Below, piece after piece: positions 1 through 64,000 of a DNA stretch of 64,000 nt. The DNA lies in assembly GCF_964194155.1 (NCBI RefSeq), contig NC_135898.1:21018001-21082000 (forward strand), given 5' to 3'. Source of the DNA: Cetorhinus maximus (lineage: Eukaryota). How positions within the stretch are numbered: position 1 is the first letter of the stretch; every line of letters begins with the position of its first letter. Below the pieces are notes generated by a model that worked only from the letters and a program-made list of their open reading frames with translations, ran no database searches and had not been told where the DNA came from. A program made the position numbers and the translations under genes.

Positions 1-1700
1 GGGGGCAGCACTGGTACAGGATGCAGAGGGGCAGCAATGGTACAGGATGCACAGGGACAGATTTGGCACCAGATGCAGAGGGGTAGCACAGATACAGGAT
101 GCAGTGGTGCAGCACTGGTAGGGGATGCAGAGTGGCAGCACTGGTAGCAGATCCAGAAGTGCAGCACTGGTAGAGGATGGAGAGGGGCAGCACTGGTAAA
201 GGATGCAGTGGGGTAGCACTGTTAGAGGATGCAGAGGGGCAGCAACAGGACAGGATGCAGTGGGCATCACTGGTACAGGATGCCGAGAGGCAGCACTGGT
301 ACAGGTTGCCGAGGGGCAGCACTGGTACAGGATGCAGAGGGGCAGCACTGGCACAGGATGCAGAGGGGCAGCACTGGCACAGGATGCAGAGGGGTAGCAT
401 AGGTACAGGATGCAGAGGGGCAGCACTGGTAGAGGATGCTTAGTGGCAGCATTGGTACAGGATGCAGAGAGGCAACACTGGCACAGGATGCAGAGGGGTA
501 GCACAGGTACAGGATGGAGAGTGGCAGCACTGGGACAGGATGCAGCGGGGCAGCAATGGGACAAGATGCAGAGGGGCAGCACTGGTACAGGATGCAGAGG
601 GGCAGAAATGGTGCAGGATGCAGAGGGGCAGCACTTGCACAGGATGCAGAGGGATATTACAGGTACAGGATGCAGAGGGGCAGTACTGGTAGAGGATGCA
701 GAGCGGCAGCACTGGTACAGGATGCAGAGAGGCAGCACTGGTACAGGCTGCAGAGGGGCAACACTGATACAGGCTGCAGAGCGGCAGCACTGGTACAGGA
801 TGCAGAGGGGCAGCATCGGGACAGGCTGCAGGGGGCAGCACTGGTACAGGATGCAGAGGGGCAGCAATGGTACAGGATGCACAGGGACAGATTTGGCACC
901 AGATGCAGAGGGGTAGCACAGATACAGGATGCAGTGGTGCAGCACTGGTAGGGGATGCAGAGTGGCAGCACTGGTAGCGGATCCAGAAGTGCAGCACTGG
1001 TAGAGGATGGAGAGGGGCAGCACTGGTAAAGGATGCAGTGGGGTAGCACTGTTAGAGGATGCAGAGGGGCAGCAACAGGACAGGATGCAGTGGGCATCAC
1101 TGGTACAGGATGCAGAGGGGCAGCACTGGCACAGGATGCAGAGGGGTAGCATAGGTACAGGATGCAGAGGGGCAGCACTGGTAGAGGATGCATAGTGGCA
1201 GCATTGGTACAGGATGCAGAGAGGCAACACTGGCACAGGATGCAGAGGGGTAGCACAGGTACAGGATGGAGAGTGGTAGCACCGGTACTGAATGCAGAGG
1301 GGCAGCACTGGTAGAGGATGCAGAACGGCAGCACTGGTAGAAGATGCAGAGGAGCAGCACTGGTAGAGGATGCAGAGAGGCAGCACTGGTAGAGGATGCA
1401 GAGATGCATCACTGGTAGAGGATTCAGAGAGGCAGCACTGGTACATGATGCAGAGGGGCAGCAGTGTTACCGGTTGCTGAGGGACACTAGTACATGATGG
1501 TGAGGGGCACGTACAGGATGCAGAAGGACAGCACTGGTACAGGACCATGAGAGAATGGTACAGGTTGTAGAAGGACATCGCTGGTCAAGAATGGTGAGGT
1601 ACAGTGCTGGCACAGGTTGCTGAGGGTCACTGGTATATGACGATGAGGGACAATGTCACATGATGGTGAGGAACACTGGTGCAGGATGCAAAGAGATAAA
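1..1700. repeat. 26-bp tandem satellite (GCAGCACTGGTACAGGATGCAGAGGG) with an ~830-bp higher-order repeat; degenerates after ~1450
   Basis: The unit is directly visible. The sequence starting at 1 recurs at 831. Overlapping ORFs are repeat artefacts. Confidence 0.95.
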
Positions 1701-2636
1701 TTAGCTAGGTACATAGTGATTTGGAATAAACACTGACTGTGATCACACTGCGACTCCAATCCATGGATCTCTAAACTGAGTGAAATGTGTCAAACTACTA
1801 GGAAAGGAACAAGAAATTGAGGAACAGAATCACTTTGCTTAGTGCTTGGCTAGAACTCCCTCTTGTGCTGTTTTTTTTTACTGTCTTAATTGTGGTACAG
1901 TGTGGGATGCCAACAGGAGAGCATTGGAACAGTTGGGCTGAGATGTTACAAAGGCATGGATGAAGGCTTCGGTTGCGAATTAACTGAGGCAGTGTTGGAT
2001 GTGGGCAATGTTATGGAGTTGGCAAAGCTATGAGCTTGTCACAGGCACTAAAACTATGATGGCTTTGGTTTAATCGGGGACAGTTGTGTCTCCCAACTTC
2101 ACTCCTGAAAGATTTGGTTCCAATTTATAGGCTATGCTCCCTAGTCCTAGACTCCTCAACCAGTTTCCCTCTATCTACCCTATTTGTTGCCCTTTAATAT
2201 ACTCCTCCAACTCCCAGGAAAAATGCGGGCCCTTATAAATCTGTCTCTCTTTCCACAGAGGCTGCCTGACCTTCTGAGTTTTTCCACCATTGTCTCTTTA
2301 CATATCAGTACATAAATATTGCTTTATAGTCAAGGTTTCAGGGGACTGGAGAGTAAATGTTAACTTTGTGAAAAAGACTACCTTCCCCAGACTTTCTGCA
2401 TTAAAAAATTTATGGCAACTAATAACACTGTGTCCTTTGTAATTTGTTCTGTAATACTTGTCCTATTTTGGACTTGACTTGTGAATTCCAGTGAAGACAG
2501 CCTTTTCTCTAGGGCAGAGTTCCAACGTTTTAAATATGATTTTGGTGAGATTAGTGGTTGTGTGTGAATTTACACCAGCTTGATTGTAGAGCCTTGTGAA
2601 ACATTCTTTACTACATTTGGTGGTTTTATATTCTAC

Positions 2637-3620
2637 TGTCATGACTCACTGGGGATAGTGCGCCGCAATATCAAGCCCCACTGCTCCCTGAGCCATGACA
2701 AATGTGAAATGTTTGATCAAATCACCTAATTGTTTAATTTAGGTTATCAGAATACGAACACCAGGTTTGTAAACTTAATAAGTAAATAACTGTTCACTGA
2801 ACAAATTGTCTTTAACCATTGGCAAAAGAAAGAAATATGAACTGCTAATTTCTAAGTTTGTTACCTAAACTCTACTCCTTCTTATATCCTTATGCACATG
2901 CATACAAGACACATAAGACACACAAAAACATGGATTTTAAGGGTGGGATAAAACAGTTCAATAGCATCATTTCCAGATTACAGGACTCTGTGGGTTGATT
3001 TTGATCGATGTCTTCCAAATTTCTTTCAATTCTTTGTTGATGATACGAGGTGGTCTTCCCAGCACTTTCAGTCTTAAGTTTACTGGTTGAGCACTTGCCT
3101 TTCAATGTCTCTAATTGTGATTTTCCCACTTTCCTCTTGACAGGGGCTTTTCAGAGAGAGCGGGTTATGGAGATATGAGAGAAAAACAGCTAGCTATTAT
3201 TGTAAAATTGTTGGAAACTTACACACACAAGAGAAAGCGGTTTTAGGCCTTTGCTCTTTTCACACTAGGAGCTTTTTTTCTGCACTGCTCTCACACAAAA
3301 CCCTGGTTACCTGGTCAGGAACTAATTAAAAATGTTGTTGCCAGGAAGTTCCCCATTAGACCGGACTCCTCCTCAGCACCATCCTGTCTTTCATGGCACA
3401 TTCTGTTCCAGGACAGAACATTGCATATATTCCTTACACTTTTCCAGTAGACATGTCTTTCAAACTGCAGCCATTGTAATTTTAATCCATAGTCCAACAG
3501 AAATAAATAGATATGTTCTTTACACGTTGTAGCGATTACCAGCCATAGAGTTGCTGGTTACACCTTTCTTATTTGCTTATATAAGAATCTAATATGTTTA
3601 GAGTAATGAAAAATAGTTTG
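2637..3620 (-). mobile_element. LTR-like element related to 55951-56691; right boundary approximate
   Basis: The reverse complement of 2637-2730 matches the 3' end of the LTR at 56600-56691 (CATTTGTCA..GCTCAGGGAGCAGTGGGGCTTGATA...TGACA). Confidence 0.5.
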
Positions 3621-4354
3621 TGTATTTAAAAACACTCTGTTTTTACTTTAATAGCATCTCAGCTCTTTTTGAAAAACCCAATCTCGCACTGCTGGGAAGG
3701 TCAGCATTTATTGCCCATCCCTAATTGCCCTTGAGAAGGTGGCGATGAGCCACCTTAGAGCCATTATGACACAGAAGGAGGACATTTGGCCCATCGAGTT
3801 GATGCTGGCTCTCTAGAGTAATCTAGTCAGCCTTGTTCCCCTGCTGTATCCCTGTAGCCCCATCAAATTTATTTCCCTTATGTTTTTGAAATCATTCTGT
3901 CTCTGCTTCCTCATAGGCAGCAAATTCTAGCAAATTATTTCCACCCACTGTATAAAAACAGTTCTTCCTCACATCCCTCCCTTCATCTCTTGCCTAAAAC
4001 CTTAAATCTGTTTCCTTGTTTTTGTACCATCAGCTAAAACGAAAATCTTTTCTTTATTTACCTTCTTGAATCACTGCTGTTCGTGTAATAGGCACACCCA
4101 CAGTGCTCTTAGGTAGGGAGTTCCAAGATTTTGATCCCATGACAGTGAAGGAACAACGATGTACAGCAGGGGTGTGGGTTGTTACTTGCTCAGATGGTGT
4201 GGCGAAGTGGGGTTCTGGGATGGGCTGGAAGGTCAGAAGCAGTTGCATCAGGACAACAAGGATGGATGGAGTGTGAGTCACTGGAGTTGATGGAGCCAGT
4301 GGCGTGTGTCCTGGATAAAGTGGCCAGAGGGGGCAATGTAGTTGGAGGTTAGGC

Positions 4355-4475
4355 TACAACGCATGCGCAGTGCCGGCGGAGGCGGAGTGCGCATTTCTGC
4401 GTCCAGGCCTGCGCAGGAACTGTGTCGCTCCCTGCCGTCTGGCGCAGGCGCAGTGCTGCTGGCTCTCTCCTTCAC
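4355..4475 (+). promoter_or_regulatory. VDAC3 CpG-rich promoter with three NRF1-like sites and a pyrimidine-rich initiator
   Basis: CGCATGCGCA 4360-4369, GCCTGCGCA 4407-4415, GCGCAGGCGCA 4442-4452; CTCTCTCCTTC near 4463. Confidence 0.7.
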
Positions 4476-4536
4476 GTTGCCCTTTGAGAGCGGCGGCCTC
4501 GCTCGGATCCGATCGGCAGAGGCATCCAGGCTGCAG
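4460..4536 (+). other. VDAC3: VDAC3 non-coding exon 1 (start approximate)
   Basis: Strong donor CAG|GTAAGA at 4536/4537 in a CpG island upstream of the first coding exon. Confidence 0.7.
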
Positions 4537-4710
4537 GTAAGAGGCATACCCGGGCCCCGGAGGAGGGAGCGAAGGAGCATAGCCTAACCCCGGCCCAGAC
4601 CGCAGGAGTTCGCTAAAGGCGTCGCCCAGGATGGCTCCGGCCTAAAGTCCCGCATCAATTCGGGGCGGAGGTTGTGGGGGGTGAGAAACACCCATTCGTT
4701 ATGTCCGGAC

Positions 4711-5850
4711 TCCCCCCCCTCCCCCCCTCCCCGTCCGCACCCCTCCCCCCCTCCCCGTCCGCACCCCTCCCCCCCTCCCCGTCCGCACCCCTCCCCCCCT
4801 CCCCGTCCGCACCCCTCCCCCCCTCCCCGTCCGCACCCCTCCCCCCCTCCCCGTCCGCACCCCTCCCCCCCTCCCCGTCCGCACCCCTCCCCGTCCGCAC
4901 CCCTCCCCCCCTCCCCGTCCGCACCCCTCCCCCCCTCCCCGTCCGCACCCCTCCCCCCCTCCCCGTCCGCACCCCTCCCCCCCTCCCCGTCCGCACCCCT
5001 CCCCGTCCGCACCCCTCCCCCCCTCCCCGTCCGCACCCCTCCCCCCCTCCCCGTCCGCACCCCTCCCCCCCTCCCCGTCCGCACCCCTCCCTCCCTCCCC
5101 GTCCGCACCCCTCCCCCCCTCCCCGTCCGCACCCCTCCCTCCCCGTCCGCACCCCTCCACCCCCACTCCCCCCCTCCCCGTCCGCACCCCTCCCCCCCCT
5201 CCCCGTCCGCACCCCTCCCCCCTCCCCGTCCGCACCCCTCCCCCCACTCCCCCCCTCCCTGTCCGCACCCCTCCCCCCCTCCCCGTCCGCACCCCTCCCC
5301 CCACTCCCCCCTCCCCGTCCGCACCCCTCCACCCCCTTCCCGTCCGCCCCACTCCCCCCCCTTCCCGTCCGCCCCACTCCCCCCCTTCCCGTCCGCCCCA
5401 CTCCCCCCCTCCCCGTCCGCCCCACTCCCCCCCTCCCCGTCCGCCCCACTCCCCCCCTCCCCGTCCGCACCCCTCCCCCCCTCCCCGTCCGCACCCCTCC
5501 CCCCCCTCCCCCCTCCCCGTCCGCACCCCTCCCCCCACTCCCCCCCTCCGCGTCCGCACCCCTCCCCCCACTCCCCCCCTCCCCGTCCGCACCCCTCCCC
5601 CCACTCCCCGTCCGCACCCCTCCCCCCACTCCCCGTCCGCACCCCTCCCCCCACTCCCCGTCCGCACCCCTCCCCCCACTCCCCGTCCGCACCCCTCCCC
5701 CCACTCCCCGTCCGCACCCCTCCCCCCACTCCCCGTCCGCACCCCTCCCCCCACTCTCCCCCTCCGCACCCCTCCCCCCACTCCCCCCCCACCCCCCTCC
5801 CCGTCCGCACCCCTCCCCGTCCGCACCCCTCCCACACCCCTCCCCCCCTC
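4711..5850. repeat. C-rich ~24-bp minisatellite (CCCCGTCCGCACCCCTCCCCCCCT) in VDAC3 intron 1
   Basis: Tandem array directly visible; the G-rich strand is the minus strand. Confidence 0.95.
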
Positions 5851-7300
5851 CCAACCTCTCTGTTCAGGCCTCCCGCTGCCCATACCCCCCCCCCCTCCTC
5901 TCTCTGTCCGGGCCCCCCGCTGCCATACCCCCCCTCTTCTCTCCAGACCCCTCTTCACACCACTATCCGGAGGCACCCCCACCTCTATCCGGACTCCCCC
6001 ACCTCTCCCCTGACTCCCCCACCTCTCCCCTATCCGCCTGGACCCACTCCCCTTTCACCCCTCCGTCCGGACCCCCCACCTTGCGGGCAGTCAACGCTGG
6101 ATTTGAACTGGGGGTAGCAGACTGGTGTCTACCGCAATCTGCCATACACTCCTCTGCAGTTATTCTTTAATCTGTTGTCACTGCCTGAAACACTACTATA
6201 ATTTGTTCACTAGACCTGGATGCATGAGATGCATCACAGCCTCTGCCTGTTTCAGGATGTTTCTCTGCGGTTTGCCAGTGTGTTTTACTTAGACTTTGCT
6301 CCCACTGCTGGAATACCAGACCAAGAGCACGCCTGAGCAAAGAGACTTTTTACACTTACAGAAGTCCGAGCGAAAGCACTGACAGCACTGTGTGTTGTTT
6401 CCAACCTAGTTTCGACTTAATTTAACATAGCCCTCGAAAAGTGTAATCATCACTTGCTAGTTGGTTAGAATATTCTGGTGAGATTTGGTGAGGAAAGCCA
6501 TGGCCGCAAGTTCATCCACTTTGAGATGACAGAGAGCTAAATTGTCTGAATCCTTGGGGGTTGAGTTGCTGGGGTTTGACGTGCTGAGTGAGGCCCCGTG
6601 AGAAAACTGAACATTTCTCTGTTGGTGGGTATGGGCCTTGCTCAAGTTGGTCTCCCTTTGAAGCCAGGAGGTGACGGCATTGATAGTTTGGGTTCCGTTT
6701 GCTGAGCAGTGAGAGGTGCTGAAAGATTTAATCAGATCTTTCGGCTTTAGGCCCATTGCTTTAATATTAGTCCAGCACTGCGCTGTAGGTGTCAAGTTGC
6801 CCTACTACAAAATGGCAACTCGTAAACGATAGCTTCAAGGGTAAAATTGTCCTGGTACTGTGTAATGCTAGTACACATCAGTGACTGGTGTTGTATTGCG
6901 AGAGGCAACTTAATCAAGAGGTGTATTACAGAGCATTATTCTACATGGGTCAATGTCTGTTACTGCTGCATGTGAAGGAATCTCAGCATTTTTTTTTTAC
7001 TAATACCGTTTGTTTACAATTCGACAGTGCGTAGATTTTTAAAAGGCTCATTGGTACCAATGCAAGTCTGTTCATAATATGGAGAAAGATGTGTGATATG
7101 TGCCACTCGAGGCATTCAGATTTGTAGGTCACTTGGTAGCTGTCTGTTGATCTTGAATTCTGGAGCCTTACCGTGACAAACGGTAAAATCACGAATCACA
7201 GAGCTGTGTTGTGGTGACTGCAGGAAGAATTGGGACTCTGTTGAGCTGTCGAAAGTTCTGTGTTTGCAACCTAATGATTTGTCTCCTTTTCAGAGGCAGA

Positions 7301-7367
7301 ATGTCTGTGCCACCGTCATATGCAGACTTGGGGAAATCTAGCAGGGACCTCTTCAACAAAGGATATG
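7301..7367 (+). CDS. VDAC3: VDAC3 coding exon 1 (MSVPPSYADLGKSSRDLFNKGY)
   Basis: VDAC N-terminal helix; acceptor TTTTCAG ends at 7293; donor GTGAGC; 67 coding nt. Confidence 0.95.
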
Positions 7368-7682
7368 GTGAGCAACCTTTTTTGCCCCTGAATTCTTTAG
7401 AAACTCATCAAAGGTCATGCGTGAGTTGGGTATGTCATAATTTTGGTTTTGTTACATGATGGATATAGTTGTGAGAATGAGAATGGCATTAGAATCTGGC
7501 AGCTCGTTTCATCTGAAAAAGAAATATAATTTACATTCTTGCAACACTTTAACATGTCTCTCAAATCCTATATAATAAAGGACAGTGAGTACTATAACTT
7601 AGGAAAACCTTGTCAATGAATGAAGAGTGGGTTAAATTCCCTACTGTTCCCCACGAAACATTTTAGTTATGCTCCAAATAAA

Positions 7683-7966
7683 CACTCACTTCACCGCTTT
7701 AACCAATTCAGGGTCACAGGGAGTCGGAGCCTATCCCAACAGGCAATGGGTGCTAGGTGCTAGACTGACACTAAGGGGCAGTTTAACCATAGCCAATTCA
7801 CCAGCACGTCTTTGGACAGTGGTGGGGAAACCGGAGCACCCGGTGTAAACCCACGCAATCACGGGGAGAACATGCAAACTCCACACAGACACCCGAGGTC
7901 AGAATTGAACCCGGGTCCCTGGAACTGAGAGGCAGTGGCGCTAACCACTGCGCCACCGTACCACCC
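7683..7966 (-). mobile_element. tRNA-derived V-SINE (HE1-like)
   Basis: Pol III A box TGGCGCAGTGG, B box GGTTCAATTC, and V-domain GTGTGGAGTTTGCATGTTCTCCCCGTG on the minus strand. Confidence 0.85.
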
Positions 7967-8589
7967 AAGTAATCACCGAAGGAGATAAAATGGTGCATTT
8001 GTTGCATGGAAACTTCTGTACCTGGGCACACTGGTGACAATGACACACCCAGTAGTGGAACTGGGAGAGCAATTGGAATCTGATATGTCCTGGAAATGAT
8101 AGCAGAGGGAAAATCACTTGACTTCTAGTGACTCCCCAAGCTGGCATGGTATGTGTTCAGAGGTTTTCATCACTTGTGCTTCTTGGATTTCAGTTTATTG
8201 TTGATGCTTGGAATCCTGAATTTACTAATCAGCTGTTCATGTTCCTCGCTTTCTGTGGCAGTGACTCTTCATACCTGCTTCAGAAGACCACATAGGGTAA
8301 TTTGTCCCTTTGCCAAACTTTCACTATCCAAGAAAGGCTCTCATGGCACATGAACTGCAGCCAGATTCATTTTGAAACCTGCTTCATGTTCGAGGAACTG
8401 GAGTTGGTCATTGACCTCATCGAGCTTGCTCCACCGCTTCATTGGAAACGGCATCTCGATCAGTTCCCTGTCCTTTCTCCATACTTGCTAATGCTTTTGC
8501 TTCCTACATCATTGCCGATCTCCCTTTGAGATGACTCAGTTGACTTTGCGTCTGTGACAGCGTGTGGAGAACATAGTCCTGGACTCACT

Positions 8590-9520
8590 CTCAAGCAGCT
8601 TAAATCAAAAGCGGAGATTTTACCCTGTTCTCTGGATTCACCTTTGAGAGGATAGAATTGCATCACCTCTCTCCTTCCCATTCCTATCATTATGTTAATT
8701 ATCTCGATCAGAGCATCCGTTAGCTTTCTGTGGGTAAATAGAATCCAATTTTAACCCATGATAGCCCCTTGCCACAGGTACACTGGTGATTCATTTGCTG
8801 ACTTTCTGCAAGGCCAGTGTAATCTAATGAGGAGTGCCAATATGGACCATAATATCATAAATGTGGTCTAAACAGTGCACAGGAGTAATCTGACCTTGAT
8901 GAAGCTCCGCAATCATTCACTGGTTGATCTCTCTTGCACACCTTCAATAACTGGTATATGAGGATTCATCGATCATAGATCCCTTTGTTCATCTATCGCC
9001 CTGCCCCCCCAACACTTGTATTTGGATTATTCTCCCATTTGATATTCCTGTACATTAAGTGTACAATCTGGCTTTAAACTGCTTTGGCCATCTCTTCACC
9101 CACTTATTCATCTGTCCATTTGTAGTCTTCTGCGCTCATCATAATCCACTGCGTGTGAGTAAGTGAAAAAGCCAGGAGCCTGGACCAATCTTTGGGGAAC
9201 ACCACTTGCTAGAACTTCTTAATTCTGTTTTTTGCATCCTACACCCGCTCCCCCAGTCTATTTCTTATTCAAACCATTATGTGCCTCAATTTTAGCTAGC
9301 ATTGTATTGTTGAGACCTTAATCAAATGACATTCATTGATCCTCCTCCTTCACCAGCTCAGTCATTCAGCCCAGGCATTGCTTTTGTAAAGCCATGCTGA
9401 CTTTCCCTAATCAGCTTAAACCTTTCTAAGTGATTGCTCACTAACTAAGTCCCTGACTCTGGCAGTTTCCCTGCGATTGACACGGCACTCAGTGGCCTCT
9501 AATTGCTCGTATTTTTTCTA
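8590..9520 (-). mobile_element. Degraded CR1-type LINE fragment
   Basis: Decayed CR1 ORF2-like segments (e.g. reverse complement of GCCATGCTGACTTTCCCTAATCAGC). Confidence 0.5.
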
Positions 9521-9565
9521 ATTACAGTTTACAATGCAGTCATGATCCCGCCCAATCTTGGAAAT

Positions 9566-9780
9566 AACAATAAAAACAGGAAATAATGGAAAACTCAGGT
9601 CTGGCAGCACCCCTGGAGAGAGGAACAGAGCTAGCATTTCGAGTCCGTATGACTTCAGAGTGTACAGACTCGAGTGGTAACTGTGTTTTTCTCTCTCCAC
9701 AGAAGCTGCCAGACCTGCTGAGCTTTTCAGCATTTTCTGTTTTTATTCAAGATTTCCAGCATCTGCAATATTTTGCTTTT
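9566..9780. mobile_element. Penelope pLTR-derived hairpin insertion
   Basis: Inverted arms CAGGTCTGGCAGC / GCTGCCAGACCTG; 11-bp TSD ATCTTGGAAAT (9555-9565, 9781-9791). Confidence 0.8.
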
Positions 9781-11107
9781 ATCTTGGAAATGGCAAATTG
9801 TTCTGTTACGTTTTGGAAATTGTGAAGATTTATTCACAGTCACAGAGGGAAGAATGGACAGAAATGTTAAACGCCTAATGATGTCCAGGGTTTCAGGTAC
9901 CTTAAATCGGGAAGACAAAGCTTTATGCAGTTTTGAGATGATAGTTATGATCTTTGGACAGTATTTTCTTTTTCCAACTACTCAGCATTCGTGAAAGGTA
10001 TTATTTTAAAAAAAATCATTCCATTTCGTTTCACAAATGGCGCTTTTACTTTTACATACTTTTCCTGCCTGCCCCCTTTTGCTCCAGTAATGCCAACCAG
10101 GAGCTGTTTTTGGTCTGGAACCACTGAGTCTGTTTTATTGGATTGGCCCAGAAGGCAATCGATAGTTCTCAGTCCCTGGGAAAAAGCATCAATATCATTG
10201 CCCTTTATATGAACTCCCTAACTGGCAGGCTCAGTTACTTCCTGTCAGCTAGTCTTTGCAATGCACCCTTCCTCAGAGTGTGAGCAGAGAGACCAACCTC
10301 CCGCTTCCCTTCCCTCTTTTTTTAAAAAAAAGTCCTACTGGGTAATGAAGCAACTCAATGTCCCTCCAGACTTTTGGAGGCAGCTAGATAGTGACTGTCT
10401 CTGTGTGGTTTGTCCTCCTGATTTGTGATATTTGGCCTGAATGTTGACATTGAGAAGAGGAAAGAGGATTAATTTGGACAGAATACTGAACCTGATTGAT
10501 AATAGCAAGAGGGGTCGATGAGTGCTTTATGCTTAGTTAAGACCACGTGAGCCAGTTTTGGACTCAGGGATTCCTGTACGCCGGTGGCAATAGTGCTGAT
10601 GTAATCATTCCTGATATAGTAACAGTAATCTATCTTGAAAAGAGATCCCCAAGAGTGACGCTTGGCTTTCCAGTCATTCCTAGTGACTGTACAAGCCACT
10701 CATACAAGGAGTTCTATCATTACTGGTCTTGCTCTACCCTTGGAATGTTCGAGACTGCTATGGACTTAGAATTGAGAGGAACCCAGTAGGTGCTTTTGGC
10801 TAGAATTGATCGTGAGCAGAACCTAGCTGGCGCAGAAAATCCTGGCTTGGGAGCCAGGCTATCTACAGAGTCCTGTGGTATTTGCAGTATACACTGTGTA
10901 TTTTTGTTGCTGGGATTTAAGTCAGGTGTATAATACTGTTCATTTGAACTGCGAAAATTGCCCACAGGACTATTCTTGGTTGAGTGCGGAGAGAGCACAT
11001 CAAGCTCGGCAAAACTGCGTTAAGTACTGATGGGACAGGGCTGTCACTGGAGGTGGGAGCAGGTTGAGAGGATGAATTAAGAGCATCAGAACAGGATGAG
11101 AGTTAGA

Positions 11108-11318
11108 AAAGCAGAAAACGCTGGAAAAATTCAGCAGGTCTGACAGCATCTGTGGAGAGAAAAACAGAGTTGATGAGCTCTGAAGAAGGGTCATACATAC
11201 TCGTAACACCAACTCTGTTTTTCTCTCCACAGATGCTGTCAGACCTGCTGAGTTTTTCCAGCATTTTCTGTTTTTCTTTCAGATTTCCAGCATCCGCAGT
11301 ATTTTGCTTTTATCTTAA
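11108..11318. mobile_element. Penelope pLTR-derived hairpin with degenerate hammerhead motif
   Basis: Long inverted arms; CTGAAGA at 11180-11186; 13-bp TSD GATGAGAGTTAGA (11095-11107, 11319-11331). Confidence 0.85.
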
Positions 11319-11671
11319 GATGAGAGTTAGACCTTATTCATTGTATTGGGTTAAGTGATAACTTTGACTATAACATATTGGCACAAACAGTTTCAATCCC
11401 CCCCAGATTCAACTCTTCCCCATATTCACTATGGACCCCCTCCAATTGGTGACCAATCCCTCAGCTGCCTGGGTTGATAAAGGATTGATTTTATATTTCA
11501 AGCATCATTGGACTTTATTTCCACTCAGGAAAATGTGAGGTTGAGAGGTTTTTTTTCCTGGAGTTCTGTTGTGTGTTTCCAAGTTTTGCGGAACTCTCTC
11601 TAGTGTCTTGTTTGAGATGTAGTGTCCTCTGTGCTGACTTGCCCTAACGTGCTTTTGTTCTCGTTCATTAG

Positions 11672-11721
11672 GGTTTGGTTTGGTGAAGCTGGAACTCAAG
11701 ACCAAATCATCGAGTGGAGTG
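11672..11721 (+). CDS. VDAC3: VDAC3 coding exon 2 (GFGLVKLELKTKSSSGV)
   Basis: 50 nt, AG/GTAAGT boundaries, VDAC homology. Confidence 0.95.
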
Positions 11722-12031
11722 GTAAGTGTTATAGTTACAGGACAGCAGATGGGGGGACCAAGTTTGTTTGAGGTATTGACAGCAATAAAACCCACATGAG
11801 TGGAGAGGACAGCAATGTTTTAATCAGAGCGAGAAACAACATGAAAAGGTGCAATAAAGAGCACACAACGTGTTGATCGTAGACAAGCTAATAGCTATAT
11901 GTTTCATCTACAGAGAAGGCTTCTCCGCATGCTGGTAGAGCTGCTCTAGATCATAATTTCACATGTCTCTGATGACCAGAGAACAGTATTGAGAAAAAGA
12001 CCTGGGTGGGTGGCGAGGTGGGATGCTAAGA

Positions 12032-12620
12032 TCATAAGAAATAGGAGCAGGAGTAGGCCATTTGGCCCACCAAGCCTGCTCCGCCATTCAGTAAGATCAT
12101 GGCTGGTCTGATTGGGGCCTTAACTGCCACTTTTTTTACCTGCCCCGCATAACCCTTGTCAATCTCTAACTCAATCTTGAATATATTCAGTGACCCAGCC
12201 TCCACTGCTCTCTGTGGAAGAGAATTACAAAGACTAATGACCCTCTGAGAGAAAGAATTCCTACTCATCTTTTTAAATGGGAGACTCCTTACTTTGAAAC
12301 TATGTCCTCTAGTTCTAGACTATTCCATGAGAGGAAACACCCTCTCAGCATTTACCCTGTCAAACCCCCCTCAGAATATTATACTTTCTCATTCTTCTAA
12401 ACCCAAATGGGTATAGGTCTAGCCTGCTCAACCTTTCCTCAAGGTAACCGCTTCATTCCAGGAATCAGCCAAGTGAAATTTCTCTGAACTGCCTCCAATG
12501 CAAGTATATCTTTCCTTAAGTAAGGAGACCAAAACTGTACGCAGTACTCCAGATGCCATGTACAGCTGTAGCAAGACACATCCCCCTTGCGATAAAGGCC
12601 AGCATTCCATTTACCTTGCT
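12032..12620 (-). mobile_element. CR1 LINE 3' fragment
   Basis: FSQRVISLCNSLPQRAVEAGSLNIFK motif and CR1-type 3' tail. Confidence 0.85.
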
Positions 12621-13218
12621 GTATGAGAGCCGTATGGATGCTGTTAGAAAGTCTGGGAGAATATAACGCTGAGCCACACGCACATACAGAGATGTCAAAG
12701 ACAGTGCAGTTCTGTCAGACTGCTTTAAAATTTTCCATTAACATTATATGGCACAAATTAAATCAATTTGGTTTATTAATTAAAGCAACAATAACTCCTT
12801 CAGACTTGAATGTTGGGTGTCTTTTATAGATGCTTTTTCTAAAGTTACAATAATATTTATCTGTGCTTTCCTGATCCTTTAACTTATTAAAGCTTCCCCA
12901 GCCTTCTGCTGTGTTAGTTTCTTCCATATAATAGGAACTCGCTCTGAGAAATGTGATGGCTGTACTCAGGAATTTATAGATGGATTGGTAAAATGGAGCC
13001 CAGTGTCAATTAGTGTATCTAATATTTGCAAAGCCCTTTTGTTGCATGCCCAGAAGTTGCGTACTGTACTGCCAGCCCTTGTGTTTGTTATACTGTGCGG
13101 TGTCTGTCAATACATGTGTAGAGACCTGATCTTGCCAGCTAGATTCTAACGTGCTTCCTTCCTCTTTGCTTCCTCTGTCCTGCTGCTTGACCCCGCCTGT
13201 GTTGGATTGCTCCGTCAG

Positions 13219-13221
13219 ATG
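13219..13221 (+). CDS. VDAC3: VDAC3 alternative 3-nt microexon (ATG, Met)
   Basis: CCGTCAG|ATG|GTAAGA; branch point TTCTAAC 13144-13150 and polypyrimidine tract; same intron as the known mammalian VDAC3 ATG mini-exon. Confidence 0.85.
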
Positions 13222-15025
13222 GTAAGATAGTGTTGCCTGAATGCATGTGCCTACCATCGTCCTTCTCTTTCCCTGTCTTCCCGACTCTGTATTTAACAAG
13301 CACAATGTCATGGATCTGAGGAGCATTTAATTGATTTGGTCTGATGTAGTGAGCTTCGTGTTTGCAGTCCTTTTCTTTCCAGCATTTTGTCACGAGGAAC
13401 TGATAGTCCCAGGATGTGGGGAATCAGGAGGAAATGGAATAAATTGGAAGCCTTCATATATTGTTCATTTGTACAGATTAGATTTTTTTAATCATCTGGG
13501 CTGTGCGTTGTTTAAAACTCTTTTTTTAAGGAGGGGAAAATATGAGGAATGAATGCTCCCTGAAAACTATTGAAACAAGACTGATCGATGGAGATGATCT
13601 GCCTTGTGAAAATGGTTGTTTCTTTTCAAGATTGAATCGCTTGTATCAGATTGCAGAATGGTTGGTTCCCCTCCTTTTGCCATGTATGTTTGTCCATGGG
13701 GCTGTTCCTTGTAGGTGTGACTGTAGGGATTCAGCTATTGTAGCTATTGTATTTGAGGCCACTGTAAGAGCTCAGTGTTGTTCTTTGTGTAGACCCTGCT
13801 GACTTCGTCATGTTCCTCATTCTGGCTTTGGGCTCTTGCCATTGACCTTTTTATTTTGTTTCTGAACAACCTGTGCAAACAGCCAAGACTCTTGGCACAA
13901 TACAGGGCTTTGGCTTAAATGTGAGAGTAATGGTCACATTGTACCATAGAGGACTAAGGCCCCGTGTTGTTCTGCAGCCTACAGTTCTCATGATAGTAGC
14001 AGTCAGTTATACTAAATTTTCTGGGATGTTTGTGCAATTTTTGAGAAACTTGTTACTTTTTTGTGAATGACACAAGCTGGGTGCTTAGAGACTAGCTGTG
14101 ATGCATCTGAAACTGCGATCTTAGTGTGGAGAATCGGTATAGATTAGAGTTCTCAGTGAGCAGAGCTTTTTGGATAAGCTACCACTAAATTCCCCCTTCT
14201 GTGAGACTATAAATGGAAAATAAATCTTAGGCTATCAAATTCCTTAATCATCTCATGCACCTCCATTTGATCAGGCTGACACCTGAAGAACAGGCGAGCT
14301 ATTGAAAGGGTGTTGGTGAGCATGGAGCTATATCTGCAGCTGGGCTGGGGAGGACTGCCATGAAGATAACCAGTAGTTTGTTCACTGTAGTTGGTTAGCA
14401 TGTTAATAATTGTTTTGTCGCAATGTTGCTCCTTTAGCATTTAATAATTGAAAAACACTGTGCAGACTTTCCTGACCTGATTCCTGTTGTGTTTTTAGCC
14501 TACATAACCTTGTTAATCATCCTCTCTGAGGAGGAGACACCCCACGTCCCGTGTCTTGACTTGCAGAAAGGTTGGTCTGCAAAGGTGAACTGAACCGAAA
14601 AGTCCGGAGAATCTGCAAAGGTCGGGATTCTTCCCGATGAGGAAGCCGAACTGCGGAAATAAAATGTTTTGTAAGCAATGACCAAGAGCGAGGAAGGAAC
14701 CTTTTAATCACAACTGCCTACACTATTCCCTGGATAGGTGACTGACTTACCAGCCCACATTGAGTCACCTCCCGAGAATATTTCCTGTTTATGTGGTCTT
14801 GCTGACTTTGGCACAACCAGACCCTGTTCTTCATTGGTGAAATGGGGAAGAAGTGTTGGATTTTGGAATGTGTTATATTTCAACGTATGAATAACGGAAC
14901 TGAAATATGGAAGATTCTTGATAAGCTGCCTCCATATTAGGTTTTGTTTTGTATTGATGGCACTGTCAAGGGGAAGGGAAGCTTTGAAAGATCGATCACA
15001 TTTCTCCGTTTGCTTTCCTTTACAG

Positions 15026-15178
15026 GAGTTTACCACCTCTGGGTCTTCAAATACTGATACAGGCAAAGCAACAGGCAGCCTGGAATCCAAGTACAAGCTG
15101 AAAGAGTATGGACTCACCTTCTCCAAGAAATGGAATACCGACAATGTTCTGGCCAGTGAGATCATCATCGAAGATCAG
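15026..15178 (+). CDS. VDAC3: VDAC3 coding exon 3 ([11 protein letters not shown]...IIIEDQ)
   Basis: 153 nt, AG/GT boundaries, KWNTDN motif. Confidence 0.95.
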
Positions 15179-16044
15179 GTGCGTGTTGCAGAAGCTGTGT
15201 ATTGTAGCCTGGCATTGGGCAGGGGCAGCAAAGGGTAGCTTCGCCGAGTTGTGTTGGAATGTTAGCCCAGCCTGTCCAATGGGAATGGTTTTGTATAGCG
15301 TACAGTGTGCAGTCTGGCAACAGTTCAACCTGAGGATGAAGTGACCAATGGACAGCTTGATCAACTTCCCTCATATTTGACATTTGGAGCTGTTCTGACT
15401 TTGTGAAGGGGAGCATTGTAGAAAGGTACAGCACTCAAAGCAGTCTGTTTACCTGTACCTCTGGATGTGAGCAATTTGTCTAATCTCACTTTCTTGCTCA
15501 CTCCCTGTACTCTTCTAAAGTTCCACTTCTCCCAAGTAGTGACCTAATTCCCAGCAATAGCTTTGATTGAAAACTCCATGACCTGTATAAAGACATTCCT
15601 TCACACTGGATGTTCACCCTATCGTCGTTATTTTAACCAGCGTTTCTTATGTCAGCTCAGTAATTGCTGACTGGATTTTAGTGATGAACCATTCACGTTG
15701 CTCACAGCAGCCTGTTCATTATGTTGCTGTTTCACTTTGGAAACTTGGCTTTAATTCCAACGCGTATCTGTGGGATTCTTGCTTCCACTGTAAGATGGGT
15801 GTTGGGGGTCCTCTTGTAAAATGAACTGCGCACTACCCCTCAGTGGCTACGGCTGCCCAACCCAAATCCTGCTGTATTCATTAGAGCTTGAAACCTAGAT
15901 GAAACCCCAAGCTACAAGGACACCTGGTGTGGGAAATGGAAAAAATCTACCCTGGTACAATTCCCTCCTGCATACTGTTGAAGCAGAGTAAGGGGGAGTT
16001 TTACTGTATCTAACCCGTGGTAGTGCTTAATCATTCATTGCATG

Positions 16045-16355
16045 GTGTATAGCATAGGAATATAAGAAGTAGGAGCAGGAGTAGGCCATTTGGCTGTTGG
16101 GCCTGCCCATTCAGACAGATCATGGCTGATCGTCTACCTCTATGCCATTTTTCCCCACTATCCCCATATTCCTTGATGTGATTTGTATCCAGAAATCCTT
16201 CAATTTCTGTCTTGAAGATGCTCAATGACTAAGCTTCCACAGTCCTCTGGGATAGAGAAATCCAAAGATTCACCATCCCAAGTGAAGAAATCCTTCCTCG
16301 TCCCAGCCTTTAATGGCCTGTCCCTTATTCTAAGACTGTGTTTTGTAGTTCTAAT
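16045..16355 (-). mobile_element. CR1 LINE 3' fragment
   Basis: SIFKTEIEGFLD motif and CR1-type tail. Confidence 0.75.
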
Positions 16356-16809
16356 GGGGCAATGTTGGAGAAGTTTTACTCCATATCTATGCTGTGCCTT
16401 ATCCTGGAGAGCTGAGCACTGACACTAAATGCCAAATGCTGTGCTGCTGGAGGGTTGGGGCTGTTGCCTTTGCACTGTGGGATGGACGGCCCGGTATCTG
16501 GAACTCTGCCTGGCAGTGCAACAGCTCCAGCATGGCAATAATGGAAATGGGGATGGTCTGAACGTACTGCTTTAGTTTTGGTCAGATTTTGACGTGTATT
16601 GATGTTACGTTGTTGTAAAATACTGTTGAAGCGTTGGTCATACAGGGAGTGCAGTATTGCTGTTTTCGTGGAGTCTGGTGGGAACCTGGATCTGTTTTTG
16701 CTGAGGGTGGTACGGTTGCAATGTTGTAATTTTAATGTTGGCAGAGAGTGAGAGCATGTTGAACTTTACTGGCTGGGGTTTAGGAAGGGAATCCTGTAAG
16801 AAAAAAGAA

Positions 16810-17110
16810 CAGACTTCCATTTCTTTAGAATTGTTCACAACCTCTTTGCAGCCAGTGAAATACTTCTGAAGTGTAGGAAACACAGCGGTGATATAGTACA
16901 CAGCAAGCTCCCAGAATATAAATAACCAGATCATCTGCTTTTGGTGCTATTGGGTGAGGGACAACACCACGAGAACTCTCCTGCTCCTCTTTGAAGTGCC
17001 ATGGGATCATTTACATCCACCTGGGCAGACAGAGTGCTTATGTCTCTGATTTGAGCCTTGGGAACACAAGTTTAAACTCAGAAGCGAGAGTGCAATCCAC
17101 TGAGCCAGCG
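16810..17110 (-). mobile_element. Deu-domain SINE (SacSINE/AmnSINE-like); related copies at ~19280-19580, 32290-32500, 46570-46960, 60190-60370
   Basis: Shared CCCTGCTCTTCTT..GTGCCATGGGATC..TACATCCACCTG block and an L2-like tail. Confidence 0.6.
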
Positions 17111-17293
17111 CTGCTATACGAATTGGCGAGCTTTTACGATTAAGTGCCTTGGAGATGGCAAAAGGTTATCCCAGTACAAATGTTTCACATCAGATCTATT
17201 TGATAAATATTGTTTGAAGGTAGTGTGTGTTTATATAGTTAAAACACAGCACATAAAAAGCACTAACCTTCCTTTGGTCTGCTTTTCGCACAG

Positions 17294-17346
17294 CTTGCTA
17301 AAGGACTGAAGCTGACTTTCGACACAACATTTGTACCAAATACAGG
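17294..17346 (+). CDS. VDAC3: VDAC3 coding exon 4 (LAKGLKLTFDTTFVPNTG)
   Basis: 53 nt, GLKLT motif, AG/GT boundaries. Confidence 0.95.
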
Positions 17347-17649
17347 GTAAGGTTTTTTGTTTTGCCTGTGATGAGCACAAGTTTTGAGCAGTCCGCCCAA
17401 TGCTTCAAGCTGTTGTGTGTGCAAGCTGGCTAGCTTCAATGAGTAATATTGTACACTGCTCAAGGGACACTGTTGCTTGTATAAATTCCCTGGAGGAGGC
17501 AGAAGTAAGACGGGGAGTGGAGGAGAGCTTGTGACAGGGTGGAAAATTAAACTGATGTTGCTGGATGAGAGAGACTGATCCAGTGTGGCTGGTATGACGT
17601 TTAGGTGATGCTTCTGTTGGGAATTTGCCTTTTACCAAGTATGATGGCA

Positions 17650-18225
17650 AGTATTTATGTAGCGCCTTTAACATAATGAAATGTCCCAAGGCACTTCATA
17701 GGAGCATTATAAAACAAAGTATGACACCGAGCCACACAAGGAAATATTAAGTCAGATGACTAAAAGCTTGGTCAAAGATAGATTTTTAAGGAGCATCTTA
17801 GAGGAAAGCGGAGGAGTTACAATTGGTAATTCATTAGAGACCAGAATTAGAGGAGCCCAAATATCTCGGAGGTTGTAGGGTTGGAGGAGCTTCCAGAGAT
17901 GGGATGGGCAAGACCATGGAGGGATTTAAAGACGAGAATGAGAATTTTTAGGTCAAGTGGTTGCCTGACCAGGAGCCAGTGTAGGTCAGCGAGCATAGGG
18001 GTGATGAAGGAATGGGACTTGATGCGAGTTAAGGCACTGACAGCAGAGTTTGGATGACCACAAGTGTACGGAGCATAGAATGTGGGAGACCAGCCAGGGG
18101 TGCGTTGGAATAGTCGAGCCTATCAGTAACGAAGGTACGGATGAGGATTTCAGCAGCAGATGAGCTGAGGCAGGGTGAGGTTGAGCAATGTTATGGAGGT
18201 GTAAATAAGCGGTCTTAGAGATGAA
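17650..18225 (-). mobile_element. L2 LINE 3' fragment
   Basis: Similar to 24590-25070, which encodes the L2 motif SRLDYS. Confidence 0.7.
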
Positions 18226-19009
18226 TGAACAATCCCCAGCTCTGCTGCAACAGTAAGTACAGGTGAAGATTGGCCCTTGTTTGACTTTAATTCAGTATCT
18301 TAGCTCCAGTGAGACTGCTGTGTAGAGACTGATTAGTCGTGATTTTAGCTGTTGTGAAGTCATTGATGGCTCCTAATAGCTTTTTACCATAATGCAGAGA
18401 TTGTAACAATTTAATGTATAGCTTTAAGATCACAGAAGCTGAAGTAGCAGCCAAATTGGATTCAAGTAGAAAACAGGCAGAACGGAAGGAAATCTGTACA
18501 CATTCTTGACCAACTGATTGTTTCTTTAAGGGCAGGCCAGAGAATGACAGAACCTCCTCGGGGGGGAGAGAGCACAATTCAGAGGTTCCCCTTAAGTGGC
18601 TAGATTCTCAGCATCACTGTTGATTTTGTGGTTTAAGGGAGCTGTGTGTGGAAGTGGTGTAATTGTGGGATTTTTAGCAGCAGTTGGTGCAACATGTTAA
18701 GAGGATAAGGAAGGAGGTGCCTGTCCAGTGACCCTGACCTTGTGAGTAAGTGCGTGTTTGTGTGGGATTGGTGCAAGAATAGGATCAGACTGGGCTCTGA
18801 TGCCCTTCTGTAATTGGTGAGCCAGCTGACACTGTACCTGTGCTTGATGAATGGGCACTTTGGGCCAGGTAGTGACAATATCTGTGGCATTGTACTTCAG
18901 CAAAGAGTCAGAGCCTTGTTCAGGAGTTGAGGAGCAGTGCTATCTCCACACTATTACACACGCACTGTAAAAATAACGTTTTGGACACGTGTGCTTTGTC
19001 TGCCCGCAG

Positions 19010-19237
19010 CAAGAGGAGTGGAAAGCTGAAGACTGCCTACAAGCGAGATTATGTTAACTTGGGCTGTGATATTGATTTTGACTTTGCTGGCCCCACCATC
19101 CACGGCATGGCTGTATTGGGCTACGAGGGCTGGCTCGTCGGGCACCAGATAGCCTTTGACACCGCCAAATCCAAGCTGGCACAGAACAACTTCTCTCTGG
19201 GCTACAAGGCCGGGGATTTCCAGCTGCACACTCATGT
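19010..19237 (+). CDS. VDAC3: VDAC3 coding exon 5 (KRSGKLK...FQLHTHV)
   Basis: 228 nt; SGKLK and LHTHV are VDAC3-type (VDAC1/2 have LHTNV). Confidence 0.95.
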
Positions 19238-19897
19238 GTAAGTACATCAGTGAAGAGGGCAGCTAATGTTAAAAGAAAGTCTTGCATTTATATAGAAGTT
19301 TTCACAACCACCGGATGTCCCAACATGCTTCACAGTTAAGTACTTTCTGAAGTGCAGCCATGTTGAAACATAATCTGTTTTTTGCGATGTTGATTGAGAG
19401 ATAAATGTTGGCCAGGGCACCAGGAATAACTCTCCTCTTTGAAATATTGCCATGGGAATTTTTACATCTACCTGTCCTCTCTCTCCCTTCGTGCTGCACT
19501 GGAGTGGTAGCCTTGATTTTTGTGGGACTTGAACCTAGAATCTTGTGACTTGGAGGTGAGAGTGTTACTGAGCCACAGCAATGCTGTTGAAGGATAGCCT
19601 CGCTTCTTAGCCTCTTTACCAGTGAGAACACGTGCAGTTTTAATAATCACTCTTAATCTAATCCTCTCAATAATTCTGTGTCCTTTCTTCTGTATCCTTT
19701 CAACATTTTGTGATAACTATAACCGTACACAGTATTCCAGGTCTGTCGCACCAATGATTTTAGGGTGATTGTAGATGATAGTGAGTTAATATCGGGAGGC
19801 TGTTGTATTGTTGAATCTGTGGAGAGCTTGTTCTTCAGTGGTTACTAGTTTATTGGACAGTACTCCATTCAAATTCCCTTTCTCGCTTATCTTCCAG

Positions 19898-20048
19898 TAA
19901 TGACGGTGCTGAGTTCGGAGGCTCGATTTATCAGAAGGTGAACGACAAGGTAGAAACGGCCGTGAACCTGGCTTGGACTGCCGGTAGTAACAACACTCGC
20001 TTTGGGATCGCTGCCAAGTACCAGATCGACAGTGACACCTACGTATCC
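19898..20048 (+). CDS. VDAC3: VDAC3 coding exon 6 ([14 protein letters not shown]...DTYVS)
   Basis: 151 nt, AG/GT boundaries. Confidence 0.95.
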
Positions 20049-21392
20049 GTGAGTAACGTCCTTGCTGTGCTTTGGTCGAACATCCACACAAAAAAAAAAC
20101 GATTGAAAAGGACAGGACTAATTCTAACTAAAGTGGAAGTTCCATGAAGAGAGATGAGAGCGAGTTGAAGCGGAAAAAGTTAGCAAAGCTACTGGGAAAG
20201 AATGGGTGAAATGGGATTAATTGAATGACTGGTTCAAAAAGGCTGCATGGGGATGATGGGCCAAATGGCCTCCTGCTGTAAAATTCTGAGATTGAATGAT
20301 TCTGATTTGAATAGTTTGTGAAAAGAATGCCTGAGGAAGCATGCAATATTAAATGGTGTGTGCAAAGTAAATGAAAAGTGGGATCAGAGGAAACAAAAAT
20401 TGTGGAAAAGAAATGAAGTTCGGCATATTTCAAACTAACCGGCACAAACGTTCAGTTATTCAGCCTGATTCGCTGATGGGGGCGAGACGTGATCTGTCAA
20501 CAGATGCTTTTTAAAAAGATTGGGAATGTGACTTTTATTGAGTCTGCATAGTACCTTTTGTCTTCATAACTGAGCACCTGAGGTGGGGGACCAGGGCTGG
20601 GGCTGACACTCATCGAAATGTAAAGGACCATTGCGTGTACAAATGCTGTGGCTGTGAATTGGATGCTGGGCTTGTGATGCAATAACTAAGTATAACCAAG
20701 CAGAGTCAGATACCTCAGCACATCTCAAACGCCTTAGGTAAGTATAGGGAACCTGGTTATTGCAGGTGAGCTGGGCAACCATTTTGTGATTAAAACCTTA
20801 ATGACGGCACCTACCTCATCCAAGGAATGACGCCTGCAAAACCGTGCAGTGCTGCCTTGGTGCAGTAGCGATGGGATTATGCTGCCCTCAGGATGTGGAG
20901 CTGAAACTGCAACCTCCTGACTTGAAGTCAGGCTAAGCCAAGCTGACACAGTAAGCTGATTGATCTGGCCGTAGTGAGCTGGTGGTGCCATTTCCCTGTT
21001 TTAGATGTCTGGGTGGTGGAGACACGGCAAGAAAATTTAATCGTCTCAAGCTTCTGGGAAAGATTGAATTGGAGGCGACACTCAGGATATAGGGAGGATG
21101 AGGAGCTTCAAGGAACTGCCTCAGCATTATAAACAGTAATGATGGCTTCTTGTTAAAAACGAGACTGTAGTGAATGGAATGAGCTGTACGTGCCCACCAC
21201 TGAGCTCTGAGGGAGATCCAAGTCAGTACAGTGACAGATTGTCGTTTCGTCACTCGCTGATCTTCAGCTGAGGGGCTGAGAGATAAGTAAAGATTTGGGA
21301 AACTGGTTTGTTGAAGGGAGTTCCCTTCTTGATGTTACTGAGACATGGGACCATTTGCCTATTGGTTTATACTTATGCTTGCTCTGTTCTAG

Positions 21393-21450
21393 GCCAAGGT
21401 GAATAACTCCAGCCTGATCGGACTAGGATACACTCATACCCTCAGACCAG
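21393..21450 (+). CDS. VDAC3: VDAC3 coding exon 7 (AKVNNSSLIGLGYTHTLRP)
   Basis: 58 nt, AG/GT boundaries. Confidence 0.95.
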
Positions 21451-22222
21451 GTGTGTATGGAAGTGCCTCTTAGATTCCCAATGCTTTAAAATGCCCCTCA
21501 TTGATAATGCAGCTCTGCTTTCTGCTCTGGCCTCACTTTGCTACAGTGATGGCTCACATTGTACTCACAGTAAGTTCTCTAATGTTTTGGAAGAAAGGTG
21601 GAGTGTGTACTTCTCTCTCCCTGACTTCCCTTGTACCTTTCCCATTCAGTCCTTTCCTGATGCTACCTTTGGACACTGGGAGCTACCCTCAAATATCTTG
21701 GCAAGAGGCCAAGCCTGTCCTCCTCTAACGGTGTTGCAACAAACCCCTTATCTCTTTCTGGAAGGAGTAAGTGATACCTCCCAACCTGCTGCTCAGCACA
21801 GGCTGTCGAGGCTAGTGGAAAGTCACTGCTGTGATGCTTGCAATCAGCTGACTCTACATCGACCTGTGATGGAACCTGGCGAGAGAATAGTTTGAGGAAT
21901 ACAGTTAAAAGCATGTATAGATGGGATTGAGATCTGTTAAAGTGAGGGGCTTGTTGGAATTAATGCCTTTTCCTACAGTGTGCTGTTTACAGGCCAAGGT
22001 CCTAGGACGGCAACTGTTAAATGCACAACATTATTTCCAAAAAGGGATGCTTTCTGTGGTTGCCTGGAGTGATCATTACAGAAAGGAGGGGTGTGTTTGT
22101 GTTTGTTTGTATAGGGGAGCACGTGGCAGCCCCCAAAGAATGACCGGCACAGAAAGTGCTCCATGTGTATGTTCGGGTTAACAGCCCACTTGGCTCTCAC
22201 ACATTCACTCTCTCTTACATAG

Positions 22223-22314
22223 GTGTGAAGTTGACACTGTCTGGACTGATTGACGGGAAGAATTTCCACGCTGGGGGGCACAAGGTTGGCATGGGCTTCG
22301 AGCTCGAAGCTTAG
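22223..22314 (+). CDS. VDAC3: VDAC3 last coding exon (GVKLTLS...[13 protein letters not shown])
   Basis: 92 nt; exons sum to 852 nt = 283 aa + stop; C-terminal GFELEA is VDAC3-type. Confidence 0.95.
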
Positions 22315-22703
22315 TAGTGCGGAAGGAATGGTAACGACTTTTGGGTTAGCTGCTAAAATACAAAATGGTGAAAATAAAATGCCCCCATTCCTCCAGGACA
22401 AGGCACTGAAGAATCTTGAGAATATTTGGCCTTAAATTTCTGGATCCTAATTGTGTCAGCCTCTCCTGCTGGGAGATTGCAAGCTTGGATCTCAGTCCTC
22501 GGTACTGGATTGGTTTCCCAGTCAACACTACATGGAAGTTGTCTCATTGCCAGGTGTTAATGTTCTAAATTATTTCCTGAAAAACCAAGCTTTAAATCAT
22601 GTATAACAATCACACGTTTAAATTTCTTTTCTGTGTGACTGCATGTGGTAGAGACTTTCGTTGCCATTTTTAAATCACTTCACTGTATCAAACATCTCAA
22701 GAA

Positions 22704-22709
22704 AATAAA
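22704..22709 (+). terminator. Probable VDAC3 polyadenylation signal (a proximal AATAAA also lies at 22373-22378)
   Basis: AATAAA ~390 nt after the stop, followed by a GT-rich tract. Confidence 0.6.
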
Positions 22710-24589
22710 AGGAAATGATTGAGTTTATGTCTGTTGTCACGCTGATGGAGAGTCCGCTGCGTCTTTACGCATTACGCTGTCTTGGCACTGCCTCCATTCA
22801 GCAATGGTTACACACTTTGCAACACCCATCAATAGCAAGAATTATATTGGAGGAATTGCCTGTGTGCTGCTCACTGCAGCTGGTTTCACCAGCTACCAGC
22901 AGAGGCCCCCCCTACTCCCATCATCAGCTATCAGCAGGATGGTGCTCAACTTATTCTTACAGCTGGTTTCAACATCACTGACTTGTGCATTCCACTATCC
23001 CCCCCCAATCTGCTGCCAGACTTGGTTTCAAATAATGGGTAGGTCTTAGTCTGTGCCTCTGTTGCCAAATCAGGATGCCAGCGCAACATAAGGGACCAAT
23101 AGAGTGGTGCAATAGAGGAGGTCACCAACTATTGCCGGTTGTTGCTGCTTTGAAGAGTTACTTCTATATTCCACAGTGAGGAATGCAGGAAATAACAGCT
23201 GAGACCTAAGCAGGGACGTTTGGAGCCACTTGAGCAAAGATGAATTCCAAAGAGAGATTTATCCCAGAGCCCAGGTCAGAGCCAAAGCACAACAGTTCCG
23301 ACACACTGCACTATGCACCTCCTCTACTCAAAGCAGAATGGTTGTCTTTTCCTACTTCTGACGTGTTCCCCTGAGGTTTTTGGGGTGTATTGTGTGGCAC
23401 TATCACCGTGCTAAATGTTATAAATTCAGAACAGATGTAGCTGCTCGAAACTGGGCAACCCTGGGTTCCTATAGGCTGTCAGCAGCAGTAGAATTGTCTG
23501 TGAACCTTGACCTGCGAACTCGGGACCCAGCATTACCATCTACCTCATCTACAGCCCTGTGGGGTAGAGTCTTCCTGAGATTCACAACATTGAGTGACCA
23601 ATGCTTTTGTGAAATGCCTAACAGTGACCGTGTTGTCCTCTTTCTTTGCATGCTAGCCTCCTTCTGGCTTCACACAGAATAAGCTTCCCTATGATATGTC
23701 AGACCCTGGAGAAAACACCAAGCGCTGATCACGAGGCCCCGAGTAGAGAGATTTCATGAGTCCTTCCAGTCTGTTACTCACTAAACTTTATTCATCAGTG
23801 AGTCTTGAATCCTTTGTTATTTACCTTGCAGACAGCCGACATTGGCCGAATGGCCGCCTCCTGTGTCGTAACCATTCTATGATTCTATCTCATTTAACAA
23901 ACTATCCTCTGTTTTTAATATATTTTAGATAGCAATTAAATACAGAACATAATTGCAGACTGTGTAATCACAATTTCTCCAGCCTCACACTCAACAAACC
24001 TGCCATTCGCTGCATCATGCTACCTGTTGTCTGCACCAGGAACGAAGGTCAGATCAGGAAGGTGTGGAGCAGAGACAGTGCTGGACAGAAATGAGGAATT
24101 CACTGGTAAGGGACAGAGAGAGAGTGTTGTACTTTGGCCGGTACACAGTTGTGTGTAAGGGCTGATGGTCAGAGCTACTGTAAGGAGACAGAGAGCCTTC
24201 ATGTCCACTTCTTAGTTATGCATACTTGACGCTAGAAACTAAATATGGCTCGTTGTGGGAAAGGGCATTTAGTGCTGCTAGCGTAAAAGGCTTTATTCAC
24301 TTAAGCTAATGCTATCTTTCTTCAGTAATGTCTGTTCCAAGGTGTTTAAACGTGTAGTATCTGCTTGTCCTACCATTCTTGCACTCACTCCTGTCTCAGA
24401 GTCAAGTAGAGTGACAGGTGTGCATCAGTACCTTGAATTTATAAAGCGGCTGTAAAGGTGCTTCACGGGAGTGTCATCAAACATAATTTGTCACCAAACT
24501 ACAAGACAACTGTACGCTTCAGAAGGTAATTGGCTGTAAAGTGCATTGGGACATCCTGAGATTAAGAAAGGTGCTTTATAAATGCAAGT

Positions 24590-25070
24590 TTTTCCATTAA
24601 GGAGATATTAGGACAGGTGCCCAAAAGCTTGGATGTGGGGGTAGATTTTAAGGAGGGCCTTAAAGAGGCAGTTCCAGAACTTAGGGTCTAGACAGCTGAA
24701 GGCACGGGTACCACAAAGAAACTGCAGGACCAGAGGCAAGAATTAGAGGAGCGCAGCTATCTCATAGGGTTGTTAGGTCAGTGGAGGTTACAGAGCATGG
24801 GAGGGTTGAGACTGTGGAGGGATTTTCACATGAGGTTGACTCTTAAAATTAAAGTATTGCCAGACCAGAAGCCAACAAAGGTCTGTAAGATCAGGGTTGA
24901 CGGGGGAATGGGACTTGGTGTGAGTTTGGAGATGTGAACAACAGAGCTTTGGATGAGCTGAAGTTTATGGAGGATATAAGATATAAGCCAGGAGAGCGTT
25001 GAATAGTCAAGTCTAGAGGTAGCAAAAGTGTGGGTGAGGGTTTCAATAGCTGATGAATACAAAGCATTTC
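24590..25070 (-). mobile_element. L2 LINE 3' fragment
   Basis: ETLTHTFATSRLDYS...LHKLQLIQ resembles the L2 ORF2 C-terminus. Confidence 0.8.
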
Positions 25071-27369
25071 TGACATCACTAGATATGAACAAAAAAAGGT
25101 GATGCACCCTCAGTGTTTTACCTGAACCTGACCATGGTCTATTTCGTATTCCCTAACTCCACTTCAGTGTCATTTCTCTCTACAGCTCCTCCATGAAGAG
25201 TGGTTGGATGTTTCGCTATCCTCATGACACACTATAATTGCTGTATATGGAGGCTTGAGATTAGTTATTTAACATTGACAGATGCTGCAATTACTTTTCC
25301 AAAGGTTTTTATCTCCCTATTTACAATGAAGAGAGTATATAAAGTGCACAGTGGTTAAAAATAGAATTTGTTGTTTGCAATAATGATCTTTTAAGGACAC
25401 ATGTTCCAGAACAACCAATGAGAACTGGCTGGGGGTGTTAAATGTGCAGCTGCTGACATTTGGGCCCCTTGTTAAGTGAAAGGGTTGTTTACTGGCCTGT
25501 TAATACTTGAAAACAAGTATCAAAAATTAGTCCCAGTGTAATTATTAAATACCGTGACATTAAGATAATCGGATACAGTGGTTGAATGTATTCCATCACT
25601 CTTCCTGTGAGTGGTTAACTCCTGTGGAACTGTTGGAGACGAAGAACAGAATCCTGTGGAATTCTCTACCCCATCCCTTAACAGTATTGAGCTGACTACA
25701 GTGCCCAGATATGTAAAGATGGTTCTGTATTTGCTTCTCTCCACGTGCCACTGTGACACACTCTCCCTCTCGCACAATGGTGTTCATTTTACTTTTCTGC
25801 TACATTCCCATTCCCAGACATGTAACAATTGCAGAAATCCCCATCACTCCATGTTTGCCTTCATTAATGCCTCAACAGGCTGACGTGTCTGAGAATCGAA
25901 ACTCGGACAGTAGCAAAGAGTATGACTTTAGTTATTTTAGGCCTGCTGCTGTGCACTGTGATAGATGACCTTTCTTCTTGCTTTTGTGCTCTTTGTGCAA
26001 TTTAATTTGGACAGAATGCATGTGAATTCTTGCCTGTCGTTCCTCTCTGAAGCTCACCCACCCTTCTGTGGCGTTGTGCACGTCTTTCCAACTGGGAATG
26101 GAAATCCCTGTGTGAGGAATTGTGGTTGTAATCTTACAACGCCAGCTTCCTGCAATGCCAGGGAGCATCCCCCCTACCACACAGGATACTCCCCATACCA
26201 ACCCCCACCCTCAATCTCTCAGCTTTGTGACATCATATTCTAGATGAGCACAGACGATGAAAAACTAGCTGAATCATAGAGCAACCAAAAGGAATCGGTG
26301 CCAGCTGCTGGTGGTATGTTCCAGACTAAGACGGAGAGCGTGACTGTGAATTGCAGGCGTTTTGTACTTGTAGCCCTCCACTGGCAGTAACTCTGAACAT
26401 ACTGTTTTGATGCTGTTGGTGAGGTAAATGATTTTGAAAAACATGCATTAGCTCCTGTGGCATGGCAAAAATTTACTTTTAATTTTTGTGCATTTGAGAC
26501 GCTGCGGAAAATAGTAGAGTCCCAAAACATCTCTCCCTCGTGACTATTGATGTATGTTTTGCTCATATTCCCTCATCTGATGAGCAGTGGCTTCTCGGCA
26601 GGTTGACAGCGCTCCGGGTAACTCGTGCATCAAATGTCCGGAGGAAGCTTCACGTGACTGAAACTATTGTTTGCTGAGAGTGTCCGAGCACCTCAGTTAA
26701 GGTCAACTATCCGAAAAGATTGAACGTTTTGGGGCTCTTTGGAAAAGAAGAGGCTGAGGGGTGATCTGATAGAGGTTTTTAAAGTTATAAAGGGGTTTTG
26801 ATAGAGTAGACGTCTATGTTTTTAGTCTCCTTGAAATAAAGGCCAAAAAAACACTTGCCTTCCTAATTGCTTGTTGTACCTGCATGCTAATTTTGTGTTG
26901 CTTGCACGAGTACACCCGAGTCTCTCTCAACATCAACACTGATGCCAAATAAAACTTGCCTGCTGTTCTAGCAATTCCATTGGATCTTTTACATCTATAT
27001 CTGGGAGTGCCAAATGCAGACTTTATTATTTACCTGGGAGATCAGTCTTGCATTCCTGGAGACTTCCAGACAACCTAGGAGGTTTGACAATCCTACTGTG
27101 CAGACCTCGGCTCAAGATAATAGAAGGGGAAGTTCTTTCTTGCACATATTTTGGGCCTAAGGGACAAAAACATTTGTAAGCGCTAAGCTAGGGCTACACT
27201 TCAGTTTTAGCTATGGGCCCAGCAGCACAGAATTAGGTACCCATTTAACTCTGAAAATCTTGCCACAGAAGCAATTATGTAGTCCTGGCTGTGACAAGCA
27301 TGCTAAAAGACTGCAGATCACACACTTGGAACATGGCACTTTGTAACAGCACTTGTGAATAAATCAGGC

Positions 27370-28310
27370 CTGGTAAATTACTAGAGTCTATAATTACAGA
27401 GAGAGTGACTGAACAGCTTGAAAACTTTAAGCTGATCAGAGAGAGCAAACATGTATTTGGAATGGAAAAAATGTCTGACGAACCTGGTTGAATTTTTTTG
27501 ACTGAAGTACTGGCAGGGGAATGTCTATGGATATTATTTATATGGATCTCCAGAGGGCATTCATTATAGTCCCTCAGGAGAGACTTTGCTAAAGTTGAAT
27601 CTCATGGGATTGAAGACAGAGTACTGAGTCGGTTTGAAAATTACCTGAGTGACAGGAGACAGAGAATAGGGATAATGGGTAGGTACTCTTAATTGGCAGG
27701 ATGTAACCAGTGGTGTCCCACAGGGAGCTGTGGCGGGGACTCAACTATTCATATTTATTGATGACTTAGATGATGGGATAGAAAGCTACATACCTAAATT
27801 TAGCAATCACACAAAGATAATGTGGCATTATAAACAGTGTAGGAAGGATATACTGGCTTTGGAGGGAGTTCAGTGTACATTTACCAGAACAATACCTCAA
27901 CTCCAAGGATTAAATCAGGAGGACAGTTGACACCAACAAGTATTTCATTCCCTGGAATATGGAAGGTTAATGTTTTCAAGATCTTAGGGGCTACAGAGGG
28001 TAAAAAAGGGAGAAACTATTTTTGCTGCTTGTGGAGTCTAGTCCTAGAGGACACAGTTTAAAAATTGGAGTGAGGCATTTCAGGAGTGAAAATAGAAAAC
28101 ACTTTTACTTAGTGTAGTTGTTTAGAATTCTTTTCTGCAAACAGCCATTGATACTTGGTCGATTGTCAATTTTACATCTGAGGTTGATGGATTTTTTTAA
28201 AATCCAAAGTTATTAAGGGATACGGGGCAAAGGTGGGTAACGGAGTTAGGTCACAGATCAGTCATGGTGTTGTTGAATGTCGGAAGAAGCTTGAGGAGCT
28301 CAATATTCCC
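27370..28310 (+). mobile_element. Degraded CR1 LINE
   Basis: SGVPQG..LFIFIDDLDDGIESYIPKF RT remnants. Confidence 0.8.
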
Positions 28311-28694
28311 ATGTGCTAGTCTATGAAATTGTTTTATTTGTCAAACACTTTTAAGGTCACATTAAATCACTGAATTGGTTCATGAGTTTTCTGAATTATC
28401 CTGAGGGCTAGAATTGGGTATCAGAATGGGGTACAATTGTTTGTAGCTTAGTATGATCTCAGTGACACACTGTCACCCTGTAGTGCCTGGCTCTATGGAA
28501 ACTGAAGTGTACCCAATGTAACAGTGCATGTGTGCCTTCCTCTGCACACCTTTCTCTGTTCTCCATCTACCCCTGCTTGGCTTCATCTCTTGTCCAGCTC
28601 CTCTGCACTTCTCCCGTCACTTGTTATACTCTGCTGCATTCTTCTTGATACAGCCACTTTGCTCCACTTTATTTAGCTGTTGTAATTCATCCCC

Positions 28695-28960
28695 TCCCTA
28701 TGAGGCTGTGGGTTTGGAAGGTGCTGTTGAAGGAGCCTTGATGAGTTGCTGAGTGCATCTTGGAGATGGTACACACTTACCGCTGTGCACTGGTGGTGGA
28801 GGGAGTGAATGTTTAATGTATTGGATGCGTTGCCCTGGATGGTGTCGAGCTTGTGTGTTTGAGCTGCAATCATCCAGGCAAGTGCAGAGCATTCTATCAC
28901 ACTCCTGACTTGTGCCTTGTAAGATGGTGGACAGGTTTTGGGGAGTCGGGATGAGTTGAG
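28695..28960 (-). mobile_element. Non-LTR LINE 3' fragment (clade uncertain); same family at ~49845-50535, 58505-58750, 61320-61762
   Basis: YKAQVRSV.E....W and ILGVTIDQKLNWTSHIN motifs recur across the copies. Confidence 0.7.
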
Positions 28961-29129
28961 AGGGGTGCTGTGCAAATTCCTCTTAATTAGACTTCTAGTT
29001 TTTTTTTCTTTCTGGCTTCCAACTCCACGTCTGCTTAAGAATCCCAGATCATTATTTCTCTCGGATTATTAGAGTCTGTGCTCTGAGGTACTCAGCCATT
29101 TGCCACTTTGTCCTCTTCACTGGTTTAAC

Positions 29130-29830
29130 ATAGACTGGTAAAATGGGCTGAAGTGTGAAGTGATTCACTTTGGCAGGAGGATGAAGAGAGGCAACGTTAA
29201 TTAAATGGTACAATTTAAAGAGGATTCAGGAAGAGAGAGACCCGGACATGGTTGTACACAATTGTTTGAAGATGGTCGTACAAGCTGAGAAGTTTGTTGA
29301 AAAAACATATAGGATCCTTGCCTTTATTATTAGAGGAATAGAGTACAAAAGCAAGAAAGTTATGTTAAACCTTTATAAAACATTGGTATGGCCTCAGCCT
29401 GAGTATTGTGTTCAGTTATGGGCACCACACTTTAGAAAGGTTGTAGAGGTAATTTATGAGAGGGATTAGGAACTTCAGTTATGGAAATAATAGAGAAGCA
29501 GTTAAAAGAAGATTTGATAGTGTTAAATGCTGTACAAACTGTTCCCAATGACAGAAGGATCAGTAACCAGAGGGGACAGATTTAAGGTGATTGGCCAAAG
29601 AACCTGAGGCAACTAAAGGAAAACCCTTTAATGCAGCAAGTTGAAATCTGAGATGCATTGCCTTAAAGGGCAGTAAGTTTCAAAAAGGAATTAGATAAGC
29701 ACCAGAAGAGAAAAAAAAAATTACAGGGTCACAAGGAAAGTGCATGGAAATGGGATAAATGGGTATCTGCAGGAAAATGTAGGCACAGACTCGAAGCGGT
29801 TGAGCTTCTTTTGTATGGATTTGTTGGCGT
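29130..29830 (+). mobile_element. CR1 LINE 3' fragment
   Basis: RGIEYKSKKVMLNLYKTLV.P..EYCVQLWAPH. Confidence 0.85.
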
Positions 29831-30384
29831 ACTTTTCTGATGCCTGTGGTGGGGGGAGGTTACAGCCAGCACATTGCTCCAAAGCATTCTCAGCGTTGCG
29901 AGTGCTTGCAAAGCTCTACCAGTTTTTCTGTTGTGAGCATGGACTTTTGCAATAGTCTGTCACCTTCCAGCACACTGTGGAGGTGACAAAATGCGGAGGT
30001 TGCAATGCCTTTACCTTCCTGGTATAGCTGATAACCATAGACTGGGGACTTTCTGCCACTGTCTATCTCAAACGAGGGCATTTTTATTCAGTGTGGCCCT
30101 GAAAAAAGCACCCAGACTCTCATCTGAGTTTCTCATCTGTGAAATGGGGTCATCTTAGACTTAAAAGGTAGCGTGTGTGTGTGTGTTTAATATGGAGAAA
30201 TACTATGCTGAAATGGGTTTAATTCACATCTATCCAATGTCTGCATTGTAATCTCTATTATATAAAATGAATACTTTTATCTCCTGCGTTAGTAGTGCAG
30301 CATCCCTGTCTTGTGGCTACACTTCCTGGACCAGTTCTTATTTGGTGCTTCTTGCTTTCTCTCATCTGCAGCAACTTGGAAGAA

Positions 30385-30483
30385 CTAAAAATCAACATCC
30401 CATCCGGACTCCTCATCGGGAGCTTCCTCCTCTGCATCCTCTGGGAAGGTGTCAAAATTGCTAGTATCCAGAGGTCCAGTCAC
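30385..30483 (-). CDS. PRKG1-like last exon ([11 protein letters not shown]...SGWDVDF*)
   Basis: AGC kinase C-terminal tail typical of PKG; 99 nt including TAG. Confidence 0.92.
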
Positions 30484-30892
30484 CTGGAGTGGAGAAACAC
30501 AGTTTCTAACTTGCATTGAGTCAGTGCCTTTAACATGGTTAAAACAGTAAACAGCAGGAATGGAATCAAATGAAAACTGATGCACTCAGCCTCATTTCTC
30601 GGTCTACAGCTCAGGCCTTGGCTGGGGCACTGGAGGTAACTATTTTGATTCCCCTATGGTTCTAGTGCTGTTATCTGGGGAATCATGATTGAGGTGAGTA
30701 CAGTGTCAGTGGGTGTGGCAGTTGGAGCTCAGGTACAAGGTGCACCATGCAGACTGCGTGCATACACCTCCGCTCCGCTGGCAACCCTCCCACACCAACC
30801 TGGACAGGGCCTGTTGTGCTTGTACTGCAGGTACCACACAGTGACCACAGGAGAATCCATCCCCCCCCTCCCCCATCCCTCCCTATACTTAC

Positions 30893-30959
30893 ATTTGGAA
30901 CTATGGGTGGAGTAAGTGTTCCTTTTCTCAACCCTTCAAAGTTAAAGCCTTCAAACCAC
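30893..30959 (-). CDS. PRKG1-like exon ([22 protein letters not shown])
   Basis: 67 nt, AG/GT boundaries, PKG1 homology. Confidence 0.92.
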
Positions 30960-31680
30960 CTACAGAGAAAATACAAGTAACCTGCTCAGTGACTAAATCA
31001 ATAGGTAAGCAAACTCTGTTCCTGCATAGCATTTCTATTGATTTTCCTCCTCAATGGTCCCAAAGTACCTCTAGTCTGGAAAAACAATGTTCTAGCAGCA
31101 CACTCCTATGAGGGAGAAAGGAAGGACTCTGTACATAAAAGTCTCGTTGAAGGCCTTCCATTAACTACTGACTTGCTTACCAATTTTTGATTCCAATCCA
31201 TCCCTTTTTTTGGTGCTATTATGGTTACTTTCCTCTCATTCCTGAATACCTTGTAATCAGGAACATTAAGTTCCCAAACCTCCCCTTCTTTCAGCCAGGT
31301 AAGGTTGCTGTTATTGACACAATATGTGTCATCTCTCCAAACCCACCATCCGTTTCCCTGCACTTGATCCTTTCTGTTTATTATTTCATTGTGTTGCCTA
31401 CTGACAGTGCTACATCACCTTCCTGCAGGAACATTGGGTCTCAGCACTTGAGGGTGTAACCCAGGAAGCCTGCACTGGTTCTCCAGCCACATGTTCACTA
31501 CTGTTCCCATAATCACTAATACAATGCACTGGGAGTTTTCTAGAGATTACTAACCTTCTCCCTGGCTCCTTAACCTTTCATACTGCAATCAGTGAGCCAT
31601 GCATTCACACACTGGGTTCCAGCTCCCTCTTTTTCCAAGCAGCCCCACAGTTCCCATATAACTGTTTACACACCACTCAC

Positions 31681-31743
31681 TTGTGCTTCTGGATGTCCTT
31701 AACTCCATTTTTTTGGTTGCCCAGTCGCTCAGAAGGGTTGTCC
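31681..31743 (-). CDS. PRKG1-like exon ([21 protein letters not shown])
   Basis: 63 nt, AG/GT boundaries. Confidence 0.92.
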
Positions 31744-32819
31744 CTGTTAAGAGTGACCAAAATAGAACAATGACAGACCACACAGCACAGGATGGAAGAG
31801 CAGTACAAAGGGTTACTGTTACTACTGCAAGACCACAAACAGGCTCAGCAATTTGCAGCTTTGTTTAGCTCCACAGTGTCACTTTACTCATCAAAATAAT
31901 CTTGATTTGGTCAGTTCGGTGCAGCGTTGCTTTGTGTGTAGTGTGTGTCGTGCACAGAACCTTTACAAGAAATTCAGCTCTATTGTGAGCCAATTGATGA
32001 AGGAACATGAATTAATTAATTCACTATTATCCTCCTGATTTTAATAAAAGCAAAATACTGTGGCTGCTGGGAAAAACTCAGCAGGTCTGGCAGAATCTGT
32101 AGAGAGAGAAATAGGAGTTAACATTCATACCAGTATGACTCTTCTTTGGAACACCTTGTGTAACTGCATTGCATTGATACTGTCTGCTGAATCTTGGTAG
32201 TTTTTCTGGCAAAGTGCATGAAACCACCTTGGATTTAGGTTCCTCTGTGCTCTTTCAGTGCAACGTGAACACATTCACATCACGTCTTGTCTCAGTGGGT
32301 AGCGCACTCACATCTGAGTCAAAAGGTTGGCCCACTCCAGAGTCTGGAGCACAAAATCTAAGCTGAAACTCCTTCAGATGGACAAAAGATATCCAAACAA
32401 CACTATGTGATTAAGGGAAGGGGAATTCTCCCTCAACCAATATAACTTTTTCAAAAAAAACCAATCCGGTCATTATCTCAATCATTGTTTGTGTGTGCTT
32501 TCACGCCCATAACATCTAAAAACTCAACCAGAGGTTAAATTCCATACCGCATTAATAGCAGCGGAGTACGGGTGTCTGGTTCACTCATCTTTGAGGGCAT
32601 TTGGAGTCAATCACATGGGCTGGGTTTGAGTGGAACTCTCCTTTCATGAACATTAAGTTGAGTCTTCACAACAATCTAACAGCTATCATGGCTATTTCTC
32701 TGCCACAGCCCCAGAATTCATTTTCACAACTGGCCCTGGTTAGATTTGAACACGTCAGTGGTGTGTGGACAATTCTCTGCTCTCACCACACCGCCACTTG
32801 AGAGATAATCCCCACTCAC

Positions 32820-32942
32820 CTGCACAGCTTTTTGATGAGGGTGCCTGCGTTTTTGGTGATTTTCTTTGGGAACTCAATCATATCAATTCCTCTCAGGATT
32901 ATGTTGTACGTTTGCATAGGGTCAGAGCCAGAGAATGGAGGG
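32820..32942 (-). CDS. PRKG1-like exon ([41 protein letters not shown])
   Basis: 123 nt, AG/GT boundaries. Confidence 0.92.
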
Positions 32943-34091
32943 CTGTGGAGAAATGACAAAGAATAATCTGACATAGCCTTCCCTGGCTGCTCCACACTGT
33001 GTGTAAACCATCTCATCTGACTGAAGAACGAGCTTTACCAGGCTGGTGTCTTGCCTACAACAGACTCTACCTCTTCAGACTCATACAGGACACCCAGTCA
33101 CAGCAGGCAATAATTCCATTTGAAAAGGAGAACTTTGCAGGGCTCTGGGGAAACAGCAAGGGAGTTGGTCTCCTTGTGTGCTGGATCTGATTATAGCCTG
33201 GGTGAAAAGCCAATTGCAATACCCACGAGTAGGGCTGATCTGTCCCAGGCTGGGAGTAGTGTGAGACAAAGGTGATTTGGTATCCCTTGATGATCTAGTG
33301 GGTCACTGAACTGGGGATTCCTACAGAAACAAACACGTGGTATGGCATAGGGTCAAACTCAGCTCTAATGCTCTTTGAGGCTCCGTGGTCTCCAGCAGCG
33401 TTTTGTCACCGTAAGGAGAGCTGGGGAGAAGAACTTTGAAAAGAATATGGTGCCAAATTCATAAAAATAAGCAACAAATAGAAAGCATCCCCAGCCTCTC
33501 TCTAAATACTGCCTGTCTCCCCACTTTCCAAGCTAAGCACAAAGCAGCAAGTGTTTGGCAATGGTGTCCCATCATGTGGGAGACACCCCATACTGATGAT
33601 TAACACAGTCCAAGCACACAGCACCAACAAACGCTTTTCTCTTCAGTTGAGACAGTCACCTTGTGGCAACGGCAATGCCGCACGTGGAACTGGTCGCACA
33701 GACCTGGACTAAAACAGAAGGTTCAATAACCAGATTTGCACTGATCTCAGCTTAGAAAGTCTCGAGTGCCCCAGGATTAGACATACGAAAAATTAGCCAG
33801 AGATTCTACTCTTGATCACTAGCCAATAACTCCTCTTCCTCCTACAAGTTCCCTTGTGTGGACCTTAAATGAAGACCGGATCAGGCTCAGAGCCCTCCTG
33901 GTCGAATTGCCGCCTAATAGGCATTGGCTAGGGCCACAAAGTGACGCTGGGTGAGAAGACACTGTCTCATCCCAGGTCAGTAGGGGAGGGGAAGTATGGC
34001 AGAGATAGAGAATAGTCACACCCATGGTCATGGCTGGGTAAGAGCGCTGTTGTTCAAACTGAATTTTAAAAAGCTTCCCCACAGCTGCTTA

Positions 34092-34256
<165 letters not shown>

Positions 34257-34544
34257 CTAAATTGTGCCAACGACATCCATTAACCCCTGGGTACCATCTG
34301 TGCCGTACTGCACTGCACAAACCATCCTGCCCATTTTAACCCAAAGCATTTTGGACACTCATCACCTGACACAGAAGACAGTGTGCACCTGTGTGTGTGT
34401 TTCGCGCATATGCATATATATGTGTAGGCACATGTGCATTCAAGATTGTGTCTTACTTGACGGCAGTCTGACAGATGATTGTAACACAGCGAGTTCCCAG
34501 TCTCTTAAATTGGCTGTCCTAGGATGGTGCACCCTCTCCCTCTG

Positions 34545-34797
34545 AAATCAAAACAGATAATGCTGGAAATACTCAGCAGGTCTGGCAGCAACTGCAGAGA
34601 GAGAAACCGAGTTAATGTTTCAGTCTGTGACCTTTCATCAGAACGGGGAAATATTGGAGATGTGATGGTTTTACAGAAGTACAGAGCCAGCAAAAGAGGG
34701 TGGGTGGAATGAACAAATAGGGAAGGCCTGAGATGGGGTGGAAGACAGAAGAGCTTAAATGAGGAAAATGTTGATGGTCTAAGGCACAAGGAACAAA
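34545..34797 (-). mobile_element. Older Penelope pLTR fragment with canonical-core hammerhead
   Basis: Minus strand reads GTT-CTGATGA-AAGGTC-ACA-GACT-GAAAC-ATT-AAC (core at 34635-34641). Confidence 0.7.
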
Positions 34798-37329
34798 ACA
34801 AAAACAAAATTACGAGGAAAAACTCAGCAGGTCTGGCAGCATCGGCAGAGAAGAAAAGAGTTGACGTTTTGAGTCCTCACGACCCTTCAACAGAACTGAG
34901 TATAGTTAGGAGAGGGGTGAAATATAAATTGGTTTAAGGTGGGGGGAGAGAAGTTGAGGAGGGGGGGAGGGTGACTGTAGGGACAAGCAAACAGTGATAG
35001 GAGCAGATAATCAAAAGATGTCACAGACAAAAGGATCAAAGAGGTGTTGAAGGTGGTGATATTATCTAAGAAAATGTGCTAATTAAGAATGGATGGCAGG
35101 ACACTCAAGGTACAGCTCTAGTTGGGGTGGGGTGGAAAGACTGACAAGGTATTAGTTGTAGATTTAAAAATAATGGAAATAGGTGGGAAAAGAAAAATCT
35201 ATATAAATTATTGAAAAAAACAAAAGGGAGGGGGAAGAAACGGGGTGGGGATGGGGGGAGGGAGTTTAAGATCTAAAGTTGTTGAATTCAATATTCAGCC
35301 CGGAAGACTGTAAAGTGCCTAGTCGGAAGATGAGGTGCTGTTCCTCCAGTTTGCGTTGGGCTTCACTGGAACAATGCAGCAAGCCAAGGACAGACATGTG
35401 GGCAAGAGAGCAGGGTGGAGTGTTAAAATGGCAAGCGACAGGGAGGTTTGGGTCTTTCTTGCGGACAGACCGCAGGTGTTCTGCAAAGCGGTCGTCCAGT
35501 TTGCGTTTGGTCTCTCCAATGTAGAGGAGACCACATTGGGAGCAACGAATGCAGTAAACTAAGTTAGGGGAAATGCAAGTGAAATGCTGCTTCACTTGAA
35601 AGGAGTGTTTGGGCCCTTTGACGGTGAGGAGAGAGGAAGTGAAGGAGCAGGTGTTGCATCTTCTGCGTGGGCATGGGGAGGTGCCATAGGTGGGGGTTGA
35701 GGAGTAGGGGGTGATGGAGGAGTGGACCAGGGTGTCCCGGAGGGAACGATCCCTACGGAATGCCACCAGGGGGGGTGAAGGGAAGATGTATTTGGTGGTG
35801 GCATCATGCTGGAGTTGGCGGAAATGGCGGAGGATGATCCTTTGAATGCGGAGGCTGGTGGGGTGATAAGTGAGGACAAGGGGGACCCTATCATGTTTCT
35901 GGGAGGGAGGAGAAGGCGTGAGGGCGGATGCGCGGGAGATGGGCCGGACACGGTTGAGGGCCCTGTCAACGACCGTGGGTGGAAAACCTCAGTTAAGGAA
36001 GAAGGAGGACATGTCAGAGGAACTGTTTTTGAAGGTAGCGTCATCAGAACAGATGCGACGGAGGCGAAGGAACTGAGAGAATGGGATGGAGTCCTTACAG
36101 GAAGCTGTAGTCGAGGTAACTGTGGGAGTCGGTAGGCTTGTAATGGATTTTGGTGGACAGTCTATCATCAGAAATTGAGACAGAGAGGTCAAGGAAGGGA
36201 AGGGAAGTGTCAGAGATGGACCATGTGAAAATGATGGAGGGGTGGAGATTGGAAGCAAAATTAATAAATTTCTCCAGGTCCAGACGAGAACATAAAGCTG
36301 CACCGAAGTAATCATCGATGTACCGGAGAAAGAGTTGTGGGAGGGGGCCGGAGTAGGACTGGAACAAGGAATGTTCCACATACCCCATAAAGAGACAGGC
36401 ATAGCTGGGGCCCATGCGGGTACCCATAGCCACACCTTTTATTTGGAGGAAGTGAGAGGAGTTAAAGGAGAAATTGTTCAGTGTGAGAACAAGTTCAGCC
36501 AGACGGAGGAGAGTAGTGGTGGATGGGGATTGTTCGGGCCTCTGTTTAAGGAAGAAGCTAAGGGCCCTCAGACCATCCTGGTGGGGAATGGAGGTGTAGA
36601 GGGTTTGGACGTCCATGGTGAAGAGGAAGCGGTTGGGGCCAGGGAACTGGAAATTGTTGATGTGACGTAAGGTGTCAGAGGAATCACGGATGTAGGTGGG
36701 AAGGGACTGGACAAGGGGAGAGAGAAGGGAGTCAAGATAACGAGAAATGAGTTCCGTGGGGCCAGGAACAGGCTGACACGATCGGTCTGCCGGGACAGTT
36801 CTGTTTGTGGATTTTGGATTTTAGAAGCGGGCTGTCCGAGGTTGGGCGACTATCAGGTTGGAAGCTGTGGGAGGAAGATCTCCAGAGGAGATGAGGTCAG
36901 TGACAGCCTCATCTTCCGACTAGGCACTTTACAGCCTTCCGGGCTGAATATTGAATGCAACAACTTTAGATCTTAAACTCCCTCCCCCCATCCCCACCCC
37001 GTTTCTTCCCCCCGCCTTTTGTTTTTTTCAATAATTTATATAGATTTTTCTTTTCCCACCTATTTCCATTATTTTTAAATCTACAACTAATACCTTGTCA
37101 GTCTTTCCACCCCACCCCCACTAGAGCTGTACCTTGAGTGTCCTGCCATCCATTCTTAATTAGCACATTTTCTTAGATAATATCACCACCTTCAACACCT
37201 CTTTGATCCTTTTGTCTGTGACATCTTTTGATTGTTCTGTTGAAGGGTCGTGAGGACTCGAAACCTCGACTCTTTTCTTCTCCGCCGATGCTACCAGACC
37301 TGCTGAGTTTTTCCAGGTAATTCTGTTTT
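34798..37329 (-). mobile_element. Penelope-like retroelement, 5'-truncated, with RT + GIY-YIG endonuclease and an inverted pLTR copy
   Basis: RT motifs DVQTLYTSIP, GVAMGTRMGP, RYIDD; GIY-YIG NLVYCIRC..CGLLYIGET; frameshift near 36100 and stop at 35989; 36907-37329 is the reverse complement of ~35335-34810. Confidence 0.92.
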
Positions 37330-37529
37330 NNNNNNNNNNNNNNNNNNNNNNNNNNNNNNNNNNNNNNNNNNNNNNNNNNNNNNNNNNNNNNNNNNNNNNN
37401 NNNNNNNNNNNNNNNNNNNNNNNNNNNNNNNNNNNNNNNNNNNNNNNNNNNNNNNNNNNNNNNNNNNNNNNNNNNNNNNNNNNNNNNNNNNNNNNNNNNN
37501 NNNNNNNNNNNNNNNNNNNNNNNNNNNNN
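37330..37529. other. Assembly gap (200 N)
   Basis: Run of N. Confidence 1.
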
Positions 37530-40139
37530 GACCAGGTTCAGTCTGCAAAATCACCAAAGGGGCACTTACTTAAAATAAAGTTTTATGACTTTGCTAATCT
37601 AGTGATATTTGGCATTTGTCGGTTAACAGTCGGTTAATCAGATATTATCGCATTTATCGTATCATTACAGGATTAAGTAACAATTTTTGATCCATCTGAT
37701 ACAAGGCACTGGACTAAAGAGAGGCCCTCTATTTAAGCCCAGGGCATTTTTCTTAAAATCGCTATCATGCCTGTGTAACCTTAATCCACAGCGTCTATTC
37801 ATGTGCACACTTTTTATTGCCTCTCCAGGTCTGAGCCTATTATTTATCTCCCTTTTCCCCTCCGATCTCTTCTACTTCCTGTTGCCCAGTCATACCCACT
37901 TTAATTCACCCCTTTTTAGTACTTTGCCCCGATGCCTGCCCACATCTATCATGCTTCTTTTCCATTCTGCTACCCAGGCTTGAATTCTCTTTGGAAAACC
38001 CACAGCTCCTGTTTGTCTCTCTCTTAGCACACTCTAGATGACACAATGGCTGCCTCCCTGCCAAAAGAGTCTCCATTGCCCCATGCTGCTCCTTTGCCAC
38101 CCTTCCCATCCAATAGACCTACTGGGAACTAACCTCATTCTGCTCACTTTAGCAGCCACTGTCTCCTCGACTCTGCCACCATGCCTCTTTATGCATTTCT
38201 CTGCAAATGGCCAGGATGTGATTCAGGTCCTTGCCTTCTCTGACTTTACCGTGTATCGATTCATTGACATCCTAGCTATGACTGAAACACGGTTCATGGT
38301 TAGTAACACCTTGCTCCTTACTGAAGCCTACTGTCACCCCTTTCATCCTTAGTGACTTAAATGTCCATCTTAACTCCCCCTGCCCTCTCTACTCTGAATT
38401 GACTTCCCTCTTTAGGCTTCTCCCTTCATATAAACGCCCCCCACCCCCTATCCATATTCATGGGCAACCCTCTCAGCCATGCCAGGTCTCATGACCTCTC
38501 CACTCCCATCACAACCAAGGTCATCTCCAACCACTTCCTTGCATCCATCACCATTCACGTCCTCTGCTTGTCCCTAGAAAAGATTCCTCCCCAAGTCTTG
38601 CGTGGGCCACAATTTCTGCCAGTTGAACATTTGGAAAACCACAATCATTGCCTTTGACCCCCTACACCCTCCTTCCCCTCCACCTATTCCATTCCTCTTC
38701 AGACAGTGCCTTTTTAAAATTTTGCTTCTTTGGGCTCTGCTTCTGAAACAAAATATCTTTCTACATTGAAGGTGCTGCAATAAATGCAAGTTGATAAAGA
38801 TTGCTGTTAAGCACTTTTTACTCAGGACATGTTTTAAACACGAAAACCAGGACAATTAAACTCTGACCAAATCTGAAAATTTGTAATGACAAAACCCTCA
38901 TCCTTTGCTATAAATTGCACAACTCTTCACTCATACAAATACCAACTCACACTTCATTTATATAACTTAATCCTGTTCAGTGTGAAATTTGTCACATAAT
39001 TTTGCAGCCGAATTTGAATTTTAATCAAGCCCTGATAAAACTAACTGACTCTGTCCATGAAGCCTCTTTAACCTTTCATTCAGTAATGTAGTCAAACAAC
39101 TGGAAACCCCAGAACATAAGCATTTCTACAGAAACAGTAGGTGTCATTGACTGCAAGACATTATTCAGAAGTTGGGATTGTGCAATAGATTGGCTCCAGA
39201 TAACTCGCATGAGCTGGAACACACAATCCCAATTGGATCAAACTCCTTCACAGTCACTTCCAGCTGCTTTTCATGATGGTCAGAGAAACATGGTTTCAAT
39301 GGTTCCCCCTTTAGCTGGGAGAGGCAAGAAAAAAAAAATATGGAAAAAATAACACTCCAGCAAGAAGGAAAATCACTTGATAATTCCTCTCTGACCCCCT
39401 CAGCCCAGTCCAGGAGATCACGCAGATGAAGTATTATGTATAGAGACACTTACCTTCTGTATAATGTGATCTCTTTTCCAGCTCAGGTCCCTCTTAAATG
39501 CATACAAAGAATCACCATTTACCACACCAGCCAGCAATCCATTCTGGAGGCTCGCTACTCTCTGGGAATGAAGAACTGCCCAACATTCAACCTACTATTC
39601 TGTGTAAACTTGCTGCACCCTTCCCCCCTCCCCCCATCCGCTCCTCCTCAATCTGTTAAACTGGAACTTGAATAATCTATCAACCTGGACAGTTTCCAGT
39701 CCTTTCATTATTGTATGGACCAAGCTGAAATAGCTGAGGCTCTTTTAGCTAGGAATCATTCTTGTGGCTCTCCTCTGGAACTTTCCCAAGGTCACATTAT
39801 AACCCATCATGTTGCGGGGGGGAACCAAAACTGCACGCATGACTCTTTGTGCAGTCTGACCAATGACCTGTATATTGACAAAATGATGTCCTTTTATTTG
39901 TTCTGAATAGCTCTATTAATAAACCCAATATCCTGTTGGCTTTTTAAAGGGACTTGAACAATATGGAAAAATAATGCTAAAGCCACGATCTTTTTCTCTC
40001 CACACTCTCTTGCTTTGTAGCCTGCAAATGATATGTACATTGTGTCGGCCTGACCAACCAGCATAATGCTACATTTATACACATTGAATGCCATTAGCCA
40101 TTGTGTGGCCTACTCCCCTACAGAATTTTCTCCAAAGTC

Positions 40140-41385
40140 TTGGAGGGTCCTACACTGCTGACGGTGTCAAATGCTTTAGTAAGATCTACAAAAGTAAGGT
40201 AAAGAGGTATATCCTGTTCACTACACTTGTCTTATAGCTGCCGTATGATGATCGTGTCCACAGTAGATTTGCCAGCAATGAAACCACTGTGCTTCTGGGT
40301 ACTTTTGGTCTGCAAAAAGATGGAGTCTTTTCAAGCATGACCCTAGTGAAGGCCTTCCTAGTGACGCTAAGAAGCAAGAAGCCCTGTAGTTGTTGCAATT
40401 TCATCTGTCGCCTTTGTTTTTGTTTAATGTGTTGACTTTTGCTTCACCCAGCTCTGTAGAATGGATCCTATCCTCCAGAGAAGGCCTGAATGCCCTGACT
40501 AAATTCTACAACACCATAAAGTATCATGGCAACATCCAAGATTTGGCCACTGGCACCCAACTGACCTGATAATCACTGGAAGATGTGATTCTGCAGTGTT
40601 CTCCATTCCCAGCACTTACCACAGCACAGATTGCTATACTGACCACTCCTTTGCCAGCACTAGAATGAAAGGGCAAGCCCGAAAGCTTCACAGCTCCAAA
40701 CACAATGGCCCACCATGCATCAACACCTCTGGTAGAAGAAATAATGCCAAGTACCAGTTTGCATTGGTAATCAGGCAATTGCTACCCGCTAAAGGCTTAC
40801 CATGAAACACCAATGTGATATTAGTAAAGCTTAGAAGTTGCTAGTTCAATCATTTATGAAACAACAGCATCAACTTTTAGTAAAGGCGGAACCTGAAACA
40901 AAAACTGTTTTGAGACTCAGCAGAGGTGACATTTGTCCTTGAAGCAAAAAATAACACATACCTGATGCACAACATAAACCACACAGCTGGAACACTGTAT
41001 GACTTGAAAGTAGTCAAGGCAGTCATGCAAAAGACAGTGAGATACTGCGTAAATAAACACTGGATCACCCTATGTCAAGAAATCAAAACTGCCTGTGACA
41101 ACGGAAATCTATGTGCTATGTATGATGGGATCAAGTGAGCACTTGGTCCGACCATCACTAAAGCTGTCCTATGAAATACTGATCAACAGAAGTAAGCAGA
41201 TGTACCATTGGGTTGAACATTGCAGTGAGCTGTTATCCCACAAGACGTACATCTCCCTGTCTGCTTTTGACCCTCTCCTGTAGTTTCCTAACATAGCTGA
41301 GCTCAAAAACGCCACTGATTGCTGAGCAAGCAGAAAGGCACCGGGCAAGGGCGGAATTCCAGCCGACTGCTCAAGCACAAAGTCC
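40140..41385. mobile_element. RTE-clade LINE fragments in opposite orientations
   Basis: LLSVTRKAFTRVML on minus (40186-40404); RTE ORF2 remnants on plus (40800-41380). Confidence 0.65.
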
Positions 41386-41519
41386 CATCTACTGCCTTTA
41401 TGACCCTGTTTAACAAGCCTCAGTTTTATCTCTGTAATCTACTCCAGCCCTACAACCCTTCAAGATATTTGCACTCCTCCAATTCTGGTTTGCTGCACGT
41501 CTCTGATTTTAATCACTCA

Positions 41520-43250
41520 ATGGAATGTTGTTACTTATTGCAAGAGGAATGGAATATAAAATTGGGGAAGTTTTACTGCAGTTGTTCAGGTACTTGGTGA
41601 GACCACATCTGGAATACTGTGTACAGGTTTGGTCTCCTATTTAAAAAAACATATAATTGCTTTTGAAGCAGATCAGAGAAGGTTCACGGCTTATTCCTGG
41701 GATGAGGGGCTTATTTTACGAAGAAAGGTTGAACAAATTATGCCTATACGCATTGGAGTTTAGAAAAATGAGAGGTGATCTTATTGAAACATATAAGATC
41801 TTGAGGGGACTGGATAGGTTGGATACGCAGAGGATGTTCCCTCTTAAGGGGGAAACTAGAACTCGAGGACATAGTTTAAGAATAAGTCTTAAGACAGAGA
41901 TGAGAAGTTTTTTCTCTCAGAGGGTCATTAGAGTGTGAAATTCTTGTCTCCAAAAGGCAGTGGAGGCTGCATCTTTGTTCAAGGCTGAGTTAGATAAGAT
42001 TTTTGATAGGCAAGGGAGTCAAAGGTTACGGGGGGCAGACAAAGTGGAGCTGAGACCACAACCAGATCAGCCATAATCTTATCGAATGGAGCAGTTCGAA
42101 GGGCCGAATGGCCTACTCCTGCCCCCTATGTTCCTGCCCCTGGTGGCCATACCTTTAATTGCCATGGTCCTAAGCTCGGCTAAACTTCTCCACCTCTCCT
42201 TCTCTCTCCTCTGTTAAAATGCTTCTAAAAATCTTCCTCTGTTTTGGTCATCTGTCCTGATTTCTTCTTCTAGGGCTCAATGTCAGAAAAATGTCAAAAA
42301 TGTTTGCATTGATATCACTCATTAAGTGTTCCTGGATGACACAAAAATAGGTGGGAAAGCAAGTGGTAAGGATGACACAAGGACCCTACAGAGGGATATA
42401 GACAGGTTAGAGGTGTAGAATGGGCAAAAACTTGGCAAATGGAATATAGCATGGGACAGTGTGAAGTTATGCACTTTGGCAGGAAGAATAGAGGAGCTGA
42501 ATATTATTTAAATGGAGAAAGACTGCAGAAAGCTGCAGCACAGAGGGATTTGGGAGTCCTTGTGCATGAATCCCAAAAGCTAACATACAAGTTCAGTAGA
42601 TAATAGGGAAGACAAATGGAATGTTGGCCTTTATTTCAAAGGGAATGGAATATAAAAATAGGGAAGTCTTGCTAAAACTATACAAGGAACTAAACCACAC
42701 CTAGAATACTGTGAACAGTTTTGGTCCCCTTATCTAAGGAAAGATATACTGGCATTGGAGGCAGTCCAGAGAAGGTTGATCCCGGGGATGGAGGGATTTT
42801 CTTACAAGGACAGGTTGAGTAGGTTGGGCCTGTACCCACTGGAGTTTAGAAGAATGAGAGGTGGCCTTATTGAAACATATAAGATTCTTAGGGGGCTTGA
42901 CAGGGTAGATGCTGAGAAATTGTTTCCCCTTGTGGGAGAGTCTAGGGTCAGAGGACATAATCTCAGAGTAAGGGGCGCCCATTTAAAACAGTGATGAAGA
43001 GAAATTTCTTCTCTCAGAGAGTAGTCAATCTGTGGAATCCTTTACAGCAGAGGGCTGTAGAGGCTGGGTCGTAAAGTATATTCAAGGCTGAGATAGACAG
43101 ATTTTTAATCAGTAAGGGAATCAGGAGTTATGGGGAAAGGCAGGAAAGTGGGGTTGAGAATTATCAGGTCAGCCATGATCTCATTGAATGGCAGAGCAGG
43201 CTCGATGGGCTGAATGGCCTACTTCTGCTCCTACGTCTTATGGTCTTATG
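41520..43250 (+). mobile_element. Two CR1 LINE 3' fragments (~41520-42130 and ~42335-43250)
   Basis: YEERLNKL.LY.LEFR.MRGDLIETYKILRGLDR appears twice, with CR1 tails. Confidence 0.9.
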
Positions 43251-43654
43251 GACATTTTACTATGTTAAGAGCACCTTCTAAATTAATTTAAATTGCTGCT
43301 GTGTTTTGATCGCAGCCTGCTGCACACGTACACTCTTAAATCGCTTTTATAAAATTAAGAAAAAACACAGAAAAAAGAAAGTTCGACATTCCTTACTGAT
43401 TTCTTTAGAACTTGGCAAGAAGATAGAGATTTACAAATTCCCATAAATAGCTAATATTCTTTAATTTACCTCATGGTATGTCTAAATGCCAGTATTCTCT
43501 AAATGATGCACAGGTATACCTGTTCACAGCAGTTAAACATTATAGCCTGAAAAAAAATGCATGCCAGGTTAGCAAGAGAATAATACATTGCCTGTGAAAT
43601 AGTATAGCATTCCTGTCTTTCAGTTTACTACAAGCAACACCATGGTTAATCTAA

Positions 43655-43810
43655 GTGCTGAAAATACTCAGCAAGTCTGGCAACATCTGTGGAGAGAGAA
43701 AGAGTTAACGTTTCAGATTGAATACGTTCTTCTTTCTGAAGGCTGTTTCTCTCTCCACAGGTGCTTCCAGACCTGCTGAGCATTTCCATCACTTTCTTTG
43801 CCTTTATTAT
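43655..43810. mobile_element. Penelope pLTR-derived hairpin, older copy
   Basis: Inverted arms CTCAGCA...TGTGGAGAGAGAAA / TTTCTCTCTCCACAG...TGCTGAG. Confidence 0.7.
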
Positions 43811-45409
43811 GGATAATTTGTTGGTTTAAAACAAAAATGACTTAAGCAACAATGAGATTGAGATCTGTTTATTTCATTACGATGTCTCACGGTGATAATT
43901 TGCTAAAAATCCTGGGCTAGCTGACAACTGCATTCAATGGAACTGCTTGTAACAGGCAAGAAAGTTAAAACTAAACACCCTCCTCACCCACTGTACAATA
44001 GTCAAATGATGTCAAATTATATACACACAGAACAATAAATTATTGCTAGTAACAAAAACCTTTCTATTCAAGTTCTGTACATACAAAGACTCAAAGGTGT
44101 GCAGGTTATTGCAGCATGGTTTACAGTCCAGAGCAGTGCCATATTGGAGGCCCATTCTCATGGCCAGGAGCACCTCTTTATTCCCCCCCATCCACTTCCT
44201 CTCCTGAACTCAGTTGTACCAAAATCTGCTGGAGTCTGCAAAACCACAAGGGCAGCATTCATTCAGGAGAGGTGAAAGAGGAAACTGGACAAAATAAAAG
44301 TATTTGCATCGAATTCAGTTTTGAACACTTCCTGTATCTTGTGATACTTTTTCACTTCACCATATCATCATTAGCATTGAAAAAAAAGTGGTTAGTAACA
44401 GATTGTGAAGGCAAATCAGCTAAAATCCTCACATAGACTAGTCTCATAACAGAACTCAAGTCTTCCTAGACTGATGTGCGCTCTCAATGTTGTTTGGTTA
44501 AAGTTCACTGAGAAATTTGGAAATCTGATTTACAAGGCTGAATAATAAAAATGTTAACTGCAGAATAACCCAAAATAAGGTCAGGCAACAAGATCTTTCT
44601 TTCCTGTTTGGCCTTGTTCTATTATACTCACGCAAATCTTCTAAACTGGCTAATAGCTTTCCTCTTATTTAGTTGGTTGGTGGCAGGACTCGCTTATACT
44701 GCTGGCTACAGCTCCCATCTACATGGCTAAGACCTGTAAAAGATCCTCAAGCATGGCTTTTGCTGGTTAAAATTAAAAAGACAAAAAAAAAAATCATTGT
44801 TCCAGCTTTTTGTTTTAACATACATATCCGAATGTTTTTCTTGTGCATGTTGAACCAGCATACTCCAGCACAAAAGAAGTCTCAGCAGTATACTCTGTAT
44901 ATAAAAGCGGTCTATAGAAACTATGGTTTAACTCTATTTTTAAGCCACAGGATGGACACAGGCAAGGAAGCTCATTCAGACTATTATGGAGTTCATCCTT
45001 TCATTAGTGCCCCATTGCTAACTCCCGCACCATCATAGTATTAATTTTATGTGTTGGTCACTGCTTACGTGAAGCACATCTTGACCTCAGTTCCAAATGC
45101 GCCTTGCCTGAGTTTGAACTCTGGCCTTATGCCACTGTCAGAGTTTGAAGAGGGCAAACAAACTTTACCCATCGGGTCCACATAAAAAAAAATGAACAAA
45201 GACTTCAAGGATTTGTAATTCTCTCTCTTCACTGTCCTTCTTTGAAGATGCTGACGCTAGTTGAAGTACTGGTCACCCTAAAGTCTTCATAAAACTAGCC
45301 TTTCTTTCTGCATAAGCTCACAGAGTAAGGGTTGGGCAGCAACTGTGAGGCGGTCAATTTTTCTAGGAAGAATCACAAGGCCACATGCCCGTTGGAACAT
45401 AGATGTATG

Positions 45410-46100
45410 GGGTAGGGGCACAAAGAGATTTAGATGCAGATTTACAAATCATCCAAAGTAGTAACGCAGGTCAACAAGGTCATAAAAAATGTAAACAAAT
45501 ACTGCAATGTTTTTTAGCGAAATAGAATTCAAAAGCAGAGAAGTTATCTTAAATAGATTCTTGGTGAGACCACACAGAGTACTGGGCTCAGTTCAGGTCT
45601 CCATATTACAAACAGGACATAGAGTGTAAAAAGATTCACAAGGATGATATCAGAACTGAGAGGGTATAACTACGAGAAAAGATTGAATAGGCTGGAGCTC
45701 TTCTCTCTGGGAAATGGAAAGCTGAGAGGTGAACTGATGGAGGTCTTTGAAATTAGGAAAGGGTTTGACAGGGTAAACGCAGAGAAGATATTTCCACTTG
45801 TGGAGGGGACCAGAACCATAAGTATAAGATAGTCACTAATAAATCTAACAGGAAATTCAGCAATTTTTTTTTCCCTCCAGGGTGGTTAGAATGCGTAACT
45901 CAGTGCCACAGGGAGTGGTTGAGTTGATCAGCATCACATAAGAATGTTTAACATCAAGATGCATTTAAGGGGAAGTTAAATAAGTACACAGCAAGGAAAG
46001 GAAGAAAAGATATGCCCATAGGTTGAGATGAAGTAGAGTAAGAGGGAGCCAAGGAAAGCATAAACACCAACATAGACAAATTACCTATTTCTGTGCTGTT
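45410..46100 (+). mobile_element. CR1 LINE 3' fragment
   Basis: YEKRLNRLELFSL..LRGELMEVF. Confidence 0.8.
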
Positions 46101-47988
46101 AATTCGATACAATAGGAATGGGTACGATAAGGAGAGAGATTAGCAGCAGGGGTGCTTTTCACAGTCTGCCTTTCTAGGGGCACTGGGACCCACTTTCTGC
46201 CTCTCTGATTAAGAACAGCTGTACAGCAGACACACTAGCACAGGGTAGCACAGACTGAAAGCAGCAAGAGACAAGTCTTGGACGGATGTCAGCAAGCCAT
46301 TCCTACCAAGAATGGTCCGGATCTGTGTGGGATAAAAATGATAATCAGGACGCTGTGACGGGGCAAGGTGACATTTTCGAGACAATTGAAATAAGATGGG
46401 CAGAATTATCTTCTCCATCTTGCAATGATGTAGCATATTGTACATACAGGTAACAAATGGAAGAAAAGTTGTAAATGCAGCTGTAGTTGCTAATTTCTCA
46501 TGGTGTTAGTGAAGGTGAAAACATCCAATTACTTATAAATTAATTTCAGTTATTAGAAAGAACATGTAAATTTTATATGTATTTCATGACCTCAGGATGT
46601 TCCAAAGTGCTTTACAGCCAATGAAGTATCTCTGAATGGCAGTCACTGCTGTTATGTAGGCCAATTTGCAAGTTTTCACAAATGGAAAAAATGACGACAT
46701 TGTCTTTTTTAAAAGGGCAAATGAAGGATAAATGTTGGCCAGGAGAACATCCCTGCTCCTGCTCTTTTGCGAATATTGCCATGGGATTCCTTGCATCCAC
46801 CTGAAGGGGCAGAAAGGTTTAACAACTCAAGAGCAAGATGCACCCTCGACAGTGCAATGCTCCCTTAGCACTGGAGTGCCGCCTCGACTTTGTGCTCAAG
46901 TCTCTGCAGTGTCGACCTACTGACGGGGGAGACAGAGAGACAGTGCTACCCACTGAGCTCATCTGCCACTTTGTTGGAAGCGTATGTAATGGGTGGAGAT
47001 GCAAACTCTGAAACCAGCTCAACTGGTAAAACAAACTGGCATTTACAAAGCACTTTGGAAGAGGACTGAGAACCATCACGATTTGATTGCCTAAACTGCA
47101 GTGACTGTTACTTGCTGAATGCACAAAGTTTCTCACAAACAGCAGCAATGTGAATTACCACTTTTGTGATGTTGGGCAAGAGGAATGTTGGCCAGGTTAC
47201 CAGGAAATGTCCCTGCTGCTCTTTAAATAACACCAGACTTCTTTCCAATCAATAATGTTAAACTGCACAACAGGGCAGACGGGGTCTCAGTTTAACATGC
47301 CAGCTGAAGTCAAACACCTGCTGCAATATGCACTCTTTCCCTAAACGGCTCCCTCTCCACCAACACCTGGATTAGGGAGTGCTGGAGGGAAGCAACAGTG
47401 CAGGTATCATTGCCTTGGCCAGGCTGTATCACCTACCCAGTGTCAAAACAGCATGGCGACATTCACTGCCCCAGCTCATCCACTGAGAAAAAGGTCTTGC
47501 TGCTTCAGCAGTGAACGACTGCTGGTGCCTGTGACATTGCACACTGGTGACAGGCCGCACTGCAGGAGAGGGGACAAGAAAATTCAGCACAGCTATTGCC
47601 ACTTTTCGCTACCTAGCAGCTCTCCGCTGAAATGGGGGTGAGACAACAACTGCAGGAACTCCCCGAGTGTATGACAAACCTGCTCCACTAATCCTGGTCC
47701 AAGCGAGGTTTGCGCTGAATGTACGATGACTCACTCAACTCTCAGTGCACTGCAAGTATGTCACGCTTTTTCTTGAAGCCACTTGAGGGAGTTTCTGATT
47801 GTCAGGGAGAAAATGAAAGTTGATGGTCGCTCAGCAATTCCTGCAGTCCAATCTCATGAAAGGGATAGCCGCCCATTTGTGAAACTTAACTATTAACAGC
47901 TAGAAGTCTACAGAACTGCCTTTAAAACAAATAAAAGTGACTTGCACATGTAAACCCATTGGTCACTGCTGCTCAGTGTGTGCTCTGC

Positions 47989-48109
47989 TCAGTCCACAGG
48001 AGTGTCTTGCAGTATCGGAGTGCCAGTCCCCGCCTTTGATTCCTTCATCTTCTCTAAGGCCAGGCGTAAATCCGTCTGAGTGATCGCTCGCAGACCCTCA
48101 TCAGTGGAG
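47989..48109 (-). CDS. ATAD1: ATAD1 (atad1a-type) last exon (STDEGLRAITQTDL...QDTPVD*)
   Basis: Phase-2 acceptor TTTTTAG; TGA at 47991-47989. Confidence 0.9.
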
Positions 48110-49085
48110 CTAAAAATAACAACAGCATGCATTAGGATTATCCTCCCTACAGTCATGCTGTACCAGACTGAAAATTGCTTCAGCCCAATCATCCAAAGCA
48201 TACATCTTTCAAAACTGTCTATCAGACCCGATTTATTCTACTCCACCACCTCCTCCAGCCTGAAAAATTTCTTCCCCGTCTCCTGAACCTACTAAGTCAC
48301 TGGGGTATGGTTCCCTAGGTACTGGTCAGTTTCTGGTCTTACTTCAGTCCACAGAGGTGCAACTAGACAGAGCAGAGGCAGAATTCTTGTTGGTCAAAAA
48401 AATAAAATCAAGACCATTCAGGACGGGAAAATATAAAGCTATGTCCAATTATAGTCACTAAATCTTCAGATGAAGTGAAGTCACCCTCATTTAGAGAGGC
48501 AATCCTTGGGGATACGACAAATCCCTTCCACTAATCCTAGGCCAAGCTTGATCTGTGCCTGATGTACTGAAGTCACTGAACTCTCAGTCCATACACCCAA
48601 GTGCAATGAACTCCTTTTCTAGGAGCTAGCAGGTAGTTGTGTGTGCACCTTTCAAATCACAGAACAAATAATCTGCCATTACCCAGTAGGGACTTGCACA
48701 TTTAGAATGGCCACTGATTGTCTCCCAACACCCAATCCCACATTGCCAGCACAAAACAGGATCTAACTCCACAGATTTTTTTGTCGTCTACAGGGGAGGA
48801 GGTGAAAAGATAATGAAATGGTTCCTACCCACGGCAGTACTGGGAACGGATGCTGCTTCACATAGTGACTGGAAAATGACAAGTGGATGCACTGTCGGAA
48901 CTCAAGGACACAAGTTGCCCACGTTTCCCCATAAAGGGATATGTTCCCTTCTGTGCCCCTCACCTTACCTTCCTGCTATTCTTGTTAACTCTCCCACAGT
49001 GTGGAACAATCTTTGCCCTTAGGCACCTCCCAGCCCTAGTGCGAATGCCTCTCAAACAGTACAAAAACATGGCGGCGAGAGGCAC

Positions 49086-49258
49086 CTTTCCTCGCAGTCA
49101 TCAGCTTGCAGTTGTCTCCCGATGCGCTGCATTTGCTCCTTCCGAACAAAGTCACGGAGTCTGTGCAAGGCTGCCTCTCTGCAGAGCTCCCTTAGGTCAC
49201 TGCCAGAGTAACCTTCAGTCTTCTCTGCAATTTCTTTCAGCCTCACATCACTGTTTAA
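49086..49258 (-). CDS. ATAD1: ATAD1 exon (LNSDVRLKEIAEKTEGYSGSDLRELCREAA...)
   Basis: AAA lid motif GYSGSDL; 173 nt. Confidence 0.93.
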
Positions 49259-49373
49259 CTGGAAGGAACATTTTAGAAGAGAGAGAAAAAAAAAATCAAT
49301 GACGCACCCAACCTACAGCAGGAAAGGCATTGGATAAAAGACAAAAACAAACAGAGAGGAGAGAGACACGTAC

Positions 49374-49424
49374 ACATTCGCCAGAAAGGACCAACTTCAG
49401 AATCTCCTGCCGCTCTCTCTGCCT
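49374..49424 (-). CDS. ATAD1: ATAD1 exon (RQRERQEILKLVLSGEC)
   Basis: 51 nt, AG/GT boundaries; corresponds to the ALKQREAILKLIL exon. Confidence 0.88.
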
Positions 49425-51656
49425 CTGTAAGATTACACAGAAATGGTTACTTGAATATCAAGGAAAAGCGAGACATGTTGCCAAAGCTTTACATCTTGTA
49501 CTCATCAGGGCAAACGCAAAAATGCCAAATTTCAAATGATCACAACAATTTATTCTACAGGAGAAAAAGGGGGCAGATTGGCTGGCAAGTCTATTGTGAT
49601 TGGCCGAGACATTACCATGGAGCAAGCAATGGGGAATTACAATAAGTCCCCATTTTGCACTGTCCTGTTTTATGTTTTCTTGCTTTAGCAGTCATTTAAT
49701 GGGGCCTATATTCTTGTTTAATGTCACAAGTTTCATTCTAAAGTTGTTTCGTGCCAGTTTGACGTAGGGCAATGTGACCTGATTGGCACCATTTTGGACC
49801 AGCCTCTGCCGCTCCCCAACCCTTTAAAAAAAAAATTTTTTTTCACTGGATGTGAGCATCGCTTGCTAGGACAGAAATTTTTATTGCCCATGCCTAATTG
49901 TCCTTGAGAAGGTGGTGGTGAGCTGCCTTCTTGAACCGCTGCAGTCCCTGTGGTGTAGGTACACCTACAGTGCGGTTAGGGAGGGAGTTCCAAATTTTGA
50001 CCCAGTGAAGGAACGATGATATAGTTCCAAGTCAGGATGGTGTGTGGCTTGGAGGCGAACTTGCAGTTGTTAGTGTGCCCATTCATCTGCTGCCCTTGTA
50101 CTTCTATATGATAGAGGTCATGGGTATGGAAGGTGCAGTCGAAGGAGCCTTGGTGAATTCCTGCAGCACATCTTGTAGATGGTACACACTGTTGCTACTG
50201 TGCATCAGTGGTGGAGGGAGTGAATGTTTAAAGTGGTGGATGGGGTGCCAATCAAGCAGGTTGCTTTGTCCTAGATGGTGTTGAGCTTCTTGAGTGTTGT
50301 TGGAGCTGCTCTCATCCAGGCAAGTGGAGAGTATTCCAACACACTCCTGGCTTGTTCCAGTAGATGGCGAACAGGCTCTGGGAAGTCAGGAAGTGAGTTA
50401 CTCTCTGCAGAATTCCCAGCCTCTGACCAGCTCTTATAGCCACAGCATTTATATGGCTGGTCCAGTTCAGTTTCTGGTCAATGGTAACCCCCCAGGATGT
50501 TGATAATGGGGGATTCAGTGATGGTGCTAGCATTGAATGTCAAGAGGGGAATAATTTGATTTCCCTCTCTTAACCATCTCGTCAATCCTTACTCTCGCCA
50601 AACCTCTCACTCCCCGACTCTCCCACCCACTACTTCTCCCTCCTGAACCCTCGCTGTGAGAGCTCTGGAGGGCAACGTAGAGGAAGTCCAAGCTGCTCCT
50701 CTTGCTTCGCGTTGTCAAAGCCCTCTCTCAGAGCAAGGGTTCAGGAGAAGGAAGCAGTGAGCAGGAGAGTTGGAGAGCAGCGGGTTTGGCGAGAGGGAGG
50801 GTCAGAAAGCAGCAGAAGACAGAATCCTGGAGGGTCAGCAGCAAGTGGGTTGGTTATGAAGTGAGAGAGGCTGCGAACCTGGAGAGTCAGCAGCGAGAGG
50901 AAGGGCTAGGGGGCAGGATGGCAGGCAGTAGGTTCAGGAAGCAGGATTGGCAGTAAGCAGGAGTAGAAAGTTACCACACTTCTTCTAAATATTAAAATTT
51001 ATTTTTAAGTCATTTCATTTACCAATATAGGAATTTAGCTACATAAAGCATTTCAATTTAAGTGTATAATGTGTTAATTTTCTTTCTGATGAGAAATGTC
51101 TGGCAAAACCTAACTGCAGCTTTTACATTGGCTTTAATGGGACAATTTGATTTGCTTAAAGTTATTTCACTTAAAGTTGCACTGTTGGTGAACACAACCA
51201 CAACTTTAAGTGAGGGCTTACTGTATAGGCTCCCCGTGCTCCCAGGTAATTCAACAAAAGGCACAAGGCTTAAACATCTTCCTTTTATTTTCAGAGGACG
51301 GGTCCCTACATATGAATGAATGTTGCTTTTAGTAAAGTTAAATTAATCAACTTATCAGCTCGATTGATTATCTTAAATTGATATTAGTACACTCAGGATT
51401 GTTCAGCAAGTGCTGCCCAATTGATGAAGCACATCTAGCAGCAGACATTTTGTTTTGGGTTCTGCAAGTGGGCTAGTCGAGTATGGTGGTTACTTCCCTC
51501 TTTTAAAATTGGGCACATGTTCATGAACATTTGCAAATTAGTGGGCCAATGCCTCCATTCTCTCCTCCTCTACATGCTGTTCAGGTTCATTCAGAAACTA
51601 ACAGGGACAGCAGAACAGCTCAGGAAAACTTGAAAAAATCTAAGTCAAAAACTCAC

Positions 51657-51746
51657 AGGCAGGCCCACGTGGAATGTACTAGGCATTCTCCTCAAGATGG
51701 CTGGATCCACATCCTGTGGCCTGTTTGTAGCACCCATCACAATCAC
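51657..51746 (-). CDS. ATAD1: ATAD1 exon ([30 protein letters not shown])
   Basis: Second region of homology with arginine fingers; 90 nt. Confidence 0.95.
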
Positions 51747-52702
51747 CTACAGAAAAAGCACAGGAACAGGAAACTAGGTGGCAAAACTTGCAGCATTCAT
51801 ATTGTAAGAATCCTGGGAAATCCCTATGCTGGGTTTCCTTGCTAATTAACAAAAACTAACTTCAATGCTATGACTGGCTGGACATTCCTTTAATTTCCTT
51901 GTTACACTTAATCTTATACTGAACTAGATCTTTAATCCTGTTTGTGGTACGCTCTGGATAAAAGCAGATGAGAGGTGACATGACGTGCAATCGACCAAGT
52001 GCTCTTGACCCCAAAGATTTGGAAAGGGATCAACTTTTAAAAAAAGGCAAACTTCAGCAGACATCCAGCAGAGTGCAAAAACCCTGATATAGAGATTGTC
52101 GAGGTATTGCATGTTGTTGACTGATGCAACAAGATCTGGGGCACAACCAGGGAGTAGTTACGTGGAGATCACACTTCCAACCTGCACTTTGATCCTGCTG
52201 CTCAGACAGCAGCATGTGTTAAGTCTTACGCTGAATAAAATATAATCACTGTCACCAATAAGGGTTGTCATTTTGAATCATTTAAGAACTTAAAAAGGGG
52301 TTTGAGGATTAATTGACTCAGACACTGAATTCCAACATTACCTCCCAATGTTTCCTTTTAATTATGACAAACATGTCTGATTTTCCCTCCTGGGACATGG
52401 GGGCTTCTAAAGTTTATATCTCCCTCCTTTTGCTGCTGAAGGAGCTGGCAGCTGGTTGGAAATGAGATCTGCAGGTAGCAGTTACATCTGAACTAGTAGA
52501 ATTTAAAAGAACAAACTTTTAATCAAAGCACTGCATGGACTTCCTGTTTCATTCACATTGTTGGTAAAATTAAAGCCCCTTTTTTAAAAGGTTTATGGTT
52601 TAAAAATTGTCCATCACAAGTGACACATACATAAAGCAATGTGGAATATCCATCTATTGTCTTGACCCCAGCTCTGCTGGTAACAGCCAGCTCCCCATAT
52701 AC

Positions 52703-52809
52703 CTGGCAATCTGTGTCAGTGTTCAGTCCATCCCACAGGCTCATGAACTGTGCTTTCATCATGGCGGTCGCTTCATGGTCATTGCAGGAACGGTTCCTGA
52801 GAAAGGAAT
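52703..52809 (-). CDS. ATAD1: ATAD1 exon (DSFLRNRSCNDHEATAMMKAQFMSLWDGL...)
   Basis: Pore loop 2 and WD motif; 107 nt. Confidence 0.95.
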
Positions 52810-52984
52810 CTAGCAGAATGAAAATAGACACCAGAGAGAGAATCAACAAGATACAGACTGCCATCAGGCGCAGGGCATGGGACATAAGAGTAAATCAGCC
52901 TGGATTGTTAAACTTGAACCATGCATATTAACCACAATACCCAGCCTTGAAGTACTGATCTAATTGATGGATTTGAGTCATTTA

Positions 52985-53620
52985 GAATCATAGAATGTTT
53001 CCAGCATAGAAGTAAGCCATTCGGCCCATTGTGCCCTTGCCCGCTATCTGTCTTTTCCCCATAGCCCTGTAAATTGTCTCACTTCAGATATTAATCCAAT
53101 TCCCTTTTGAAAGCCATGATTGAATCTGCCTCCACAACACTCTCAGGCAGTGCATGGCAGATCTAACCACTCACTCAAAACAAAGAAGTTTCCCCTCAAC
53201 TTGCCATTTCTTCCTTTGCCAATCAATTTAAACCGGCACCCTCTCGTTCTCGATCCTTTCACCCGTGGGAACAGTTTTTCCATATAAACTCTGTCCAGGC
53301 CCCTCATGATTTTGAACACCTAGATCAAATCTCCTCTTAATCTTGTCTGAAGAGAACAGACAAGAAAAGGTTAAGAGGAGCTTCTCCAGTCTATAAATGG
53401 AACTGGGGTTCCTCAGCGCTGGAACCATTCTCATGAATCTTTTTTGCACCCTCTCTAAAGCCTTCACATCCTTCCTAAAGTGTGGTGTCCACAACTGGAC
53501 GCAATACCCCAGTTGAGGCTGAACCAGTGTTTATCGTAACTTCCTTGCTTTTGTACTCCATGCCCCTATTTATAGAGCCCAGGTTCCCATGCTTTATTCT
53601 TTCTCAACCTGTTCTGCCAC
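52985..53620 (-). mobile_element. CR1 LINE 3' fragment
   Basis: WTPHFRKDVKALERVQKRFMRMVP. Confidence 0.85.
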
Positions 53621-53827
53621 CAAGTCCCTCTGTTCCTTCATAACAGATAACTCAGGATAACAGATACCCAGGAGTGAATTACAGGCTGAAATCTAATCAA
53701 GGAGTTCAGGAGGTGACCTATATATAGAATGCAAGGTCCCTCTTTTCTCTTACAGGTTCTGGAAAAGAAGAAAAGTTCTTAAATTCTTTAGCCCCAAGTA
53801 ACCGTTCTCCAGCGAGTCAGCACCTAC

Positions 53828-54028
53828 CTATTTCATCAATGAATATAATACAAGGTTCAATTTTCGCAGCCAAAGAGAAGACAGCAGCTGTCAGTTTCTG
53901 TGACTCTCCATACCATTTATCAGTTAGCGTTGAGGCTTGCATGTTGATGAAATGGCAGCCAACGACACTTGCTGTGGCTTTGGCAATGAGGGTCTTCCCA
54001 CAGCCTGGAGGGCCATACAGCAACACAC
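53828..54028 (-). CDS. ATAD1: ATAD1 exon with Walker A (GPPGCGKT), pore loop 1 (KWYGE) and Walker B (IIFIDE)
   Basis: 201 nt, AG/GT boundaries. Confidence 0.96.
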
Positions 54029-54389
54029 CTATTCACAGGCACAGGGAGAAGGCTCTCGTTTGAAATCCATCACAAATAGGAAGCGATACACGTAACAAAG
54101 TTGCAGAGTCAGGATTCGAAAGAAAATACAGGGCAATGTTTCAGATTGATGGCCTTCAAACCCACACATTTGCAGCAGAAGCATTTGCTTTTTCTCCATT
54201 CAGATGTTGACAGATCACGCATTTCAAGCTTTTCTGAGTTTCCCAATTTTCAAAATTTACAGGTCAACCTCCCCTTGCAGGGAGCAAGACATGGTGTCTA
54301 AACACAGAGTGTGGATGGAAAGGTGCTCTGACAACTCAAGGACATGTAGGTAAAGTCATAAAAATAAAAACATAATTTTGGGCTTGACT

Positions 54390-54705
54390 GGACAATGCAG
54401 AGGGAGCTTTACTCTGTATCTAATCCCGTGCTGTACCTCCCCTGGGAGTGTTTGATGTGGACAGTGTAGAGGGACCTTTGCTCTGTATCTATCCCCTTGC
54501 TGTATCTACCCTGGGAGTGTCTGATGGGGACAGTGTAGGGGGAGCTTTACTCTCTATTTAACCCTGTGCTGTATCTGCCCTTGGTGCATTTGGTGGGACA
54601 GTGTAGAGGGAGCTTTACTCTGTATCTAACCCGGTGCTGTACCTGTCTTGGGAGTGTCTGATGGGACAGTGTAGAGGAAAGCTTTACTCTGTATCTGACC
54701 CTTGC
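54390..54705. repeat. ~66-bp tandem repeat, about five copies (GACAGTGTAGAGGGAGCTTTACTCTGTATCTAACCC...)
   Basis: Repeated unit directly visible; a single copy also occurs near 15995. Confidence 0.85.
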
Positions 54706-54872
54706 TGCACTTGGAGGACAGAGAGTTTCCAAATGCTAATTTTGCGTTGTGCAGTGTTAAATATAATACTTGATCCCAAGTTATGAGATACTGGCGTTAT
54801 CAAACGCACTAAAGTCGACACCATACCTCAGTTATTACCATGTTTCTGCTCCAAATACAAATCAATCCTCAC

Positions 54873-54993
54873 CTTTTGGTGGCTGGAAGAGCTTGGATCC
54901 ATGGAATAAATGTTTCTTCTGGAATGGGAGAATGACTGTTTCCTGTAGCTCAGTGATAACTTCATCCAGCCCAGCAATGTCCCGCCATGTCAC
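54873..54993 (-). CDS. ATAD1: ATAD1 exon (VTWRDIAGLDEVITELQETVILPF...QPPK)
   Basis: 121 nt, AG/GT boundaries. Confidence 0.95.
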
Positions 54994-55950
54994 CTATTGG
55001 AATGTCAAGAATTATATTTATAAAGGTACAAACGTCAGAAAACACAGCGAGTGCAGTGACTGTTGTTATGTGGCCAAATAAATCTAAATATCAATAAGAT
55101 GAATGGCCAGTTAAACAGTTTTGATAGGACACTAAAAACTTCCTGGCTTTTACAAGTGGTGTTCTGGGATTTTTGGGTCAGGATTTTAGCCTGGAGAAGG
55201 GTTTTGCGCCATGGGGGTTGATATTGTAAGCTGGGATACCCAGAAGATTCCTGAATGTCCTGCAGAATTTGACAATAAGGCTCGTTTAATGGGATTTTCC
55301 TCTACTGATTGACAAGCTGGAGGCCAGCTTCATAGCCAATGAGAGCAACGGGGAGTGAGAGAGATACTTGGTGGGAGAGGGGGGGTTGGTGTAGGGCAGG
55401 GTCTGATGAGCCCCAATCATAGTAGGTGAGGAAGCAGACAGAGCTAGGGAGGATTTACTGGTTGGCTTGTTGGGCCTGGAAGAAGCACTCCTTCTCCTCT
55501 TGGCCCACAAGCAGTGCTGTAAAAGCAATTGCCTCATGGGTTCAGTCTTCTCACTTCATTTAAGCTGCCAGATTTCCCAAGGCCTGGGAAACCCTGCTGC
55601 CTGCGGTTAAAAGTACATCAAATGAGTGAAGGCACACAGCCTCATTATTACGTTTAAATTTTCTTTCCATAAATGGGTTAATTGTCTGCCCCTCGTTCCA
55701 CCTGAGTTAAAACCAGAAGTGCGCCTGTTTGGTTCCTGTTACAGTTTTTTTGCACTTTAACCTCTGACACGACTCCAACTCACCCATTTTTGGGAGTTCA
55801 GGTTCAATGACTACTTAAACCACAGGATGTCTGATACTGCACTCCCTCAATGCTGCCCTTGAGTGCCAATCGAGATTTTGGACTCCAAACCAAAAATATA
55901 CTGATGGAGAGGTGAAAATGTTACCAACTGATTCAAAGAACTCCAATTAA

Positions 55951-56691
55951 TGTTACCATCTCCTGGAACAGTGTGTGTGCCAGGTTTGGCAGAATGGTGC
56001 TGGAAGGGAGACCTGGTTTAAGAGGGAACTGCCTAGCGACAGTGTTTTGATTGGCTCCTGACCAAATGGCCAGGTTCTGTGTGAGGATAGTGCAGTAAAT
56101 CAGCTCCTAGCCTGAAAAGAGGAAAGACCTGAAACCTCTCTCTCCTGTCTTCTGTAAGACTCCAGTAATCCTGCCATAGCAGTTAGCTGGCTATTTCTCA
56201 CATCGCTGTATCCTACTTTCTTTGAGAAACCCCTGTCATGAAGAAAAGGGAAAAAAATCACCAGTAGAGACATTAAAAGCAAGTTTCAACCAGAGAACCA
56301 CAGAGTGCAAATGCTGGGAGACCACCTCATGTCAGTCACAACAACCTGCAACCAATTTGGAAGAAATCAATCAAAGTCAACCCATCTAATCCTGAACTCC
56401 AGACTGGTGCTATTGAACTGTTTCATCTCACCCTTAATGTGTGTGTATAGACGTGTGTTATAGAGTTAAAAGTTAGCAGTTCATATTTCTTTCTTTTGCC
56501 ACTGTATTTGTTTAATAAACAGTTATTTACTTGTAAGTTTACAAACCTGGTGTTCGTATTCTTTTAACCTAAATTAGACAGTTTGGTAAAATTGGGGCAA
56601 TTTGGTGGTCTGATTAAACTTCTCACATTTGTCAGGGCTCAGGGAGCAGTGGGGCTTGATACCACAGTGTACTACCCAGTGGGTTGTGACA
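55951..56691 (+). mobile_element. Solo LTR (TG...CA) with 4-bp TTAA TSD
   Basis: TTAA|TGTTAC...GTGACA|TTAA; internal AATAAA at 56514-56519. Confidence 0.65.
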
Positions 56692-56749
56692 TTAAGCACA
56701 GCTCAAATTAGTTTCACTCCCATTGAGCCCTGCACTGGAACACTGGGGA

Positions 56750-57057
56750 GGTGGAGGCTTAGTGATATTGTCACTGCACTGGTATTCCAGAGACCTAGGG
56801 TAATGCTCTGGGGACCAGGGTTCAAATCTGAATTCAATAAAAATCTGGAATTAAAAGTCTGATGATGACCACGAAATCATTGCCGATTGTTGTAGAAACT
56901 CATTTGGTTCACTAAGGGAAGGAAATCTGCCGTCCTTACCTGATCTGACCTACATGTGAGTCCACAGCAATATGGTTGACTCTTAAATGCCCTCTGAATT
57001 AGGGATGGGAAATAAAGGCTTGCCAGCGATGCCCACATCCCATGGATGAATAAAAAA
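56750..57057 (+). mobile_element. tRNA-derived SINE with LINE-derived 3' tail
   Basis: A box GGCTTAGTGA, B box GGTTCAAATC; tail AATTAGGGATGGG..ATAAA..GATGCCCACATCCCATG followed by an A-rich end. Confidence 0.75.
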
Positions 57058-57569
57058 CGCAAATACCTTATTTTACACAATAGCAAATAAACAACAGAAC
57101 CTCTCTCAAAAGGCTCCAGAAGAGGTATTCAGATATTGCAAAGAACCTCTTCTTAAGCACTTATTTGCAAAATGAACTTTATAACTAACTGAACAAAAGC
57201 TTACACATTTACTCTGCAGCAGCTAGCCTTGGGATCAGGAACCCATCTCCAGTGCAGAAAGTCAGCACCAGTTGTGAGGTGGCTCTTTGTCTTGTTTGGT
57301 GCACTGTATATCTACTTGTTTAGGATTGAAATAAACTCCCCCAGAAAGACCATACAGAGTTCTTTCTCCTTTATGCTGTTACTTTATGCTTCTCTTGCCA
57401 GCAGCTGCAATGATTTATGAGATGGAGGCCAGGCTCCAGCTCACAATGTAAATGCCCAAAATGACTCATTAATTGGCACCGATAGCACAGTCCAGGCTTA
57501 GTTAAGCATCTGGCCAAAGATAAATCATTAATTTAATAAGTCAATAAAATACATAATGCAGACACTCAC

Positions 57570-57668
57570 CTTCAATGTTCTGGGACCCACCAGATGAGCA
57601 GCTATTGTCAATTCATATTCCGAGAGTTTGATTCCTTCCACACCAATCTGTTTCATCAGCTTCGCTGC
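57570..57668 (-). CDS. ATAD1: ATAD1 exon (AAKLMKQIGVEGIKLSEYELTIAAHLVGPRTLK)
   Basis: 99 nt, AG/GT boundaries. Confidence 0.94.
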
Positions 57669-58121
57669 CTGTTGAACAGTTCAACAAAACACTATGGCTG
57701 CAGTCAAACAGGATGCTGGTGAAGACTGGACATTTATATTGTGTAATAAGTGTCAGAAACGATTGAAGTGATATGGGGCAATGGGTGAAATGGCACAAAT
57801 AGATCCTTTTGCTCATGCTGTCAACAAGTGCAAACCTCAGTCAGCCCAGGTTAACATTTCAGAAGTTACTGGTAAGACGGTCAAGACAGACAGAGACTCT
57901 TCATCCAAAGGGTAATGTGATTATACAAAATTGAAGAGCACAACTGGGGTTGAGAAAATTAGACATTTCTGATGGCAGAAAGACTGAGGGATATGATAGA
58001 TCAACCTCAATTGGCCGAACAAAAAAGATGGGCTTTTAGGGTCTAATGACCTCACCCTATTCCCAAACAAGCTTATTTCAACACAAGTCTCTACTGAGTG
58101 GCTTGTACTTCACAGCCATAC

Positions 58122-58295
58122 CTTTTTCTTGGCATCAATCTTCTGTCTCCGTGTAGGATCGATGGTATCCACCATCCATTTGATACCAAAGTATGTGGCA
58201 GCGCCAAATACTGTGAGGCGGAAGAGCATTCCCAGCACCTCACTCCGGCTCAGCGGTCGTGCCAATGGGTCCTTGGAGATTTCACTCAGCAGCAT
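58122..58295 (-). CDS. ATAD1: ATAD1 first coding exon with transmembrane anchor (MLLSEISKDPLARPLSRSEVLGMLFRLTVFGAATYFGIKW...)
   Basis: 174 coding nt; exon begins at 58312 after CACAG. Confidence 0.94.
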
Positions 58296-58882
58296 GTTCG
58301 GTCCTTGTTAACCTGTGATGGAAAAATCAAAAGTACAAGGGTCAAAACCTGCTGGCGCCTTTCAGCTGATCAATAAACAAAGGGAACAGTAACTGGCTTT
58401 TACTCAGTTTGGTATCCCCTCAAGCTATCAAGTGGCTTGTAGATGCATCCTTTAGGGTAAGCGCTGTTAGCCAGGGGAATGAAGCACTTTATCTATAACA
58501 CAGCTTCGAGCTTCTTGAGTGTTGTGGGAGCTGCACTCATCCAGGCAATTGGAGAGTATTCCCTCACACTCCTGACTTGTGCCTTGTAGATGGTGGTCAG
58601 GCTTTGGGAATCAGGGGGTGAGTTACTCGTCACAGGATTCCCAGCCTCTGACCTGCTCTTGTAGCCACAGTATTTATATGGCTGGTCCTGTTCAGTTTCT
58701 GGTCAATGGTAACCCCCAGGATGTTGATAGTGGAGAATTCAGTGATGGTAAGACAGTTAGAGAGAGCCCTGGTTTTGACTTTGAGAGACCCACAGCCACT
58801 TTCTTCCTCTTTAAAGGACTGGAGGACACTTCCACACTCCTGCTGGGCCTGCACCTCAGTCCAGGCAGGACAAGGGGACAAA

Positions 58883-59003
58883 AAAAACAAAAACAAAAAA
58901 CAGTTCTGTTGAAGGGTCATGTGGACCCGAAACGTCGACTCTTTTCTTCTCCACCGATGCTGCCAGAGCTGCAGGGTTTTTCCAGGTAATTCTGTTTTTG
59001 TTT
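58883..59003 (+). mobile_element. Minimal Penelope pLTR insertion carrying a hammerhead motif
   Basis: 16-bp TSD AGGACAAGGGGACAAA (58867-58882, 59004-59019); hammerhead-like fold at 58902-58940. Confidence 0.85.
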
Positions 59004-59039
59004 AGGACAAGGGGACAAATGCCCCCACCGTGGAGGGCC

Positions 59040-59345
59040 GGCAGCCGGCAGCTCCCTCCGCGCATGCGCGGGGCCCGATACCTCAGGAGACCAAGATGTC
59101 GCCGAGGACGAGGCAGCGGCACAACAAAAAATCCCGTTTAACAGCTGTAACCCTTACCTATCTCCGGTCGTTCAGCTTGAGGTAAAACGCTCAAACATTC
59201 GGCCGCAAATTCATTGACCCGAAACACTTCCATCACCGAACGGCCGCCATCTTCCCCGTAACAGACAACATCGTCCGACCGGAAAACGACCTCGAGACGA
59301 TGGTTCCGCCCGTGCTTGGATTTGTTCCCCCACCCCCTCCCTCGG
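59040..59345 (-). promoter_or_regulatory. ATAD1: ATAD1 CpG-island promoter and 5' exon (donor TAG|GTAAGG at 59158/59157)
   Basis: NRF1 palindrome GCGCATGCGC 59060-59069; YY1 motif CCGCCATCTT 59244-59253; ETS-like CCGGAA. Confidence 0.7.
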
Positions 59346-60379
59346 CATAAATGTTGCTTTCTTCTTGAAATAAAGGTAGAAAACAACTTGTAAGAATTGT
59401 GTTCTTTCTCGCATTCATTCATTTGCAAGTTACAATGTTTCTCCCAATCATTAAATATTCATGATCGAAGAGGGTTTGAAAAATCTTCTCAACAATAGAG
59501 AGACCACATTATATAAATTGTGCCAGATGACAGTGTGCAGCATTTTACACAAACATTACAACCCATTCACATATGATATATATGACTTTCTACTGCTACT
59601 TAGATGTGAATGCTGGTGAACTGGAACTCGCTGCCTACCAGGTTGGTGGAAGCGGAGACACTGAATGATTTCAAAAGGAAGTTGGATGGGCACTCGAGAG
59701 AAATCAACTTGCAGGGTTATGGGGATAGAGTGGGGGAATGGGACTGATTGGTCTACGACGAGACGCATGGACTCGATGCCCCGAATGGCAGTAATCACTC
59801 TTTGACTCTGGGAAGACTTGTCAAGAAACTCAAAAATGCAATTTCAACATTTCCCATTAGTAAGTAAATATCAAAAACAATCATGGCTCGAAAATATTTT
59901 TGAATTAAAAGACTGCGTCGCACATCATAACGTGTGAATAGTGAAGTGAACTCTGGAAATAGCAAGTCAGGGAACATCTGTGAAGTGGAGGAAGATATTA
60001 TTCCTCAGGTGTGTATAGCTTATCATAGGCTTTTTTATGGGTTTAAATTATACTTACTCTTAACACAAAGGTATTTGAAAGAATGAAAGAATACGGCAGA
60101 TGTGGGAAATCTGATATAAAAACAGGAAATGCTGGAAATACTCAGCAGCTCAGGCACCCTCTGTGGAGAGAGAAACAGTAAGAAAGATTGGCATTTATAT
60201 ACCGCTGTTCACCACTTCACATTGTCCCATATTGCTTTACAGTAAGTTAAGTATTTTTGAGGTGTAGTCACTGTTGTAATGTAAGAAATGTGGCAGCTAA
60301 TTTGTACACAGCAAGGTCCCACAAACAGCCATGAGATAAATGACCAGATAATCTGTTTTTATTATGTTAATATTCCATA

Positions 60380-61310
60380 CTGAGGAATACCTGTAGCAGA
60401 AAATGGACAGATTCTCACATACCTGTAAAGAATTTGGCTTGTCCATCAGGGAGACAAATGTCATGGTCCAGAATGTTGACTTAACACCTTCTATCAGCAT
60501 TAAGAATGTCATGTTGGAGGCTTTGATAGCTTCACATATCTCAGCACCACAATCACCAGCAATCTGTCACATGATACTGAAACCAATATGTACATCACAA
60601 GAGATGCAGCTGTTATGTCCAAGCTGAGTAATAGAGTGTGGAACAACAGCAACCTGACAGAGAAAACCAAACTGTGACTCTGCCAAGCCTGTGTCCTCAG
60701 CGTGCCCCTGTACAATGGTGAGACCTGGACAACATGTACTACGCAGGAGAAAAGGCTGAACAATTTGCACCTTTGCTGTCTCAGATGTATCCTTGGCATC
60801 TCTTGGCAGGTCAAGGTCATCAACTCAGAGGTCCTGGAGTATGCTAATTCCATCAGTGCTAAGCCAATGATGTCTGGGTTGGCTCAGGCATGTTCATCTG
60901 TTGGATGATAACTATGTACCCAAAGACCTTCTATACGGTGAATCGGCCACTGGTCATGATCTCTTGGGTGTTCATGCCTCTGCTACAAGGACACCTGCAA
61001 GAAAGATATAAAGTTGGTGGATCTTGACACTGACAGCTGGGAGCCAGTCGCTGACAGACGTGACCCCCTGGAAGCTGATGGTTTGGAAGGGCATTGGAAG
61101 AGCTGAGTAGAAACGAAAAGCTCAGCTGGCCAAGAAAATGCCCCAGAGAAACAGAGGCCAGTAAATCATGAACCCTCTCAGCCCACTGTCTTCCTCTGCA
61201 GCAAATGTGGCAGAGACTGCCATGTAAGAATGGGGCTGCTGAGCCACACAACGCGATGCTTAACGCAAAATTGATTGCCATGGTATAAACAATTGTTTTA
61301 TGAGACAGAA
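60380..61310 (+). mobile_element. RTE-clade LINE 3' fragment
   Basis: MDRFSHTCKEFGLSI; LYNGETWT..QEKRLNNLHLCCLRCILGISWQ. Confidence 0.85.
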
Positions 61311-61950
61311 GGATTTTTTTTATTTGTCATGGGATGTGGGCATTGCTGGCTAAGCCAGCATTTATTGCCCATCCCTAATTGCCCTTGAGAAGATGATGGT
61401 GAGCCACCTTCCAGAACTGCTGCAGTCCATGTGGTGTGTGTACACCCACAGTGCTGTTAGGGAGGGAGTTCCAGGATTTTGAGCCAGCGACAGTGGAGGA
61501 ACAGTGATATATTTCCAAGTCAGGATGATGAGTGACTTGGAGGGGAACTTGCAGGTGTTCCCATGCATCTGCTGCCCTTGTCTTTCTGGATGGTAGAAGT
61601 CACAGGTTTGAAAGGTGCTGTCAAAGGAGCCTTGGTGAGTTGCTGCAGTGCATCTTGTAGATGGTACACACTGCTGCCACTGTGCGTCGGTGGCGGAAGG
61701 AGTGAATGTTGAAGTTGGTGGGTGGGGTGCCAATCAAGCAGGCTGCTTTGTCCCCGATGGTGCTGATAGAGGGATAAATATTGACCAAGACAGGTTAACT
61801 CCCCTGCTCTTCTTCGAAATAGTGCCATGAGAACTTTTATAAAGTTTTAGGTCTGTGACCTTTTGTCAGAATCCAATGACGAAAAGAGTTCAAGCTTCTG
61901 CAAACATTAGCCTGGCACAAAGATGACAACACACCTCCAACAGCACTAAG

Positions 61951-62561
61951 ATAAAAACAAAAAACTACTGCGGATGCTGGAAATCCAAAACAAAAACAAA
62001 AACAGAATTACCTGGAAAAACTCAGCAGGTCTGGCAGCATCGGTGGAGAAGAAAAGAGTTGATGTTTCGAGTCCAATGACCCTTCAACAGAACTGAGTGT
62101 AGTTAGGAGAGGGGTGAAATATAAGCTGGTTTAAGGTGGGGGGTGGGGTGGGGGGAGAGAAGTTGAGGGTGGGGTGGTTGTAGGGACAAGCAAGCAGTGC
62201 TAGGAGCAGAGAATCAAAAGATGTCACAGACAAAAGGATCAAAGAGGTGTTGAAGGTGGTGATATTATCTAAGAGAATATGCTAATTAAGAATGGATGGC
62301 AGGACACTCAAGGTACAGCTCTAGTGGTGTCTGTGACATCTTTTGATTCTCTGCTCCTATCACTGCTTGCTTGTCCCTACAACCACCCCACCCCCTACAA
62401 CCACCCCACCCCCCACCTTAAACCAGCTTATATTTCACTCCTCTCCTAACTACACTCAGTTCTGTTGCAGGGTCATTGGACTCGAAATGTCAACTCTTTT
62501 CTTCTCCACCGATGCTGCCAAACCTGCTGAGTTTTTCCAGGTAATTCTGTTTTTGTTTTTG
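61951..62561. mobile_element. Penelope pLTR inverted pair (hairpin) with two hammerhead motifs
   Basis: Same pLTR as 34800-35120; 15-bp TSD TCCAACAGCACTAAG (61936-61950, 62562-62576). Confidence 0.9.
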
Positions 62562-62659
62562 TCCAACAGCACTAAGCTCAGCTGGAAAAGTTGCTCAAAA
62601 CTTACCGGGGGTGGGGGAAGGGGGTAGGAGAAAGTTTTCTCCTAGTGATGATTGACGCG

Positions 62660-62875
62660 GCGTCTAGCCAATCAAAACCTGCAGCCGTGGACGTGCGACC
62701 AGACATAGTCCAATAGGAAGCGGGAATAGGTAAAAGAGGGCAGCCCGGCGGCGATGATTGACAGAAGGGTTAGCCAATGCGGTGGTAGGACGGGGAAGTT
62801 GGCGGCCAATCGGCGCGGGGGGCGGGTCCATGGCCGTCGGGGCGGCGGAGGCTCGAGCGGAAATTTGAATTAAAT
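62660..62875 (+). promoter_or_regulatory. Cell-cycle-type promoter: four CCAAT boxes, a GC box, and E2F/CDE plus CHR
   Basis: CCAAT at 62668, 62710, 62774, 62806; GGGGCGGG near 62819; GCGGAAA-TTTGAA at 62857-62869. Confidence 0.7.
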
Positions 62876-62879
62876 CTAA

Positions 62880-62988
62880 ATGAGCGTCGCCGGCGGCCCC
62901 GAGAAATGGAGAAAATGGTCCTCGGCTTTCTCCTCTTCATCGCCCCGGCTTTCCCCGTTGGACCGTCGCGCATGGAGTTTCACGCTGA
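62880..62988 (+). other. Probable first exon of an unidentified gene
   Basis: CpG island; ATGs at 62880, 62906 (good Kozak) and 62972; donor GAG|GTACGG near 62988. Confidence 0.5.
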
Positions 62989-63519
62989 GGTACGGCCGGC
63001 CAGGGGTGGGGCGAGCCTGGCCACCGCTCCAGGAAAGTCCGAGGCTTCAAGCTGTGAGGGTAGGCCGCGGTCGGGCAGAAGCGGGGAGCAGAAGGCCCCC
63101 GACCCCTCGTATTCTACCCTCTGCCTAAAGTTTACAACCCCCTCTCCCCCACCCAGGTTTAAAGCCTGTTTGGTTAATATGTGAGAGAAACAGGGAAGCA
63201 GCCAAACCCCATCAGGGCAAGTAACAAATAACCTGCTGGGGACGGGCGGTGGAAATACTGGTTAAAAAGTTATAAAATGTGGCCTGGAGTGAAACATTTT
63301 TAAAAGTGGGTGCAGGAGCAGGGCTTCAGCAACCACCACTTGCGTTTATATAGCGCCTTTTAGTGTAGTAAAACATCCCAAGGAGGGTAAGTCTGACAGT
63401 AAAAATTAGACATCCAGCCACATAAGGTGAGATTAGAATAGATGGCAAACAAAAACAAGCTGGATCAAACAGCCAGATTTTAAGGAGAGTCTTAAAGGAA
63501 GAGAGAGACAGGTGGAGGC

Positions 63520-63767
63520 AAAAACAGAAAATGCTGGAAAAACTCAGCAGGTCTGACAGCATCTATGGAGGAAAAAAAAAACAAGAGTTAACGTTTCGAG
63601 TCCTTGTGACTCTTCAGCTCTTCACTTCTTCAGAGCTGAAGAAGAGTCACAAGGACGCGAAACGTTAACTCTTTTTTTCTCTCCACGGATGCTGTCAGAC
63701 CTGCTGAGTTTTTCCAGCATTTTCTGTTTTTGTTTCAGATTTCCAGCATCCGCAGTATTTTGCTTTT
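63520..63767. mobile_element. Penelope pLTR hairpin inserted into an L2 fragment (~63340-63890)
   Basis: Near-perfect palindrome; CTGAAGA-A-GAGTC...GAAAC at 63636-63663; 14-bp TSD AGACAGGTGGAGGC. Confidence 0.88.
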
Positions 63768-64000
63768 AGACAGGTGGAGGCGCTTAAGGAGGGCTGAAGA
63801 CACGGCCGCCAATGGTGGCGTGATTAAAATCAGGGAAACACAAGAGGCCAGAATTGGAGGAATGCGGAGCACGGATCTGTGAAGGTGGCAGGACAAGTTC
63901 ACAAAGCTGGAAAGCAAGCATAACGTGTTCCTGAGCTTTATTAATTGAGGCATAAGAGTACAAAAGCAAGGAAGTTCTTCTGTATGACCGGTGAATCTTA

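Follow-up and report, generated by a model that had tools for sequence, protein, structure and literature searches.

The question raised by this locus is whether a hammerhead motif that has lost the A at position 6 of its catalytic core is a decayed copy or the mark of a lineage and, in the latter case, whether it is still a ribozyme. The motif lies at 58902-58940 of the window, by which we mean the whole 64,000-nt stretch of the Cetorhinus maximus contig NC_135898.1 that was analysed, and is a minimal type I hammerhead of a Penelope-like element (PLE) of the Neptune type with U at core position 6. Coordinates are those of the window, and hammerhead positions are numbered by analogy with the minimal hammerhead of PMC4209133. 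Published systems are compared on the basis of excerpts of the papers cited.

The focal copy and its relatives in the window

The focal copy has the following features:

58867-58882, + strand: target-site duplication, left copy, 16 bp (the same 16-mer stands at 58867 and 59004)
58883-58901, - strand: fold-back junction with a short inverted leftover of the T-rich 3' tail of the element itself (matches the reverse complement of the tail)
58902-58905, + strand: stem I, 5' strand AGTT, read from the sequence
58906-58913, + strand: core C3 U4 G5 U6 U7 G8 A9, with U for A at 58909, and the extra A (58913)
58914-58928, + strand: stem II, GGGTC (58914-58918) and GACCC (58924-58928), with the 5-nt loop ATGTG (sequence, folding and covariation)
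58929-58936, + strand: G12 A13 A14 A15.1 C G U16.1 C17, that is GAAA (58929-58932) and CGTC (58933-58936), from the sequence
58937-58940, + strand: stem I, 3' strand GACT (sequence and folding)
58941-59003, + strand: pyrimidine spacer and conserved pLTR tail, stopping at the first preferred 3' end (about +95)
59004-59019, + strand: target-site duplication, right copy, identical 16-mer

The copy is a lone 121-bp stump between the 16-bp duplications and consists of an inverted bit of tail, the hammerhead from its base 1 and the tail. Stem I (AGTT/GACT) includes one U.G pair, and a palindromic ACGU stands where stem III would be (within 58929-58936). The cut is predicted after C17 at 58936, and the A of AGTT (58902) is the putative transcription start, judging from its Inr-like TC-A-GTT context in full pLTRs. 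The upstream promoter part is absent and no partner copy lies nearby; therefore, the focal copy itself is probably inert. The focal site was one of two returned by a structure scan of the window, the other being an unrelated chance fit. No hammerhead model of Rfam matched within the window (E<=10), which is unsurprising since the motif lacks stem III. The miRNA matches that Rfam did report had weak scores and are actually fold-back pLTR stumps of older A6 families. Such stumps occupy 11106-11277, 43667-43781 and 63502-63735 of the window. GC- and CpG-rich stretches that resemble a host promoter or first exon (59020-59330 and 62640-63100) adjoin the focal stump and the 62-kb insertion.

The preliminary description listed four further places in the window where CTGTTG recurs. 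It was found at all four, yet each has one further core change, and 58906 is the only CTGTTG copy with an otherwise whole core. The sister copies with A6 are also present as described, with CTGAAGA at 11180 and 63636 and CTGATGA at 34641(-). Among these copies and the element pieces around them are:

34859-34897, - strand: U6 hammerhead decayed by G12A, within the 3' pLTR of an element that is truncated at its 5' end (core at 34893)
35266-35988, - strand: C-terminal part of the ORF, containing the CX4CxxC linker and the GIY-YIG endonuclease (PF01541, E=2.7e-5)
36095-36820, - strand: part of the ORF encoding the reverse transcriptase, in a different frame from the endonuclease part (PF00078, E=2.8e-6, below the curated cut-off)
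37234-37329, + strand: inverted pLTR piece with a U6 hammerhead carrying G16.2C (37237), ending at an assembly gap
62057-62094, - strand: U6 hammerhead with G16.2A (62090), left arm of a fold-back pLTR insertion (sequence)
62458-62495, + strand: U6 hammerhead with A9C (62462), right arm of that insertion (sequence)
63632-63670, + strand: older sister copy with the canonical CTGAAGA core (sequence)

The broken reverse transcriptase (RT) and GIY-YIG frames lie between the U6 copies at 34893(-) and 37237(+), and a 200-N assembly gap (37330-37529) interrupts the inverted pLTR of this 34.8-37.3 kb element. The old family with the canonical CUGAAGA core (11176-11215 in the window; loci L191-L220) has a stem I of AGCT/AACT with a C.A mismatch, and its activity is doubtful for this reason.

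The carrier element and the order of waves

Full tandem elements consist of a pLTR, an ORF of 913-917 aa encoding RT, a CX4CxxC linker and a GIY-YIG endonuclease (EN), and a second pLTR. One of them (L151) has a single 917-aa ORF with RT followed by GIY-YIG (PF00078, E=2e-6; PF01541, E=4.5e-4; each below its curated cut-off), and the linker CPRRRCNTC, which is of the CX2-5CxxC type, stands at residue 783 of the ORF between RT and EN. Tandem pLTRs, an inverted truncated copy and an optional tail of 30-40 nt are all present in the element. The pLTR that holds the motif thus belongs to an element with RT and GIY-YIG coding sequence, in agreement with the Penelope origin that had been claimed for it, and by its motifs the carrier is a Neptune-type PLE. 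Neptune-type EN+ PLEs likewise have a single ORF with RT and C-terminal GIY-YIG, a CX2-5CxxC linker, tandem pLTRs, an inverted truncated copy and an optional tail (PMC8557442); Nematis shares the linker, and the Neptune placement is one by motif.

Exact motif matches were searched in the genome of 4 Gb. The U6 motif CTGTTGAAGGGTC had 32,001 matches compared with 96 for its reversed control and is therefore not a product of chance; with 13,793 matches of AGTTCTGTTGAAGAGTC, the U6 sum is about 45,800. The C6 motif CTGCNGAAGGGYCRT, a form missed by the preliminary description, had 25,901 matches, and the canonical A6 motifs CTGATGAAGGGTC, CTGAVGAAGGGTC and CTGANGAAGAGTC had 4,403, 8,346 and 35,961, respectively (about 48,700 in sum). 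U6 and C6 matches together exceed the A6 matches counted, where the patterns vary in length, decayed old A6 copies are undercounted and further old A6 families are left out. The focal haplotype had 849 matches in the genome, and of 30 that were fetched 28 carried U6, two C6 and none A6. With the seven core bases unconstrained, a scaffold pattern retrieved 51,029 intact scaffolds. Among 100 listed ones, scored by eye, position 6 was A in 15, U in 40, C in 42 and G in 3, and the canonical letter was kept at C3 in 98, U4 in 99, G5 in 100, G8 in 96 and A9 in 99. The few copies with G at position 6 include G000:C1:155538 (L166), C1:3759492 and C1:1636966 (L188). The element is also present in sequencing runs of three other organisms, and one contig from one of these covers the C6 motif with zero differences.

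None of the 43 5'-complete elements of the lineage (39 from a search with a U6 query and four found earlier) carries A6. Together with the approximately 45,800 genome matches and the control of 96, this upholds the claim that U6 is a family trait. Forty elements had both pLTRs, of which 19 were U/U, 20 C/C and one U/C. A canonical A6 copy in the other pLTR that complements U6 can be ruled out, since A6 was absent from all 40 tandems (retrieved with a U6 element as query). The ORF is intact in four of the 20 C/C tandems and in none of the 19 U/U tandems, of which the longest has 898 aa; U6 is therefore not the newest wave. Three intact C6 elements are 99.0-99.5% identical, and a U6 element is 93% identical to them. 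The pN/pS among the four intact ORFs was 0.46-0.54 between subfamilies and unstable within them, four sequences being too thin a basis for its use.

The age of the classes was estimated from CpG decay. The intact CpGs amount to 27/64 in old A6, 20/32 in mid A6, 25/32 in mid U6, 66/74 in young U6, 59/64 in C6 and 78/78 in C6 with GGGCC, in a tally restricted to copies with a 5-nt loop, to classes of at least four copies and to loci other than L161-190, whose fetch pattern needs the CpGs in question. A tree of 111 of the 181 copies (positions 6-7 masked, midpoint root, bootstrap not fully settled) contains a clade of 69 rows (100/99) that is solely U6 and C6, with C6 nested within U6. The other clade mixes A6 and U6, which may point to several origins of U6 or to recombination. 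By CpG decay and the tree, the waves follow one another as A6, U6 and C6, so that U6 belongs to the past and C6 is the most recent. Of the 'recently mobile subfamily' in the preliminary description, the mobility of the lineage without A6 stands, but U6 holds the middle of the series, with C6 as its youngest wave, and the subfamily is not small.

Constraint on the fold, predicted structures and copy ends

Selection on the fold was gauged by column frequencies among existing copies. A tail-anchored sample (99 copies recovered from the first 100 matches, fetched by the tail alone) contained 75 copies that reach the core. Position 6 was C in 51, U in 23 and A in one of these, the A being at a fold-back junction; the other core bases were each retained in 72-75 of the 75. 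In 95 U6/C6 copies with an upstream pLTR, a shared non-CpG variant occurred in 0/10 other core columns versus 34/69 flank and loop columns (p=0.004), a test in which many copies were fetched with core-containing patterns, most come from the first 6 Mb of one contig and columns are not independent events. Across all 128 copies, polymorphic columns were 0/10 in the core versus 40/64 in flank and loop. The tail is also conserved (7/46 columns vary), partly from sample selection. Fixed bases are C3, U4, G5, G8, A9, G12-A14, A15.1 and U16.1, while position 7, position 17 (C/U) and loop II are free, which agrees with the catalytic consensus except at position 6. GAAA, A15.1-U16.1 and H17 are retained in the motif and its copies, and so are the extra base after A9, G10.1-C11.1 and the palindromic 15.2-16.2. 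The exception is the A6 of the CUGANGA core, with U6 in the focal copy and U6 or C6 in 74 of the 75 young copies.

Stem II changes in a way that keeps it paired. In 116 copies, pair 10.4-11.4 was U-A in 72, C-G in 38, U.G in 3 and mismatched in 3 (one C-A), and pair 10.2-11.2 was G.U in 107, G-C in 6, A-U in 2 and G-G in 1. Read from these alignments, the step from U-A to C-G is a compensatory change and counts as one event. The preliminary description had named genome-wide stem covariation as the point on which its lineage claim would stand or fall; in the copies sampled, the double change and the wobble changes show such covariation, as the common changes keep pairing.

Folding predictions give a less uniform picture. 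For naked RNA, the minimum free energy structure (MFE) of all 14 distinct U6 39-mers pairs U4-U7 with A14-G16.2 (probability 0.66-0.91), by which the core and the dimer palindrome would be masked. The commonest C6 39-mers, of the GGGCC type, are predicted to have the hammerhead scaffold within 0.2 kcal/mol of the MFE, and several GGGTC-type C6 and many A6 39-mers are predicted to misfold. As a folding rescue U6 qualifies only in part: in the predictions an alternative hairpin of some A6 forms is removed and another is created. The predicted pairing probability of the focal stem II is about 1.0 in the 39-mer versus 0.06 in a 110-nt context.

The ends of the copies point to the RNA that was copied. 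In young copies, 19 of 99 5' ends (14 loci) lie at -7 to +1 relative to C3 versus 2.4 expected (P=2e-7, loci), and 12 of 37 old A6 copies have their 5' end at the start of stem I. Ends at the cut site are at background level, with 3/99 in young copies (about 2 expected) and 1/37 in old A6 copies, which rules out stumps starting there as fossils of cleavage. Their frequency is not lower in U6/C6 than in A6 families (Fisher p=1), so that there is no sign that cleavage changed, and the suggested loss of the need for cleavage does not set the U6 lineage apart, since cut-site ends are scarce in the canonical families too. As 5' ends pile up at base 1 of the ribozyme and not at the cut site, most templates, whether of old or of new families, were apparently uncleaved.

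In full pLTRs, TC-A-GTT is preceded at 30 nt by a conserved TATATTT (TATAAAT-like in the old family); we take the two to be TATA-like and Inr-like, respectively. In the simplest reading, transcription would start at stem I, reverse transcription would run from the tail to the RNA 5' end, and the templates would be uncleaved. Alternatively, the pile-up of 5' ends could come from a strong stop at the hairpin edge. Two 3' ends are preferred, at about +95 and +133, some 35-40 nt apart. Seventeen of the 19 start-site 5' ends are in head-to-head fold-back insertions (for example L228, L240, L246, L258, L270, L280, L283 and L030). In several head-to-head insertions the arms differ at few bases, as if two RNAs had been copied at one site. 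The ATG of the element ORF lies 175-189 nt downstream of the hammerhead and the leader length shifts out of frame, which rules out an ORF starting inside the hammerhead, with A6 loss as a start-codon change. The pLTR columns +49 and +80 to +86 relative to C3 differ between families. Directly after the hammerhead, a pyrimidine tract and CAG resembling a splice acceptor are present in old and mid families. Young families have lost the acceptor-like AG and have a donor-like CAG/GTAATT in the tail, which may reflect a turnover of splicing signals in the course of the lineage.

Known systems and the role of the altered core

A survey of PLE hammerhead variants was reportedly made by Lunse et al. 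2017. In the literature searched, which includes the available text of PMC6765202, PMC8557442, PMC2377424, PMC10085705 and bioRxiv 10.64898/2026.07.22.740005, no U6/C6 PLE or shark hammerhead family was found, and a prior description is possible. The motif shares with the PLE minimal type I hammerheads (Cervera and De la Pena 2014, PMC4209133) the pLTR location, the 4-bp stem I, the extra base between A9 and G10.1, G10.1-C11.1, the palindromic 15.2-16.2, the lack of stem III, the many dispersed single copies and families with compensatory changes. It differs in having U or C at position 6 throughout entire waves, the core variant described in the available text of that paper being U3-A8, and in having a stem II of 5 bp instead of 7-8. 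By its sequence, the U6/C6 motif is a variant that descends from this known hammerhead and lacks its A6. A pyrimidine at position 6 in an otherwise intact core is also known from the natural A6C ribozyme of phage Bcep176 (PMC3088659, PMC7151607), whose exact change the C6 wave shares and the focal U6 copy does not; unlike that one phage ribozyme, we have tens of thousands of vertebrate retrotransposon copies without stem III. The Poseidon element PAc of Anolis (Frangieh et al. 2024, PMC11167929) likewise has a hammerhead near the RNA 5' end and uses uncleaved RNA as template, and its two internal initiation sites 30-40 nt apart resemble our 3' ends at about +95 and +133. Its ORF starts inside the hammerhead, in contrast to 175-189 nt downstream here, and a position-6 change is not described for it in the available text.

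With a probability of roughly 0.55, we propose that the U6/C6 motif is an attenuated, possibly protein- or metal-gated ribozyme, which would still fold, would cut slowly or with help and would still be selected. Transcription would start at stem I and cleavage would strip the cap and the first 35 nt, while the uncleaved RNA would serve as the template for insertion. Since cutting would remove the cap and it is the uncleaved RNA that would be copied, slowing may have been tolerated or favoured: a slower ribozyme would cost little and might give more capped template, and residual or conditional cleavage (by the element protein, an RNA dimer via ACGU, or Mn2+) would keep the other core bases under selection. 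The lineage-wide loss of A6, the fixed remainder of the core, the compensatory stem change and the ends at motif base 1 support this proposal. The natural A6C ribozyme cleaves at under 0.1 per minute, which is low but detectable (PMC3088659). For two other ribozymes, A6C is described as weak in Mg2+ but good in Mn2+, with a difference of more than 10,000-fold in one construct (PMC7151607, where U6 does not come up in the available text). The Anolis hammerhead requires the element's protein and can be dispensed with for insertion in vitro (PMC11167929). Against it, minimal PLE hammerheads cleave weakly even with A6 and even as dimers (PMC4209133), so that a change at position 6 may abolish cleavage; CUGA-turn mutants of a type III hammerhead had low activity and no rescue (PMC9901934). 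Also against it, the U6 39-mers are predicted to be closed (A6 39-mers are predicted to misfold too), and cut-site ends are as scarce in A6 as in U6/C6 families.

An inactive fold would account for several of these observations. In this alternative, to which we give appreciable weight although it seems rather unlikely, the motif is catalytically dead and kept for RNA dimerisation or protein binding near the start of reverse transcription, or because it overlaps promoter sequence. Cut-site ends at background (3 seen, about 2 expected), U6 monomers predicted as closed hairpins and the location of 17 of the 19 start-site ends within fold-back insertions, which would fit the joint copying of two uncleaved RNAs, are in line with it, and so are the extension of both strands and the predicted protein dimer in the Anolis system (PMC11167929) and the Naiad PLEs, which thrive without canonical hammerheads (PMC8557442). 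However, the pattern of fixed and free bases is the catalytic consensus bar position 6, which a plain hairpin or promoter would not predict. Plain decay, with the ribozyme dispensable, A6 lost by drift and too little time for other core changes, is improbable. Hammerhead mutants of the Anolis element do insert normally in vitro (PMC11167929), neutral changes get fixed by serial succession of source elements, and the core sites are few (ten), but since A6 was lost half of the flank and loop columns have become polymorphic versus zero other core columns, the common stem changes all keep pairing, and position 6 was altered twice. It is very improbable that A6 was lost because A6-U7-G8 forms a cap-proximal AUG that reduces ORF translation. 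CUGAUGA contains this AUG, and U6, C6 and the older CUGAAGA do not; yet young U6/C6 families have AUGs in loop II and in the tail, both opening short upstream frames, and a change at position 7 would remove the AUG with A6 untouched.

A more specific version of the attenuated ribozyme is a tentative and, to us, doubtful one: a constitutive self-decapping brake would have become a gated switch, in which the path from A6 to U and then C silences cleavage in Mg2+ and makes it depend on a dimer of the element protein or on Mn2+. That such a change preceded some 70,000 new insertions is a guess of similar standing. If the switch is real, it would be a natural, large-scale series of a ribozyme core evolving under selection and a direct handle on the reason why Penelope elements carry hammerheads. 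Their function has been called unclear (PMC8557442), and they are dispensable in vitro (PMC11167929). The present analysis adds U6 as the earlier step, the order of the waves, the absence of A6 from complete elements and the signs of selection after A6 was lost. The genome offers an ordered natural series of A6, U6 and C6 in 39-nt motifs that are nearly identical, and the C6 end of the series includes autonomous elements that are intact. More than half of the motif matches counted here escape a search that insists on CUGANGA.
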